From NCBI GenBank assembly GCA_951406725.2, contig OX597821.1, positions 26,226,001-26,290,000 of the forward strand: 64,000 bases of DNA. The letters are read 5' to 3'. This document shows positions 1 to 64,000 of the stretch, piece after piece (position 1 is the first letter of the stretch; each line of letters begins with the position of its first letter). The stretch is from Octopus vulgaris (Eukaryota). The translations under genes and the position numbers were made by a program. The notes under the pieces are model-generated. The model was given only the letters and a program-made list of their open reading frames with translations, did not search any database and was not told where the DNA came from.

Positions 1-34
1 TTCTGCCAGCTCACCGCCTCAATAATAATAATAA

Positions 35-1310
35 TTCATTCTTTATTGGCGACAAGGGCTAATATAAATCAAACACACGAAAGGAGAAACACAGGAGGAT
101 AAAAAAAAGGGTTTTGCAAAAGGAAAAGAACCGTGAAAGTATTTGATAACAACGAAAATATAACAAGTACAAAACTCCCAATAGGGGAAGGCGCTTTGAA
201 GGTTACTCGTGGAAAAACCCATAAAAGCCACGGGTGCCTGGTCAACAGGGCGAGAGCCCTTTCTCCTTTTATAATCCTTTTTACAGGTGTAATCTCAGAA
301 TTGGTCCGTCCATATTGGCCATTCTTCTGATATTCACCCGCCTTTCAACAAAATTTTCTACAAGACAACACTTCCCTCTCTATTCGCACCTTCCTTTTTA
401 AGTGGAACTTGAAAAAGTTGGTGAGGCCTCGGCCAAAGAGGAAAGTGTCTGACTTTATCCCTTTCATACGAGTCCACCATACCACCTCTTTCGCTACAGC
501 CACCAGACAAATGAAAATTGCCTTCTCCTCCCAGCTAAAGGAGGCCGGAGGGGCAATCTTCACTATGGATTCAGCTGATAGCCGGATCCTACCTACACGC
601 GACAGTAGCTGTTCGACATAAACCTACAGGTCAGCAATACTCGGGCACTGGACGAGGGCGTGCAGAACGGTTTCGTCGCTCTGAGCGCACCTCGAGCAGG
701 CCTGGCTAACGACACTTCCGTGCCTGTAAAGTTTATCCCGAACAGGTTGCGCCCCTCGGTAGTACTGCCAGGTGATGGACTTTTGGGAGTTATCCATGGG
801 CCCCGGCCCGAAAGTTCTTCCAAACAGACTGCTTAGCTGGTCATCATCGATGCCTAGAGTTTCCTCGAGAACGTCATCGCACTTTTCCTGCACTAACCCT
901 CTAACAGAAAGTGGAAGAGCAAGCGCACCAGCTTGGCAACCCAGCGGTCGGGACAAGGGACGACGGTCAAGCGGTAATAGATGACGGATGCGATGTACGC
1001 ATTCGTCACATCCGCTCGACTTTTCTGGGACAGCTTCCTCTCGGCTCATTTCTGGGTGATATTGGCCACCCTGTTCGTCACTTCGTTCCAATTTTTTTCA
1101 ACTGGATTTTTTTGACCGAACCAGACCCCGAGCAATTTAACGGGACCGTCTGTCTAGCGCCCCACGACGCTGTTGAACTTGTCTCTCCAGGAGTCCAGTT
1201 GCAAGCCCACCGGCTTTTCCGAGTTTATTTTCGCACCTGTCACCGCTTCGTACTCGCTTAGCGACTCGCCAATCAGGTCGATGTGCCTGTGGCTTGACAC
1301 CATCGCGGTA
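35..1310 (-). mobile_element. Tx1/L1-clade LINE, 5'-truncated: ORF2 C-terminus (zf-RVT) and 3' UTR
   Basis: Minus ORFs 624-1091 (YRGAQPVRDKL...CSRC...ETVLHALVQCP) and 345-563 are frameshifted pieces of a Tx1-type zinc-knuckle region; 3' tail gcccttgtcgccaataaagaat; (AAT)n on both sides. Confidence 0.85.
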
Positions 1311-1334
1311 CTTAATAATAATAATGATAATAAT

Positions 1335-1637
1335 CCTTTCTATTATTGGCACAAGGCCTGAAATTTTCACTGGTATTTAATTTATCGCCGGCGGAATGTA
1401 GCGACGGGCGAAATACCTATTTTTTTATTACCCACAAGGGGCTAAACACAGAGGGAACGAACAAGGACATACAAACGGATTAAGTCGATTATATCGACCC
1501 AGTGCGTAACTGGTACTTATTTAATCGACCCCGAAAGGATGAAAGGCAAAGTCGACCTCGGCGGAATTTGAACTCAGAACGTAGCGGCAGACGAAATTTC
1601 GTCCAGCGTTTTAGCGATTCTGCTAGCTCGTTGCCTA
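1335..1637 (-). mobile_element. tRNA-derived SINE family A, one copy nested in a fragment of another
   Basis: Reverse complement of the aggcggcgagctggcagaa...gagttcaaattccgccgagg...ccccttgtgggtaataaa repeat seen at 22413, 27134 and 31666. Confidence 0.8.
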
Positions 1638-1929
1638 ATCATAATAATAATTAATTCGTTTTATTGGCCACTTAACGGTCAGACGGCTGCATCAATGGTT
1701 ACTATGATTTTCGGGATTACGAAGGAGGTTATCAGGAAGGTTTTTTAGCGAAAATCTTTTTTAAAATGGGCAAAAGTATGATTATTTAGTAGATATCTTT
1801 TGTTAAAATTTCGGCGATGCGGATTAACTCTGGATTCCTCCGACCCCATCGAGTATAGCTCGTGAATTTAGAGGCTTTAGATTTGCGATACTATCCCTTT
1901 ATTTCCCATTTTAGATGGGCAGATTTGCT

Positions 1930-2700
1930 ATCTTATTATAATGGGCTTTATGCCCGTCTGTTTGTCCGTCTCTTTGTCTGTTCCCTCTTCACGGCCAGAC
2001 GGCTGGACCAATGGTTACGATATTTTTCGGGATTACAAAGACAGTCGTCAGGAAAGTTTTTAGCATTAAAAAATCAGAAAGTATGATTATTTCGTGGGTA
2101 TCGATTTTTAAACTGATAAACCACCTTCGCATTTTTATTAAAAATTCACCGACCACGAGTAACCCTGGATTTTCACCCTATAGTTCGTGGCCCCGTCGTA
2201 GATACGAAAGGGGTTGCGAGGACTGTTAATAGCGAAATTAAAATGGAAAAAGTGTGAGTCAGTATATAGTGTGTGTGATTATTTAGTGGTTATTGAAGTA
2301 TGTCAGTCTCGAGCAGAATTCGAAACGGCTAATCGAAGCTGCTGTTTATACTTCAGTTTTGTCGGTCAAAATAATCCAGACATTATTCGCATAGAACAGT
2401 GAGAGGTAAGCCTTAGTTTTTTTGGTTTTTTTTGCAGCCCTAAAGATTCCGCACAGGGCCAGACTTTAGATCGTGTAGTTGTATTTTTACTCACACCGAT
2501 GTTTACACACGGCCAGTTACATATCGCTATGAGCAGAGCAACGGATTCCGGTAATTTGAAAATTACTGTCGACCAAACAGAAAATATCGTCAACAAAGGA
2601 ATTTTGTAATTATATTAATATCATCGAAAGGAATATGATTCATAATTTAAATAAGGAAATTTGTGAACTTTGAACGTATAAGAGAATAAACAAGCGTAAA
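1930..2700 (+). mobile_element. Internally deleted Helitron; partial duplicate of its 5' region at about 1670-1870
   Basis: 5' tcttattataa...ccgtctgtttgtccgtc resembles the Helitron 5' end at 53660; contains a Pif1-like helicase C-terminus. Confidence 0.6.
2451..2609 (+). pseudogene. Helitron RepHel Pif1-like helicase C-terminal fragment
   Basis: Translates AQGQTLDRVVVFLLTPMFTHGQLHIAMSRATDSGNLKITVDQTENIVNKGIL*, matching Pif1 motifs V/VI (QGQTL...HGQLYVAxSR). Confidence 0.85.
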
Positions 2701-3050
2701 ATAATTTAAACAACTATAATAAAAGTATATCTAAATAACATTCTTTTCTTAATACTTTTTATGTAGTGGTCGAAGGAAGCTCTGGCTTTCGTTGGGAGTG
2801 GTCCCCATAACCATCCATGATACAGAGGCTGGGAGCCTATTTCAGTTCGGGAGTGAATCGTCATCGCATGTCACTTAGCACAAACACATGGCATATAGCT
2901 GCAACAGAATGCTGTATCACCAACAATAAACGTGATTTCTCTAAGACCACCACCTAGTAATCTATCAAGTCCATTTACACATTTCTCAATACATACTGCT
3001 GCTATTACCTTTCTTCCTCATTTTATGCATCCATCGTAGATGGGTAGATT

Positions 3051-3088
3051 TACTACTACTGCTACTACTACTACTGCTGCTGCTGCTG

Positions 3089-3133
<45 letters not shown>
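3051..3133. repeat. (TAC)n/(TGC)n microsatellite
   Basis: Direct reading. Confidence 0.95.
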
Positions 3134-3860
3134 ATTCTTTTATTAGCCACAAGGGCTTACATAAAACAACATAAAATGACATGACACAAACATAAAAGAC
3201 AACACAAGACAAAGTGTTTCCAGCGTGTAAACAATATATATAACAATAAAATTTTTTTAACAAAATAGAACTCCCAATAGGGGAGGCGCTTTAAAGGTTC
3301 TCGTGGAAAGACCCACAAAAGCCACGGGTGCCTGATCAACAGGGCAAGAGCCCCCCTCTTTTAATTTCCATTGCCCCGCCGCCCTCCTTTTATCGGGCAG
3401 GCAAGACAGTTTTTCTTTGTCCAGTAGCTGTGGCGAAAGAGATTATCAGGTAGACGAGGCTGAAAGATATGGGGACAGAAACATTCCGCTTTGGCAAAGC
3501 CCTGCTCAACTTTTTCAAGTTTCATTTGAAAAGGAAAGTGAGGCTTCATTACCCGCCCTCTCTATGATGTAGCGCCAGAGGTGGAGGTTGTCGTGAATAG
3601 TCCTGATTGGGATGGCGCATGTTTGCGCCTAGCCAGTCAGCTAGTCCACGATAAGCGCCAATCTCTAGGCTAACACCTTGGCCAAAATCTTCAACTCTGC
3701 ATTGAGCAGAGTGACAGACCTGATATTCTCTATAACGCTTCTCGTCACCGTTTGGATCCTTTCTCAGCAGTACCACAGCCCCTCGGCAAACGAAAGTGGG
3801 AATTCTCCCATTTTGTTGCCAGTTGAGGTAGACGTCTGCTAAGAGGCCTGCAAACAAGTT
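3134..3860 (-). mobile_element. Tx1-clade LINE, internally deleted (RT N-terminal part fused to 3' UTR)
   Basis: LLADVYLNWQQNGRIPTFVCRGAVVLLRKDPN and SQTCAIPTRTIHDNLH in minus frames; 3' UTR homologous to 35-260. Confidence 0.8.
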
Positions 3861-3861
3861 G

Positions 3862-3998
3862 GTTTGAAAAAGGAGGACACCCAAAAACGGGCAAGATGGC
3901 GAGATGGTGTGAGGGCGGTTGCTATGGCTTTGAGGTAGATCCGGCTACCCACGTTAACGGGGACAAAACCCGGATTTAAAACAGTGGATGATGATGAA
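3862..3998 (+). mobile_element. RTE-like LINE 3' end fragment
   Basis: Encodes EDTQKRARWRDGVRAVA-like C-terminus, short UTR (atccggctacccacgttaacggggacaaaac) and (GAT)n tail typical of RTE. Confidence 0.55.
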
Positions 3999-4069
3999 GA
4001 GAGGATGCTCACAACTTTTTGGTCCCCGGCTTTAAAGGTTTAGCGAAAGGCATGGTTGGAGACCCAACC

Positions 4070-4165
4070 TTCTCCGTTCTTTTACAGGACTTAGAAAAAT
4101 TGAAGGACAGCTGCATTAAGTGTGTGAATCTGAGAGTGGAATATGTTGAATACTTTTATTCAACA
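4070..4165 (+). mobile_element. Mariner transposase C-terminal fragment
   Basis: DLEKLKDSCIKCVNLRVEYVE resembles the mariner end GIxKLxxRWxKCVxxxGxYVE. Confidence 0.55.
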
Positions 4166-4309
4166 TGATTAACCGGAGTCCATAAAAGATTCTTTCGTTA
4201 AAATTTATCTGCGATAAATTGGTTATACTTTTGCAATGCACAAAATATTTTAACAATTTCTTTTTATACAATTCCTAATAATATTTACTTATAAATAGAA
4301 TTTTGTTTG

Positions 4310-5160
4310 TGCCTGAGATGGGAGGAATATGTGATCAACCGCAGAATATCATGGAATGAACTTTGGGCTTGGGAACAAGCAAGAACATCCTTCCTAATCA
4401 AGTCTACCTTCGACGTTCTACCCTCACCGGCGAACTTAGTCCGGTGGAACATAAAAACAACCGATGAGTGTAGATGCGGAGAGAAAGCGACGGTTAGACA
4501 TGTTCTGTCAAGTTGCAGACTAGCACTAGAAAGATATACATGGCAGCATAATCAAGTCCTCGGCGTCATAAGCGCAGCACTCAAGGAGAAGATCGAGAGG
4601 TACAATAGGGGAGAGTACCCAAAAGTAGAAAAGCACAGGAAAGTATACTTCTACAAGGAGGGAAAAGGATATAAAACCAGGCCTACAAGTAAAGTATACA
4701 AGATAGACGAAAGATGGAAGGGATACTGCGAGGTGGCCACGGACTTGGAAAGACAAGTAATATTTCCACTAATAAAAACAACAAAAAGACCGGATTTAGT
4801 TCTATGGAACAGAGACCGGAGAATGGGAATTTTACTAGAACTGACAGTACCTTGGGAAGAGAACATCGGCAATGTAGAGGAACGAAAGGAGAAGTGGTAC
4901 GAAAAGCTAATCGAAGAATGCAGAGAACAGGGATAGAATGTCGAATATTATCACCCTGCAGTGGGGGCTAGAGGCTTCATTGAAAGGAAAATGACAACGC
5001 TTTTCAAAAGATTTGTTTTTTTCTAGCTCCGAGCTGCGAAAACTAATGAGAGTACAGGAGGCGGTCGAAAAACCAGCTTCTATATATGGCTGAAGCGGGA
5101 AGACCGAAAATGGCTTGAAAGTCATAACATACCGGCGGGAAATAACATCATTAGGTGAGA
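4310..5160 (+). mobile_element. Hero/R2-group non-LTR retrotransposon, C-terminal CCHC and restriction-like endonuclease fragment
   Basis: ORF 4307-4936: CRC...HVLSSC...RYTWQHNQVL, RPDLVLW...LELTVPWEE...KEKWY; continues past a stop (AVGARGF...SFYIWLKRE). Confidence 0.85.
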
Positions 5161-5264
5161 CAGGCTGATACTGAATCAGCTTCACTGACTGACAGGTGAC
5201 GGTCGTTTAGAGAATGCGCGGGCTAAAACTACGCGTCTTCACTAGTCAGTTAAGATGAGACAGT

Positions 5265-5630
5265 GTCACGTGACAACTTGCTAGGGCTGCCTGCTGGAGC
5301 CTATGCGGCAGGTATTTAAAGGGGAAAATTTGACAAGTCAGTCAGTCACCGGCTGACACTCGCTGACGATACATCGAAGAGGCCAGGAAATAGAAGAAAG
5401 AAGAAAGAAGACATGCACCCAACACCAGAGCTGAAGACACCTCCGAAAGGGGGGGGGGGGGAGCCACGTCAAAACGGTAGAGGAGTAGGGGCCGAAACCG
5501 GACGTGGTTCCTCCTGATGATGTCTTGAGCTAACTGGATCCTATAAAGGAACTGTTGTGGTAGCAGACCACGAAACACGGTTGTAATTCCCCGACGACAT
5601 TATTCATTGAGTCATTCCATTTATTACTTT
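5265..5630 (+). mobile_element. Non-coding pseudo-LTR/retrozyme-like element with TATA/Inr-like signals and hammerhead motifs
   Basis: tatttaaa at about 5313, tcagtc repeats about 25 nt downstream; three CTGANGA and two GAAAC motifs. Confidence 0.55.
5464..5526 (+). ncRNA. Putative non-circularly permuted hammerhead ribozyme
   Basis: ccacgtc-aaaa-CGGT-A-gaggag-taggggcc-GAAA-ccg-gacgtgg-ttcctc-CTGATGA-tgtctt; stem I 6 bp, stem III 4+7 bp. Confidence 0.65.
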
Positions 5631-5874
5631 TTCATAAGAAGGATTCGCTGCTACATTGAATAGATCGAGCGACTGCAGTGAGGCATTCATTCATTCATGT
5701 TTTATGACAGAGATCAGTTCATTATTGCAATGGCCAATTTTTGATTGATATATTTTTTTGTTTTTACATTTGTTTATGCCCCACATAATTATCGTAACAT
5801 ATCTAAATCTAAAACGTGTTCTCGTATCCATACTCGCCGTTTTTACAAAAATTATCTGAAAGACTATTTAGTCG

Positions 5875-6089
5875 CTGGGTTGGCTGTGTGGGTAAGAAGC
5901 TTGCTTCACAGCTATGTGGTTTCGGGTTCCGTCTCGCAGCGCGGCATCTTGGCCAACTGTCTTCTATTATAGCCCCTAGTCAACTAAAACCTTCTAAGTG
6001 GATTTGGCAGACCGATATTGGAAGAAGCTTGTCGCGCGCGCGTGTGTGTATGTATATATGTATGTATGTATGTGTATATAGATATATAC

Positions 6090-6139
<50 letters not shown>

Positions 6140-6685
6140 AGGCGCAATGGCCCAGCGGTTAGGGCAGCGGACTCGCGGTCGAAGGATCGCGGTTTCGATT
6201 CCCAGACCGGGCGTTGTGTGTGTTTATTGAGCGAAAACACCTAAAAGCTCCACGAGGCTCCGGTAGGGGGGGGGGGCGACCTTTCTTGTACTCTTCCGTC
6301 ACAACTTTCTCTCCCTCTTTCTTCTGTTGGCATCATTTGAAGGCTAAAACAATGCGAAGCGCATTGTGACCAGCGATGTGTAGCAACATCGGTCACGTGA
6401 TATATATATATATGCATATGATATACATATTCATATACGTGTATATGAGCGTATTCGTGTATGTATCTATGTGTGTGTTTGTGTTTGTGCTCTGTTCACA
6501 CCACTTCTAAAAAATGGTGTTGGTTGGCTTACGCCATCTGTATCTTAGCGGTTTGACAAAAAGAAAGCGATATAATAAGTAACAATCATAAAGAGAAATA
6601 AGAACTGGGGTCAATCTGTTGGAATAAATCTTTCAAGGCGGTGCTCCAGCATGGCTGTTGCCCACGGAATGAAACAAGTAAAAGG
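5875..6685 (+). mobile_element. SINE family B (internal TA/TG microsatellite), interrupted by SINE C
   Basis: Diverged copy of the repeat at 20645-21046. Confidence 0.75.
6138..6400 (+). mobile_element. tRNA-derived SINE family C, tail type 1
   Basis: A-box-like tggcccagcgg, B-box-like gtttcgattcc; same head at 24921, 35933, 44224. Confidence 0.85.
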
Positions 6686-7122
6686 TCCCCCTTACCCGAA
6701 ATATTAAATCTGAAGAATGTAAGTAAACATCCGATGTTTATCGACAAAATTCCTTAATAGCAGATTCATTGTCGATCTCTGATATCGAAGAGGACTAGAC
6801 GCCATACAATAACGGCCACAGTTCTTGTATCATTCAATGTTTTGTCGGCGAGGACACAGGCTTTTAATAGAGAAAACGCCATTGCATTAACTTACTTTTT
6901 CAACCTCTTCTTGTTCTCACGTAAACAAATTTATTAGTTGAACGACTTCAGGTAGTCGTTCGAGATGGTTGATATTTCGCACTCGCATTTGTCTTCGTCA
7001 TATTCTGGGCGCACAAGCAAATTCTAAAGACCTATCATGCTAACTCTTTGGTAGGTCCTTTCAACAGCAACTGCTGCTACTGGTGAAGGCGGTTCTGCTG
7101 CTGCTAGAGGCTCATGCTACTG

Positions 7123-7193
<71 letters not shown>

Positions 7194-7194
<1 letters not shown>

Positions 7195-7620
7195 TCAAAT
7201 TTTGGCACAAGGTTAGCAATTTCGGGGTAAGGAGTAAGTCGATTACATCGATCTCAGCGATCAATTGGTACTTATTTTATCAACCCCGAAAGGATGAAAG
7301 GCAAAGTCGATCTCAGCGAAATTTGAACTCAGAACGTAAAAACGGACGAGATACTGCTAAGCATTTTGCCTGGTGCAGTAAAGGTTCGGCCAGCTCAATA
7401 CTTTAATGGTTTCAAAAATTTTGCATAAGACCACCAATTTTAAGCGAGGGGCATAGTCGATAGCATTGACCCTAGTATTTGACTGGTACATTATTTTATC
7501 GACCCCGGAGGGATGAGAGGCAAAGCTGGCCCCGGTGGAATTCGAACTCAGAACGGTATGAGTCGGAAGAGATAGTACTATGCATTTTTGATCGACGCAC
7601 GAACGATTTTGTCAATAATT
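7194..7620 (-). mobile_element. Two tandem diverged SINE A-related copies next to (TAC)n
   Basis: gtacttattttatc...ccccgaaaggatgaaaggcaaagtcga...aatttgaactcagaacg present twice. Confidence 0.7.
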
Positions 7621-7936
7621 TTGGCAAATGTTCAACAATTGTGAGAGAAGAGTTTAATGATCCCAGTAATTAATTGGTCCAGTAATTTGCTTATCCAGAG
7701 GAATGAAAGAAAGATTTGAACTTGTGTATCTAAACACTGTAGGAGGTGTTCTCAACTCTCTAGTGATTCTGCCATGTTAGTCGACTCCAGTTTAACTCCA
7801 AAACAGTACTTTCGGTCTTTACCTAATTCCACGTTCTTGTTGATAATCTTTGAGTTCGAGTGTCGTTGTAAATTGTGTGGCTGTCTTACATGCTAGTGTA
7901 GATTATATTCATGTGCGTTCACTGGCCCACAATGGC

Positions 7937-8359
7937 GGATCTTTTCGGTTTGAATGGCAGTTTTTTCTAGCGGTGTCATATGAAATTGTCACCCATAATT
8001 ATGACCCTAGAATCGATCTATTGCATTTCAATTTCTTTTAGGGTTAGTTAGGGTTAGGGGTGGGGGAAGGGTATCTTTTTTACTTCACAAGTGTAAATAA
8101 ACCTAATCTGTTTCTTAAACGAGGAACATATTCATACGTCACAGAATGCTTTTTAACTCAATAGACGTATTTGATTGGTTGAAATTGCAGAAATTGAAGA
8201 AAAAAAAACCCAACAAATATCTTACAAACTATAGAATCTTCTCAATAAAGCCAAGAGACAAAGATGTTTTATAAACACATTCTACCAGAATACGAAGTTT
8301 AAAATTTTTTAGTTACCTAGAAATTATGTTAAAAACTGCCATTCAAACCGAAAAGATCC
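7937..8359. mobile_element. MITE family 1 (about 420 bp, about 29-bp TIR, 8-bp TSD, internal TTAGGG)
   Basis: GGATCTTTTCGGTTTGAATGGCAGTTTTT ... AAAAACTGCCATTCAAACCGAAAAGATCC; TSD acaatggc at 7929-7936 and 8360-8367. Confidence 0.92.
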
Positions 8360-8592
8360 ACAATGGCAAAACACAGACAAATATTGCGACATCTGGAACA
8401 TTGTGAACGTTTGTAATAGCACACATGAATTAGGGGAGTTACCCATGTGCATGTGCACACATACACAGGCAGACAGACACACATGCGCGCGCGAACCCCC
8501 ACACACAATGTCCAGATTTTCGATCTTATTTCCTGCGGGTTAACAAGGAATCCCTTGACCGCAATGTAGCCTTCATTTGATTAAGGTATCTT

Positions 8593-8677
8593 TAGCCTGA
8601 TGAGTAGCTAACGGAGGACCCCTTGTTCAGAATTTACTACTTTCGAGGTTCCTCTAGCTAGGAAACACATGTAGCCT
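8593..8677 (+). ncRNA. Type I hammerhead-like motif (Penelope-type), partly decayed
   Basis: tagc-CTGATGA-g-tagcta...tagcta-g-GAAAC-acat-GTA-gcct; palindromic ACATGT at stem III; weak stem I. Confidence 0.55.
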
Positions 8678-8754
8678 GGATTTTACCAATTCTATTCCTT
8701 CAATTTGGATGTTTATTCGCATACACAGCAACCCAGTTGCTAACTTTTTTTTTT

Positions 8755-8954
8755 ACTCTTTTACTTGTTTCAGTCATTTGACTGCGGCCATGCTGGAGCA
8801 CCGCCTTTAGTCGAGCAAATCGACCCCAGGACTTATTCTTTGTAAGCCTGGTACTTATTCTATCGGTCTCTTTTGTCGGACCGCTAAGTTACGGGGACGT
8901 AAACACACCAGCATCGGTTGTCAAGCGATGTTGGGGGTACAAACACAGACACAG

Positions 8955-9021
<67 letters not shown>

Positions 9022-9192
9022 CATATATACGACGAGCTTCTTTCAGTTTCCGTCTGCCAAATCCACTCACAAGGCTTTGATCGGCCCGAGGCTATAGTAG
9101 AAGACACTTGCCCAAGGTCCCACGCAGTGAGACTGAACCCGGAACCATGCGGTTGGTAAGCAAGCTACTTACCACACAGCCACTCCTAAGCC
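8755..9192 (-). mobile_element. SINE family B, full length
   Basis: Reverse complement of 20645-21046 with internal (CA)n(TA)n. Confidence 0.9.
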
Positions 9193-9357
9193 TAACTGTG
9201 AACTATAAAATAACCTTTTCCAGCTTATCGAACCTATATAGGAAAAATTTACAACCTTCTACGTCAATAAATCACTGTTGTTCCTGAAAGTTGCTTTTTA
9301 TACCTTCTAGGAACTATAACTGAACTGGCTACTTGGATCTTAACTTTACATCTTAAC

Positions 9358-9407
<50 letters not shown>

Positions 9408-9464
9408 TACACATGGAGTTAGTTGGTTGAATGTAATTAAGTTCAAATGTCGTAAGGAGGAGGA

Positions 9465-9720
9465 GAAAGCTAACGTTTTGGGCTCTTGCTCTTCAGCAGA
9501 GAGTAGAGAGTAGAGAAAAATGAAGGCGTTGATGGCTGACTGGCAGGCCAACGACACCTTCGCCATTCTCTACTCTCCGTTGACAGACAAAAGCCTAAAA
9601 CAACCTTCCTTCTCCTTACTGTAATCGAACTTATTGACATTTCACCTACTCTCATTTTAATTAATTGTTGCCGACAGACGGAAACCATCGCTTGTTTCTT
9701 CGGATTTCAGACTTTGCCCT
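9465..9720 (-). mobile_element. Decayed Penelope-like 3' remnant with degenerate hammerhead
   Basis: Minus strand ctCTGCTGAAGAGCaagaGCCCaAAACGTTag resembles the minimal HHR at 11655. Confidence 0.35.
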
Positions 9721-10158
9721 ATTATTAAAAATGAACTGATCTATTTACGAAAAAACGTACATATTTACGTATACGTACATGATGATTACTTCCCCGTGTT
9801 AGATGACAACCGTCTTTTGTAAGACTTCAGCGCATCACGGGATTATTGCGACATACGTTTGTATGACACGTATGTCACTCGTTACATATCCGTATTTAAA
9901 TATCCAGTGACAGGCAATAGCAAAATAGCCGGAAACTATTTTCGCCGCAGGTTTTTATATCAGGCGGTAATTGTCTGAACTTCTCCAATAAAAAAGATAA
10001 ACACACGTTAAAGCAGGATCAGAATGACCGGAAACTATTTCAACCGTAGATTTTATATCGGGTGGGGAGGGGGAAACTACGACACAGGTGCTTTCTCAAG
10101 ACTTTTCCATTAAAAGGATACCCGCAAGTCAGTAAAGGGTTGACTATGGAGTTTTTCC

Positions 10159-10593
10159 GGATCTTTTCGGTTTGAACAGCAGTTTTTTTCTAGCGGTGTC
10201 ATATGAAATTGTCACCCATAATTATGACCTAGAATCGATCTATTGCATTTCAATCTCTTTTAGGGTTAGGCTTAGTTAGGGTTAGGGTTAGGGGTGGGGG
10301 GAAGTGTATCTTTTTTTCTTCACAAATGTAAATAAACCCAATTTGTTTCTTAAACAAGGGACATATTCATACGGCACAGAATGCTTTTTAACTCAATAGA
10401 CGTCACTGATTGGTTGAAAATGCAGAAATTGAAGAAAAAAAAAACAACAAATATCTTACAAACCATAGAATTTTCTCAATAAAGCCAAGAGAAAAAGATG
10501 TTTTATAAACACATTCTACCAGTATACGAAGTTTAAAATTTTTTACTTACCTAGAAATGATGTTAAAAACTGCCGTTCAAACCGAAAAGATCC
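10159..10593. mobile_element. MITE family 1, copy 2
   Basis: Same TIRs and body as 7937-8359; ttagggttagggttagggg inside; no TSD visible. Confidence 0.9.
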
Positions 10594-11001
10594 CCGCACT
10601 AAATATAATTGCATTTCTTTTTATCTTTTATCACTTGTTTCAGTCATTAGACTGCGGCCATGCTGAGGCACCGCCTTGTAGAATTTTTAGTCGAATGAAT
10701 CGACCCAAGTACTTATTCTATCGTTCACTCTTGGCGGGAAAAGCTCTCCAAACGACACCAAGTGTTAAAGAGCTCCTGAAAGTCACAGACCAGGTGAAAC
10801 AACTTGCTTCTGAATTACCGAGACTGGTAGATACCAATATTTCACCACTATCAATACGATGTACACAGATCATCTCGAAATGAAGTGAATTTCTGGTCTA
10901 CGACTTATATACCGAGTGAAACCTATTTGCAGATGTGCTGCGGCGTAGATGTGTGAAACAAAATGAAATTTCGAATTAAAAGAAACTCTAGTAATCTAAA
11001 C

Positions 11002-11308
11002 ATTATCGGTCGCATATACAAAGTGTATATGTTTTGTTTATACGCCAAATTTGTTGCGGGATAAAATCTAGGTGAGAAAGCTCCCCAAACGACACCGGGT
11101 GTTAAAGAACACCCGAATGTCACAGATCAGGCGAGTACATGGTATTGACAAGCCACAATAATGGCGAAATATCGGTATCCACCATACATACCATCTTCTG
11201 TGATTCCATGGCAAATTGTCTCGCTTAGTCTGGCATTCTCCGGACGCTATCCCACAGTAAAATCTGGCGTATAAACAAAACACACACTATGTACGTGCAA
11301 CCGATAAT
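11002..11308. mobile_element. MITE-like element with about 60-bp imperfect TIRs; partial duplicate of its interior at about 10735-10880
   Basis: attatcggtcgcatatacaaagtgt...gttttgtttatacgccaaattt vs aaatctggcgtataaacaaaacacactatgtacgtgcaaccgataat. Confidence 0.7.
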
Positions 11309-11373
11309 ATATCTATCTACCTATCTATCTATATATGTATTGTATTACAAAGTACGTAAGAGAGAGAGAGAGA

Positions 11374-11459
<86 letters not shown>

Positions 11460-11461
<2 letters not shown>

Positions 11462-12274
11462 TCAATATGTGAAGTGGATGCAGCTTCGAAACGTAAAAGA
11501 CATTCCATTTCTTCTTTCTCCATTTCCTGAGCGTCAACCAAGCACTTTTTTTTACCTTGTCTTTGTACAGTATTTTTGCACCATACATACACACTGTATA
11601 TATGGCGATTTTTTTTCCTCCGTCTTCCCTTCTTTGGATCTTTCCTCTTCCTATGTTTCCGACGAAGAGCTCCGCTCGAAACGTTATACCCTCCTTCTTT
11701 CCTTCTTTCCTGAGCGTCCAATAATACTATACTTGTTCCACGTCCGCGCGTTGTTGTGTTTACATGTTTGGATTAACTATATATATATAAATATGTATAA
11801 CCTCCCAACACCATCACACCACACACAACTACACCTTATACCACCATACCACACAACACATCACATCACAATACACCACTACGCACATATCAGCACTGAC
11901 CACTTCCCAGACCCACATTTTCCCACCTACACATACACACACGCACACGTCAAGATCACCAGCCGTCTTCCACACGCACATACAAACTCTCTTATACACA
12001 CGCACGCACGCGCAGCTTCGTTTTGGGATCACCACTACTTTATTATCAACCCTTCTTCCTAGCTCTCCTGTGTGACCCTTCTGTCCGGCATTCGCCATGA
12101 TAGATCGCTAGCCACTTTATTTTCTCTTTTAGATTCTTTCTGTGTTCCTTTTTGTGGAAAAGCGTAGGCTCGAAACGTTTAAGGCTTTTTCACTTTCCGA
12201 GCGTTATACTAATACATCTGTTTGTTGTCTACACCACATGTCTTCGTCTTTTGTTTTTTTTTTTGTAAATTCTC

Positions 12275-12280
<6 letters not shown>
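11460..12280 (+). mobile_element. Cluster of Penelope-like pseudo-LTR remnants with degenerate minimal hammerheads
   Basis: ccgacga-agagc-tcc-gctc-GAAACGTT (11659-11685); gcgtaggctcGAAACGT (about 12162-12178); cttcGAAACGTA (about 11484); 12150-12280 recurs inverted at 38302-38420. Confidence 0.6.
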
Positions 12281-12351
<71 letters not shown>

Positions 12352-12368
12352 TAGATAGATAGATAGAC

Positions 12369-12423
<55 letters not shown>

Positions 12424-12425
12424 GA

Positions 12426-12560
12426 AGTAGATGGACAGCCGACAACTGATGAAGGGTCATTCTTTATGGTGTCATGTTTTCCATTTGTTTCTCTCGTTTA
12501 TGTATTTAACTGTTTTGTTTTCGTATTCCATGTTGTTTACGGTTTGTGACATCCTGTATT
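12426..12560 (+). mobile_element. Truncated copy of the 46950-47360 element (only the CUGAUGA strand retained)
   Basis: agtagat...cgacaaCTGATGAagggtcattctttat...catg...ttttccatttgtttc matches the reverse complement of about 46955-47103. Confidence 0.75.
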
Positions 12561-12645
12561 CATATATGCATATATATATATATATGTATGTATGTATGTA
12601 TGTGTGTACATATACATATACATATATATATATCCATCCATCCAT

Positions 12646-12685
<40 letters not shown>

Positions 12686-12739
12686 CATTTATATTATTAT
12701 ATACATACACTGTGTGTATGAGTGAAAATTGAAAGTTAA

Positions 12740-12922
12740 AAGCGCCATTTTCAGAAACTAGGATTTTGACGTCATCAGTTTCTATTTGTTTATTCTTTTT
12801 TGTGTTCGTTCTTTGTGTGTTTGTGTGTTGTTTTGTTTTGTTTGTTAGTTATACTTTTTTTTATATATAAATTCGTACGTCACCTTACTTCCTACATAAA
12901 CTGCACCGATCCGCTTCTACTT

Positions 12923-13001
<79 letters not shown>

Positions 13002-13310
13002 TTCTACTTTACTTCTACTTCTTACTTCTTACATATGTGCGTGCATACAGATGCATGTATGTATGTTGACGTTATAACAATTTAGGAACTTCGAGGACGG
13101 GAAATAATTCTCGAAGCAGATATTTAAAAATGGTTAGAAGGCCACACACAAACACACACACACACACACATGATTGATTGGCGGAGACGTTCAATTCAAA
13201 ATCATAAGTTTCCTTCCGGCTTTGATCTCGGTGTATGACAGATGCAGTACTATGTGGTCATTGGTCACCTCTCGTTATTTAACGGTTCAAAATTCACCCT
13301 GGCCAATCAT
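12740..13310. promoter_or_regulatory. Possible Pol II promoter motif cluster
   Basis: YY1-like CGCCATTTT (12743), CRE TGACGTCA (12767), CCAAT boxes (gattgg about 13176, ccaatc about 13303), ETS-like CTTCCGG (about 13213); no transcript evidence. Confidence 0.25.
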
Positions 13311-14059
13311 TTATATCACTTCATCATGATAGTTTCCTCTTACACCCCCCTCTCTCTCTCGTTCTCTGTTTGTGTCTAACATTTTTGTTGAGAGACTGAG
13401 GTCGTTCACCCTGCTTCCCATTTGTACATCAATATTCTTACCTCTGACTATTTCCACAGTTTTACTTTTGGAAGTTAATGATATTAGTATCACTCACACA
13501 CAGTGATAGTATCGTTGAAATCTAAAAATACGCCATTAAATGCGTTGCCCCAGCATGACCACAGTCCAGTAATAAAAGCCTACATATGTACAATATGGAC
13601 TCCTCATCAATGTATGTATGTATGAATGTATGTACGTAGTATCTATCTATCAATCTGTCTATAATATTATAATCTATAATACTATAATATCTATATATTA
13701 TTGTATCTATAATACAATAATATTAATAATATTCAATATATTATACAATAATATTCCTTCACAACAGTAATAATATAATTACACTATAACAATACTCTCT
13801 CTGTCTGCTCTCAGTATAAAAGACAGAACAATATTACATTAACATAACATAGTATAATCTAATGTAAACCTAGTATTACACAGTTATAACCCAACATTAT
13901 ACTCTCTAGTATACAACTCGAAGTCCTGTGTTAATAATATCTTATAAACCAGTATTACTATAGTATAATATAACGTGTTTTAACCAGTATAAATCACATA
14001 TAACTAATACAGAAATGAAACATAAATCCTGTATTATCGTATAATAACCCTCAGCTCTA

Positions 14060-15188
14060 TACTGAATCAAGCTACACTCACTCTTTGTTCTCGACTCACG
14101 CACACACACACCGTATCACCAATTTCCTTATTTTTTCCCTGTATTTTATGGTTTTCTTTTCGTTTTCTCATCTCCACCAACTTCCTAGTCACCTTTTGCT
14201 TTATCTTTTTTTTTTTAATATATTACAACCATCAGCATCATCACCATCATTAATAGCAGCACCTTCCTCACCGACTAACCTCCCCTTTCGCCTCGCTATT
14301 TCTCTTCCTCATCTCTCTCTAATTCCTCCTTTTATATTTACATTTCCCTCTCTATTTGGCCTTTTTTTAAATCGGGTTTTTACACCGCTCTTCTGTTGAT
14401 ATTACACCCTCCCGACGGTAACTCTATTATCCCTCCCTCCTACCCCCTCAATATTCACTCTAATCTTTCTCTCTTTCTCTTCTCTGCAACATATTTAACC
14501 TAATCGTTTTACGGAGGGAAGTGAGGTCGTTCTCCTATTCCTACTATCTTAATCTTCTTACCTCTGCCTATTCCTATTGCTTTACTCTCTTCTCTCGTTC
14601 TCTCTTTCTTTTTCACCCTCCCTTTCTCCCCACCCCACCCTTTTACCAATTGTCTACGCTCTTCTGTTATTCAAACACACCCGCACATAGTCGACTATTC
14701 GCTCTCAGTTTATGTTCCGGTATAATTTTTCTTCCGTTTCACTCTTCTTTCTTCTCTCTCTCTATCTTACCCTTTCTTCTTCACCCTCCACTTTAAACTC
14801 CCTCTACTGCTTGACTAATTTTCTCTCTTTTTAGTTATACTCTTTTCCTTACCTCCAGCTACTACTCTTTATCTGTTCATCTTCCTCCCTATTACAGTCA
14901 CTACATTCTTCTCTTGCCTCCGCCCTACACTTTTCTCTTAATCCCGTTCTTTCCCCTACCTTGTCCGCACTCGTTTATTAACATCCGGGCATTCACCATT
15001 TCATTCTCTCTAACCTACTTTCTTCTTTACATCATTCTTCATTTTTTCCTTCTTTTTTTTTTCTACTTCTTCAATACTTTATTCTTTCCAGAGAAAGCTG
15101 CACACACACACACGCACACACACACATACCATACGCACGCACACACGCCCAGACATACGTGTGTGCATATATATATATATATATACAT

Positions 15189-15239
<51 letters not shown>

Positions 15240-17274
15240 TAAATACGTATATACATATACACATAAATAAATATATATGTATATATATATACATATATAT
15301 ACATATATTTATATTTATATATACATGCACATGAACATATATATGCATATACATATGCAATATATAAACACGTACATATATGTATGCATATATATATGTG
15401 CGTATATATATATATATATATATATAAGCAAGGTATATACATTATATGTATTTATAAATATATGAATATATATGTGTGCGACTACAACGTAATAGAGAGG
15501 GGGAGGGAGGTTGTTATTTTTCAACCATGTGGATCGCCGTTCTATCTACCGAGCACTCCCCCGCCACAGAACAGCGTTTATCTCCCACCCACCTCTTTCA
15601 CCTCCCTCCTACACTAATCTTTGCTTAGTCCTTCTCTCTCGGCCTCTCCTCACCCCGCTACTTTTACTATCCTCTCACTCCGGCTCTTACAAGAATTTCA
15701 TCACTCCCGTTTAGTCTAAGCTCCATAACATTCAGAGCACACACACACACAAAATGTGTATATATATATATGTCTGTGTGCGTGTGTGTGTGTCTGTGCG
15801 CGCGCATATACGTTTACACCGATATATATATATATATATACAATATAGCTGTGTTGTATGTAACAGTATGTATGTATCTAAATGCATATCTTTATCTAGA
15901 TATATTTACATACACATGTATTCGTATATACCTATCAATATACACTAACAAACACACACGCGTACATATGCACATACACCCAAATACATACGTATATGTA
16001 TATATATATATATATATATATTTATGCGTTTATATATATATATATATGCGTGTGTGTTTATATATAGATATATATATATATATGTGTATGTTTGCGTCTC
16101 TTCCTCCGGTCTTACTGCTACTCACACTTTTTCGCTTTAATTCTGTATCCTCTCCTCCTCTCTATATTCTTCTACTCCCTCTTTCTCACTCCCCCTCTTT
16201 ACTAACCAGCTGGTTTATTTAACTCCACTCCCGCCTCTTCCTCTTTCATACGCTTTTGTCGAGCCATCCTTTCCCCTCTTCTCTCTCCCTCTCTTTCTCT
16301 TTCTTATTCTCTCACTCACCCCCTATTCATTCTCACTCGCTCTAAACCATCTCTCTCTCTCTCTCTCTCTCTTTTCTCTTTCCCTCCCACTACTACTACG
16401 GCTTCTACGTTTCATCATTCTCGCCCTCAACCACTCTAACTCCACTCAGCTATACACCCCCACTCCCCCCGTTTCCTCCGACTGCTTACTAATCGCTGTG
16501 CTAGATTTCACTCGCCCCGCCGTCGCTCCATCTACAACACCTATTCCTCCACCCTTACCTTCCTTCTTCCTCCTCCTTCGGCTTTCTCCTCCTCCACCTC
16601 CTCCTCCTATATCTCTTAACTTTGTATTCACCTAAAAAATAAAAAAATAACGAAAACAAAATACATTTTTCAGACTTCGCTTCTTTTTTTTGACATTTTT
16701 TCTTTTTATAATAACACCATCACCGTCTCTACCACCACCACCACCACCACCACCACCACGACAACCACCACGACAACCACTACTACTACAACTACTACTG
16801 CTGCCACAACAACACTACTGTAGCTACCACTACTACTGTTATTACCACCACCATTTCCACATCTACTACAACTACCACCATCACCACCACTACCGCCATT
16901 ACCCCCCCCCCACTTTCCCCCCACTTTTCCCTACCATCATACCACCACCACCACCGCAAGTAGAACCCATTCCCACCACCACCATCGTCCCCCTTCCACG
17001 ATACACTCTCAACCTCCAACGCCGCCATAACACTACTTCTTCCTTATTTCTCCTCCCACCAACCCATTCCCCACTCCTACCCTGATCATACCACAATGAC
17101 GACGACGACTACCAGAATTTTCACCACGACTGCTACCACTGCACTTGTGCTACTCCTACTCCTACTCCTACAGACTTTCCAGCTATTTGTTTACCAATTT
17201 TTGTATTTATTTCGCGCGCTATTTTGCTCTCCCATTCCTTATTCTTTTCCTTTGCTCTTTGCTCTCTCTTTCCT

Positions 17275-17313
<39 letters not shown>

Positions 17314-17424
17314 ACTTTTCTCTCATACACACACACAGACACACCCAAGCACACACACACCATACGCACATACTGTATACACACGGTTAAACGCATGCAT
17401 GTGTATATATGTATGTGTATGCAC

Positions 17425-17488
<64 letters not shown>

Positions 17489-17573
17489 GTCTATCTATCT
17501 ACTTATGGATATGAATAATAACTATATGCTGGCATATATATATATATATTGGGTGTATATATATATACGTGTA

Positions 17574-17606
<33 letters not shown>

Positions 17607-17801
17607 TATATATACATACATACACACACACACACACATATACACACACGCATAAATGCATTTCATTCGAGTAGCGTATATATATTGAGAAATATAAAAT
17701 TTGTGTATGTGTGCGCGCGGATATATATATATACATACATATATATGTGTGTATATATATATATATATATACACACATACACATATGTATGTTTGTATGT
17801 T

Positions 17802-17848
<47 letters not shown>

Positions 17849-17860
17849 AATGTACACGCG
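14060..17860. repeat. Long low-complexity block: pyrimidine-rich tracts, (CCA)n, (TA)n, (CA)n, (TCTA)n
   Basis: Direct reading; G-poor plus strand. Confidence 0.85.
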
Positions 17861-18476
17861 CGCACACGTACACACGTACACCCATGGAAATGTATTGTCG
17901 TCACAAACTTCCCTGTGCGCTTGTTTTCACTCCGAAGACTGTTAGTTACTAACTTTTTCTTATACTTATTCTGTTATTCTTCCATTCCGTTATTCCACTC
18001 TTTCCTGTCATCGATCTGCAGTAATCTACCTGATGATAGCAGAAAGGAAGGTAGAGCGTTACGCTCTCTCGGTATCTAAGTTCTCTATACTTTACACCCG
18101 TTTCACTCACTCACCAATTTCTTCATCCAAATTATTTTATCAGTCACACACCAGGATACACATGTGCACGTGACAGCGCCTTTCAGTTACTCATTCGCAA
18201 AATGCCACACAAACATATATATATAATATAGCCATACACTCAAATGGATTTACGTACACACACACACACACAGCGTTGACTTAGGCGAACATGAACAAAT
18301 ACACACAAAAATACGAATTTATAGAGACACTCTCCGATGTTGCCTGAAAGATGGAGCGTAACGAGAAACTCTGAGTAGCGGATGAGTGAATCATCAACTA
18401 TGATCGAATGCGAGTGTGTGTATGTATGTATGTATGTATGTATGTATGTATGTATGTATGTATGTATGTATGTATA

Positions 18477-18880
18477 CTCTTTACTCTTTTACTCTTTTAC
18501 TTGTTTCAGTCATTTGACTGCGGCCATGCTGGAGCACCGCCTTTTAGTCGAGCAAATCGACCCCGGGACTTATTCTTTGTAAGCCCAGTACTTATTCTAT
18601 CGGCCTCTTTTGCCGAACCGCTAAGTTACGGGGACGTAAACACACCAGCATCGGTTGTCAAGCAATGCTAGGGGGACAAACACAGACACACAAACACACA
18701 CACACACACACACATACATATATATATATACATATATACGACAGGCTTCTTTCAGTTTCCGTCTACCAAATCCACTCACAAGGCATTGGTCGGCCCGGGG
18801 CTATAGCAGAAGACACGCAGTGGGACTGAACCCGGAACCATGTGGCTGGTTAGCAAGCTACTTACCACACAGCCACTCCT
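18477..18880 (-). mobile_element. SINE family B inside (TATG)n
   Basis: Homologous to 8755-9192. Confidence 0.9.
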
Positions 18881-18931
18881 GTATGTATGTATGTATGTAT
18901 GTATGTATGTATGTATGTATGTATGTATGTA

Positions 18932-18975
<44 letters not shown>

Positions 18976-19098
18976 TGTGTGTTAATAGCAAATATTGATA
19001 AAAGATGTTTAGCAAAGCATTAGAACGATTGTATGTTTAAACAGAAATAATGAGAAAATTTGCGGGGGAATGTTTTCACAATAAATACTAAAATAGGG

Positions 19099-19173
<75 letters not shown>

Positions 19174-19506
19174 AGAAACACAAACACACACACACACATA
19201 CACACGTCTTGTATTAACACTTTCATCGAAATTCCAACACAATACCTTCTGTCACCGTCACTAAACAATCGTACAATAACATTGATGTTTAGACTAGTTT
19301 TAGACCTCTCAAGTATTGACAATATATCTCCGACTTAATATCTCACCGACCGTCTCAGAAAACGAGAAGGACACATTTGATAGATAATGCATTTCGATGT
19401 TTTGGTAAAATGATAAGCTTGTCATGACCGGAATACCTTTGGTCAAAAGCATGGCTCAGTCAGGTTTACCATGACTGGGTTATATAGCATTAACAGTAGT
19501 AATAAC

Positions 19507-19912
19507 AGATCTTTTCGGTTCGAACGGCAGTTTTTCTAGCGGTGTCATATGAAATTGTCATCCATAATTATAACCCTAGAATCGATCTATTGCATTTCAA
19601 TCTATTTTAGGGTTACGGTTAGGGGGGAAGGGTATCTTTTTTTCTTCACAAATGTAAATAAACCCAATCTGTTTCTTAAACGAGGGACATATTCATACGG
19701 TATAAAATGTTGTTTTCCTCAATGGACGTCATTGATTGGTTGAAATTGCAGAAATTGAAGAAAAAAACAAGTATCTTACAAACTATAGAATTTTCTCAAT
19801 AAAGCCAAGAGAAAAATTGTTTTATAAACACATTCTACCAGTATACGAAGTTTAAAAATTTTTAGTTACCTAGAAATTATGTTAAAAACTGCCGTTCAAA
19901 CCGAAAAGATCC
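19507..19912. mobile_element. MITE family 1, copy 3
   Basis: Same TIRs (first G mutated to A); TSD gtaataac at 19499-19506 and 19913-19920. Confidence 0.92.
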
Positions 19913-19987
19913 GTAATAACAACAATAATAAGAACAATAATCACAATAAAAGCAGCAACCAAACAATTCCAAATTGTAATAAAATGT

Positions 19988-20085
19988 AGCGGAGGTAAAG
20001 AATACGCACACCACCTGTTTTCGGCATGACAAAAACCCTAACCCTAAACCCTAACCACAGGATGTGCGTATTCTTTACCTTCGCC
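19988..20085. mobile_element. MITE family 2: 98-bp hairpin element with telomeric repeats
   Basis: agcggaggtaaagaatacgcaca ... tgtgcgtattctttaccttcgcc; internal accctaaccctaaaccctaacc; TSD taaaatgt at 19980-19987 and 20086-20093. Confidence 0.85.
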
Positions 20086-20197
20086 TAAAATGTCTTTCTA
20101 GGTGAACACACACACACACACAAATACACGCACAAACATATATAAGTTTCTCTCCTCTTTATGACTCTTTCAGCACACACACATAGATAGACACACG

Positions 20198-20283
<86 letters not shown>

Positions 20284-20305
20284 CTCTCTCTCACACATAC
20301 ACACA

Positions 20306-20370
<65 letters not shown>

Positions 20371-20644
20371 TATCTCTCTCCCTCTTTCTCTCTTCCATAC
20401 ATATTATTTCAATCCTTATTCTGTTGTTAGTTTCAGTCAATGGACTGTGGCCATCTTGGGGCAGTGCTTTCGAGGGTTTTAGTTAAGTTCATGTACCCAT
20501 TTTATCGATCTTGTTTTACCCAACTTCTAAGTTACAAATTAGACATAAAGAGAGACAACTGATGGCTTGTAAGTCATTGTTGTAGTGAGGCACCTTCAAA
20601 TAATAGTGTATTAACCAACGGTTTTAAGAATAAAATTACCTATA

Positions 20645-21046
20645 GGCGTAGGAGTGGCTGTGTGGTAAGTAGCTTGCTTACGAACCACATGGTTCCGGGT
20701 TCAGTCCCACTGCATGACACTCACGACATGTTTTTTCTACTATAGCCTCGGGCCGACTAATGCCTTGTGAGTGGATTTGGTAGACAGAAAACTAAAAGAA
20801 GCCCGTCGTATATGTATATGTATATATGTATGTGTGTGTGTATGTGTTTGCGTGTCTGTGTTTGTCCCCTCAACATCGCTTGACAACCGATGCTTATGTG
20901 TTTACATCCCCGTGACTTAGCGGTTCGGCAAAAAAGACCTATAGAATAAGTACTAGGCTTACAAGTAATAAGCCCTGGGGTCGATTTGCTCGACTAAAGG
21001 CGGTGGTCCAGCATGGCCACAGTCAAATGACCGAAACAAGTAAAAG
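20645..21046 (+). mobile_element. SINE family B, full length (5' part of another copy at about 21057-21220)
   Basis: ggcgtaggagtggctgtgtggtaag (A box) ... gggttcagtccc (B box) ... tail gaaacaagtaaaag. Confidence 0.9.
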
Positions 21047-21220
21047 TGTATACACAGGCACAGGGGTGGGTGTGTAGTAAGAAGCTTGTTTCCCAACCAC
21101 ATGTTTCCAGGTTCAGTCCCACTGCGTTACACACTCGGCATGTTTCTTCTACCATAGCCTCGGGTCGACCAAATCCCTGTGAATTTGGTGAATATTTGGT
21201 AGACGGAAGCCCGTTGTGAA

Positions 21221-21257
<37 letters not shown>

Positions 21258-21261
21258 GTAA

Positions 21262-21555
21262 ATGTAAAAAAATACAAACTGGGACAAGAACGTGAAACAT
21301 TTAGAAGACGATACAAAAAACACGGACGGGACATTCGAAGCCTTCAATCTTCAGTCAAGAACCGGATCATCTTCGCAATTTCGGCTGATTAATCTTGAGA
21401 TTGCTCCGATCTGGCCAGCCCCAAAGGAAAATCTAAACCAAGCGCATTAGATTCCTTGGAAGAAAGCCTCGAATGTATACAAAACAAGGACGGAAAACCG
21501 GACGATGTTTCACGAATAAAAATACAAAAATACGTAAAAACAATAATGATAACAT
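21262..21555 (-). mobile_element. About 290-bp non-coding element in (TA)n with permuted hammerhead; second copy at 38499-38820
   Basis: Near-identical to the 38.5 kb copy; (TA)n on both sides. Confidence 0.85.
21339..21404 (-). ncRNA. Putative non-circularly permuted hammerhead ribozyme
   Basis: Minus: gcaa-TC-tcaaga-ttaatcagcc-GAAA-ttgc-...-tcttga-CTGAAGA-ttgaaggct; stems I and III perfect, stem II ambiguous. Confidence 0.6.
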
Positions 21556-21599
21556 ATATATATATATACACACACACACATATGTATGTGTACGTGTGT

Positions 21600-21631
<32 letters not shown>

Positions 21632-21639
21632 AGTCACAG

Positions 21640-22000
21640 TGAGGATATTTAAATCTCTTATAGGGATATTTTCTATTCAAGATACACTGGTTTAATATAT
21701 TATATTTTGAAGAAATATTTCTTCAATAAACATATTATATAGATATCGTACAATATCAAATATTGTTATCGAGTTAGAAAAACAGAGAGAATGGATAAAA
21801 ATTAAGTTATTAATTAATTAACATATTCACCTACAATTGTTTCATTTCATAACCAAAATTAAAACTACAAAACATATAAATATATAATTTTGCATTTTAA
21901 AATACTTTGGATCGAAAATCGACAGGCTGTATAAAGGACGATACAAGGATCACATTACGATCCGTTGTTCAGAATATATAGTACTGTCTATTATGTGTGC
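21640..22000 (-). mobile_element. AT-rich Penelope-like pseudo-LTR remnant with degenerate hammerhead
   Basis: Minus: agcCTGTCGAtttt...atGAAAC-aatt-GTAggtg (palindromic ACAATTGT). Confidence 0.4.
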
Positions 22001-22412
22001 GTATATGTGTGTGTACGCGTGCGTTAATATTATTACACACACGTAAGACTGACCGAGGTGGAAGTTCATATAATGATGGTACAATAACACTTCCTGTTTT
22101 AGATACTTCGAAAAGAGAAGTGTGACTTAATTCTCTGACAATTGGTGATTGAGAGAAAAAAGTTTCAATTACGACATCAACTTGAAGATTATTCAAGAAT
22201 AGAGGTAAAGGATATGATCTTTGAAGAGCTGTTTTTGAAGAACAGTCCACAGGTCCTATTAAGAATCTATGAACTGTTCCTCAAAAATACTAGGTCCTTA
22301 TATATGCCTACTTTTAACCAATATTTAATCATAGTATGCATATATGTATGTCTGGATATGTGTGTATGTCTCTGAGTCTGTATGGATGTGTGTATAAATA
22401 TATATGCATATA

Positions 22413-22640
22413 TAGGCGGCGAGCTGGCAGAATAGTTAACACGCCGGGCGAAATGCTTAGCGGTATTTCGTCTGCCGTTACGTTCTGAGTTCAAATTCTG
22501 CCGAGGTCGACTTTGCCTTTCATTCTTTCGTCGATAAATTAAGTACCAGTAACGCACTGGGGTCGATGTAATCGACTTAATCCGTTTGTCTGTCCTTGTT
22601 TGTCCCCTCTGTGTTAAGCCCCTTGTGAGTAGTAAAGGAA
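22413..22640 (+). mobile_element. SINE family A, full length
   Basis: aggcggcgagctggcagaatagttaac...gagttcaaattc...ccccttgtgagtagtaaagg. Confidence 0.9.
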
Positions 22641-22830
22641 TATATATATATATATATATATATATGCATTTCTATGTATGTACATGTACATAATAACATA
22701 TAAGTATTTTCATGTTTACATATATGTATGTAAAACATGTATGTAATACATGTATGTATGTACGTGTGCTTGCATGTATGTATGCACGTATGCATGTATG
22801 CATGCTTGCTTACATGTATGTCTGCATGAA

Positions 22831-22865
<35 letters not shown>

Positions 22866-23319
22866 TGTAGGTGTTCGGGTATGCATGTACATTCTCTAAA
22901 ACCCTGAATGATCACTTTATTCTATAAATTTTCTTTTACCTTCTTCCTAATCTCATTTAGCTTACCTCCCAAGTTTTCCATTTTTTGTTGGGGGTGGGGT
23001 GAGGGATGAGGTGTAAAGTTGGGGGTGAGCTAAAAAATTTCTTTATCCTTTTAGGTTTAATTCTGAATGTGAAGATAAAAAGTAAAAAAAACCCATTTTA
23101 CCCATTTTAATACTTCAAAATGTTATGCCCTTATGAACTCCCATAATACTGAAATGGAAACGGATAATTTTTAAGAATGATTTCTTTTTTTTGTTCTTTT
23201 ACAAAAAGTTATGATTCTAGGTTTTATGTTTTGTAAAAGACGTGAATCTGTAGAGCGTCTTATGAAGACATGAGTTTTCAAGTAACCATGTGTAACTATT
23301 ACCTTGGATTTATATGTAT

Positions 23320-23360
<41 letters not shown>

Positions 23361-23440
23361 AATATATGCAAATTACTTGGGCCATAAATGTATTATACTC
23401 TTTCTGTATATGTCTCTATCCTTCGGCTACTAAAGACAAG

Positions 23441-23506
23441 GTAAGACAATTGTCGTGCTGATGACGCCTACTGAGGCTGAAACACGCGTCCCGATTGGCG
23501 TCTTAT
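23441..23506 (+). ncRNA. Type I hammerhead ribozyme motif with extended stem I
   Basis: gtaagac-aattg-tcgtg-CTGATGA-c-gcct-actg-aggc-t-GAAAC-acgc-GTC-ccga-ttggc-gtcttat. Confidence 0.7.
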
Positions 23507-23634
23507 CTTCAGACAATAAGCGTGTCCCTTTTTCCTATTGGCATACCGACTTTTGAGAATTCTTTTTCTTTAGATTATCTCCCCTTCTCATGAGGAGCTG
23601 TCTCAATTGCAAATTAGTGATAATATTACATTCT

Positions 23635-24105
23635 CAACAAAGGACAGCTGCCAAGTATTGATGGTCGACCCTATCAAAGGCTTTAGATTGATCCAAATGT
23701 ATCAGAACTTCACCCATGCTAGTTTCGTTACCCACCCTCTCTATGATGTAGCGCATAAGGTAGAAATAATCGCAAATAGTCCTGGTTGGGATGGCGCATG
23801 GTTGCACCTCGCGAATCAGCTTGGTTAACACCTTGGCCAAAATCTTCAACTCTGATGGGCCTAACGTCCCCCTTGTTTGGGTCCTTTCTCGGCAGTGCCA
23901 CCGCCCCTCGACAAACAAAAGTGGGAACTCTCCCATTTTATTGTCAGTTGCAGTAGACGTCTGTTGAGAGGCCCACAAACAAGTCTGGCATTGAAATATA
24001 AAGCTCGTAGGTCAGACCATCCAAACTCGGCGATCTACCTCCCTTGAAACGCTTCATCGCGGCTGTTATCAGCCTTTCGCAGCACCCCGCCTCGCTCGCT
24101 GAGAG
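23635..24105 (-). mobile_element. Tx1-clade LINE RT fragment
   Basis: ELKILAKVL...QPCAIPTRTICD...LIHLDQSKAFDRVDHQYL; SPSLDGLTYELY upstream. Confidence 0.85.
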
Positions 24106-24182
24106 TCTAAATAAAAGCTACATGAAATGACAAAATAGAACGATGCACAACAACAGTAATAATAATGAGTATGCCTAATAAT

Positions 24183-24860
24183 TTATTCTTTTATTGGCTA
24201 CAAGGGCGAATATAGATTATACATAAAAGACAACACAAGGCGATACAAAGGGTTTTCACATTCGTGTAAACATTAAATAACAATAAAGAGGTAACTGGTA
24301 AAACTCGCAATAGGAATAGGCGCTTTAAAGGTTACTCGTGGAAAACTCCACAGAAACCAAGGCTGCCTGATCTGAGCCCTTCTCCTTTTATTCTTTTTAC
24401 AGGTGTATTCTCAGAGTTGCTCCACTCACACTGGCCATTTTTCCACACTTACCTTTCAACAAATTTGCTAGAAGACACTTCCCTCTCCACCCTCACTTTC
24501 CTTTTCAAGTGAAACTTGAAAAAAGAAGAAAGTGTCTGACTTTAGCGCTTTCAATTGCCTGCACCTCCCAGTTAAAGAAGGGCGGCGGGGCAATCTTCAC
24601 TATGGATTCAGCTGATAGCCAGATACGTCCTACACCCAACAGCGGCTGTTCGACATAAACCCACAGGTCAGCAACGCTGGAGTATAGGACGAGTGTGTGC
24701 AGAGCGATTTCCTTGCTCTGAGCGCACTTCAGGCTGACGGCACTTCTGTGCCTGTTAAGTTTATCCCGAACGAGCGGCGCCCCTCGGTACACTGCCGGGC
24801 GAGGGATTTCTGGAAGTATTCCATAGACCTCAGCCCGAAAGTTCTCCGAAACAGACCAGA
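24183..24860 (-). mobile_element. Tx1-clade LINE 3' fragment
   Basis: YRGAPLVRDKLNRH...KIAPPPFF; colinear with 35-830; tail cccttgtagccaataaaagaat. Confidence 0.85.
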
Positions 24861-24920
24861 AAGTCGATCGGAGAAATTTGAAAGATGACTAATATAATGA
24901 AATTACATGCAGGCTTATGT

Positions 24921-25207
24921 GAAGGCGAAATGGCCCAATGGTTAGGGCAGCGGACTCGTGGTTGTAGGATCGCGGTTTCGATTCCCAGACAGGGTGTTTT
25001 GAGTGTCTATTGAGCGAAATCACCTAAAGCTCCACGCGGCTCCGGCAGGGGGCTGCTGTACTCTTTCACCACAACTTTCTCTCACTCTTTCTTCTGTTGG
25101 CCTGCTCGCTTAGCAGGGTGGCGTCATTTGAAAGCTAAAACAATGCGAAGCGCATTGTGACCAGTGATGTGTAGCAACATCTGATAGCCTGGTTGGTCAC
25201 GGTGATA
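24921..25207 (+). mobile_element. SINE family C, tail type 1
   Basis: Head and tail (gctaaaacaatgcgaagcgcattgtgaccag) as at 6138. Confidence 0.85.
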
Positions 25208-25499
25208 TTCAGGTTTATATTATTAGTGTACTTAAATAAAAAAAAATGTACATAGCGGAACGATGATCAACATAATTAAAAATATAACTGTTATTAGGAA
25301 AACAAAAACGTATATTAGTATTTGATTATCTTTAAGATATTGCAAAAATCATTATATTCCATAAACAATATGTAATAATTGAATAATAATGATTGTCTGT
25401 CTTGTACTCGATGAGATTCTGTGGATGAAAAAGAATTTTTTGCAGACACGTACTCAGACGTCACCGACAGTCAAACTGAAATCGTTCAAGAGATTCTTT

Positions 25500-25890
25500 G
25501 ATACAAGTTCAGCAATTTCAAAGAGGGGTAAGTCGATTATATCTACCCCAGTGCTCAACTGGTACTTATTTTATCGACCCCAAAAGGATGAAAGGCAAAG
25601 TCGACCTCGGCTGGTATTTGAACACAGGACGTAAAGACGGACGTAATACCCACTAAGCATTTTATTCTGCGAGTTAACGATTCTTTTCTATTCTAGATAC
25701 AAGGCCTGACATTTTTAGGGAGGGGCCAGTCGATTAGATTGAACCCAGTACGCAACTGGTACTTAATTTATCAACTCCCAAAGAATGAAAGGCAAAGTCG
25801 ACCTCAGCGGAACTTCAACTCAGAGCGTAAAGACAGACGAAATACGCTAAGCATTTCACCCGGCATGCTAACGTTTCTGCCAGTTCGCTG
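25500..25890 (-). mobile_element. Two tandem SINE A-related copies
   Basis: ctggtactt...gaaaggcaaagtcgacctc present twice. Confidence 0.75.
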
Positions 25891-25933
25891 TCTTGTCACT
25901 ATGCAATATTCTACTAATTGATTAGAATAATTG

Positions 25934-26412
<479 letters not shown>

Positions 26413-27063
26413 ACAGAAGGGGGCCGTTTGTAAAACGCCATTCAGTGAAAGGGTGTGCTCAGCGATTAGACAGATCCACTGTACGAGATCAAATAACGAC
26501 AGATATCGATTATATCATGCTATACCGTCTTAAGAAAACGATCACGTAGGTTATAATTCTGAATAAATTACGTTTGAGGTAAAACAAATGACATTTTGGC
26601 CATGGCTTCTAATTCGTCATCTGGCTCTAATCGACGGCAAAGACAACAGCGGCTACGACAAAAAATAATTCAACGATAACTATCACAACTTTTTTACACG
26701 GACATGCGAATAACAGTGGTTTCTAGTAAATCAAGCATATGTATCCGACCTAAAGTTCATTCATTCATTCACTCATTCAAAGTTCATCCATCCATCCATC
26801 CATCCATCTATCCCTATCTACCTACATACACAGTTACCTACTTACCTGAATATCTACCTAACCTCTTGATTTTTTTTACCTGTTTCAGTCATTAGTCGAC
26901 GGCCATGCTGGGGCACCGCCTTGAAAGACTTCGTCGAACAAAGACACACCAGTGCTTATTTTTAAATTCGGTATTTATTCTTACGGTCTATTTTTTGCCG
27001 AACATAAACAAACCAACGTCAGTCGTCAACCGGTTGGAGTAAGGGACATGTCAAAGACGCACG

Positions 27064-27117
<54 letters not shown>

Positions 27118-27133
27118 AATATTTGTATATACC

Positions 27134-27365
27134 TATTTCTTTATTACCCACAAGGGGCTAAACACAGAGGGGACAAACAAGGACAGACATAGGTATTAAG
27201 TCGATTACATCGACCCCAGTGCGTAACTGGTACTTAATTTATCGACCCCAAAAGGATGAAAGGTAAAGTCGACCTCGGCGGAATTTGAACTCACAACGTA
27301 ACGCAGACGAAATACCGCTAAGCATTTCGCCCGGCGTGCTAACGTTTCTGCCAGCTCGCCGCCTT
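27134..27365 (-). mobile_element. SINE family A, full length, 19-bp TSD
   Basis: TSD ataaatatttgtatatacc at 27115-27133 and 27366-27384. Confidence 0.92.
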
Positions 27366-27439
27366 ATAAATATTTGTATATACCACAGGTTTGTATACAG
27401 ACGTTGATGTAAGTATTAAGGGAGCAATGGGAGTGATCA

Positions 27440-27987
27440 CTCCCCGCGAGCACATTTTTCAAAACTTTGTAATACTAGATGGGCGTCCAGAAATTCAGCA
27501 ACAGAGGCGGTCGAGCAGAATTTATTAGCACTAGTAACTGCTCTACAAAGAATTCTGGATGGCAGGATAAAAATATAAAAACTATGCTCCTAAGCAGCTC
27601 GCTGAGGCAAAGGGTATACAAGAAACACTAAGTACTTATGAATTCTCAGTTGGTGTTATATTTTGAAGTGAAGTGCTAGACAAGGGTTTCAATTTATACA
27701 CATTTTTACAGAAAAGCAGTCTAGATCCGGTAACGAATTCTCAGTTGATTCAGATTTTTGAAAAAGAAATCAAAGATATGTGAAATGTATACTCTCTCTT
27801 TTACTCTTTTACCTGTTTCAGTCATTTGATTGCGACCATGCTGAAGCACCGCCTTTAGTCGAGCAAATCGACCCCAGGACTTATTCTTTGTAAGCCTAGT
27901 ATTTATTCTATCGGTCTGTTTAGTCGAACCGCTAAGTCACGGGGACATAAACACACCAGCATTGGTTGTCAAGCAATGCTAGGGGGA

Positions 27988-28037
<50 letters not shown>

Positions 28038-28059
28038 AACACACACACACACACACACA

Positions 28060-28104
<45 letters not shown>

Positions 28105-29303
28105 GACAGGCTTCTTTCAGTTTCCGTCTACCAAATCCACTCACAAGGCTTTGGTCAGCCCGAGGCTATAGTAGAAGACACTTTCCCAAGGTGCCACGCG
28201 GTGGGACTGAACCCGGAACCATGTGGTTGGTAAGCAAGCTACTTACCACTCAGCCACTCCTGCGCATATATATGAATCTCAGATTGAAAATAAAGTAAGT
28301 GAACTGGCTCAAGAGTATTATATTAGTACTGGATATAGGCAATACAAAAAACGTGAAGGAAAGAGATTCCAATCTGAAATTGCAGAAGATGAAGTAATAC
28401 TTGATGCTAGGAAGAAATTCATGATTGAAACCTAGTTAGTGTTCTTAGATTCTACTATAAAGGACACAAGTAAAAGAATCGAGTATTTTTTAAAATGTGG
28501 ATTTCAGCCTTGGTGTTTTAGATCCAAAACATTTTGACAGCGCAAATGATGTGAATAAGTCAGAAATTTTAGCAGACGCACTCAGACGTCACCGACAGTG
28601 AAACTGAAATCGCTCAAGAGTTTCTTCCATTCAAAGACGTGCACAAAGAAATAATGAGCACTAGGAGTAAAGGCTAATTGAAGTGTCGAAGAACTGACCA
28701 TTGACGATGTACATAATTTCATGATTGCCATTGACATGTGGTCCATTGACATGTGTTCCATCTATCCAAATTTGTCCACACTGTAACACCTTACCAATAA
28801 CTAGCGCAGTAGCTGAATGATCCTTTAGTCGGCTGAAAAAGATAAAGCTTTGCCTTCGTTCTGCAATGGGCGAGGGTAGATTGTCTAGCTTAGCTTCGCT
28901 CTCCATCGAAAGAGAGTTGGCTACTGAGGTGGTTATTGATAAAGTTATAGATAACTTTGCTAGAATAAAGCCAAAACGAAAGAAGGTGTTGTAGTTCCTT
29001 CGTGATACATTTTTCACACTGCTTCGTTTTGTTTTCATTTTACGTTTAAAATCAAAAACAATTGGATAACACAAATGTTTTGAGATTTATGAGCTTAACG
29101 TAAAACTATTTGTGTTTTAATTTTAAATACAAAATAACAATTAAGTACTTCCTTTAAAACTGTATCCTTCTCGTGTTTCGATTTTAAACACAAAATTAAA
29201 ATGTATAATTAATGAGTTAAAAATTGTTTGGTCTGTGTCACGGCGCCATTTTTATTGTGCTCAGCCCATTTTTTTCTAACTCTGGAATCTGGCTACATTC
29301 CTG
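27440..29303 (+). mobile_element. Decayed hAT transposon, interrupted by SINE B; small related piece at about 25385-25498
   Basis: CNTRWASRNSATEAV (TRW motif, about 27468) and dimerisation domain TLPITSAVAE*SFSRLKKIKLCLRSAMGEGRLSSLASLSIE (about 28785-28994); end ...cctg. Confidence 0.8.
27792..28265 (-). mobile_element. SINE family B nested in the hAT remnant
   Basis: Homologous to 8755-9192. Confidence 0.9.
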
Positions 29304-29440
29304 TATACAGATCCATCTACGAAATACCCTCACAAGTGAAGACATTTTGTCAAGTTATTGCACAATGGGACTGAACGCGACACCACGTGATAGCGAGGCG
29401 AGTTTATTAACCTCACAGCTTGCACCTGCTACACACGCAC

Positions 29441-29501
<61 letters not shown>

Positions 29502-29511
29502 CATATATATA

Positions 29512-29910
29512 ACTCTTTACTTGTTTCAGTCATTTGACTGTGGCCATGCTGGAGCACCGCCTTTAGTTGAACAAATCGACCCCAGGGCTTATTACTTGTA
29601 AGCCTAGTACTTATTCTATAGGTCTCTTTTGCCGAACACCGCTAAATCACGGGGACGTAAACACACCAGCATCGGTTGTCAAGCGATGTTGGTGGTGGTG
29701 GTGGGGGGACAAACACAGACACGCAAACATATACACACACACATACATATATACATATATATATACGACGGGCTTCTTTCAGTTTCCGTCTATCAAATCC
29801 ACTCACAAGGCTTTGGTCGGCCTGAGGCTATAGTAGAAGACACATGCCCAAGATGCCTCGGAACCATGTGGTTGGTAAGCAAGCTACTTACCACACAGCC
29901 ACTACTATGC
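29512..29910 (-). mobile_element. SINE family B
   Basis: Homologous to 8755-9192. Confidence 0.9.
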
Positions 29911-29943
<33 letters not shown>

Positions 29944-30299
29944 CACATACATACATGTATGTATGTATATACACGTGTGTGTGTGTGTAATTGTGAGAAA
30001 CATGCAGTCATACACTCCATTCCCATATTCTCTTTTACAGTCATTTATGGTTAAATTAACTTTAGGAAGAACAAAATGATTTTTCCGTTAACCTTTTCAG
30101 GGGAAGAGATGCCCATGTCCTTTCCCTGACCAGGGAAATGCTATCTGCTATTAACGGTCATCGTAAATAATTGCAACCCGATGGCAGCATGAAAAGCTTA
30201 CGAAGGGAAGAAATGCCAGAGGATCTACTTTAGGGACCAGGAGCACAGAACTGAGCATAGAACTTCTGAAAGAAAAAAAAAAAAATTGCATTTCGAGAC

Positions 30300-30583
30300 A
30301 CGTCTATTTTGCAGCACTGGTTATGTTGTGATGACGATGGTGGGTAGGAACTCCCAAAATTCAAAGCGAGAATTCTTTCTGTTTCGTTTGCAGTCGCTGT
30401 GCCAGCTGAAGATCCCGCTTTTATGGTGGTAACTGATTACAGTGGTTAATGCAGGACCTGAAGAAATACTATACGAGTGAAAGGAGTAGGGGACATATTT
30501 GAATTGGGAGTGCCCGCGCGGTGTTGGTACGAGATCTGACGCAACCGAAGAGTAGATGCTACGGTAACAGCAGTAGAAAAGGC

Positions 30584-30615
<32 letters not shown>

Positions 30616-32005
30616 AGTGGAGAGGGGGAGAGAGAGAGAGAGAGGGAGAGAGAGGGAGGGAGAGAGAGAGGGGGAGATAAGGAGAGGGGAGGGAGAGGGA
30701 GAGGGGGAGATAAGGAGAGGGGAGAGAGAGGGAGAGGGGAGAGAGATGGAGGGGGAAGGGAGAGAGAATGAGGGAGAGAGAGAGAGTGGAGAGAGAGAGG
30801 GAGAGAGGAGAGATAGAGGGAGAGAGATAGAGAGAGGGAGAAAGAGAGAGAGAGAGGGAGAGAGAAAGAGGGAGAGAGAAAGAGGGAGAGAAAAAGAGGG
30901 AGAGAGAAAGAGGGAGGGAGAGAGAAAGAGGGAGAGAGAAAGAGGGAGAGAGAGGGAGAGAGAGATATATAGAGAGAGACGGAGAGAGATATATATATAT
31001 AGAGAGAGGGAGATATATATATATAGAGAGAGAGAGAGGGAGAGAGAGAGAGAGGGGTAAGAAGATATCTGTTGGACAGAGGTTAGTGTTCTGAGAAAAT
31101 TCCTGCCGGTCAGTCAAGAAGCCTTTCCTTGGACGGGGTCTCTGTGACTGTGTAGCAACTACGCAGTCACAGACGTGGGAGCAGTTCTCCATTGCGGGTC
31201 CTCCTTGAGCTTCGTGGAAGGCTAACAGTTGCTGGGAACTGAAGTATATTATGGCTATGAAGAGGTAGGCCAGTCTCTGTGATTAGGCCCAGGCTAAACT
31301 GCGGATGGTCATTTGCCTGGACGGGCTTTCGTCCAGAGAAAACCTTCCTGATAGAGGGAATTTAAACGTTTGAAGCAACTAGAAAGATACTAGTTTGCGT
31401 TCTGTTCCTGTTTAGTGGTAAGATTTCGTACGATAGTGTTTTCTTGGTGTGTGCAGAGATTATGATGTCTTGTTTTTATTTTTAATTTTGAAGGAGACGA
31501 ATTTGGCAGCCGTCCATTACAGGATGTTTTCTAGGTTTCTGTTTACGGAATTAGTGCAGATTTGAGTGAGATGTCTAGGTTAGGTTGTATGTAAGACGAT
31601 GCTTGAGTGAAGAAGGTTAGGGATGTATGACGTGCTGTATCAACTGTGGAGAAGCAGGTATCGTTAGGCGGCGAGCTGGCAGAATCGTTAGCACGCCGGG
31701 CGAAATGCGTAGCCGTATTTCGTCTGTCGTTACGTTCTGAGTTCAAATTCCGCCGAGGTCGACTTTGCCTTTCATCCTTTCGGGGTCGATAAATTAAGTA
31801 CCAGTTACGCACTGGGATCGATGTAATCGACTTAATACCTATGCCTGTCCTTGTTTGCCCTCTCTGTGTTTAGCCCCTTGTGGGTAGTAAAGAAATAGGT
31901 ATCGTTGGATGCAACGAAAAAACAGGTCGTTGATGTATTGGAGGCGGGGGTAAAAAGTGTGTGCGGCGGGGAACCGAACCATGGGATGCATCAGAGTTAT
32001 CAAGA
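30300..32005 (-). mobile_element. Heavily decayed CR1/L2-group LINE (RT C-terminal half), interrupted by (GA)n-rich tract and SINE A
   Basis: Minus-frame remnants NSDASHGSV...QYINDL, NLENIL*W, YFSSQQLLAFHEAQGGPAMENCSHV (compare SGVPQGSV..YINDL and FxxxQLLxLYKAQIRPxMEYCSHIW). Confidence 0.65.
31666..31896 (+). mobile_element. SINE family A, full length, 9-10-bp TSD
   Basis: aggtatcgtt at 31656-31665 and 31897-31906. Confidence 0.92.
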
Positions 32006-32919
32006 GTGGGAGAGAAAGAGAAACTGAAACTGAGAGAGGGAGAGAGAGAGGGAGGGGATGGAGGGGGAGAGTGGGATGAAACTCCATCTTTTACATACTG
32101 CGATAGTCAGATCGGACAGGATGTCGGAGGAAGATCCTGAGTGGAGAGAGGAGCAAGCGGAGAGAGGAGCAAGTGGAGAGAGGAGCAAGCGGAGAGTAAT
32201 GGATATGTGTATGTATTTGCGCTTGTGTGTGCACGCTCATGTGTGTGTATGTGTGTATGTGTGTGCATGCATGTGTGTATGTGTATGTGTGTGATAATGT
32301 GCGTTTATATGTTTGTAAAAAGTACGACCGCTGCTTTCTCTTCGCAACTTGGTCCGTAAAGCAGAAATATTTCGTGTTGTAGTTGTGGTTGTTGCTTAGC
32401 TCTCGATCAGCTCCGTTCAAGTAGACCTGGGTCATATAAAGATTTCCAATCATGGCCATCCTGTTTTCTTAGTAGATGACTACTTTATCTAATGTGCGAC
32501 AGCCTCCTCCCCCTATTTTAAGGCGGTGGATTCTGATCTCAGATGAGTTTTAGCTGCTATTTCTAGCAGGTCGAGCGATCACATAGAGACTCCTTCACCG
32601 ACTCAGAAATACTGTTGTTGCTGACGATGTTTTGGCTTTGCTGCTGCTACTACTGCTGCTACTGCTACTGCTGCTACTGCTACTGCTGCTGTTGTTGCTG
32701 TCGTTGTTGTTGTTTAACCACAGGTCAATGACGATCAGGTAGGTCCATTAACAAAGGCATCCCAGCCATTCCATTTCAGTCTTTGATTATCGGGCAGTGT
32801 ATCGATAACCGCATTTACCAATATATCCTTTTTCAAACGGTAGGCCCCGATTTAAAGGAGATTTGGCTGCTATTTCCAGCATATTGAGTGAACTCTTAGA
32901 GACTATCTGATTGGCTTAC

Positions 32920-33560
32920 TGTTGCTGTTGACGCTACTGCTGTTACTGCTGCTGCTGCTGCTGCTGCTGGTATGGCTGTTGCGGCTAGGGCTTGTGTTAC
33001 TGCTGTTGTTAATGCTGCTGCTCTTGCTGCTGCTTCTGCTGCTGCTGCTGCTGTTACCGTTACTGTTGCTACTGCTGCTGTAATTCTTCTTGTTGCTGCT
33101 GCTGCTGTTGCTGTTGCCACTATTTATTGCTAGCTCCAAACAGTGAATTCTTGAAGCCGCCACCACCAGCACCTGCAGCAACAGCAGCAGTGGAAACATC
33201 ACTAGCAGTACCAGTAACACCACCACCACCGCCACCACCACCACCACCACCGCCACCACCGCCACCACCACCACCACCACCACCACCACAACTGCCGCCG
33301 CCGCCGGCACCTCCTCCACCGCAACCGCCGCCGCTGCCGGCACCTCCTCCACCGCAACCGCCGCCGCCGCCGGCACCTCCTCCACCGCAACCGCCGCCGC
33401 CGCCGCCGCCACCACCACTACCACCACAACCACCACCACAACCACCACCACCACCACCACCACAACCACCACCACAGCCACCACCACAACCACTACTGCT
33501 GTCACCACCACCACCACCACCGCCACCGCCGCCGCCGCCACCACCACCACCACCACTCTA
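32920..33560. repeat. Trinucleotide block (CTG/CCA/CCG) with a 30-bp unit repeated three times
   Basis: ccgccgccgccggcacctcctccaccgcaa x3 at about 33295-33390. Confidence 0.9.
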
Positions 33561-35419
33561 AATATAACGAAGTGAGTGAGTCTTCTAAAACAGTGCTCTA
33601 GTTTTTGTTTAAGACAAGAATTGATAGGAATTAAAATATGAACGCTGTTAGTCTCTGGAAATATGACACCCCACCAGTTCCAAAATAAAAACAACAAACA
33701 AACAAATAAATAAATAAAAAAAATAAAGGCTTGCCAACGAAAGAGCATCTTCGTGGTCGCTCAACCTTCTAGAAACAACAGCCAAACCTCCTTCCAATTA
33801 CATTCCCCCATTCACCTACGGTTTAGAAAACAACACGTAGGTTTCTTACGCGTAGAGAAAAGAAGAATTCATCACGGCTGGTACATCTTTCATCATAACC
33901 TTGCTAGATTGGAGCGGAACTGCGCTAAATGTCAACTTTGTCTTTTTACCCTTCACTCAGGCTGTATGATAAAAAAAAGAATATCAATGGAGGGAAGCCA
34001 ATAAATTGGTGTAACTAACTGTAAGGAAAGTGGGCCAGATGCGTTGCTGCATTTGCTCCATCTCAATGCATTCTGAGTTCAAATCGCTCCGTGGCTAACT
34101 TGGGTGGTCTACGTAAACAAACCCTCGTCGGTTTAATATCACTATATGGAGTCTTGGGTGGGTTCAACGGAGTCGACTCTATTGTAAGCATTTGGGCTAG
34201 GCTTTGCCTCTTTCTTTCTTGGCATTCCGGTCTGCATCATCAGTTTTTTTTTTTACTTTGAAGCGGAGCGAACCTTAAAATACATCTACCTTTTTAGCTC
34301 TGCGTATTGAGATTTTAATCTATTCAATAATTTTGTGGATGGGATGTCGCTTTTATGTAGGCCCGAGCTAAGAGGGATTGTTGGGCCATACACTAACTGT
34401 CCAATTTATCATGCCATGCACTAGCTATTTCTTTATATTGTACTCTGCCTATTCTGTTTACAGCACCATAAACATGTTGTTCTATCTGTCAACCAAGTAT
34501 TAACCATTACAAACTAGTCTATTGTTTATACACTGTATCTATATACTACAAACGAGCAGATGCAGTCTCATTTCAGAAGTGACGACATCAACAGGCCGCA
34601 AGAACGGCGAAATACGCACCTGCTGATCTCACTGTCGCTTGTGAGGCAAATAACTTTTGCTTAACTCTGAAGTATTTTTCCCGGACGAACTGCTGCTTCT
34701 GGCTTTTTAACGACATACATACGTTACGTAAGCTATATAGATAAAGATTTTATATACTGGCTATTTTATTATACTATACACTCGCTGACCTATTTACTAT
34801 ACCATACACTTGTAGCTTACGTTGTCTATTGTATTCGCTATACCATACCATACTATAACGAGACAAAACAATATATGGCAAAATAAACAAGGCACTGGTC
34901 TTTGGTATAACATTCAATGTCTGATATACAAGAACAATTGACTGGCTTTTCTTGTACATGATTTACTTACTACACTATACACCAACTATTCTATCTACCT
35001 ACCACACACTGGCTGTTCTGGCAACTATACCATACATAGGCATTTCTATCTAATATCCTGTACACGAGCCGTTCTATTTACTATGCCGTACATTGTTACT
35101 TCTACACAATGTTCTAGCTTTCCTGTTTATTTTACCTAACACCAAGGGAGTAGCAACTCTTTCAATGCCTTAACAAGCCGCTTCCTTGCGATAAATTAAA
35201 GCTGCTTGAGTGATAACCTTGAGATAGGCTCTGTTAAATGTAGGTTGAAGTGATTGTTGGGCTGAGAGTCCTGAAAGAGATTTGAGGGAGAATCATTTGA
35301 GTTAGGGTACCGAGGAGTTAGTGGAAACTGAGGTAAAGTGAGAAGATATAAGGCGAAGAAAAGCTAATGGGGGAAAAAAAAAAAAACTGAATTAGAGAGA
35401 GTAGTAATATAGTAAGACC

Positions 35420-35712
35420 CTCTGTCTTGAGTTTTTGGACTCATAGGACCGGTTATCCAGTTTCCATGACCTATAAGTAACCGAGACCACAACATAGCCT
35501 CCGAATGGGAATGGCGTTAACTAGGAAGAGAGATTAGATCTATTCACGAGCGGATTCGTCGCAGGGTTATTTATTTAGAGCTAACCGAACTGGAGCATCG
35601 TTACACGAAGTGTTTTGTCCAAGAACACAACGTGCCACCCGGTTTGGATACCGAATCCATGATCTTGTGATCGTGAGTGAAACCCCCTGACTACTAGGCC
35701 GAGTGCCTTCAC
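35420..35712 (-). mobile_element. Diverged tRNA/CORE-like SINE family D
   Basis: aagtgttttgtccaagaacacaacg...gatcttgtgatcgtgagtgaaaccccctgactactaggcc; homologues at 54035 and 62157. Confidence 0.65.
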
Positions 35713-35932
35713 TAGAATGGATTGAGATATGGAGAAAAGAAGTCAGTAGAAGCTAAGCTGAGATTGAGTGAATAGAGATAGGGAGAAATAACTTAGCAGA
35801 AGCAAAGCTCGGCTTGAGGGCTTCTACGCTCTGGCGTTGGATTACGGTTATAAAAATAGTGGTAAGTGAAAAGTAGTATGAGAGATTTAATAACGAGGGA
35901 ATGATAAAACATTGGTGTATTTATGGATTTGT

Positions 35933-36300
35933 GGAGGCGCAATGGTCCTGTGGTTAAGCCAGCGGGCTCGCAGTCGTAGGATCGCGGTTTCGATTCCCAG
36001 ACCGAGCGTTGTGAGTGTTTATTGAGCGAAAACGCCTAAAGCTCCACGAGGCTCCGGCAGGGGTGGTGGCGAACCCTGCTGTACTCTTTCACCACAACTT
36101 TCTCTCACTCTTTCTTCCTGTTTCTGTTGTATCTGTATTTCAAAGGGCCAGCATTGTCACACGCTGAATCTCCCCGAGAACTACGTTAAGGGTACACGTG
36201 TCTGTGGAGTGCTCAGCCACTTACACGTTAATTTCACGAGCAGGCTGTTCCGTTGATCGGATCAACTGGAACCTTATCATCGTAACCGACGGAGTGCCAC
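35933..36300 (+). mobile_element. SINE family C, tail type 2
   Basis: Same tRNA head; tail ctccccgagaactacgttaagggtacacgtg...cgtaaccgacggagtgccac. Confidence 0.85.
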
Positions 36301-37716
36301 TCCTTTAAGGATTTACTGTTTCAGTAAGGATTGGCAATAGTGAACATTTAATAATAAAAGATTCAAAGTGAATGCATAGTCTTTCCTCTGAACTACTCGA
36401 CATAGCGGAGTGGGCAGGAGATGCAAGCGAAATGAATGAATGAGAGAGGATGAGTAAGAAAATTGAAGGAAGGGGTGATGGAAGTGGAGAAAATGAGCGA
36501 AATCAGAAGAGAGTAGGAGGAGATGGAATATTATTTAAGACTAAGAAAATATGATAGGGAAAGGTGTAGATTAAAGAAAGATTTTTTCCCCTTGGTTTTA
36601 TACTTAATCCAAATGTACGGAGAAGAGAGGGAAAACTAGTTAGGATAAGGGAGAAAAGAAATAAGATTTTAAAAAAGTGAATGAGAAGGGAAGGAAAATT
36701 GAGAAGCAAAGATATAAACGAGAGGATGTGAAGCAATGAGAGAGAGAGAGAGGGGGAGAGAGAGAGAGGGGGAGAGAGAGAGAGAGGGGGAGAGAGAGAG
36801 GGGAGAGAGAGGGAAGGAGAGAGAGGGGAGAGAGAGGGGGGAGAGTTGGAGTTCGGTTAGATGTTGTTGTGGTGTGTTCCACATAAAGTACAAGAGACCG
36901 GCGAAACAGAGAGCACGTTGACACAACTGGTGATATCAGTTAAATTCAAAACCTTCTCGTTATTTGGTTCATTATCAGTTATTTAATTAATATCACAAGC
37001 TAAAACATTTATGGGGAATGATAGAAAGAGTTTCTGATGTTCATGACTTCCATGGTAGCTTTAGCAGCGTATAGAAAATGAAATGTCTTTGCGAAGAGCA
37101 ACCAGATCTATTTGCGAGTGAGTTCATATGGTATATTATACGTTCCGCTGATGAGGTTCGTTAAGACAGGAATATGTACGTTACTATCAACGTTCTTGCT
37201 AGCGAAGATCAGATTATCTTTCCCTACCGTTGCGAGTCTCGATCAAATGCCTTTTGGATCTTCTCAAACAAACAGAAAACCTTTTATTTCAATGATTTTT
37301 TTTTGGCGTCGATAATGCAGTACGTCCATTCATACTTGATCTATTTCAATCCATGTCAACAGCTTATTTGAGTTATTTCCCTAATTCAAATTCATTTTCT
37401 ATTTGTAGGGAGCTTACTTCTTGAATTGCAGCGACCGTGTCTGTTATTTTGTTGCTGCTTAGCCTTGGCTTAACCTTTATCCAGCAGACTTATGATTAAC
37501 GGCATTTCAACCATGAATATCATGACCTTCAAATGGTTTGTGGGTTTGCACTATTGATGTGCACTTTCCATATTGAAGGCGGTAGAGTGTGATTGCTGGG
37601 AGAATTATCGATTATTTAAAATTTTTTTCCTGTGTGAGATAAACACATTGAGTATATTGAAACTTTAATTTCTTCTATCTTCGTCTGTATTTGTATACAT
37701 ACATACACACACACAC

Positions 37717-38095
37717 ATGTATGTATGTATGTATGTATGTATGTATGTATGTATGTATGTATGTATGTATGTATGTATGTATGTATGTATGTATGTATGT
37801 ATGTATGTATGTATGTATGTATGAATGTATGAATGTATGTGTGTATGTGTGTATGTATGTATGTATGTATGTATGTATGTATGTATGTATGTATGTATGT
37901 ATGTATGTATGTATGTATGTATGTATGTATGTATGTATGTATGTATGTATGTATGTATGTGTGTGTGTGTATGTGTGTATGTGTGTCTGTATGTGTGTAT
38001 GTATATATGTATGTATGTGTGTATGTGTGTATGTATGTGTGTATGTGTGTATGTATGTATGTATGTATGTATGTATATGTATATGTGTATATATA
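37717..38095. repeat. (TATG)n microsatellite
   Basis: Direct reading. Confidence 0.95.
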
Positions 38096-38301
38096 TGGTT
38101 AACAGATGAGATCCAGAGATGCTCAGTCTAGAAAACACTTAATAGCGCTCAAATGGTTTGAACCTACACTCCGAAATCTTTATCCGTGAAGTAAAGAGTG
38201 GCTATAAGAGGGATTCGGGTGACCCGATATGGAGATAATTATGCAAATAAACAAATAAAACTTCTTAGGTTAGATATACAATGCGTACATATATGTATAT
38301 A

Positions 38302-38420
38302 TAGGGAGAGTTTACGAAAAAAAACAAAAGACGAAGACAGGTAGTGTACAAAACAAACAGATGTATTAGTATAGCGCTCAAGAAGTCTTTTACGTTTCGA
38401 GCCTACGCTCTTCTACATAA
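38302..38420 (-). mobile_element. Penelope-like pseudo-LTR remnant with variant hammerhead motif
   Basis: Minus: TGTAGA-agagc-gtag-gctc-GAAACGTA-aaag; homologous to 12150-12280. Confidence 0.6.
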
Positions 38421-38426
38421 TATATG

Positions 38427-38491
<65 letters not shown>

Positions 38492-38498
38492 ATGTATA

Positions 38499-38820
38499 TG
38501 TAAAAAAATACAAACTGGGACAAGAACGCAAAACTTTAGAAGACGATACAAAAGACACGGACGGGACATTCGAAGCCTTCAATCTTCAGTCAAGAACCGG
38601 ATCATCCTCGCAATTTCGGCTGATTAATCTTGAGATTGCTCCGTCCTGGCCAGCCCCAAAGGAAAATCTAAGCCAAGCGCATTAGATTCCTTGGAAGAAA
38701 GCCTCGAATGTATACAAAACAAGGACGGGAAAACGGACGATGTTACACGAATAAGAATACAAAAATACGTAAAAACAATAATGATAACACGAATAAGAAT
38801 ATGAAAATACGTAAAAACAA
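38499..38820 (-). mobile_element. Second copy of the 21.3 kb permuted-hammerhead element
   Basis: Near-identical to 21262-21555; in (TA)n. Confidence 0.85.
38574..38639 (-). ncRNA. Putative non-circularly permuted hammerhead ribozyme
   Basis: Same core and stems as 21339-21404. Confidence 0.6.
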
Positions 38821-38885
38821 GTTTGTATTTTTTACATATACATATATATATATATATAGCGGTGCCCGTACCCTTTTTGGTCTTG

Positions 38886-38946
<61 letters not shown>

Positions 38947-39081
38947 TAAGTTAGAGATAAAACCACTATTAGGCAAATCAAACAATGAAAAACTTAAGCG
39001 AATACATAAAATTAATTAATTTATATTATTTTAAATATATATCAAAATTATTAAAAGTTTAATAAAAGATAATGAGTAAAA

Positions 39082-39150
39082 CACTACGATCGTTTCATGG
39101 CTGTCCAATTCGTAATAATTCGAGTTATGGTTACAGTCAATCTTCAGGTG
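39082..39150 (-). ncRNA. Type I minimal hammerhead (Penelope-type) in an AT-rich element (about 38945-39200)
   Basis: cac-CTGAAGA-t-tgactgt...acagcca-t-GAAAC-gatc-GTA-gtg; palindromic ACGATCGT. Confidence 0.7.
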
Positions 39151-40239
39151 ATTGAAATAATCTAAAATATTATCAGAAATATTTAAACAATATTTTTAAG
39201 ATATAAAAAATATAATAATTTTATTTATAATAAACTCTATTATCAAACTAGAAACATAGAACTTAACAATTATGATTATATCAAAATCGACTATAATGTT
39301 AAATATTAATTTTAATTTATAAGTATGTATGTATGTATGTATTATGTGTGTGTGTGTGTATACATGTAAATAAAGAAAAAAACAAAGAATGACAATTTTC
39401 AGCCGATGAATGTTCAAGTATAAATATATGTAAATATATAACAGAGCAAACTTACACAGACTATAAAGACGCAGAAAATTAAAAGGGAGAAGTATTATTC
39501 GAGGGACAGCTGTCCGGAGATCTACAATTACAGGATCTCTGGTGGAAGTTCCTAATGTTGAGCAACCTTGCTCTGATCATATCAATGTTAAACCAACTGT
39601 GAAAATTATTATATCCCACCACATTTGCTGATTCGTTCAGTCATCTTATGTTCCCTCTATACTATCTTGGCCTTGTTTCATGAGTGCTGGTGTGCTTACT
39701 TTTAGGTAGCGACTAGTATCCCCTTTATATTCATAGTCACGACTGCATGGGATAAAATACACCATCATACGAGTATTGATAATTGCTTCTACAATTTCTC
39801 CCTATAATTCCTCCATATCAACGTCCTGAATGGTACAAGCATTGACAGCATCATCTTCATTGAATTCTCTAAAAGAAATTCACTTGTTAGACTAAATTTC
39901 AATGATATTTTTTTCACGAATGCTCCTTAGAGGGAGATCATATCTGTCACAGATATATTATGGCTATTTGTTGTTTTTTTTTACCAAGAAAAGTAAAAAC
40001 AAAGAGGCAAAAAAGAAACAAAACAATAAAATCAAATTGTGATTCACAATTTAAGACATGTAAACGGTAAACTGGCTAAACCTGGTGCTCCCTGAAAAAA
40101 AAAGTCCTTGAGCTTTCTCTCAAGTTGCTTTTCAGTTCAGCCATTATAATTAAATAGCAAAATTATACTGAATTACTTAGTTTCTAGTGTTTCAATGAAA
40201 TCTTAGACGAATTTATGAATGTGACGGAGGAAATACTAA

Positions 40240-40650
40240 ATAAATGAATTAGAAATAAATCTCTGATGATTCCCAGGCATTTCCTTAATCCCTCCCAAAG
40301 ACTTCCACAGCGTTTGAGGATATCATCCCACTCCACAGACTCTAAAAATGACTTTTTAGGACTTTCCAGTATTTTAGTACCTTATCATTAGATGGCCAAC
40401 GCGAGAACCATCTCGTCACAATATGGTGTTATAACACCATATTATTATAATGATCAACATCACAAATTAACAACATTCCTTTAATTGTGTTGTTCTTTTT
40501 GCCAAGATACTGAAATATCCATAAACTTAATATAACCATATATAGTTGTCTGTAGTAAATAGTCCAATTGTGGTGTTCTTTTGGTTGAGATATTGAAATG
40601 GTTCTATACTTTGAGGACAATATTTGTAACATCAAATGCAGTTTTTTTTA
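40240..40650 (-). mobile_element. Decayed hAT transposase fragment
   Basis: AFDVTNIVLKV*NHFNISTKRT and HHIVTRWFSRWPSNDKVLKYWKVLKSHF (TRW region). Confidence 0.65.
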
Positions 40651-41652
40651 TAGCAAATCTTATTGCATTGTACAAAATATGGGCAAGATTAATGTTTTTT
40701 TCACCCATTTTTCAGTTTTAGACAAATACTGCTGTTTGCTTCAGATTATACTTCCATTATCAACAGTTAGTTGCTAATTAGTTTAGTTAGGAGCTAATTT
40801 GTTATTTTCGCGAACGATTCATTGTTATCGCAGTAAAAATCTACACTTCCTACTCAGAATAACAGTATCCTGATATTTTAACTATTAATCTTAGTTTTTA
40901 TTTCTAGCAAGTCGAATGACCTTGTACAGGCTCTCAGAGAAGCTAGGGTAGCGACTAAGTTGGAAGAGAAAGCTATCTTTGACTATTGTTCGAAAAAAAC
41001 CTAGAAAGAATCAAAATATAGTATTTCAATGAGTACCAAGGAAACCGGTTGCTGTTGTTGTTTATCCCCAGATGAGCTTGACCTTACAGATTTATGACAA
41101 AAAGCATTCCAACTGCGACAATCGGCCATTTTACCTGATATAACAAATCTACGACTACATTATTCAACGCGTTTGAATAGATGGAAAAGAAAGAGCCTTT
41201 GCTTATAAAGATGAGGAAAAGATAAAATATTAGAAGGTGTATTTAGAAGAAGGATTAGGTAACACTTAGTTGCATATTCGTTTAAGGCAAAAACTGCTGC
41301 AGGAAACGATGAACTACATTCTTTGATATACGTCACATACTTTTATCTGTACTATAATGAAGCTGCTTCTAAAATTCTAATTTTAGTATACTTTTTATCA
41401 AAATGTGATTTTGAAGTTTCTTTTATTATGAACATTTAAAAACTAATTTTAATTCACTGTGAGAGAACGTTTTGTTTAACCCAGCGAGATAGACGTTCCC
41501 GCTTTGTCTTTTTTTTTGTCACCCTCACTCTTAAACTATATGAAATCTGTAATATATTTTCAGTATATATTCCTCTACTGAGATCGCTGTTCATGTTATC
41601 GAAGTTCATATGATGAACGAGAATTAATGAAATATCCATTTCCACCTTTGTA

Positions 41653-42932
41653 TTGGGTTGGCAACTAAGTTCCCACCGTTTTTTTTTAAATTTTGGAATT
41701 TATTGCATTTTTAAATTTTGGAATCTATTTTTTTCGAGGATTCTATTTTTGAATCGTTTTGGAATCTATTTGTTTTTGTTTTTTTTTTCTAGTTAATTTT
41801 AGTCAATTTTTGTTTATTTTCAGATCATAAAAATGGAATGTCAAGTTAAGAAAAAAGAGTATTTTCGACACCTCCTTCTTTTTGCTTTTAATCAAGGTTC
41901 TAAGGCCGCAAAAGCTGCTCGCGACATTTGTGCTGTGTATGGAGAGGGTGCCATAGCTGAAAGAACCGCTCGTGATTGGTATGCCAAATTCAAAAATGGA
42001 AATTTTGACCTCAAAGACGCACCTCGTTCTGGCTGTCCAGCTGAGTTCGATGAAAAGCGATTAAACAATCTTTTGCACCTCTCGTCGAACAACAAGGGAA
42101 CTGGCAGAGAAAATCGAATGCTCCCACACTGCTATAGAGAAGCATCTTTACTCGATGGGAAAGGTTCAGAAGTATGGAGCATGGGTTCCGCATGCTTTAA
42201 GTGACAATAACAAAAATCAACGACCCACAATCTCCGCTGGTTTACTTGCTCGTCACCGCTCAACTCATGGACACAAGCAACGATTTCTTTACCGAATCGT
42301 TACTGGTGACGAAAAATGGTGCCTTTACATCAATATGAAGCAGCGTAAAGAATGGCTTTGCCCCGGTAAACAAGCGAAACCGCGTATGAAACAAGATTTT
42401 CATCCGCGTAAAACGATGCTGTGCGTATGGTGGGACTGGGAAGGGATTATCCATTACGAATTGCTTGAACGGAACCAAACGGTCAACGCGGAACTCTATG
42501 TTCAACAGATGGAACAACTCAACACGGCTATTCAAGAGAAAAGATCTAATCGTCAGCATGGAGTTCTTCTACTGCACGACAACGCCCGCCATCATATCGC
42601 CAATATGACGAAAGAAGCCATTCAAACGCATGGCTGGGAAGTGCTGCCACACCCGCCGCTCTCTCCTGATTTGGCACCAACGGATTTCCACCTCTTTCGA
42701 TCTCTTTCAAATGCTATGCGCGGAGTTTCGTTCAATATTGATGCAGAATTGAGAGCTTGGTTGGATCAATTTTTCGAGTCGAGATCGGGTGATTTCTACC
42801 AACGAGGTATTGAAAATCTTGTAGAACGTTAGGAAGAAGTTGTAAAACAACAAGGGTGAATACATTATTGATGAATTAGTTGTTATTTTTTTTATTAAAC
42901 ATAAAACGGCGGGAACTTAGTTTCCAACCTTA
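41653..42932 (+). mobile_element. Near full-length mariner (DD34D), mellifera-like
   Basis: TIR ttgggttggcaactaagttccc / gggaacttagtttccaacctta, TA flanks, 1280 bp. Confidence 0.95.
41833..42878 (+). pseudogene. Mariner transposase, frameshift near 42075 and premature stop at 42830
   Basis: HTH N-terminus, WVPHAL, TGDEKW, HDNARHH, HPPLSPDLAPTDFHLF. Confidence 0.93.
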
Positions 42933-44223
42933 TAATACATCTATAGTTGTATCTTTATATGGGTCATTAATACAGAAATGCATAAATATGTATCAACAAA
43001 AAAGCAATGCAGAGAAAATAAGTTACAGAATCACATGTGTTCGAATCTACAGTAAATTTTTCAATATGATATTTTCCAGTGCATACTAGGTAGCACTAGA
43101 GTATTTTCAAATAAAGCCCAATTTTTTCCAACATGTTATATTTTTTTTTACTACGGACGAATTACTGTATATTTCTTTGTCAATTTTCCATCTACAGTCA
43201 ACAGCTCCGTATTACTCAAGATTGTTACAAAACATGATACACGTCACACAATATCGCAGCCAAGGTTTTATCGTTTTGTGTTGATCAAGCTGAAGATGAA
43301 AATGATAACAATGAGAACATCGACGATAAGAGAGATAAATTCATGTTCATGCTACAGTTATTTATCCGAGACAACCAGTCCTTTTACTATGTGTCCTTTT
43401 TTTAAAAAAAAAGTCTGAGGCGTTTGATTTGAAAAGCATTTGACTGATATTTCTAGCAGACAGAATCACCACATAGAGACCCTTACGTCGGCTCGCTATA
43501 ATTACAACACAATAAACAAGTGGAAAGAAAATCTTTCGGGAAGCGTTAAATAATTTCTGGCAGTGTTTTCCCTATTATTGGTATTAGGAATGTAACACTT
43601 CACAAAAATACCAACGAGCAAGCGGGTACATTATTAGAGGATTGACTAAGTCAAGGTCATGTCTTTGTTGATATCTTCAAATTAGCTAGCAGCATTCTTG
43701 TCATAAAGAAACAACTTGACCTGGTTTTCACATTTATATAAAGCATAAGAATGGAATTCAACTAAAATATATGTTTCTATTTGACTGTTGAACGAGGTAG
43801 AATTACACGTTTGACATGCTACATTTCTGCCAATTAAACATCTATTTCTTCTTATTCCACCAGATGAAGGATACGAAAAACTTCACGATTAATGAAAATA
43901 TACTGTGAGATGAGAAGGTTTGTTGCAAAGATATATACACAAGCAGCAAAACTATTTCACAAAGACGTTTGATGTTATATTTTTGGAAACAGCCATATCA
44001 ATGATTTCTGAACGAAAAACAACGAAGATGTCGATTATACATTACATAAAATGGCATATTCAATCACTGAAGTAAAATATTAGAAAATAATTAGGTAGAA
44101 GATTAAACCGAGCAAACAAGTTTCATTGAGAGGAGAACAGCTTGTTGATTTTGTTGATTATAACTGTAGAGAAACTGAATAAATCATTCCTTCCCATATT
44201 GATATCAATGTATACTGAGGTGT

Positions 44224-44540
44224 GGAGGCGCAATGGCCCAGTGGTTAGGGCAGCGGACTCGCGGTCGGAGGATCGCGGTTTCGATTCCCAGACCGGGCGT
44301 TGTGTGTGTTTATTGAGCAAAAACACCTAAAAGCTCCATGAGGCTCCGGCAGGGGTGGTGGTGACGTCTGTTGTACTCTTTCGCCACACCTTTCTCTCAC
44401 TCTCTCTTCCTGTTTCTTGAGTAACGCTGCGATGGACTGGCGTCCCGTCCAGTGGGGGAGGGGGATACATATGCCACAGAAACCGGGAAACCGGGCCCAT
44501 GAGCCTGGCTAGGCTTGAAAAGGGCGACGTTTATCGTTTA
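44224..44540 (+). mobile_element. SINE family C, tail type 3
   Basis: Same head; tail ctgcgatggactggcgtcccgtccag...cagaaaccgggaaaccggg; flanking repeat tgta(t/c)actgaggt. Confidence 0.85.
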
Positions 44541-44990
44541 TTGTACACTGAGGTTACTGGTCGTTGTCATCTTGATTATAATGACCTATGATCTACAGCA
44601 TTCCATTCGGTCTTTTATCCTGATATAGTGCATCTAGGACTACATTATTCAATGTATCATCCTTCCTGTTATAAGACAGTTGGGTGTGATTTGATAGGGA
44701 TTTGATAACTATGTCTAGCAGGTGGAGTGATAACTTAGAGATATCACGAAAAAAAGCGATACACTTAATAGGTTGGAAAAGAAACGACCTTGAATTCAGT
44801 ATCTTTGATAAAAAAAAATCAGGGAAGAATTAAAATACAAGGGATAGGGGTCTATTTAAAAAGCAAATATAAGTCCCTAAAATACAGTCGCATAAGCATA
44901 TACATCAAATTCGTACTCAAACTCATATACACTAACTGACACCCAAACACACACACACACACGCACACACACACACACACGCACACACAC

Positions 44991-45022
<32 letters not shown>

Positions 45023-45611
45023 GTGTGTAAACATGTGCATACTAATTCATACGCGCATTCACGTGATACGTAATAAGCACAACCTTATTAACGCATTATC
45101 AACTACATGTTTATTTCGAGACAGTTTAACAGAGTTTTGAAAAGGCCACTTTTTGAGAAATTCTAGAAATTCCTATATTTTTCAACCAAAAAAAAAAAAA
45201 AAAGAAAAAAAAAAGAATGTCTGTTTTGATAATAACACAACAGTGGACCAATATAGCTAAATGAATTGCTTAAACTGACACAGTTGGGAAACAACTGCGT
45301 GTCTCAGCTGTAGGCCACAAGTCTGAGTCATAGCTGTTATCAACAGTTGTATTGCCAGGTTTTATCAAAATATCTGTTTTTATTAAAATGTAAAACTCCA
45401 CCCCACCAAAAACAAAACAAAACAAAACAAAGCATCCACCCCCCACCAAAGAAACAAATAAACGAACAAACAAAAACACAACAAAAATGAAACAAAAAAC
45501 ACAAAGAAAAACAAAAAACAATCGAATTGGTAAGAAACATCGGGGTTCTGCAAATCAATCTGAGAAGCTCAATAAGTCATTTCATGAGTACATTAATTAA
45601 TTTAATCAACT

Positions 45612-45799
45612 ATATACATATACATGTACACATGCATACATACATGAATATATACATGCATACATACATACATACATACATACATACATACATACATACA
45701 TACATACATACATGCATGCATACATACATACATACATACATACATACATACATACATACACACACATACATACATACATACATACATACATACATACAT

Positions 45800-45832
<33 letters not shown>

Positions 45833-46205
45833 TACATACATACATACATACAGCATACATACATACATACATACATACATGCATACATACATACATACAT
45901 ACATACACACATACATACATACATACATACATACATACATACTTACATAATACATACATACATACATACATACATACATACATACATACATACATACATA
46001 CATACATACATACATACATACATACATACATGCATGCATACATACATACATACATACATACATACATACATACTTACATAATACATACATACATACATAC
46101 ATACACACATACACACACACACACATACATACATACATACATACATACATACATACATACATACATACATACATACATACATACATACATACATACATAC
46201 ATACA
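45612..46205. repeat. (CATA)n microsatellite, about 600 bp
   Basis: Direct reading. Confidence 0.95.
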
Positions 46206-46949
46206 TGATGGCTGCAAACTCGTGTTAGAGTATTGCCATCGTCTGATCGAAAGTCCCACACATGTGAAGGCCACGATCAGCCATTTTTGCGAAAGGTCTT
46301 ACATCTTTTTTTTCAAGCGATGGCTGTGCATGATGATTTTTTTTATAGTGGGAAAAGGATTTGCACAAATCCACTCTCTGAACATGGAGAACATAAACTC
46401 GAAAAAACAAACATCATCAAATATCATCAAATATTGTCAGTGCCACAGGTTTTCATTCTGAGTTTCTCTCTCTCCGAGAGAGATGTTGTGACAACAATTG
46501 AGAGACCTCCCACTCCAAGTGGGCCAACCGCGCAACTGGACACCAGCCCAGGTATTTCCATCTCCCCACGCAGACATACATGCATACTTACGCATGTATA
46601 CATATTGTTGGATGGCCGTTGACTGCTCATGAGCTCTTCCGCCCTTTCACAGGTCTTATATACATGCATACATACATACATACATACATACATACATACA
46701 TACATACATACATACATACATACGTACATACTTACATACATACACATAAATATATACATATGTAAATAAATAAATATATACACATATATACATATATGCA
46801 TACATATATATAATATAATATAATATAATATATATGTATATATATATATGAATATATACGTACATATATGCACAACTTACACACAGACACAAACACACAC
46901 ACACACACGCACGCACACATACACATACATATATGCATATGCATATATG

Positions 46950-47360
46950 GGTACAGGACATCATAGAACGTAAACAACATGAGATATGTAATACAAAAAC
47001 ATGGAATGCGAATTTTTTTGCGAACAACGAAAGAAACAAATGGAAAACAAGACATGTAGCATAAAGAATGACCCTTCATCAGCTGTCGACTATTTAATCT
47101 ACTCCGCATTTCGAGCAATTACGACAGGATGCGCTTACGTCAAAACAGTTGCTCCCGCAAAGCAAATTAAATAAAATTTAGGATTTGCAGAGGGTCAAAA
47201 TTGGTAACAAAATCAGGACAGTGAAAACAAACAGTAAGGACTGCTAAGCCATTACAAGCTTTGACAGGAGAAATAGATGAATGCGTCTTATCTCTGTAAC
47301 TGATCGAAAGGTAAGAAACTCAAACTAGCAAAAGAAAGATGGCCGAAGGCAATGAGAGAG
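46950..47360 (-). mobile_element. About 400-bp non-coding element with permuted hammerhead
   Basis: Partial second copy at 12426-12560; flanked by microsatellites. Confidence 0.7.
47067..47133 (-). ncRNA. Putative non-circularly permuted hammerhead ribozyme (clearest example)
   Basis: Minus: cgca-TC-ctgtcg-t-aattgctc-GAAA-tgcg-gagtagattaaatagt-cgacag-CTGATGA-a-gggtcatt. Confidence 0.72.
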
Positions 47361-47385
47361 TGAAGGACAAAGAGTGAGGAAGAGA

Positions 47386-47432
<47 letters not shown>

Positions 47433-47894
47433 CAGACAGAGAAAGGTGAAGGAGAAAGGAAAAGAATTAGAGAAAGGATTAGAGCGAAAAAGCGAAAGAA
47501 GGAGAAGAGGAGATAAAAGAATTAGAGAAAGGAAGAGAGAGGAAACGAAAAGGGAGAAAGAAAGAGAAATAGAATAAGAATCGCATCGAAATTATTAAGA
47601 TAAAACTTAATATATATATACGTATACATGTATAGGAGGAATTCCATGCACACACACACACACACACACATACATATATTTATGTATGTATGCATGTATG
47701 TATGGGTTGGAACATGGAAATATCTGGGTTGGGGCCCAGGCGCACGGTTGGCTAACTTGGAGTGTACATACATACATACATATATGTGTGTGTGTGCGTG
47801 CGTATGTACATATATATATATGTGTGTATATATGTATGAATATATATATGTATAAGATGTACGTTGCCTTGGACCGGAGCGGTCACGATTCTCT

Positions 47895-48735
47895 TCTAGA
47901 GACCTACTAACAAATGCGAAGTGACTACTAACAAATGTGAAGCTTTACAAAACAACCACGAAACCAACGGTTAAAAAATGTGGACGCCCAAAATGTGGAA
48001 ACTGCCCCGACTTACTTGAAGGCTCGGATTTCCTTTTCAAAGAAGGACAGAGGTTCACAATTAAAACTAGTTACACTTGTACCTCTGAGAACCTCATTTA
48101 TGTAATAACCTGCTCGGGTTGTGGACACAACTATATTGGACAGATGAGTATGACCTTGAGACGGAGAACCACTCTACATAAAGAGCAAATCCGTTTCCCG
48201 CAATACAGTCAAATTCCTCTCAGTGAACATGTAGAAAAATGTGAAGATAACATCTAACCAAATTTCACAGTCTCCCCCTTCTACCAGTGCAAAGACACAA
48301 TTTCTCCACAAGAACGTTTTAATAAAGAAAATTTTTTCATCGAAAAATACAGAACACGTCTTAATATGCATGCATAACCAACTTTTATCTTTTTATATTT
48401 TTCAATTCACGATTACACCATTGTACATAAATCGAAACTTTTTTGTGTGTATATATATATTCCCTTCCCCTTACCGAAAGCTGAACAATTATCTCCCTTA
48501 CCCACGGTAATAACAATAATAACGATAACCAATTACCTCCCCTTATTTTACTGTTTGTGAATTTATTCATTCGTAAATATCATCATACACAATATGGACA
48601 AAAATTTCTTCTTAAGAAAATACATATTCGAATAAGTAAACCTTAATATCGTGAATAGCGAAAGTGAAACCGGTCGATATATTAAAAATTATATTAAAAC
48701 TATGTAAAGTGTGTGTATTTTCTTTTTTTAATTTC
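47895..48735 (+). mobile_element. Penelope-like (Neptune-type) 3' fragment: Cys linker, GIY-YIG endonuclease and 3' region
   Basis: CGRPKCGNC...YTCTSENLIYVITCSGCGHNYIGQ...LRRR...H; continues past a stop to KENFFIEKYRTRLN (48377); degenerate cttaaga...GAAACCGGTC at about 48611-48675. Confidence 0.88.
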
Positions 48736-48774
48736 TTATATATATACACATACACATGCACGCATATATATATG

Positions 48775-48839
<65 letters not shown>

Positions 48840-49544
48840 GCGTACATGTGTATGTAGTGAGAGAGGGAGAGATAGAGAGACCTTTTGTTAAAACTGTACT
48901 AATGGAGTGAGAAGACTTCTGTTTTGGTCGTTTGAAGGAGTGAACTGAATGCAGGGGATTAAGATTGTATACGTATACAATATAGAAAATATACGCACTG
49001 TATACTGAATAATAATTAACAGTAACAAAAGTCCTGAAGATTCTATAAACATCATCCAACAGTATAATAATTACAATAATTAAAATGTTAAAACCGTTCA
49101 TTACTCTATCCGTAGCTGAAGACAGAAATGCTTGATGTTACGAAGGTGGTATTGAGAACTGGTGATAGCCTGTCATTTTGAGTTAGTAAAATTATGATGC
49201 TTTATTAATTTTTGCCTCCCACTCATAAAAGTGCGATATGACAAAGGAGAATGCGAGTGAGTAGGTGGATTGTCAATATCTCAAGAATATTAGCTGCAGC
49301 AGGGTGGGAATGGATTGGTTTGAGGAAAGAGTAAAATTTAAAAAAAAAGGTATATTTTACTCTTTTGCTACAGTAATACTTCTATTAAAATATCACTGCA
49401 TTTGTTTTAATTAATTTGTTTCAAATTAATTTTAATTTCAATTTAGGAAAAAAAGTTAAGCATTTAATGAAATAGCTGTAAACTTAAGCTGGTGTTTGGA
49501 ACATATATTAACATGAAATTTTAATGAAATGTTTTGATTTTACT

Positions 49545-49745
49545 TTTTATTTTACTTGTTTTAGCCTGGTAATTATTCTGTCGCTCTCTTTTACCGAACC
49601 GCTAGGTAATATAGTAATATAAACACACCAACACCAATTGTCAAGCGTTGGTAGGGGGGCTGACATTGACACACACACACACACGCGCGCACGCGTACAT
49701 ACACACACACTCACACGCACGTGTACACACACACACACACGCACG

Positions 49746-49786
<41 letters not shown>

Positions 49787-49980
49787 CACTCGTACATACA
49801 CACACATACAAACACACGCACACACGCACAACAGGCTTCTATCAGTTTCCGTCTACCAAATCACAAGGATTTTGTCTTCGTGAGGCGATAGTTGAAGAGA
49901 CTTGCCTGAGGTGCCATGCGATGGGACTGAACCCAGACCATGTCTTTGGAAGCAAGCTTCTTACCACACAGCCACACCTT
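49545..49980 (-). mobile_element. SINE family B, diverged
   Basis: Homologous to 8755-9192. Confidence 0.8.
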
Positions 49981-49984
49981 ATTT

Positions 49985-52900
49985 TAAAACAAGACGTTTG
50001 TATTATTGTATCAAAAGCAGTTTAACGCGGTTTGGTAATGTTGACAATACTGGTGAACAATAGTTTGTGTAGCGATGTAACTGTACGAAGTGACGCAATC
50101 AAAGTATCCTCGTATAACGGAGTTTGGGTTTCTTGGGCAATAGTCAATCAGTTTTATCACCCTCTTTATCTCTGACGAGACTAACAAAAACTTCATCTAT
50201 TATGTTGAATCAATATCCCAAGTTACTCCTTGTATCATCTTGTCAAGTTCAGATGTTGTCCTCCGTGACATCTATTTCAGTAGTTCTCGGCTGTATACGA
50301 AGACCTTACCTTCAAAATCATATTTTACCTCCGCATCGTACAGATATATGTACCAGTCTTTGGCCATAGCAGTTGATTTCACAGGTCTTCAGTGTGGTCG
50401 ATACATTGAATATTACAGACTTGAGATATTTGTCCTACACTCTACCAATAGCTTCTGGAATATCGTCACTTTGCCTGACTCTTCTCTTCTAACTTTTATT
50501 ATTGTTACACCAAGTTACATTAAGTTGTGGAAAGTCACAATAGAGGATATCTTTTGCTAGGGGATCTTCTTCATTCATCTTGAAATAAGCTGTCAATTTG
50601 GTTGATCCATCTTTTGCTAAAGCTTCTTGTGCATGATTCAGATTAAACACAATCATCTGTTGATCTGGCAAATGTATCAGCAAGCATTCAACAGCAGGTT
50701 ACCTTTGCTGAATTGGAAACTCAAATAATCTCCAGCAAGCCTCTGACGCTCCAATATAGCGGCAATTTTTGTAATTCGAAATTTCATCCATTTGATTTTC
50801 GTTGCCAACTTTAAGACGCATGCCATCTTGTTGTCTGTGTAAAGAAACTGTTGCATGGTCAATACCTTTGAAAATGTACTTGTAAAAATATTTTGCAGCC
50901 TTAATAGATGCACACCATTCAAGTTTATGCAACTCGTACTTATGCAACAACCAAGCATTATAAGGAACTATATAACGGTTATCAACAACAATTTCTCTAT
51001 TTCCAATACGATTTGAAGCTGTGAAGCCACCATCTCGAGGGTTTCGGCGACGAGACTGCAGATAAGAATAATTTCCAATTAAGGTTTGTGATCTGCAATC
51101 TTTTGAATATCATTTACTGCAAACACCATTCACCATGCAGGGAGAATTTAAATTATCTTTTCCGCAGGGTCCATGTATCATGTGTTACTTCACCAAGGAA
51201 TAAAGATGTGACGTTAATGGGTTTTCGGGATTAGGAAGCTCAGCTGTAACAATTTTATCAATTTCTTGCCATGTGTTGTGATGATGTTTTATAATGAATA
51301 AGAAATCGCAAAGAAATAGTTGCTGCTGCTTTAATTTAAATACTCTTGCAGTGATATCTGGTCGTTAACTATTTCCTGTCCTTTTGGATTGCATGTAAAA
51401 GTCAAAAATAAAGTAGGTTTGCCAAACTTTCTAACTATGGCCATTGCATCCTGGTAGTGTTTGTGCCATATATCGCGGACTTCCTTGTAAATGAACTTGG
51501 TAATATATATCTGCGACCTATACGATTAGTATCACCTGCAAATATAGCATCTTGTAAGCCATTATATAAATAAGCTCTTAAGGTTGCTTGATTGTTACAA
51601 ACATATCGTAGACGGGTGGATTGTACTTTTGGCAAATTGATCTTACACAGTATTGCTGAAACAAACGCTGACCTAATTGCAATATATTTGTAGAACCTGT
51701 TCTTTTCATGATGCGATAACAATAAAATTGAACTATTAAAGTTTGACAGTTGCCATTTTCATTCATTAATCCAAAGTGCCACCCATCTAGGAAAAAATAC
51801 ACGGGTGCATCATTGGGTCGTATGATCGATGTGAGTCACTCAATATTTGTAAAGATGTTTGGTTATTCTCGGCTATGAATTTTGTTACGACCATTCGTTA
51901 TGAACAATTCGCTTCCTCGTTAAGATTATTTGGTATAAGAATAGCAAGCTCATTAGAAGTTAGTAGATTATATCTCCTGGAGTGTTCCCCGTAAGGTTTT
52001 TTATCCGCATGTAAGCCAGCAGGAATATTTCCAGCGTCAGTTTGCTCCTGCACGGATAGAAAAGATTGTAAGTATTTCCAGCAGATATCATAGCAGAATG
52101 AATTTTTTCGAAATATGTTTATATCGAAGGCTTGCTTTGCATTGTTAAGAGGCATTCCTTCTATTTGTCTTCTTATTTGTTCTTTATGATCATAGAAATA
52201 CGTTTGTAAGCTAGACCGGACTGTTCTTATTTGGTTTCTAAGAGCTCCAATAAATCTATAAAGAATTCCATGTATTCTGTAATTTGTAATTCCTCCCAGT
52301 ATTGAAGTGTCATCTACTTTCATAGAACACATTGCCATTTCGCTGTTGAACCTTCGAATATTACATTTTAAATATTTTGCTTCAGGAGTGTTAGAAAGAA
52401 AGAGATCATCAAGTTCGTTCGGTAATTCAGGGATATTTTCAATTTTTATCATTCCTGATTTACAACATACATATACCAAAACTGAGATTGTTCATTGATC
52501 CTCCTGTACGCTCTCCAATAAACATCAAAGCATTGCAGTGGTGGCAACGCACTTCCACGAGGCCGCAACTATTGGCGAGCAACGTCAACGGGAACCTATA
52601 GATGTCCATCAACCTATTATTGATTTGCCAACGTCTTCTGTGTTGTGCTGCAGTTTGTTCTAAAATCTGTTCAGATTGTTCTTTTGACAGCTGTTGCCTT
52701 GCATTTCGATGCTGAGCAGCGTTTTGTTCTAAAACTTGCTTTCTTCGCTCCTGTGGCTGCGCTAAACGGAGCAGACGCTGTCTTTCCGTGTTCCTTTTAC
52801 GTTGCTTTTCATTCTATTCTTGAGTTTGCCTTAATCTTCATAATTGCCGACTCAAACATTTTGCAGTTCTTCTATAATTGGACCATTCCTCTTCCATGGA

Positions 52901-53660
52901 CAAAGCTTAATTAAATATTTATTAATTAAATAGAATAGTATGAAAAAAAAAAACAACATATTAATGACACAGGCGATTGTATTATGATGACAATATTGGT
53001 ATCTTATTTACACAGCGTGAGGTTCAAAACAGTGAAAGAAGAAGGAAAAAAAATTCAGTTTCATTTTGACGACAAACGCTGTTTCATACATACAAATATT
53101 CATATACTTCCCTTTTACATGCGCGCGCACACACACGCACACACAGACACACACACACATACACACACATTCAGCGTTCAGTATTCTCTTACACTTCCGT
53201 AGTACACACGCACACACAAACAATCACATACATTCCTTTTACATGCGCATATGTTTCTCTCTTTCTCTCTTTGTGTGTCTCTCTTTCTGTCTCTCTTTCT
53301 TTCTTTCTCTCTTTCCCCTTCTCAACTCTACCTCTCTACTTCCCCCTCTCTCTCTCTAACTCTACTATTGTTTTTTTCTCTTTCTTTATCACTCCTTCCT
53401 TCATTATTGATATGTTGTGATGGACTGACGCTCTTCCTCAATATCTCTTTTCCTTTCATTCATTCATTCATTCATTCATTCATTCATTCATTCATTCTTT
53501 CTTTCTTTCTTTCTTTCTTTCTTTCCTTTCTTGCTTCCTTCCTTTCGTTCTTTCACTTTCTTCCTATTTCATTCACCTTCTCCTTTCCTCTATCTAATTA
53601 CTGATGGCTTCGGACAGACGGACGGACGGACGGACGTGGCTCTTATTATAGTATAGAAGA
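49985..53660 (-). mobile_element. Decayed Helitron (5' end and Rep region)
   Basis: 5' A|TCTTCTATACTATAATAAG at 53660; fragments CCKSG...NIRRFN...YRIHG, ILPSSFT, FGKPTLFLTFTCNP, KYFYKYIFKG, RYIGASEACWRLFEF, IHLPDQQ...KLTAYF. Confidence 0.92.
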
Positions 53661-54034
53661 TTACTAACACGTTTGTCTCCACCTGGGTGAGCATAAGCGC
53701 TGTCCAAAATTAGCAACGTCTACACTTCAACAGTCCAACCTTTGAGAACAATATCTTGGAATTTACACATATATAATGCAAGAAAAATCAGTCAATTCAC
53801 TTACAAAAACAATAAAGCACTGGTAGCAGATGTATTGTGTCTTTGGATATAGCAAAATGTTGATGTGTCCAACACCATTACTTTGAAAGGAGCATAACCG
53901 CCAGCATTTGTACTACACAACACTTTAAAATGCTCCTTCTTAATTCATGGCAAGAAATGGAGGCTTCTTTCTTAAAATCTTAAATATTCCAGAGTACCAA
54001 TGTAACATAGTTTCATCTCCAATAGTAAGTGAGT

Positions 54035-54282
54035 ACAGTCTCGAGTCTCGGGAATCATAGGGACGGTGACCCGGGATCCATGGTGTATAAGTGACTGAAA
54101 TCACAACTTTTCTTCTGAACAGAATGCCAGTCTGTTATAGAGTTACTTATTTACAACTGAGTGAACTAAAGCAACGTGAAATGAAGGATTTTTATTCAAG
54201 AACACAACGCGTCGCCTTGTCCGGAAATCGAAACCACGATTTTGAGATCGTGAATGAAACACCCTAACCACTAAGCCCCGCA
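54035..54282 (-). mobile_element. SINE family D
   Basis: Homologous to 35420-35712. Confidence 0.7.
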
Positions 54283-54519
54283 ACTTTATTTCATCCTCAA
54301 TATACACATGAAAAATTTAGGAGCCCTTCACATTTCAGTCATTGAATATTTCTTTGATTAGTTCGATTTCCTCTACACCTGTATCATCATGAGTCATTTT
54401 ATGTTTCTCTTTTCAAATGCCGACTTCAAATTTGAGCGGTATCTAATTACTGAAATGTCAAAGAAAACTGAAGGTTAATACACGTTGTGCCAGTGTGGCC
54501 TATGGTATATACGCACTGA

Positions 54520-54680
54520 AAGACGGGTTTCTTTCAGTTTCCGTCTACCAAATCCACTCACAAAGCTTTGGTCGGCCCGAGGCTACAGTAGAAAACACCT
54601 GCCGAAGATGCTACGCAGTGGGACTGAAACCGAAACTATGTGATTAGGAAGCAAGCTTCTTACCACACAGCCACGCCTGC
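54520..54680 (-). mobile_element. SINE family B, 5' half
   Basis: cagtttccgtctaccaaatccactcac...cttaccacacagccac. Confidence 0.85.
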
Positions 54681-54860
54681 ACATGTTTATATATATATGT
54701 ATAAATATATGTATATATATATGTAGTTGCTTCCCAACTACATTGTTTCGGGTATATATATATATATATATATATGTAGGTCCCGGGTTGAGTCGGGGTT
54801 AACCACAGTAAATAAGGTACTCAATACATAGCAGAGTAAATTAATTTATTATATAGAAGG

Positions 54861-54910
54861 AGCTTCTACAGGACTAGAACTGTTTCATTCAAAAGAAATC
54901 ATCAGGAGCT
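54861..54910 (-). ncRNA. Type I hammerhead ribozyme (minus-strand member; element extends to about 54778)
   Basis: Reverse complement of the plus copy; stem I 5' arm agctc. Confidence 0.75.
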
Positions 54911-54957
54911 TCCTGATGATTTCTTTTGAATGAAACAGTTCTAGTCCTGTAGAAGCT
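54907..54957 (+). ncRNA. Type I hammerhead ribozyme (plus-strand member of inverted pair)
   Basis: agcttc-CTGATGA-t-ttc-tttt-gaa-t-GAAA-cag-ttctagtc-ctg-TA-gaagct. Confidence 0.8.
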
Positions 54958-54974
54958 CTATATAATAAATATAT

Positions 54975-55038
<64 letters not shown>

Positions 55039-55108
55039 ATGTGTGTGTGTACATGTATCCATATATACATACATACATGCATACATACGTACACACACAC
55101 ATGCACAC

Positions 55109-55148
<40 letters not shown>

Positions 55149-55825
55149 ATGAAGTGAGTGTTTGTACACCGGCATCTATAAGTATGCATTGTCGTTTGTC
55201 TTTGCGTTTATACGTGGCATTTACGTGTATTTAGGTAATAAATTGCTTCGCTTCAAACTCCACCCGACAATGTGTCTGTACCCTATCTTTCTTATACCAC
55301 TATCATTGACCCTTTAACTTGACACGTGATTGCTATGTACTGATTTATGGAAAACCATTTCCTTTAACGATGCTTCTTAGAAAAATTGATGAATGAAACT
55401 TATATTATTATATCATAAAAAATACAAGTGACGAGTTTATTTACTTTCTTCTAAAGATACTAAATTTGGCAGTTCCTTCTTGAATCCAGTGCAGACATTT
55501 TCTATTTAAGAGAAAAGGCCATTTTGTTTTTGTATTATATTCTTCGTTAGGTTATAATTAAATATATGCGGAAGCTATTGCATAATATACATTATATAGC
55601 GAGCATGATTATTTCAGTATTCTCATCCATGTCTATATGCACGATATTTGATTTGTCAGTAAGACGATGATGAAACAACTGTAAACAATGGAGTAAGCCA
55701 GCTACTCTATTCTTCACTTATGACACATACACACACACGTATGTATGAATGTACGTATGTATGTATGTATGTATGTATGTCTGTATGCATGTATGTATGT
55801 ATGTATGCATGTATGTATGTGTGTC

Positions 55826-56050
55826 CCCCTTGGGAATGAAGGATTCCTAGCCTTTGTTAGGGTATCCTCCTAGGAGAAGGTAACTCAGGTAACTGGGATA
55901 ACTCCGACACATAACCTGCGGTTCAGTGGTTACCGATGATGTTGACTTGTTCTTCTTTTCGGATTAAGACTGCTGTTGCTTAGTGAGTGGGATTGACTCA
56001 GTGCACAGCCTTTCCCCACTTCAAAAAAAAATATTCTTGCACAGGCATTG
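55826..56050 (+). mobile_element. Possible RTE-type LINE 5' UTR fragment
   Basis: ctaggagaaggtaactc...aacct resembles RTE 5' UTR motifs (from memory); no ORF follows. Confidence 0.3.
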
Positions 56051-56427
56051 CACGATAACAACACTGATTAAGCTTCGTGCAATGGCCATACTCGATAACA
56101 AGAGGGCAGCCACCATGTATGTACGTACTATATATGTACCCATGCATTCACAGAATATAATGGAAATTGGGTCATTAACGTGCATGTTAATCGCCCGCAA
56201 GCAAGTTGCACAAAGATGGAGTCTTTTAAAACCAACTTGCAGATCTGCAGTCTGTATTATCTCTTCTCAGTTAAATACAATGCAGAAACTTAACATTTGA
56301 CAATCTTTTCAGGTGTGTCTCTTCAGACTAACGATAAAAAGCAAAATGTCTTTTCAGGTGTGAAGTTTTAGTAATTTTAGTGTACCCCTGAGAGTTTCTC
56401 TCTTTCTCTCTCTCTCTCTCTCCCTCC

Positions 56428-58770
<2,343 letters not shown>

Positions 58771-58873
58771 TGTGTGTGTATATATATATATATATATATG
58801 TGTGTGTATGTATGTATATATGCATGGCTCCAAATGATATAATATATGTACATACATATATATGTATATATAC

Positions 58874-61386
58874 TCTGAAGTTAGGCAAGTGCTCTACATC
58901 AGATAGAGCAGCAACAGAACTGCTCTTTAATCTGATGGATGAGTATTTCCTGACTCAGCTAGTGCTTGAACCAACGAGACAGAATAAAACGATCTTGGAT
59001 CTGGTATTGACCAATCACTCTAACTACGTTCACAGTATTTCAGTCGAAAAAACTCTCCTCTCAGACCACGACATGGTACTCTGCAATCTTAATTAAAAAC
59101 CAAACCAGCCAATCCCACTCCATGGCACCCATTTGACAACGTAAACTTCCACAAAGCGGACTGGGGAACAATCAGAAAGGATCTGCCTTCCATCGACTGG
59201 TCTTTTACTCTCAATTCCTCTCATATTGAGACCGCGTGGCAGCACTTTGAAAACATTGTCACCTATACATGCTCTAAACACGCTCCCAAGAAATCTACTA
59301 ACACAAACAGAAACCGGCTCCCTAAAAAGAAAAAAAAACACTCATCAGGCGCATCAAAAGACTCAACAAAAAAATCAACCAATTAAAATATTCCCACACA
59401 CAACATCCACATTCAACAACAATGAAAAGACTAGAGCTTGAAAAACTTCATCTGCAGACCAACATGAAAACCTCCATTGAAAATCAAAGAGCTGTGGAGG
59501 AACAATGGGTAATCAAAAACATCAAACAGAACCCAAAAGTGTTCTATGCTTATGTAAATAAGCATAGAACGACTGTCTCACCCATTGGGCCATTGATTGA
59601 TGATAACGGCATTCCCCAACTAAAGAAATGGCAGAAATACTGCAGAAACAATACTGCTCTGTCTTTAGTGTTCCCACTGATATTGACGTAAGGGAAACGA
59701 ACGAAGTTGACTCCCAACACAAAATCTCAGACATAACATTCACTGCCACTGACATCGTAGCAGCAATAAATGGGGTCAAACATTACTCTGCTGTAGGCCC
59801 TGATAGATTTCCCGCTAGTCTCCTGAAGGAATGTAGATACCAACTTGCAGTCCCTCTGACCAACCTCTGGAGAAATTCGTTAGACGCAGGTTATATACCG
59901 AAACAGTTTCTATCCCAGTCGGTCATCCCGGTTTTCAAACAGGGAAACAGATCCCTCGCAGTCAACTATCGCCCAATCTCGCTCACCTCCCACATCATTA
60001 AAGTGTTTGAAAGAGTGTTAAGATCAAGGATAGCTGACTTCCTGGAGACCCACAAACTCCTAAATGCAAATCAGCATGGCTTTCGCTGTGGCAGGGACTG
60101 TCTAACACAGTTCAGGTTCGAACTCTGACGTCATATATCTTGACTTCAGTAAAGCGTTCGACAGGGTAGACCATAACATCCTACTCTCAAAATTGGCAAA
60201 TGTTGGAATCCGTAGAAAACTTCTACACTGGATGAAGTATTTCCTGGCGAATAGAACACAACATGTTGTAGTTGATGGAGTCCACTCAAACCCAGCAAAA
60301 GCCACCAGCGGTGTTCCCCAGGGAACTGTTTTGGGTCCGCTACTCTTCATAATTTACGTAAACGACCTTTCCAGTGTCGTACATTACTGCAAAGTGAAAA
60401 TATTTGCTGATGACACTAAGCTCCAGCAAATCGTCAATGAAGAAGCAGACCGAACTCAACTCCAGTCTGATCTATATGCTGTGAGTCAATGAGCAGACAG
60501 AAACAAAATGCAACTGAATGAGGGGAAATTTGAGCTGATGCATTTTGGAAGAAATTCCTCACTAAAACAACCATACTCTCTTCCTTCAGGGGAACCGCTC
60601 ACAGCCTCTAACAATATCAGAGACGTGGGTGTAATTGTTGATGACGATCTCAGTTGGAGTGCACACATCAACAAGAAGGTCGATATAGCTCGTAGGATGA
60701 GTTCCTGGATCTTAAGAACCTTCCGGTCCAGAGAACAAGGTGTCATCATACCACTTTTTTCCTCCTTTGTACGGCCACACCTTGAATACTGCTGCCCACT
60801 GTGGTCTCCTCACACAAGACAAAACATCTCCAGAATTGAGTCACCCCAGAGGGCACTCACTAAACAAATTGAAGGCATGGCTGCTCTCGATTATTGGGAT
60901 CGCCTTAAAGCCTTGAAACTTTACTCCCTCCAGCGTCGCCGTGAGCGGTACATCATTTGTACGATGTGGAAAATATACCGCCAACTTTGCCCAAACGACC
61001 TAAACATTAGCTTCAAGGTTCATCCAAGACTTGGACCACGAGCTATACGTCCCCTGCCCATTTCAAGATCACAACATACATGTACACTGCAACATAATTT
61101 CTTTTCCTCAACAGGCCCTGCCCTATTTAACATTGTCCCGAGGGAGATCAAAGAGGAAAAAGATCCCATCGACTTTAAACAGAGTCTGGATAGATCCCTT
61201 CAAAGAATACCAGATAAGCCACCCATAAATGGATACAACTCACCCAACAAAAACTCACTACTTGAACAAAACTTGACGTAAACAAAACTTGACTTAAACA
61301 AGATTCGAATAATCCTATCAGGTGGTGCTATTAAGTTAGACATGGCCTGGACCAATCTTTGGTCGAAACATATATAAGTTTATCTA

Positions 61387-61391
<5 letters not shown>
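58874..61391 (+). mobile_element. CR1-clade LINE, 5'-truncated; ORF2 with frameshifts, an internal deletion and stops
   Basis: APE end (EPTR..ILDLVLTN..SDH), RT (NYRPISLTS, QHGFR, YLDFSKAFD, SGVPQGTVLGPLLF, FADDTKL), RPHLEYC...LYSLQRRRER; 3' hairpin gacca/tggtc and taagttt repeats. Confidence 0.93.
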
Positions 61392-61449
<58 letters not shown>

Positions 61450-61786
61450 ATATGTATGGCTCCAAATGATATATCTATGTACATGCATACATATATATTA
61501 AATATATATGCATGTATAGGTATGCATATGTGCATATATTTGTGTGTATATACACATACACACAAATACACATACGCATGTCCACACACATACGCGCATA
61601 ATGAGTATGTATAAGCATAATTTAAGAAAAAATCTTGACATAGTCAGAATATTAAAAAAAAATAATTAGAAATTATTAATTACATAAAAATGTTTAAAAA
61701 ACCAGATTAACACTTTTTTCTATCAATCTGCTTTTTTCAATGATTTTCTTTTATATAATTAAATTTTAATTAAAAGCATTTGTTCC

Positions 61787-61818
<32 letters not shown>

Positions 61819-61827
61819 GTCTCTCTC

Positions 61828-61905
<78 letters not shown>

Positions 61906-62098
61906 CACTCTTTTTGTTCATCCAAGATGGAGAAGAGACAACATCCCATGTGGCAGGTTTGACTGTTGTTAAGATTTCTCTCGGCATGAAACCAGTGGTA
62001 GCCTTCTTAGCCAACAAGCAAAAAATATTTATCCACCAATGCGGTGTTGAGCACTCATTCGATATTAGCATACTATGTGTGTGTTTGCGCGCGTGTAT

Positions 62099-62142
<44 letters not shown>

Positions 62143-62156
62143 ATGATATGTAAAAA

Positions 62157-62555
62157 GTTAAAGGTTACGACCTCCTTCGGTCATGAATATAGCGAGGCCC
62201 GGAGGAAGATACATTGGGTAACACTTGTAAAAAAGGTAAAGGTCCCCTTCGGTCGTGAATGACCATGGGATTTTACCTAGAAAATTCCCCTCTGAGGCGC
62301 AAGTCCGGGCAAGATTGTTTGTGGAAGACCAACAATCGCCCATGCATACCAGCTTCCTGTCTTCACGACACCGATGTTATCCTAAGGCCGATACATCTTG
62401 CCACCAGTCACATCGTAAATCATTTCTACAGCTGAGTTCACTCAGGAGAAACGTGAAATAAAGTGTCTTGCTCAAGAACTCAACACACAGCCCGGTCGTT
62501 GAATCGAACTCACTACCTCATGATTGTGAACTTGATACCCTAACCACTGAGCAGC
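62157..62555 (-). mobile_element. SINE family D-related
   Basis: aaagtgtcttgctcaagaactcaac...gaatcgaactc...ccctaaccactgagc (tRNA head on minus strand). Confidence 0.7.
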
Positions 62556-62572
62556 ATGTGTGTGTGTGTATG

Positions 62573-63476
62573 TTGGGTCAGCCCATAAATAATGTTTTTG
62601 TTTTTCAATTGCATGAACGATAAGTCGGAGGGGGACGGGATAAACTACTTGCATCGACTTTTACCTTGTCTTTATTCTTAGTGCAAGTTTTGAAGAGTGC
62701 AGTTTGATTTAAACAGTTATTTTTTCAAAGCTGTAATGGAAATGACAAAGGAGCATACTCGACATGTTTTGCGTTATGATCTCAATAAAGGCAACAATGC
62801 AACGGAAAGTGCGATGAATATTAATGCATTATATGAAGATCGGACAATAAGCATAAGCCAGTGTCAACGGTTGTTCCGGAATTCAGAGCTGGAAACTACA
62901 GCCTAGAAGACGAGCCTCGTCTTGAAAAATTTGTAGTGCTCGACGAGGACGTCCTGCAAACCCTGGTGGAGTAAAATCCCATCGTAACTGTTGAGGAACT
63001 GGCAGAGAAGCTTGGATTTGGTCATTCAACCATTCATCGACACCTGCGCCAGAACAAAGACGACCATCTTTGGTTTCAAGACGAAAGGTGTTCTTCGATC
63101 AGGATAATACTCGGCCACATACAGCGTGGATGACATTCCAAAGGCTGGAGCAGTTTGAATGGAAAACGATGCCCCACCCACCATATACGCCGGATAATCC
63201 CCCAAATGATTATCATTTAGTCCGCAGTCTTCAAAATCATTTGGACGGAAAAAAATATGAATTCTGTTGACGAGGTCAGAACATTACTAGAGAAGTATTT
63301 TTCGTCACGGGCATGTGAATTTTGGAAGAGGGGCCTTGCAAGTCTACCAGATAGATGGAAGAGCATTGTAGAAAATGAAGGAGAGTATATTTTAGATTAG
63401 AAAAGAACCTTGTTTATTTTAAATTTGCAAAATAAAAGAAGTATTAAAAAACCGCACTATTTATGGGACGTCGCAA
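62573..63476 (+). mobile_element. Internally deleted mariner, different lineage from the 41.6 kb copy
   Basis: TIR ttgggtcagcccataaata / tatttatgggacgtcgcaa; MEMTKEHTRHVL, QDNTRPH, HPPYTPDNPPNDYHL. Confidence 0.88.
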
Positions 63477-63527
63477 TATATATATATAAAATACAATATA
63501 TATAAAATACAAAATGGGACATGAACG

Positions 63528-63583
<56 letters not shown>

Positions 63584-64000
63584 CTAGATTGCCCGTGACC
63601 CGTTGGGTCACTGAGAAACTCTGACTTTCGCAGCAACAGAGTTTTGCTTCGTGGGTTGGAATGATTTGGCTGGTATTTCTTACACGCCCTGCTGTCACAT
63701 AACAGGTATTTTGGGTCCTTTATCGCAAATAGCTGTTATGTGGTAGCAGGGCGTGCTAGAAGATGCGGCTAAATATTTGGAGGGGAGATACGTTGAATGC
63801 ACTCGAAAAAAATCTGTTTCACACTGAGGTTACGAACGGGTCTTTTACGAAATGTCTACCGTATTTTTAAAGTCATTTTCACTTTAAAATATTTTTTAAA
63901 TATGCCAAGAGGAATTTTTGTAATGGTATTCACTTGAAAATAATTTTAAAAACATAAAAATATTGTCTGTTTAAAGAAAGCTAAAGATACATACTTCCTG
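63584..64000 (-). mobile_element. Helitron 3' end, running off the window
   Basis: Minus: hairpin gtgaccc-aac-gggtcac, then gggcaatCTAG. Confidence 0.65.

Follow-up and report, generated by a model that had tools for sequence, protein, structure and literature searches.

The minus strand of a 64,000-nt stretch of the Octopus vulgaris genome (contig OX597821.1, positions 26,226,001 to 26,290,000; hereafter the window) raises the question whether a hammerhead ribozyme can be assembled from strands that follow one another in a non-circular order and, if so, which strands take part. A preliminary description had placed such a motif at 47067..47133, and sequence readout located every piece that it named. 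Read 5′ to 3′ on the minus strand, these are the stem III 5′ strand cgcaU (47129..47133), which ends in U16.1; C17 with the first base after the predicted cut (47127..47128); the stem I 5′ strand cugucg (47122..47127); the strand drawn before GAAA (47113..47120); GAAA with the stem III 3′ strand ugcg (47105..47112, GAAA or G12 to A15.1 at 47112–47109 and ugcg at 47108–47105); the stem I 3′ strand cgacag (47083..47088); CUGAUGA (C3 to A9, 47076..47082); and an extra A (47075) followed by the downstream strand gggucauu (47074–47067). All catalytic core nucleotides claimed are present, i.e. CUGAUGA, GAAA and U-H (H not being G), and a pairing check reproduced the 6 bp of stem I and the 5 bp of stem III. 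The pieces do run in the asserted non-circular order (cleavage block, GAAA block, CUGAUGA), and the circular block order of types I, II and III does not occur at 47067..47133. Membership of the hammerhead class is indicated by stems I and III flanking the cut and by covariation, described below.

The rearranged-order descriptor search proposed in the preliminary description was run on the window, with the core, at least 4 pairs in each of stems I and III, and the order cleavage block, GAAA block, CUGAnGA. It returned four sites (CUGA at 47082, 38589 and 21354 on the minus strand and at 5514 on the plus strand), far above the single site found in 150 dinucleotide-preserving shuffles of the whole window, by which a chance motif was rejected. 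Adding an upstream stem II strand of at least 5 pairs left no site in the 150 shuffles. As predicted for standard descriptors, an Rfam scan gave no hammerhead match here at E values up to 10; the 150 of 253 window matches listed were nearly all microsatellite or miRNA noise. Nested folding did not yield the fold proposed below (z 0.37), a result limited by the program's inability to form pseudoknots.

The motif lies in a repeat, family F1, whose copy spans 46802..47609 (−; unit positions 54–917), misses approximately the first 50 bases and is flanked by (TA)n-type microsatellites. The F1 unit is ~820 bases long, and a first look yielded 4,433 candidates in the 2.8 Gb of the animal's own genome; 40 scored copies, the window itself aside, were 83–90% identical. 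Partial tandems, inverted 5′-truncated neighbours and (TA)n surroundings recur among them. For instance, a 5′-truncated F1 copy at 12435..12703 (+) starts 3′ of the cut and, of the whole motif, retains CUGAUGA and the stem I 3′ strand alone. As F1 combines 5′ truncation, partial tandems, inverted copies and (TA)n targets, the anatomy of Naiad-type Penelope-like elements, the host is on these sequence features an old, non-autonomous Penelope-like repeat, and in the window copy, itself an old insertion, the core happens to have survived. Of the GIY-YIG endonuclease and reverse transcriptase (RT) expected in a Naiad-type element or its partner, F1 has no attached RT, and it lacks a coding region. 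The tandem arrays of non-LTR retrozymes were not found, F1 copies being dispersed, at most partially tandem and not of type I.

Other sites in the window show the same block order in different sequence, namely two copies of a young family, F2 (21348..21420 and 38583..38655, both −, by descriptor), and one of F3 (5461..5520, +), in which the upstream stem II strand is degenerate. In total, seven families were compared: F1, F1b (1,945 candidates in the genome), F1c (88 exact motif matches), F2 (3,229 candidates; 1,487 exact motif matches), F3 (1,923 candidates), F4 (4,386 candidates) and the octopus Naiad family (151 exact matches to its consensus motif). The window motif is a real, conserved hammerhead-type RNA in non-circular order.

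It is in stem II that the preliminary description needs correction. Its partner for the strand before GAAA was the one following CUGAUGA (47067..47075 with the extra A); 7 of 8 positions do pair, but only four pairs are contiguous, and the stem as drawn is not supported. It had overlooked an upstream strand, gagcaa (47154–47149, −), which lies 5′ of the cleavage block, begins with G10.1 and pairs 6/6 with uugcuc (47113..47118, −), the stem II 3′ strand, which follows a 3-base linker and ends in C11.1. Duplex energies in the window copy are −6.4 kcal/mol with the upstream and −2.0 kcal/mol with the downstream strand.

Comparison between families favours the same strand. The majority sequences of F1 and F1b disagree at 8 of the 14 pairs that make up stems I, III and upstream II; each of the eight is altered on both sides, and no pair is broken. 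In upstream stem II alone, three of five pairs are doubly changed, compared with one double change, one single change and one mismatch for the downstream strand. Between F2 and F4, stems I, III and upstream II carry one double change apiece, and the downstream strand is unpaired at 4/5 positions. Downstream pairing of 4/5, weak and including G–U pairs, is kept in F1, F1b and F1c (four contiguous) and in F3, against 2/5 in F2 and 1/5 in F4, for both of which the upstream strand is the only good option. The claim of three intact blocks, with the stem II 5′ strand adjoining CUGAUGA, probably gives way to an upstream strand that is stronger in all families and covaries more fully.

The upstream strand pairs 5/5 in the majority of qualifying copies across the seven families, more weakly in F3; in all seven it sits 22–29 bases before the cut and its first base is a G opposite C11.1. 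Among copies passing the core filter, at least 4 pairs form in 20/27 of F1, 22/22 of F1b, 3/4 of F1c, 37/44 of F2, 5/5 of F4 and 11/11 of Naiad, and in only 9/26 of F3, the majority of which, with three contiguous pairs, fails. This strand was chosen, within 45 bases, as the best match starting with G, for which the chance per family is 0.08–0.22, and the F3 majority fails; the case therefore rests on recurrence, spacing, the constant G and covariation. Pair counts were anchored on the core; the MAFFT alignment gapped the stem II 3′ strand in F1b and F1c.

Within F1 alone the signal is narrower. Among 60 copies (63 rows minus one F1b row and two near-duplicates), pair III.3 (C-G in 31, U-A in 21) ranks 2 of 9,316 column pairs, stems I and II lack clear covariation (ranks 47 to 5,701), and most other top-ranking pairs arise from a misaligned indel. 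The first stem I pair is C-G in the window copy and U-A in most copies. Core conservation (0.95) is only slightly higher than that of other columns (0.89); all core elements are kept in 31/60 copies, and the core plus all three stems in 25/60. The downstream stem II is probably wrong and the upstream strand likely the stem II 5′ strand, in which case A9 is likely unlinked to G10.1.

The strand order as drawn in the preliminary description is already published as type SGC by Eckert et al. (2023; PMC10085705). The available parts of that paper report types SGC and CSG as proven active, place them solely in metatranscriptomes and metagenomes, with no type SGC in genomes of known organisms, and assume CUGAnGA to be contiguous with its adjacent paired strands, uninterrupted. 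Type SGC (HRIMA-1 and variants), as described there, shares with F1 the order of cleavage block, GAAA block and CUGAnGA, a linker of ~3 bases between stems I and II, a pseudoknotted core and an additional helix that joins these two stems. Its stem II strand directly follows CUGAnGA, with at most 1–2 extra bases, whereas that of F1 likely lies at the 5′ end, and it is known from metatranscriptomes, whereas the F1 layout occurs in an animal genome. That the window motif is nevertheless an ordinary type SGC ribozyme, with a short stem II made by the strand after CUGAUGA (an extra base, then GGG) and the upstream strand serving as an inhibitory or folding-intermediate switch, seems unlikely. Such a ribozyme would belong to a type of demonstrated activity, and the four contiguous downstream pairs of the F1 lineage, the 4/5 of F3 and the one double change between F1 and F1b are compatible with it; the low duplex energy is not, nor are F2 and F4, which barely pair downstream although F2 still piles up at the cut (see below). 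The extra base is no obstacle: a single base often separates positions 9 and 10.1 of Penelope hammerheads (PMC4209133, accessible text), from which it also follows that the 9/10.1 junction is tolerant. Coral and arthropod Naiad tails, in the portion of the PMC8557442 supplement inspected by eye, lack a downstream stem II partner.

A partial separation of strands is known from the PK hammerhead (Zhan et al. 2024; PMC11300833), which, in the passages available, resembles F1 in drawing helix II partly from a distant strand but holds A9, G10.1, C11.1 and G12 in the short stem of one loop, so that its core is continuous, whereas that of F1 is likely open. Within the literature searched, with subscription papers outside the search, we found no description of this open layout, no precedent for an active hammerhead without an A9–G10.1 link and no report of the rearranged hammerheads in animals, Xenopus included, that the preliminary description had mentioned.

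A fourth helix, P4, which the preliminary description had also overlooked, is formed by the linker after that strand (47139..47148, −) and the linker before the stem I 3′ strand. It has 8/10 pairs in the window copy, and a P4 duplex is present in 7/7 families. Between P4 and stem III, the F1 lineage has an internal loop of conserved, purine-rich sequence (GAAGR/GAGUA), which we take to resemble the loop E/sarcin-ricin motif; by pairing, its 3′ side (GAGUA) and the P4 3′ strand together occupy 47090..47104 (−). In the window copy the 5′ side (47134..47138, −; partner side 47100–47104, −) reads GUAAG, a damaged version of the family's GAAGG or GAAGA. A kink-turn was considered for F1 and rejected, the loop being GAAGR/GAGUA; the kink-turn consensus fits the corresponding loops of F2 and the Naiad family, which are presumably kink-turn-like.

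Taken in order, the elements would read II5′-P4a-III5′-UC-I5′-II3′-GAAA-III3′-P4b-I3′-CUGAUGA, with CUGAUGA as the final element of the fold. We consider it likely that this RNA is a single-chain, multiply pseudoknotted hammerhead in which A9 and G10.1 are unlinked, with a predicted cut after C17 (47128); the descriptor likewise assigns H17 to 47128, in agreement with the cut between 47128 and 47127 named in the preliminary description. In hammerhead chemistry, G12 acts as the base and G8 as the acid. Stems I, II and III of the proposed fold would build the usual active site, where A9, at which the core strand stops, would dock on G12. Replacing the loop–loop contact, P4 would clamp stems I and II together at their outer ends.

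Strands so arranged might also meet between molecules, the stem I 3′ strand and CUGAUGA of one tandem unit or molecule serving the stem II, cleavage and GAAA parts of another. We regard such trans assembly as very unlikely, although partial tandems and inverted copies of F1 occur and a dimer model has been put forward for minimal Penelope hammerheads (PMC4209133, accessible text), since a single unit can form all four helices in a span of ~80 bases, P4 is nested around stem III and, unlike in the dimer type, stem III is not palindromic. Minimal type I Penelope hammerheads and non-LTR retrozymes are like F1 in carrying the hammerhead in a terminal repeat (PMC4209133; bioRxiv 10.64898/2026.07.22.740005; available parts of both), but the minimal type I form has circular order, a minimal stem III and a presumed dimeric mode of action, in contrast to the long stem III and non-circular order of F1.

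Evidence bearing on cleavage comes from the 5′ ends of genomic copies, located relative to the first base after the cut in copies picked solely by a motif 3′ of the core. For F1 (99 of the first 100 listed among 131 exact matches), 20/99 copies start within −4..+10, compared with 13 in the 60 bases upstream and 12 in the 40 downstream, i.e. 1.33 starts per base vs. 0.22 and 0.30 (Poisson P 7e-8 against the higher flank rate). For F2 (the first 100 of 1,487 matches, all on contig 1), 23/100 start in the same interval, with 15 upstream and 15 downstream (1.53 per base vs. 0.25 and 0.37; P 2e-8). The peak window was picked after a first look at the data for F1 and set beforehand for F2. The peak has a sharp upstream edge at the cut, with no F1 start from −24 to −6 and one F2 start from −17 to −4. 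Of four F2 starts at −3, three match the (TA)n target by ATA, and the F2 starts at +7 and +9 coincide with TA microhomology. On the simplest reading, the 5′ end of a template would often have been generated by the ribozyme, and the pile-up, which backs the predicted site, is indirect evidence of cleavage in vivo. Least probable of all is a hammerhead-derived but non-catalytic structure, e.g. a reverse transcriptase binding site, with the pile-up due to enzyme pausing or TA microhomology: several F2 starts do lie on TA/AT microhomology and F3 tolerates a damaged upstream strand, but core bases, U-H and G10.1–C11.1 are kept across unrelated sequences, the pile-up ends sharply at the cut, and a reverse transcriptase at the cut would already have unwound the 3′ strands of all helices.

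The open, single-chain layout also connects F1 to Naiad elements. Craig et al. (2021; PMC8557442) reported that Naiads have no canonical hammerhead, labelling some of them half-core (Naiad_Ovul as HHR_half_core). The Penelope-like anatomy that they describe, with insertion at (TA)n, truncated 5′ ends, partial tandems and inverted copies, is common to F1 and Naiads. Tails were read by eye from passages of the supplement, which holds 54 consensus sequences (60 of 62 CTGATGA places and 10 places each of the 43, 25 and 23 for three other cores), and this reading is a partial sample. Within it, nine records have the open layout (three from Acropora, Obim, Ovul and four others), one further record has a stem I of only 2 pairs, six nematode-range records (three from Nippostrongylus and three others) have an intact type CSG with the same P4, and several tails fit neither. 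Naiad_Obim, for instance, has the same block order with different stems, and its upstream strand pairs 6/6 with the strand before GAAA. The RNA layout of F1 recurs in these Naiad tails, including that of Naiad_Ovul. In the octopus genome itself, the layout lies 1.1–1.4 kb downstream of a Penelope-type RT, on the same strand, in 3 of 30 Naiad-like RT loci. Unlike Naiads, F1 has no coding region; it was carried by none of these 30 loci, nor was an autonomous partner for it found among them. The RT of one locus (L181) had no match in other loci among the first 235.

Type CSG, which as published rested on two metagenomic sequences (PMC10085705, available parts), offers a second route to stem II. 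The window motif is not itself of this type, CUGAUGA being its 3′-most element with no intact C block 5′ of the cleavage block. Joined into a circle, the F1 RNA acquires the order of CSG, P4 then adjoining stems I and II; F1 differs from CSG in that P4b-I3′-CUGAnGA stands at the 3′ end and the chain opens between A9 and G10.1. Moving P4b-I3′-CUGAnGA from the 5′ end of CSG to the 3′ end produces exactly the F1 layout, and this rearrangement would independently identify the upstream strand as stem II.

On balance, we lean towards a broader reading, in which the ribozyme that seemed to be missing from Naiads and related retroelements, in hosts ranging from corals to cephalopods, would be a naturally occurring, active hammerhead. 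It would be assembled from four strands of one chain, with three crossing sets of helices and with A9 as the end of a catalytic strand detached from helix II. This ribozyme would set the 5′ end of the template and would have been circularly permuted from a CSG ancestor kept in nematode Naiads. In read-through transcripts of partial tandems, cleavage by the upstream ribozyme would fix where the template RNA begins; this template would be inserted at (TA)n by a reverse transcriptase/endonuclease of Penelope type acting in trans, and the 3′-most ribozyme would often be copied uncut. The origin may have been a circular permutation, by tandem duplication, of an intact type CSG form as in nematode Naiads.

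If this reading is true, the CUGAnGA and stem II strands are separable, against the working assumption behind published permutation searches, and a whole set of animal ribozymes is invisible to such searches, which would explain the apparent absence of hammerheads from Naiad elements. Non-circular hammerheads would move from unidentified metatranscriptome RNAs to animal genomes, in thousands of copies, and copy starts at the cut would be a rare in vivo footprint, bearing on the role of hammerheads in Penelope retrotransposition. The layout is amenable to testing with an RNA of 80–90 bases.

Several further features of the window were noticed. An open frame at 4295–4936 (+), ~540 bases upstream of the F3 motif, has a weak zf-RVT match alone and, with a CCHC knuckle and PD..ELTVPWEE, presumably resembles the C-terminus of a restriction-like-endonuclease non-LTR retrotransposon. 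Several F3 copies have the same upstream part, so an element outside the Penelope group may also carry the layout. A second CUGAAGA with a GAAA-capped hairpin behind it immediately precedes the F3 motif (5431–5465, +), and both are kept in most F3 copies; the G/C run that follows is highly variable, and its changes often disrupt the stem II strand upstream of the cut. What looks like a decayed canonical Penelope hammerhead lies at 23458–23490 (+), where CUGAUGA, then a short hairpin and then GAAA follow the usual order of type I. Versions of the layout distinct in sequence occur in the flanks of L068 (~1206), L448 (~213) and L225 (~808), all on the minus strand. Finally, a donor-like GTAAGT opens the F1 unit, with long tracts of pyrimidines and a CAG after it (1910–1920 and 2200–2250 in L028; ~47610 and ~47300 in the window), and the window copy starts inside this donor-like site. 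Penelope elements have a 5′ intron, to which the start of F1, with putative splicing, may be likened.
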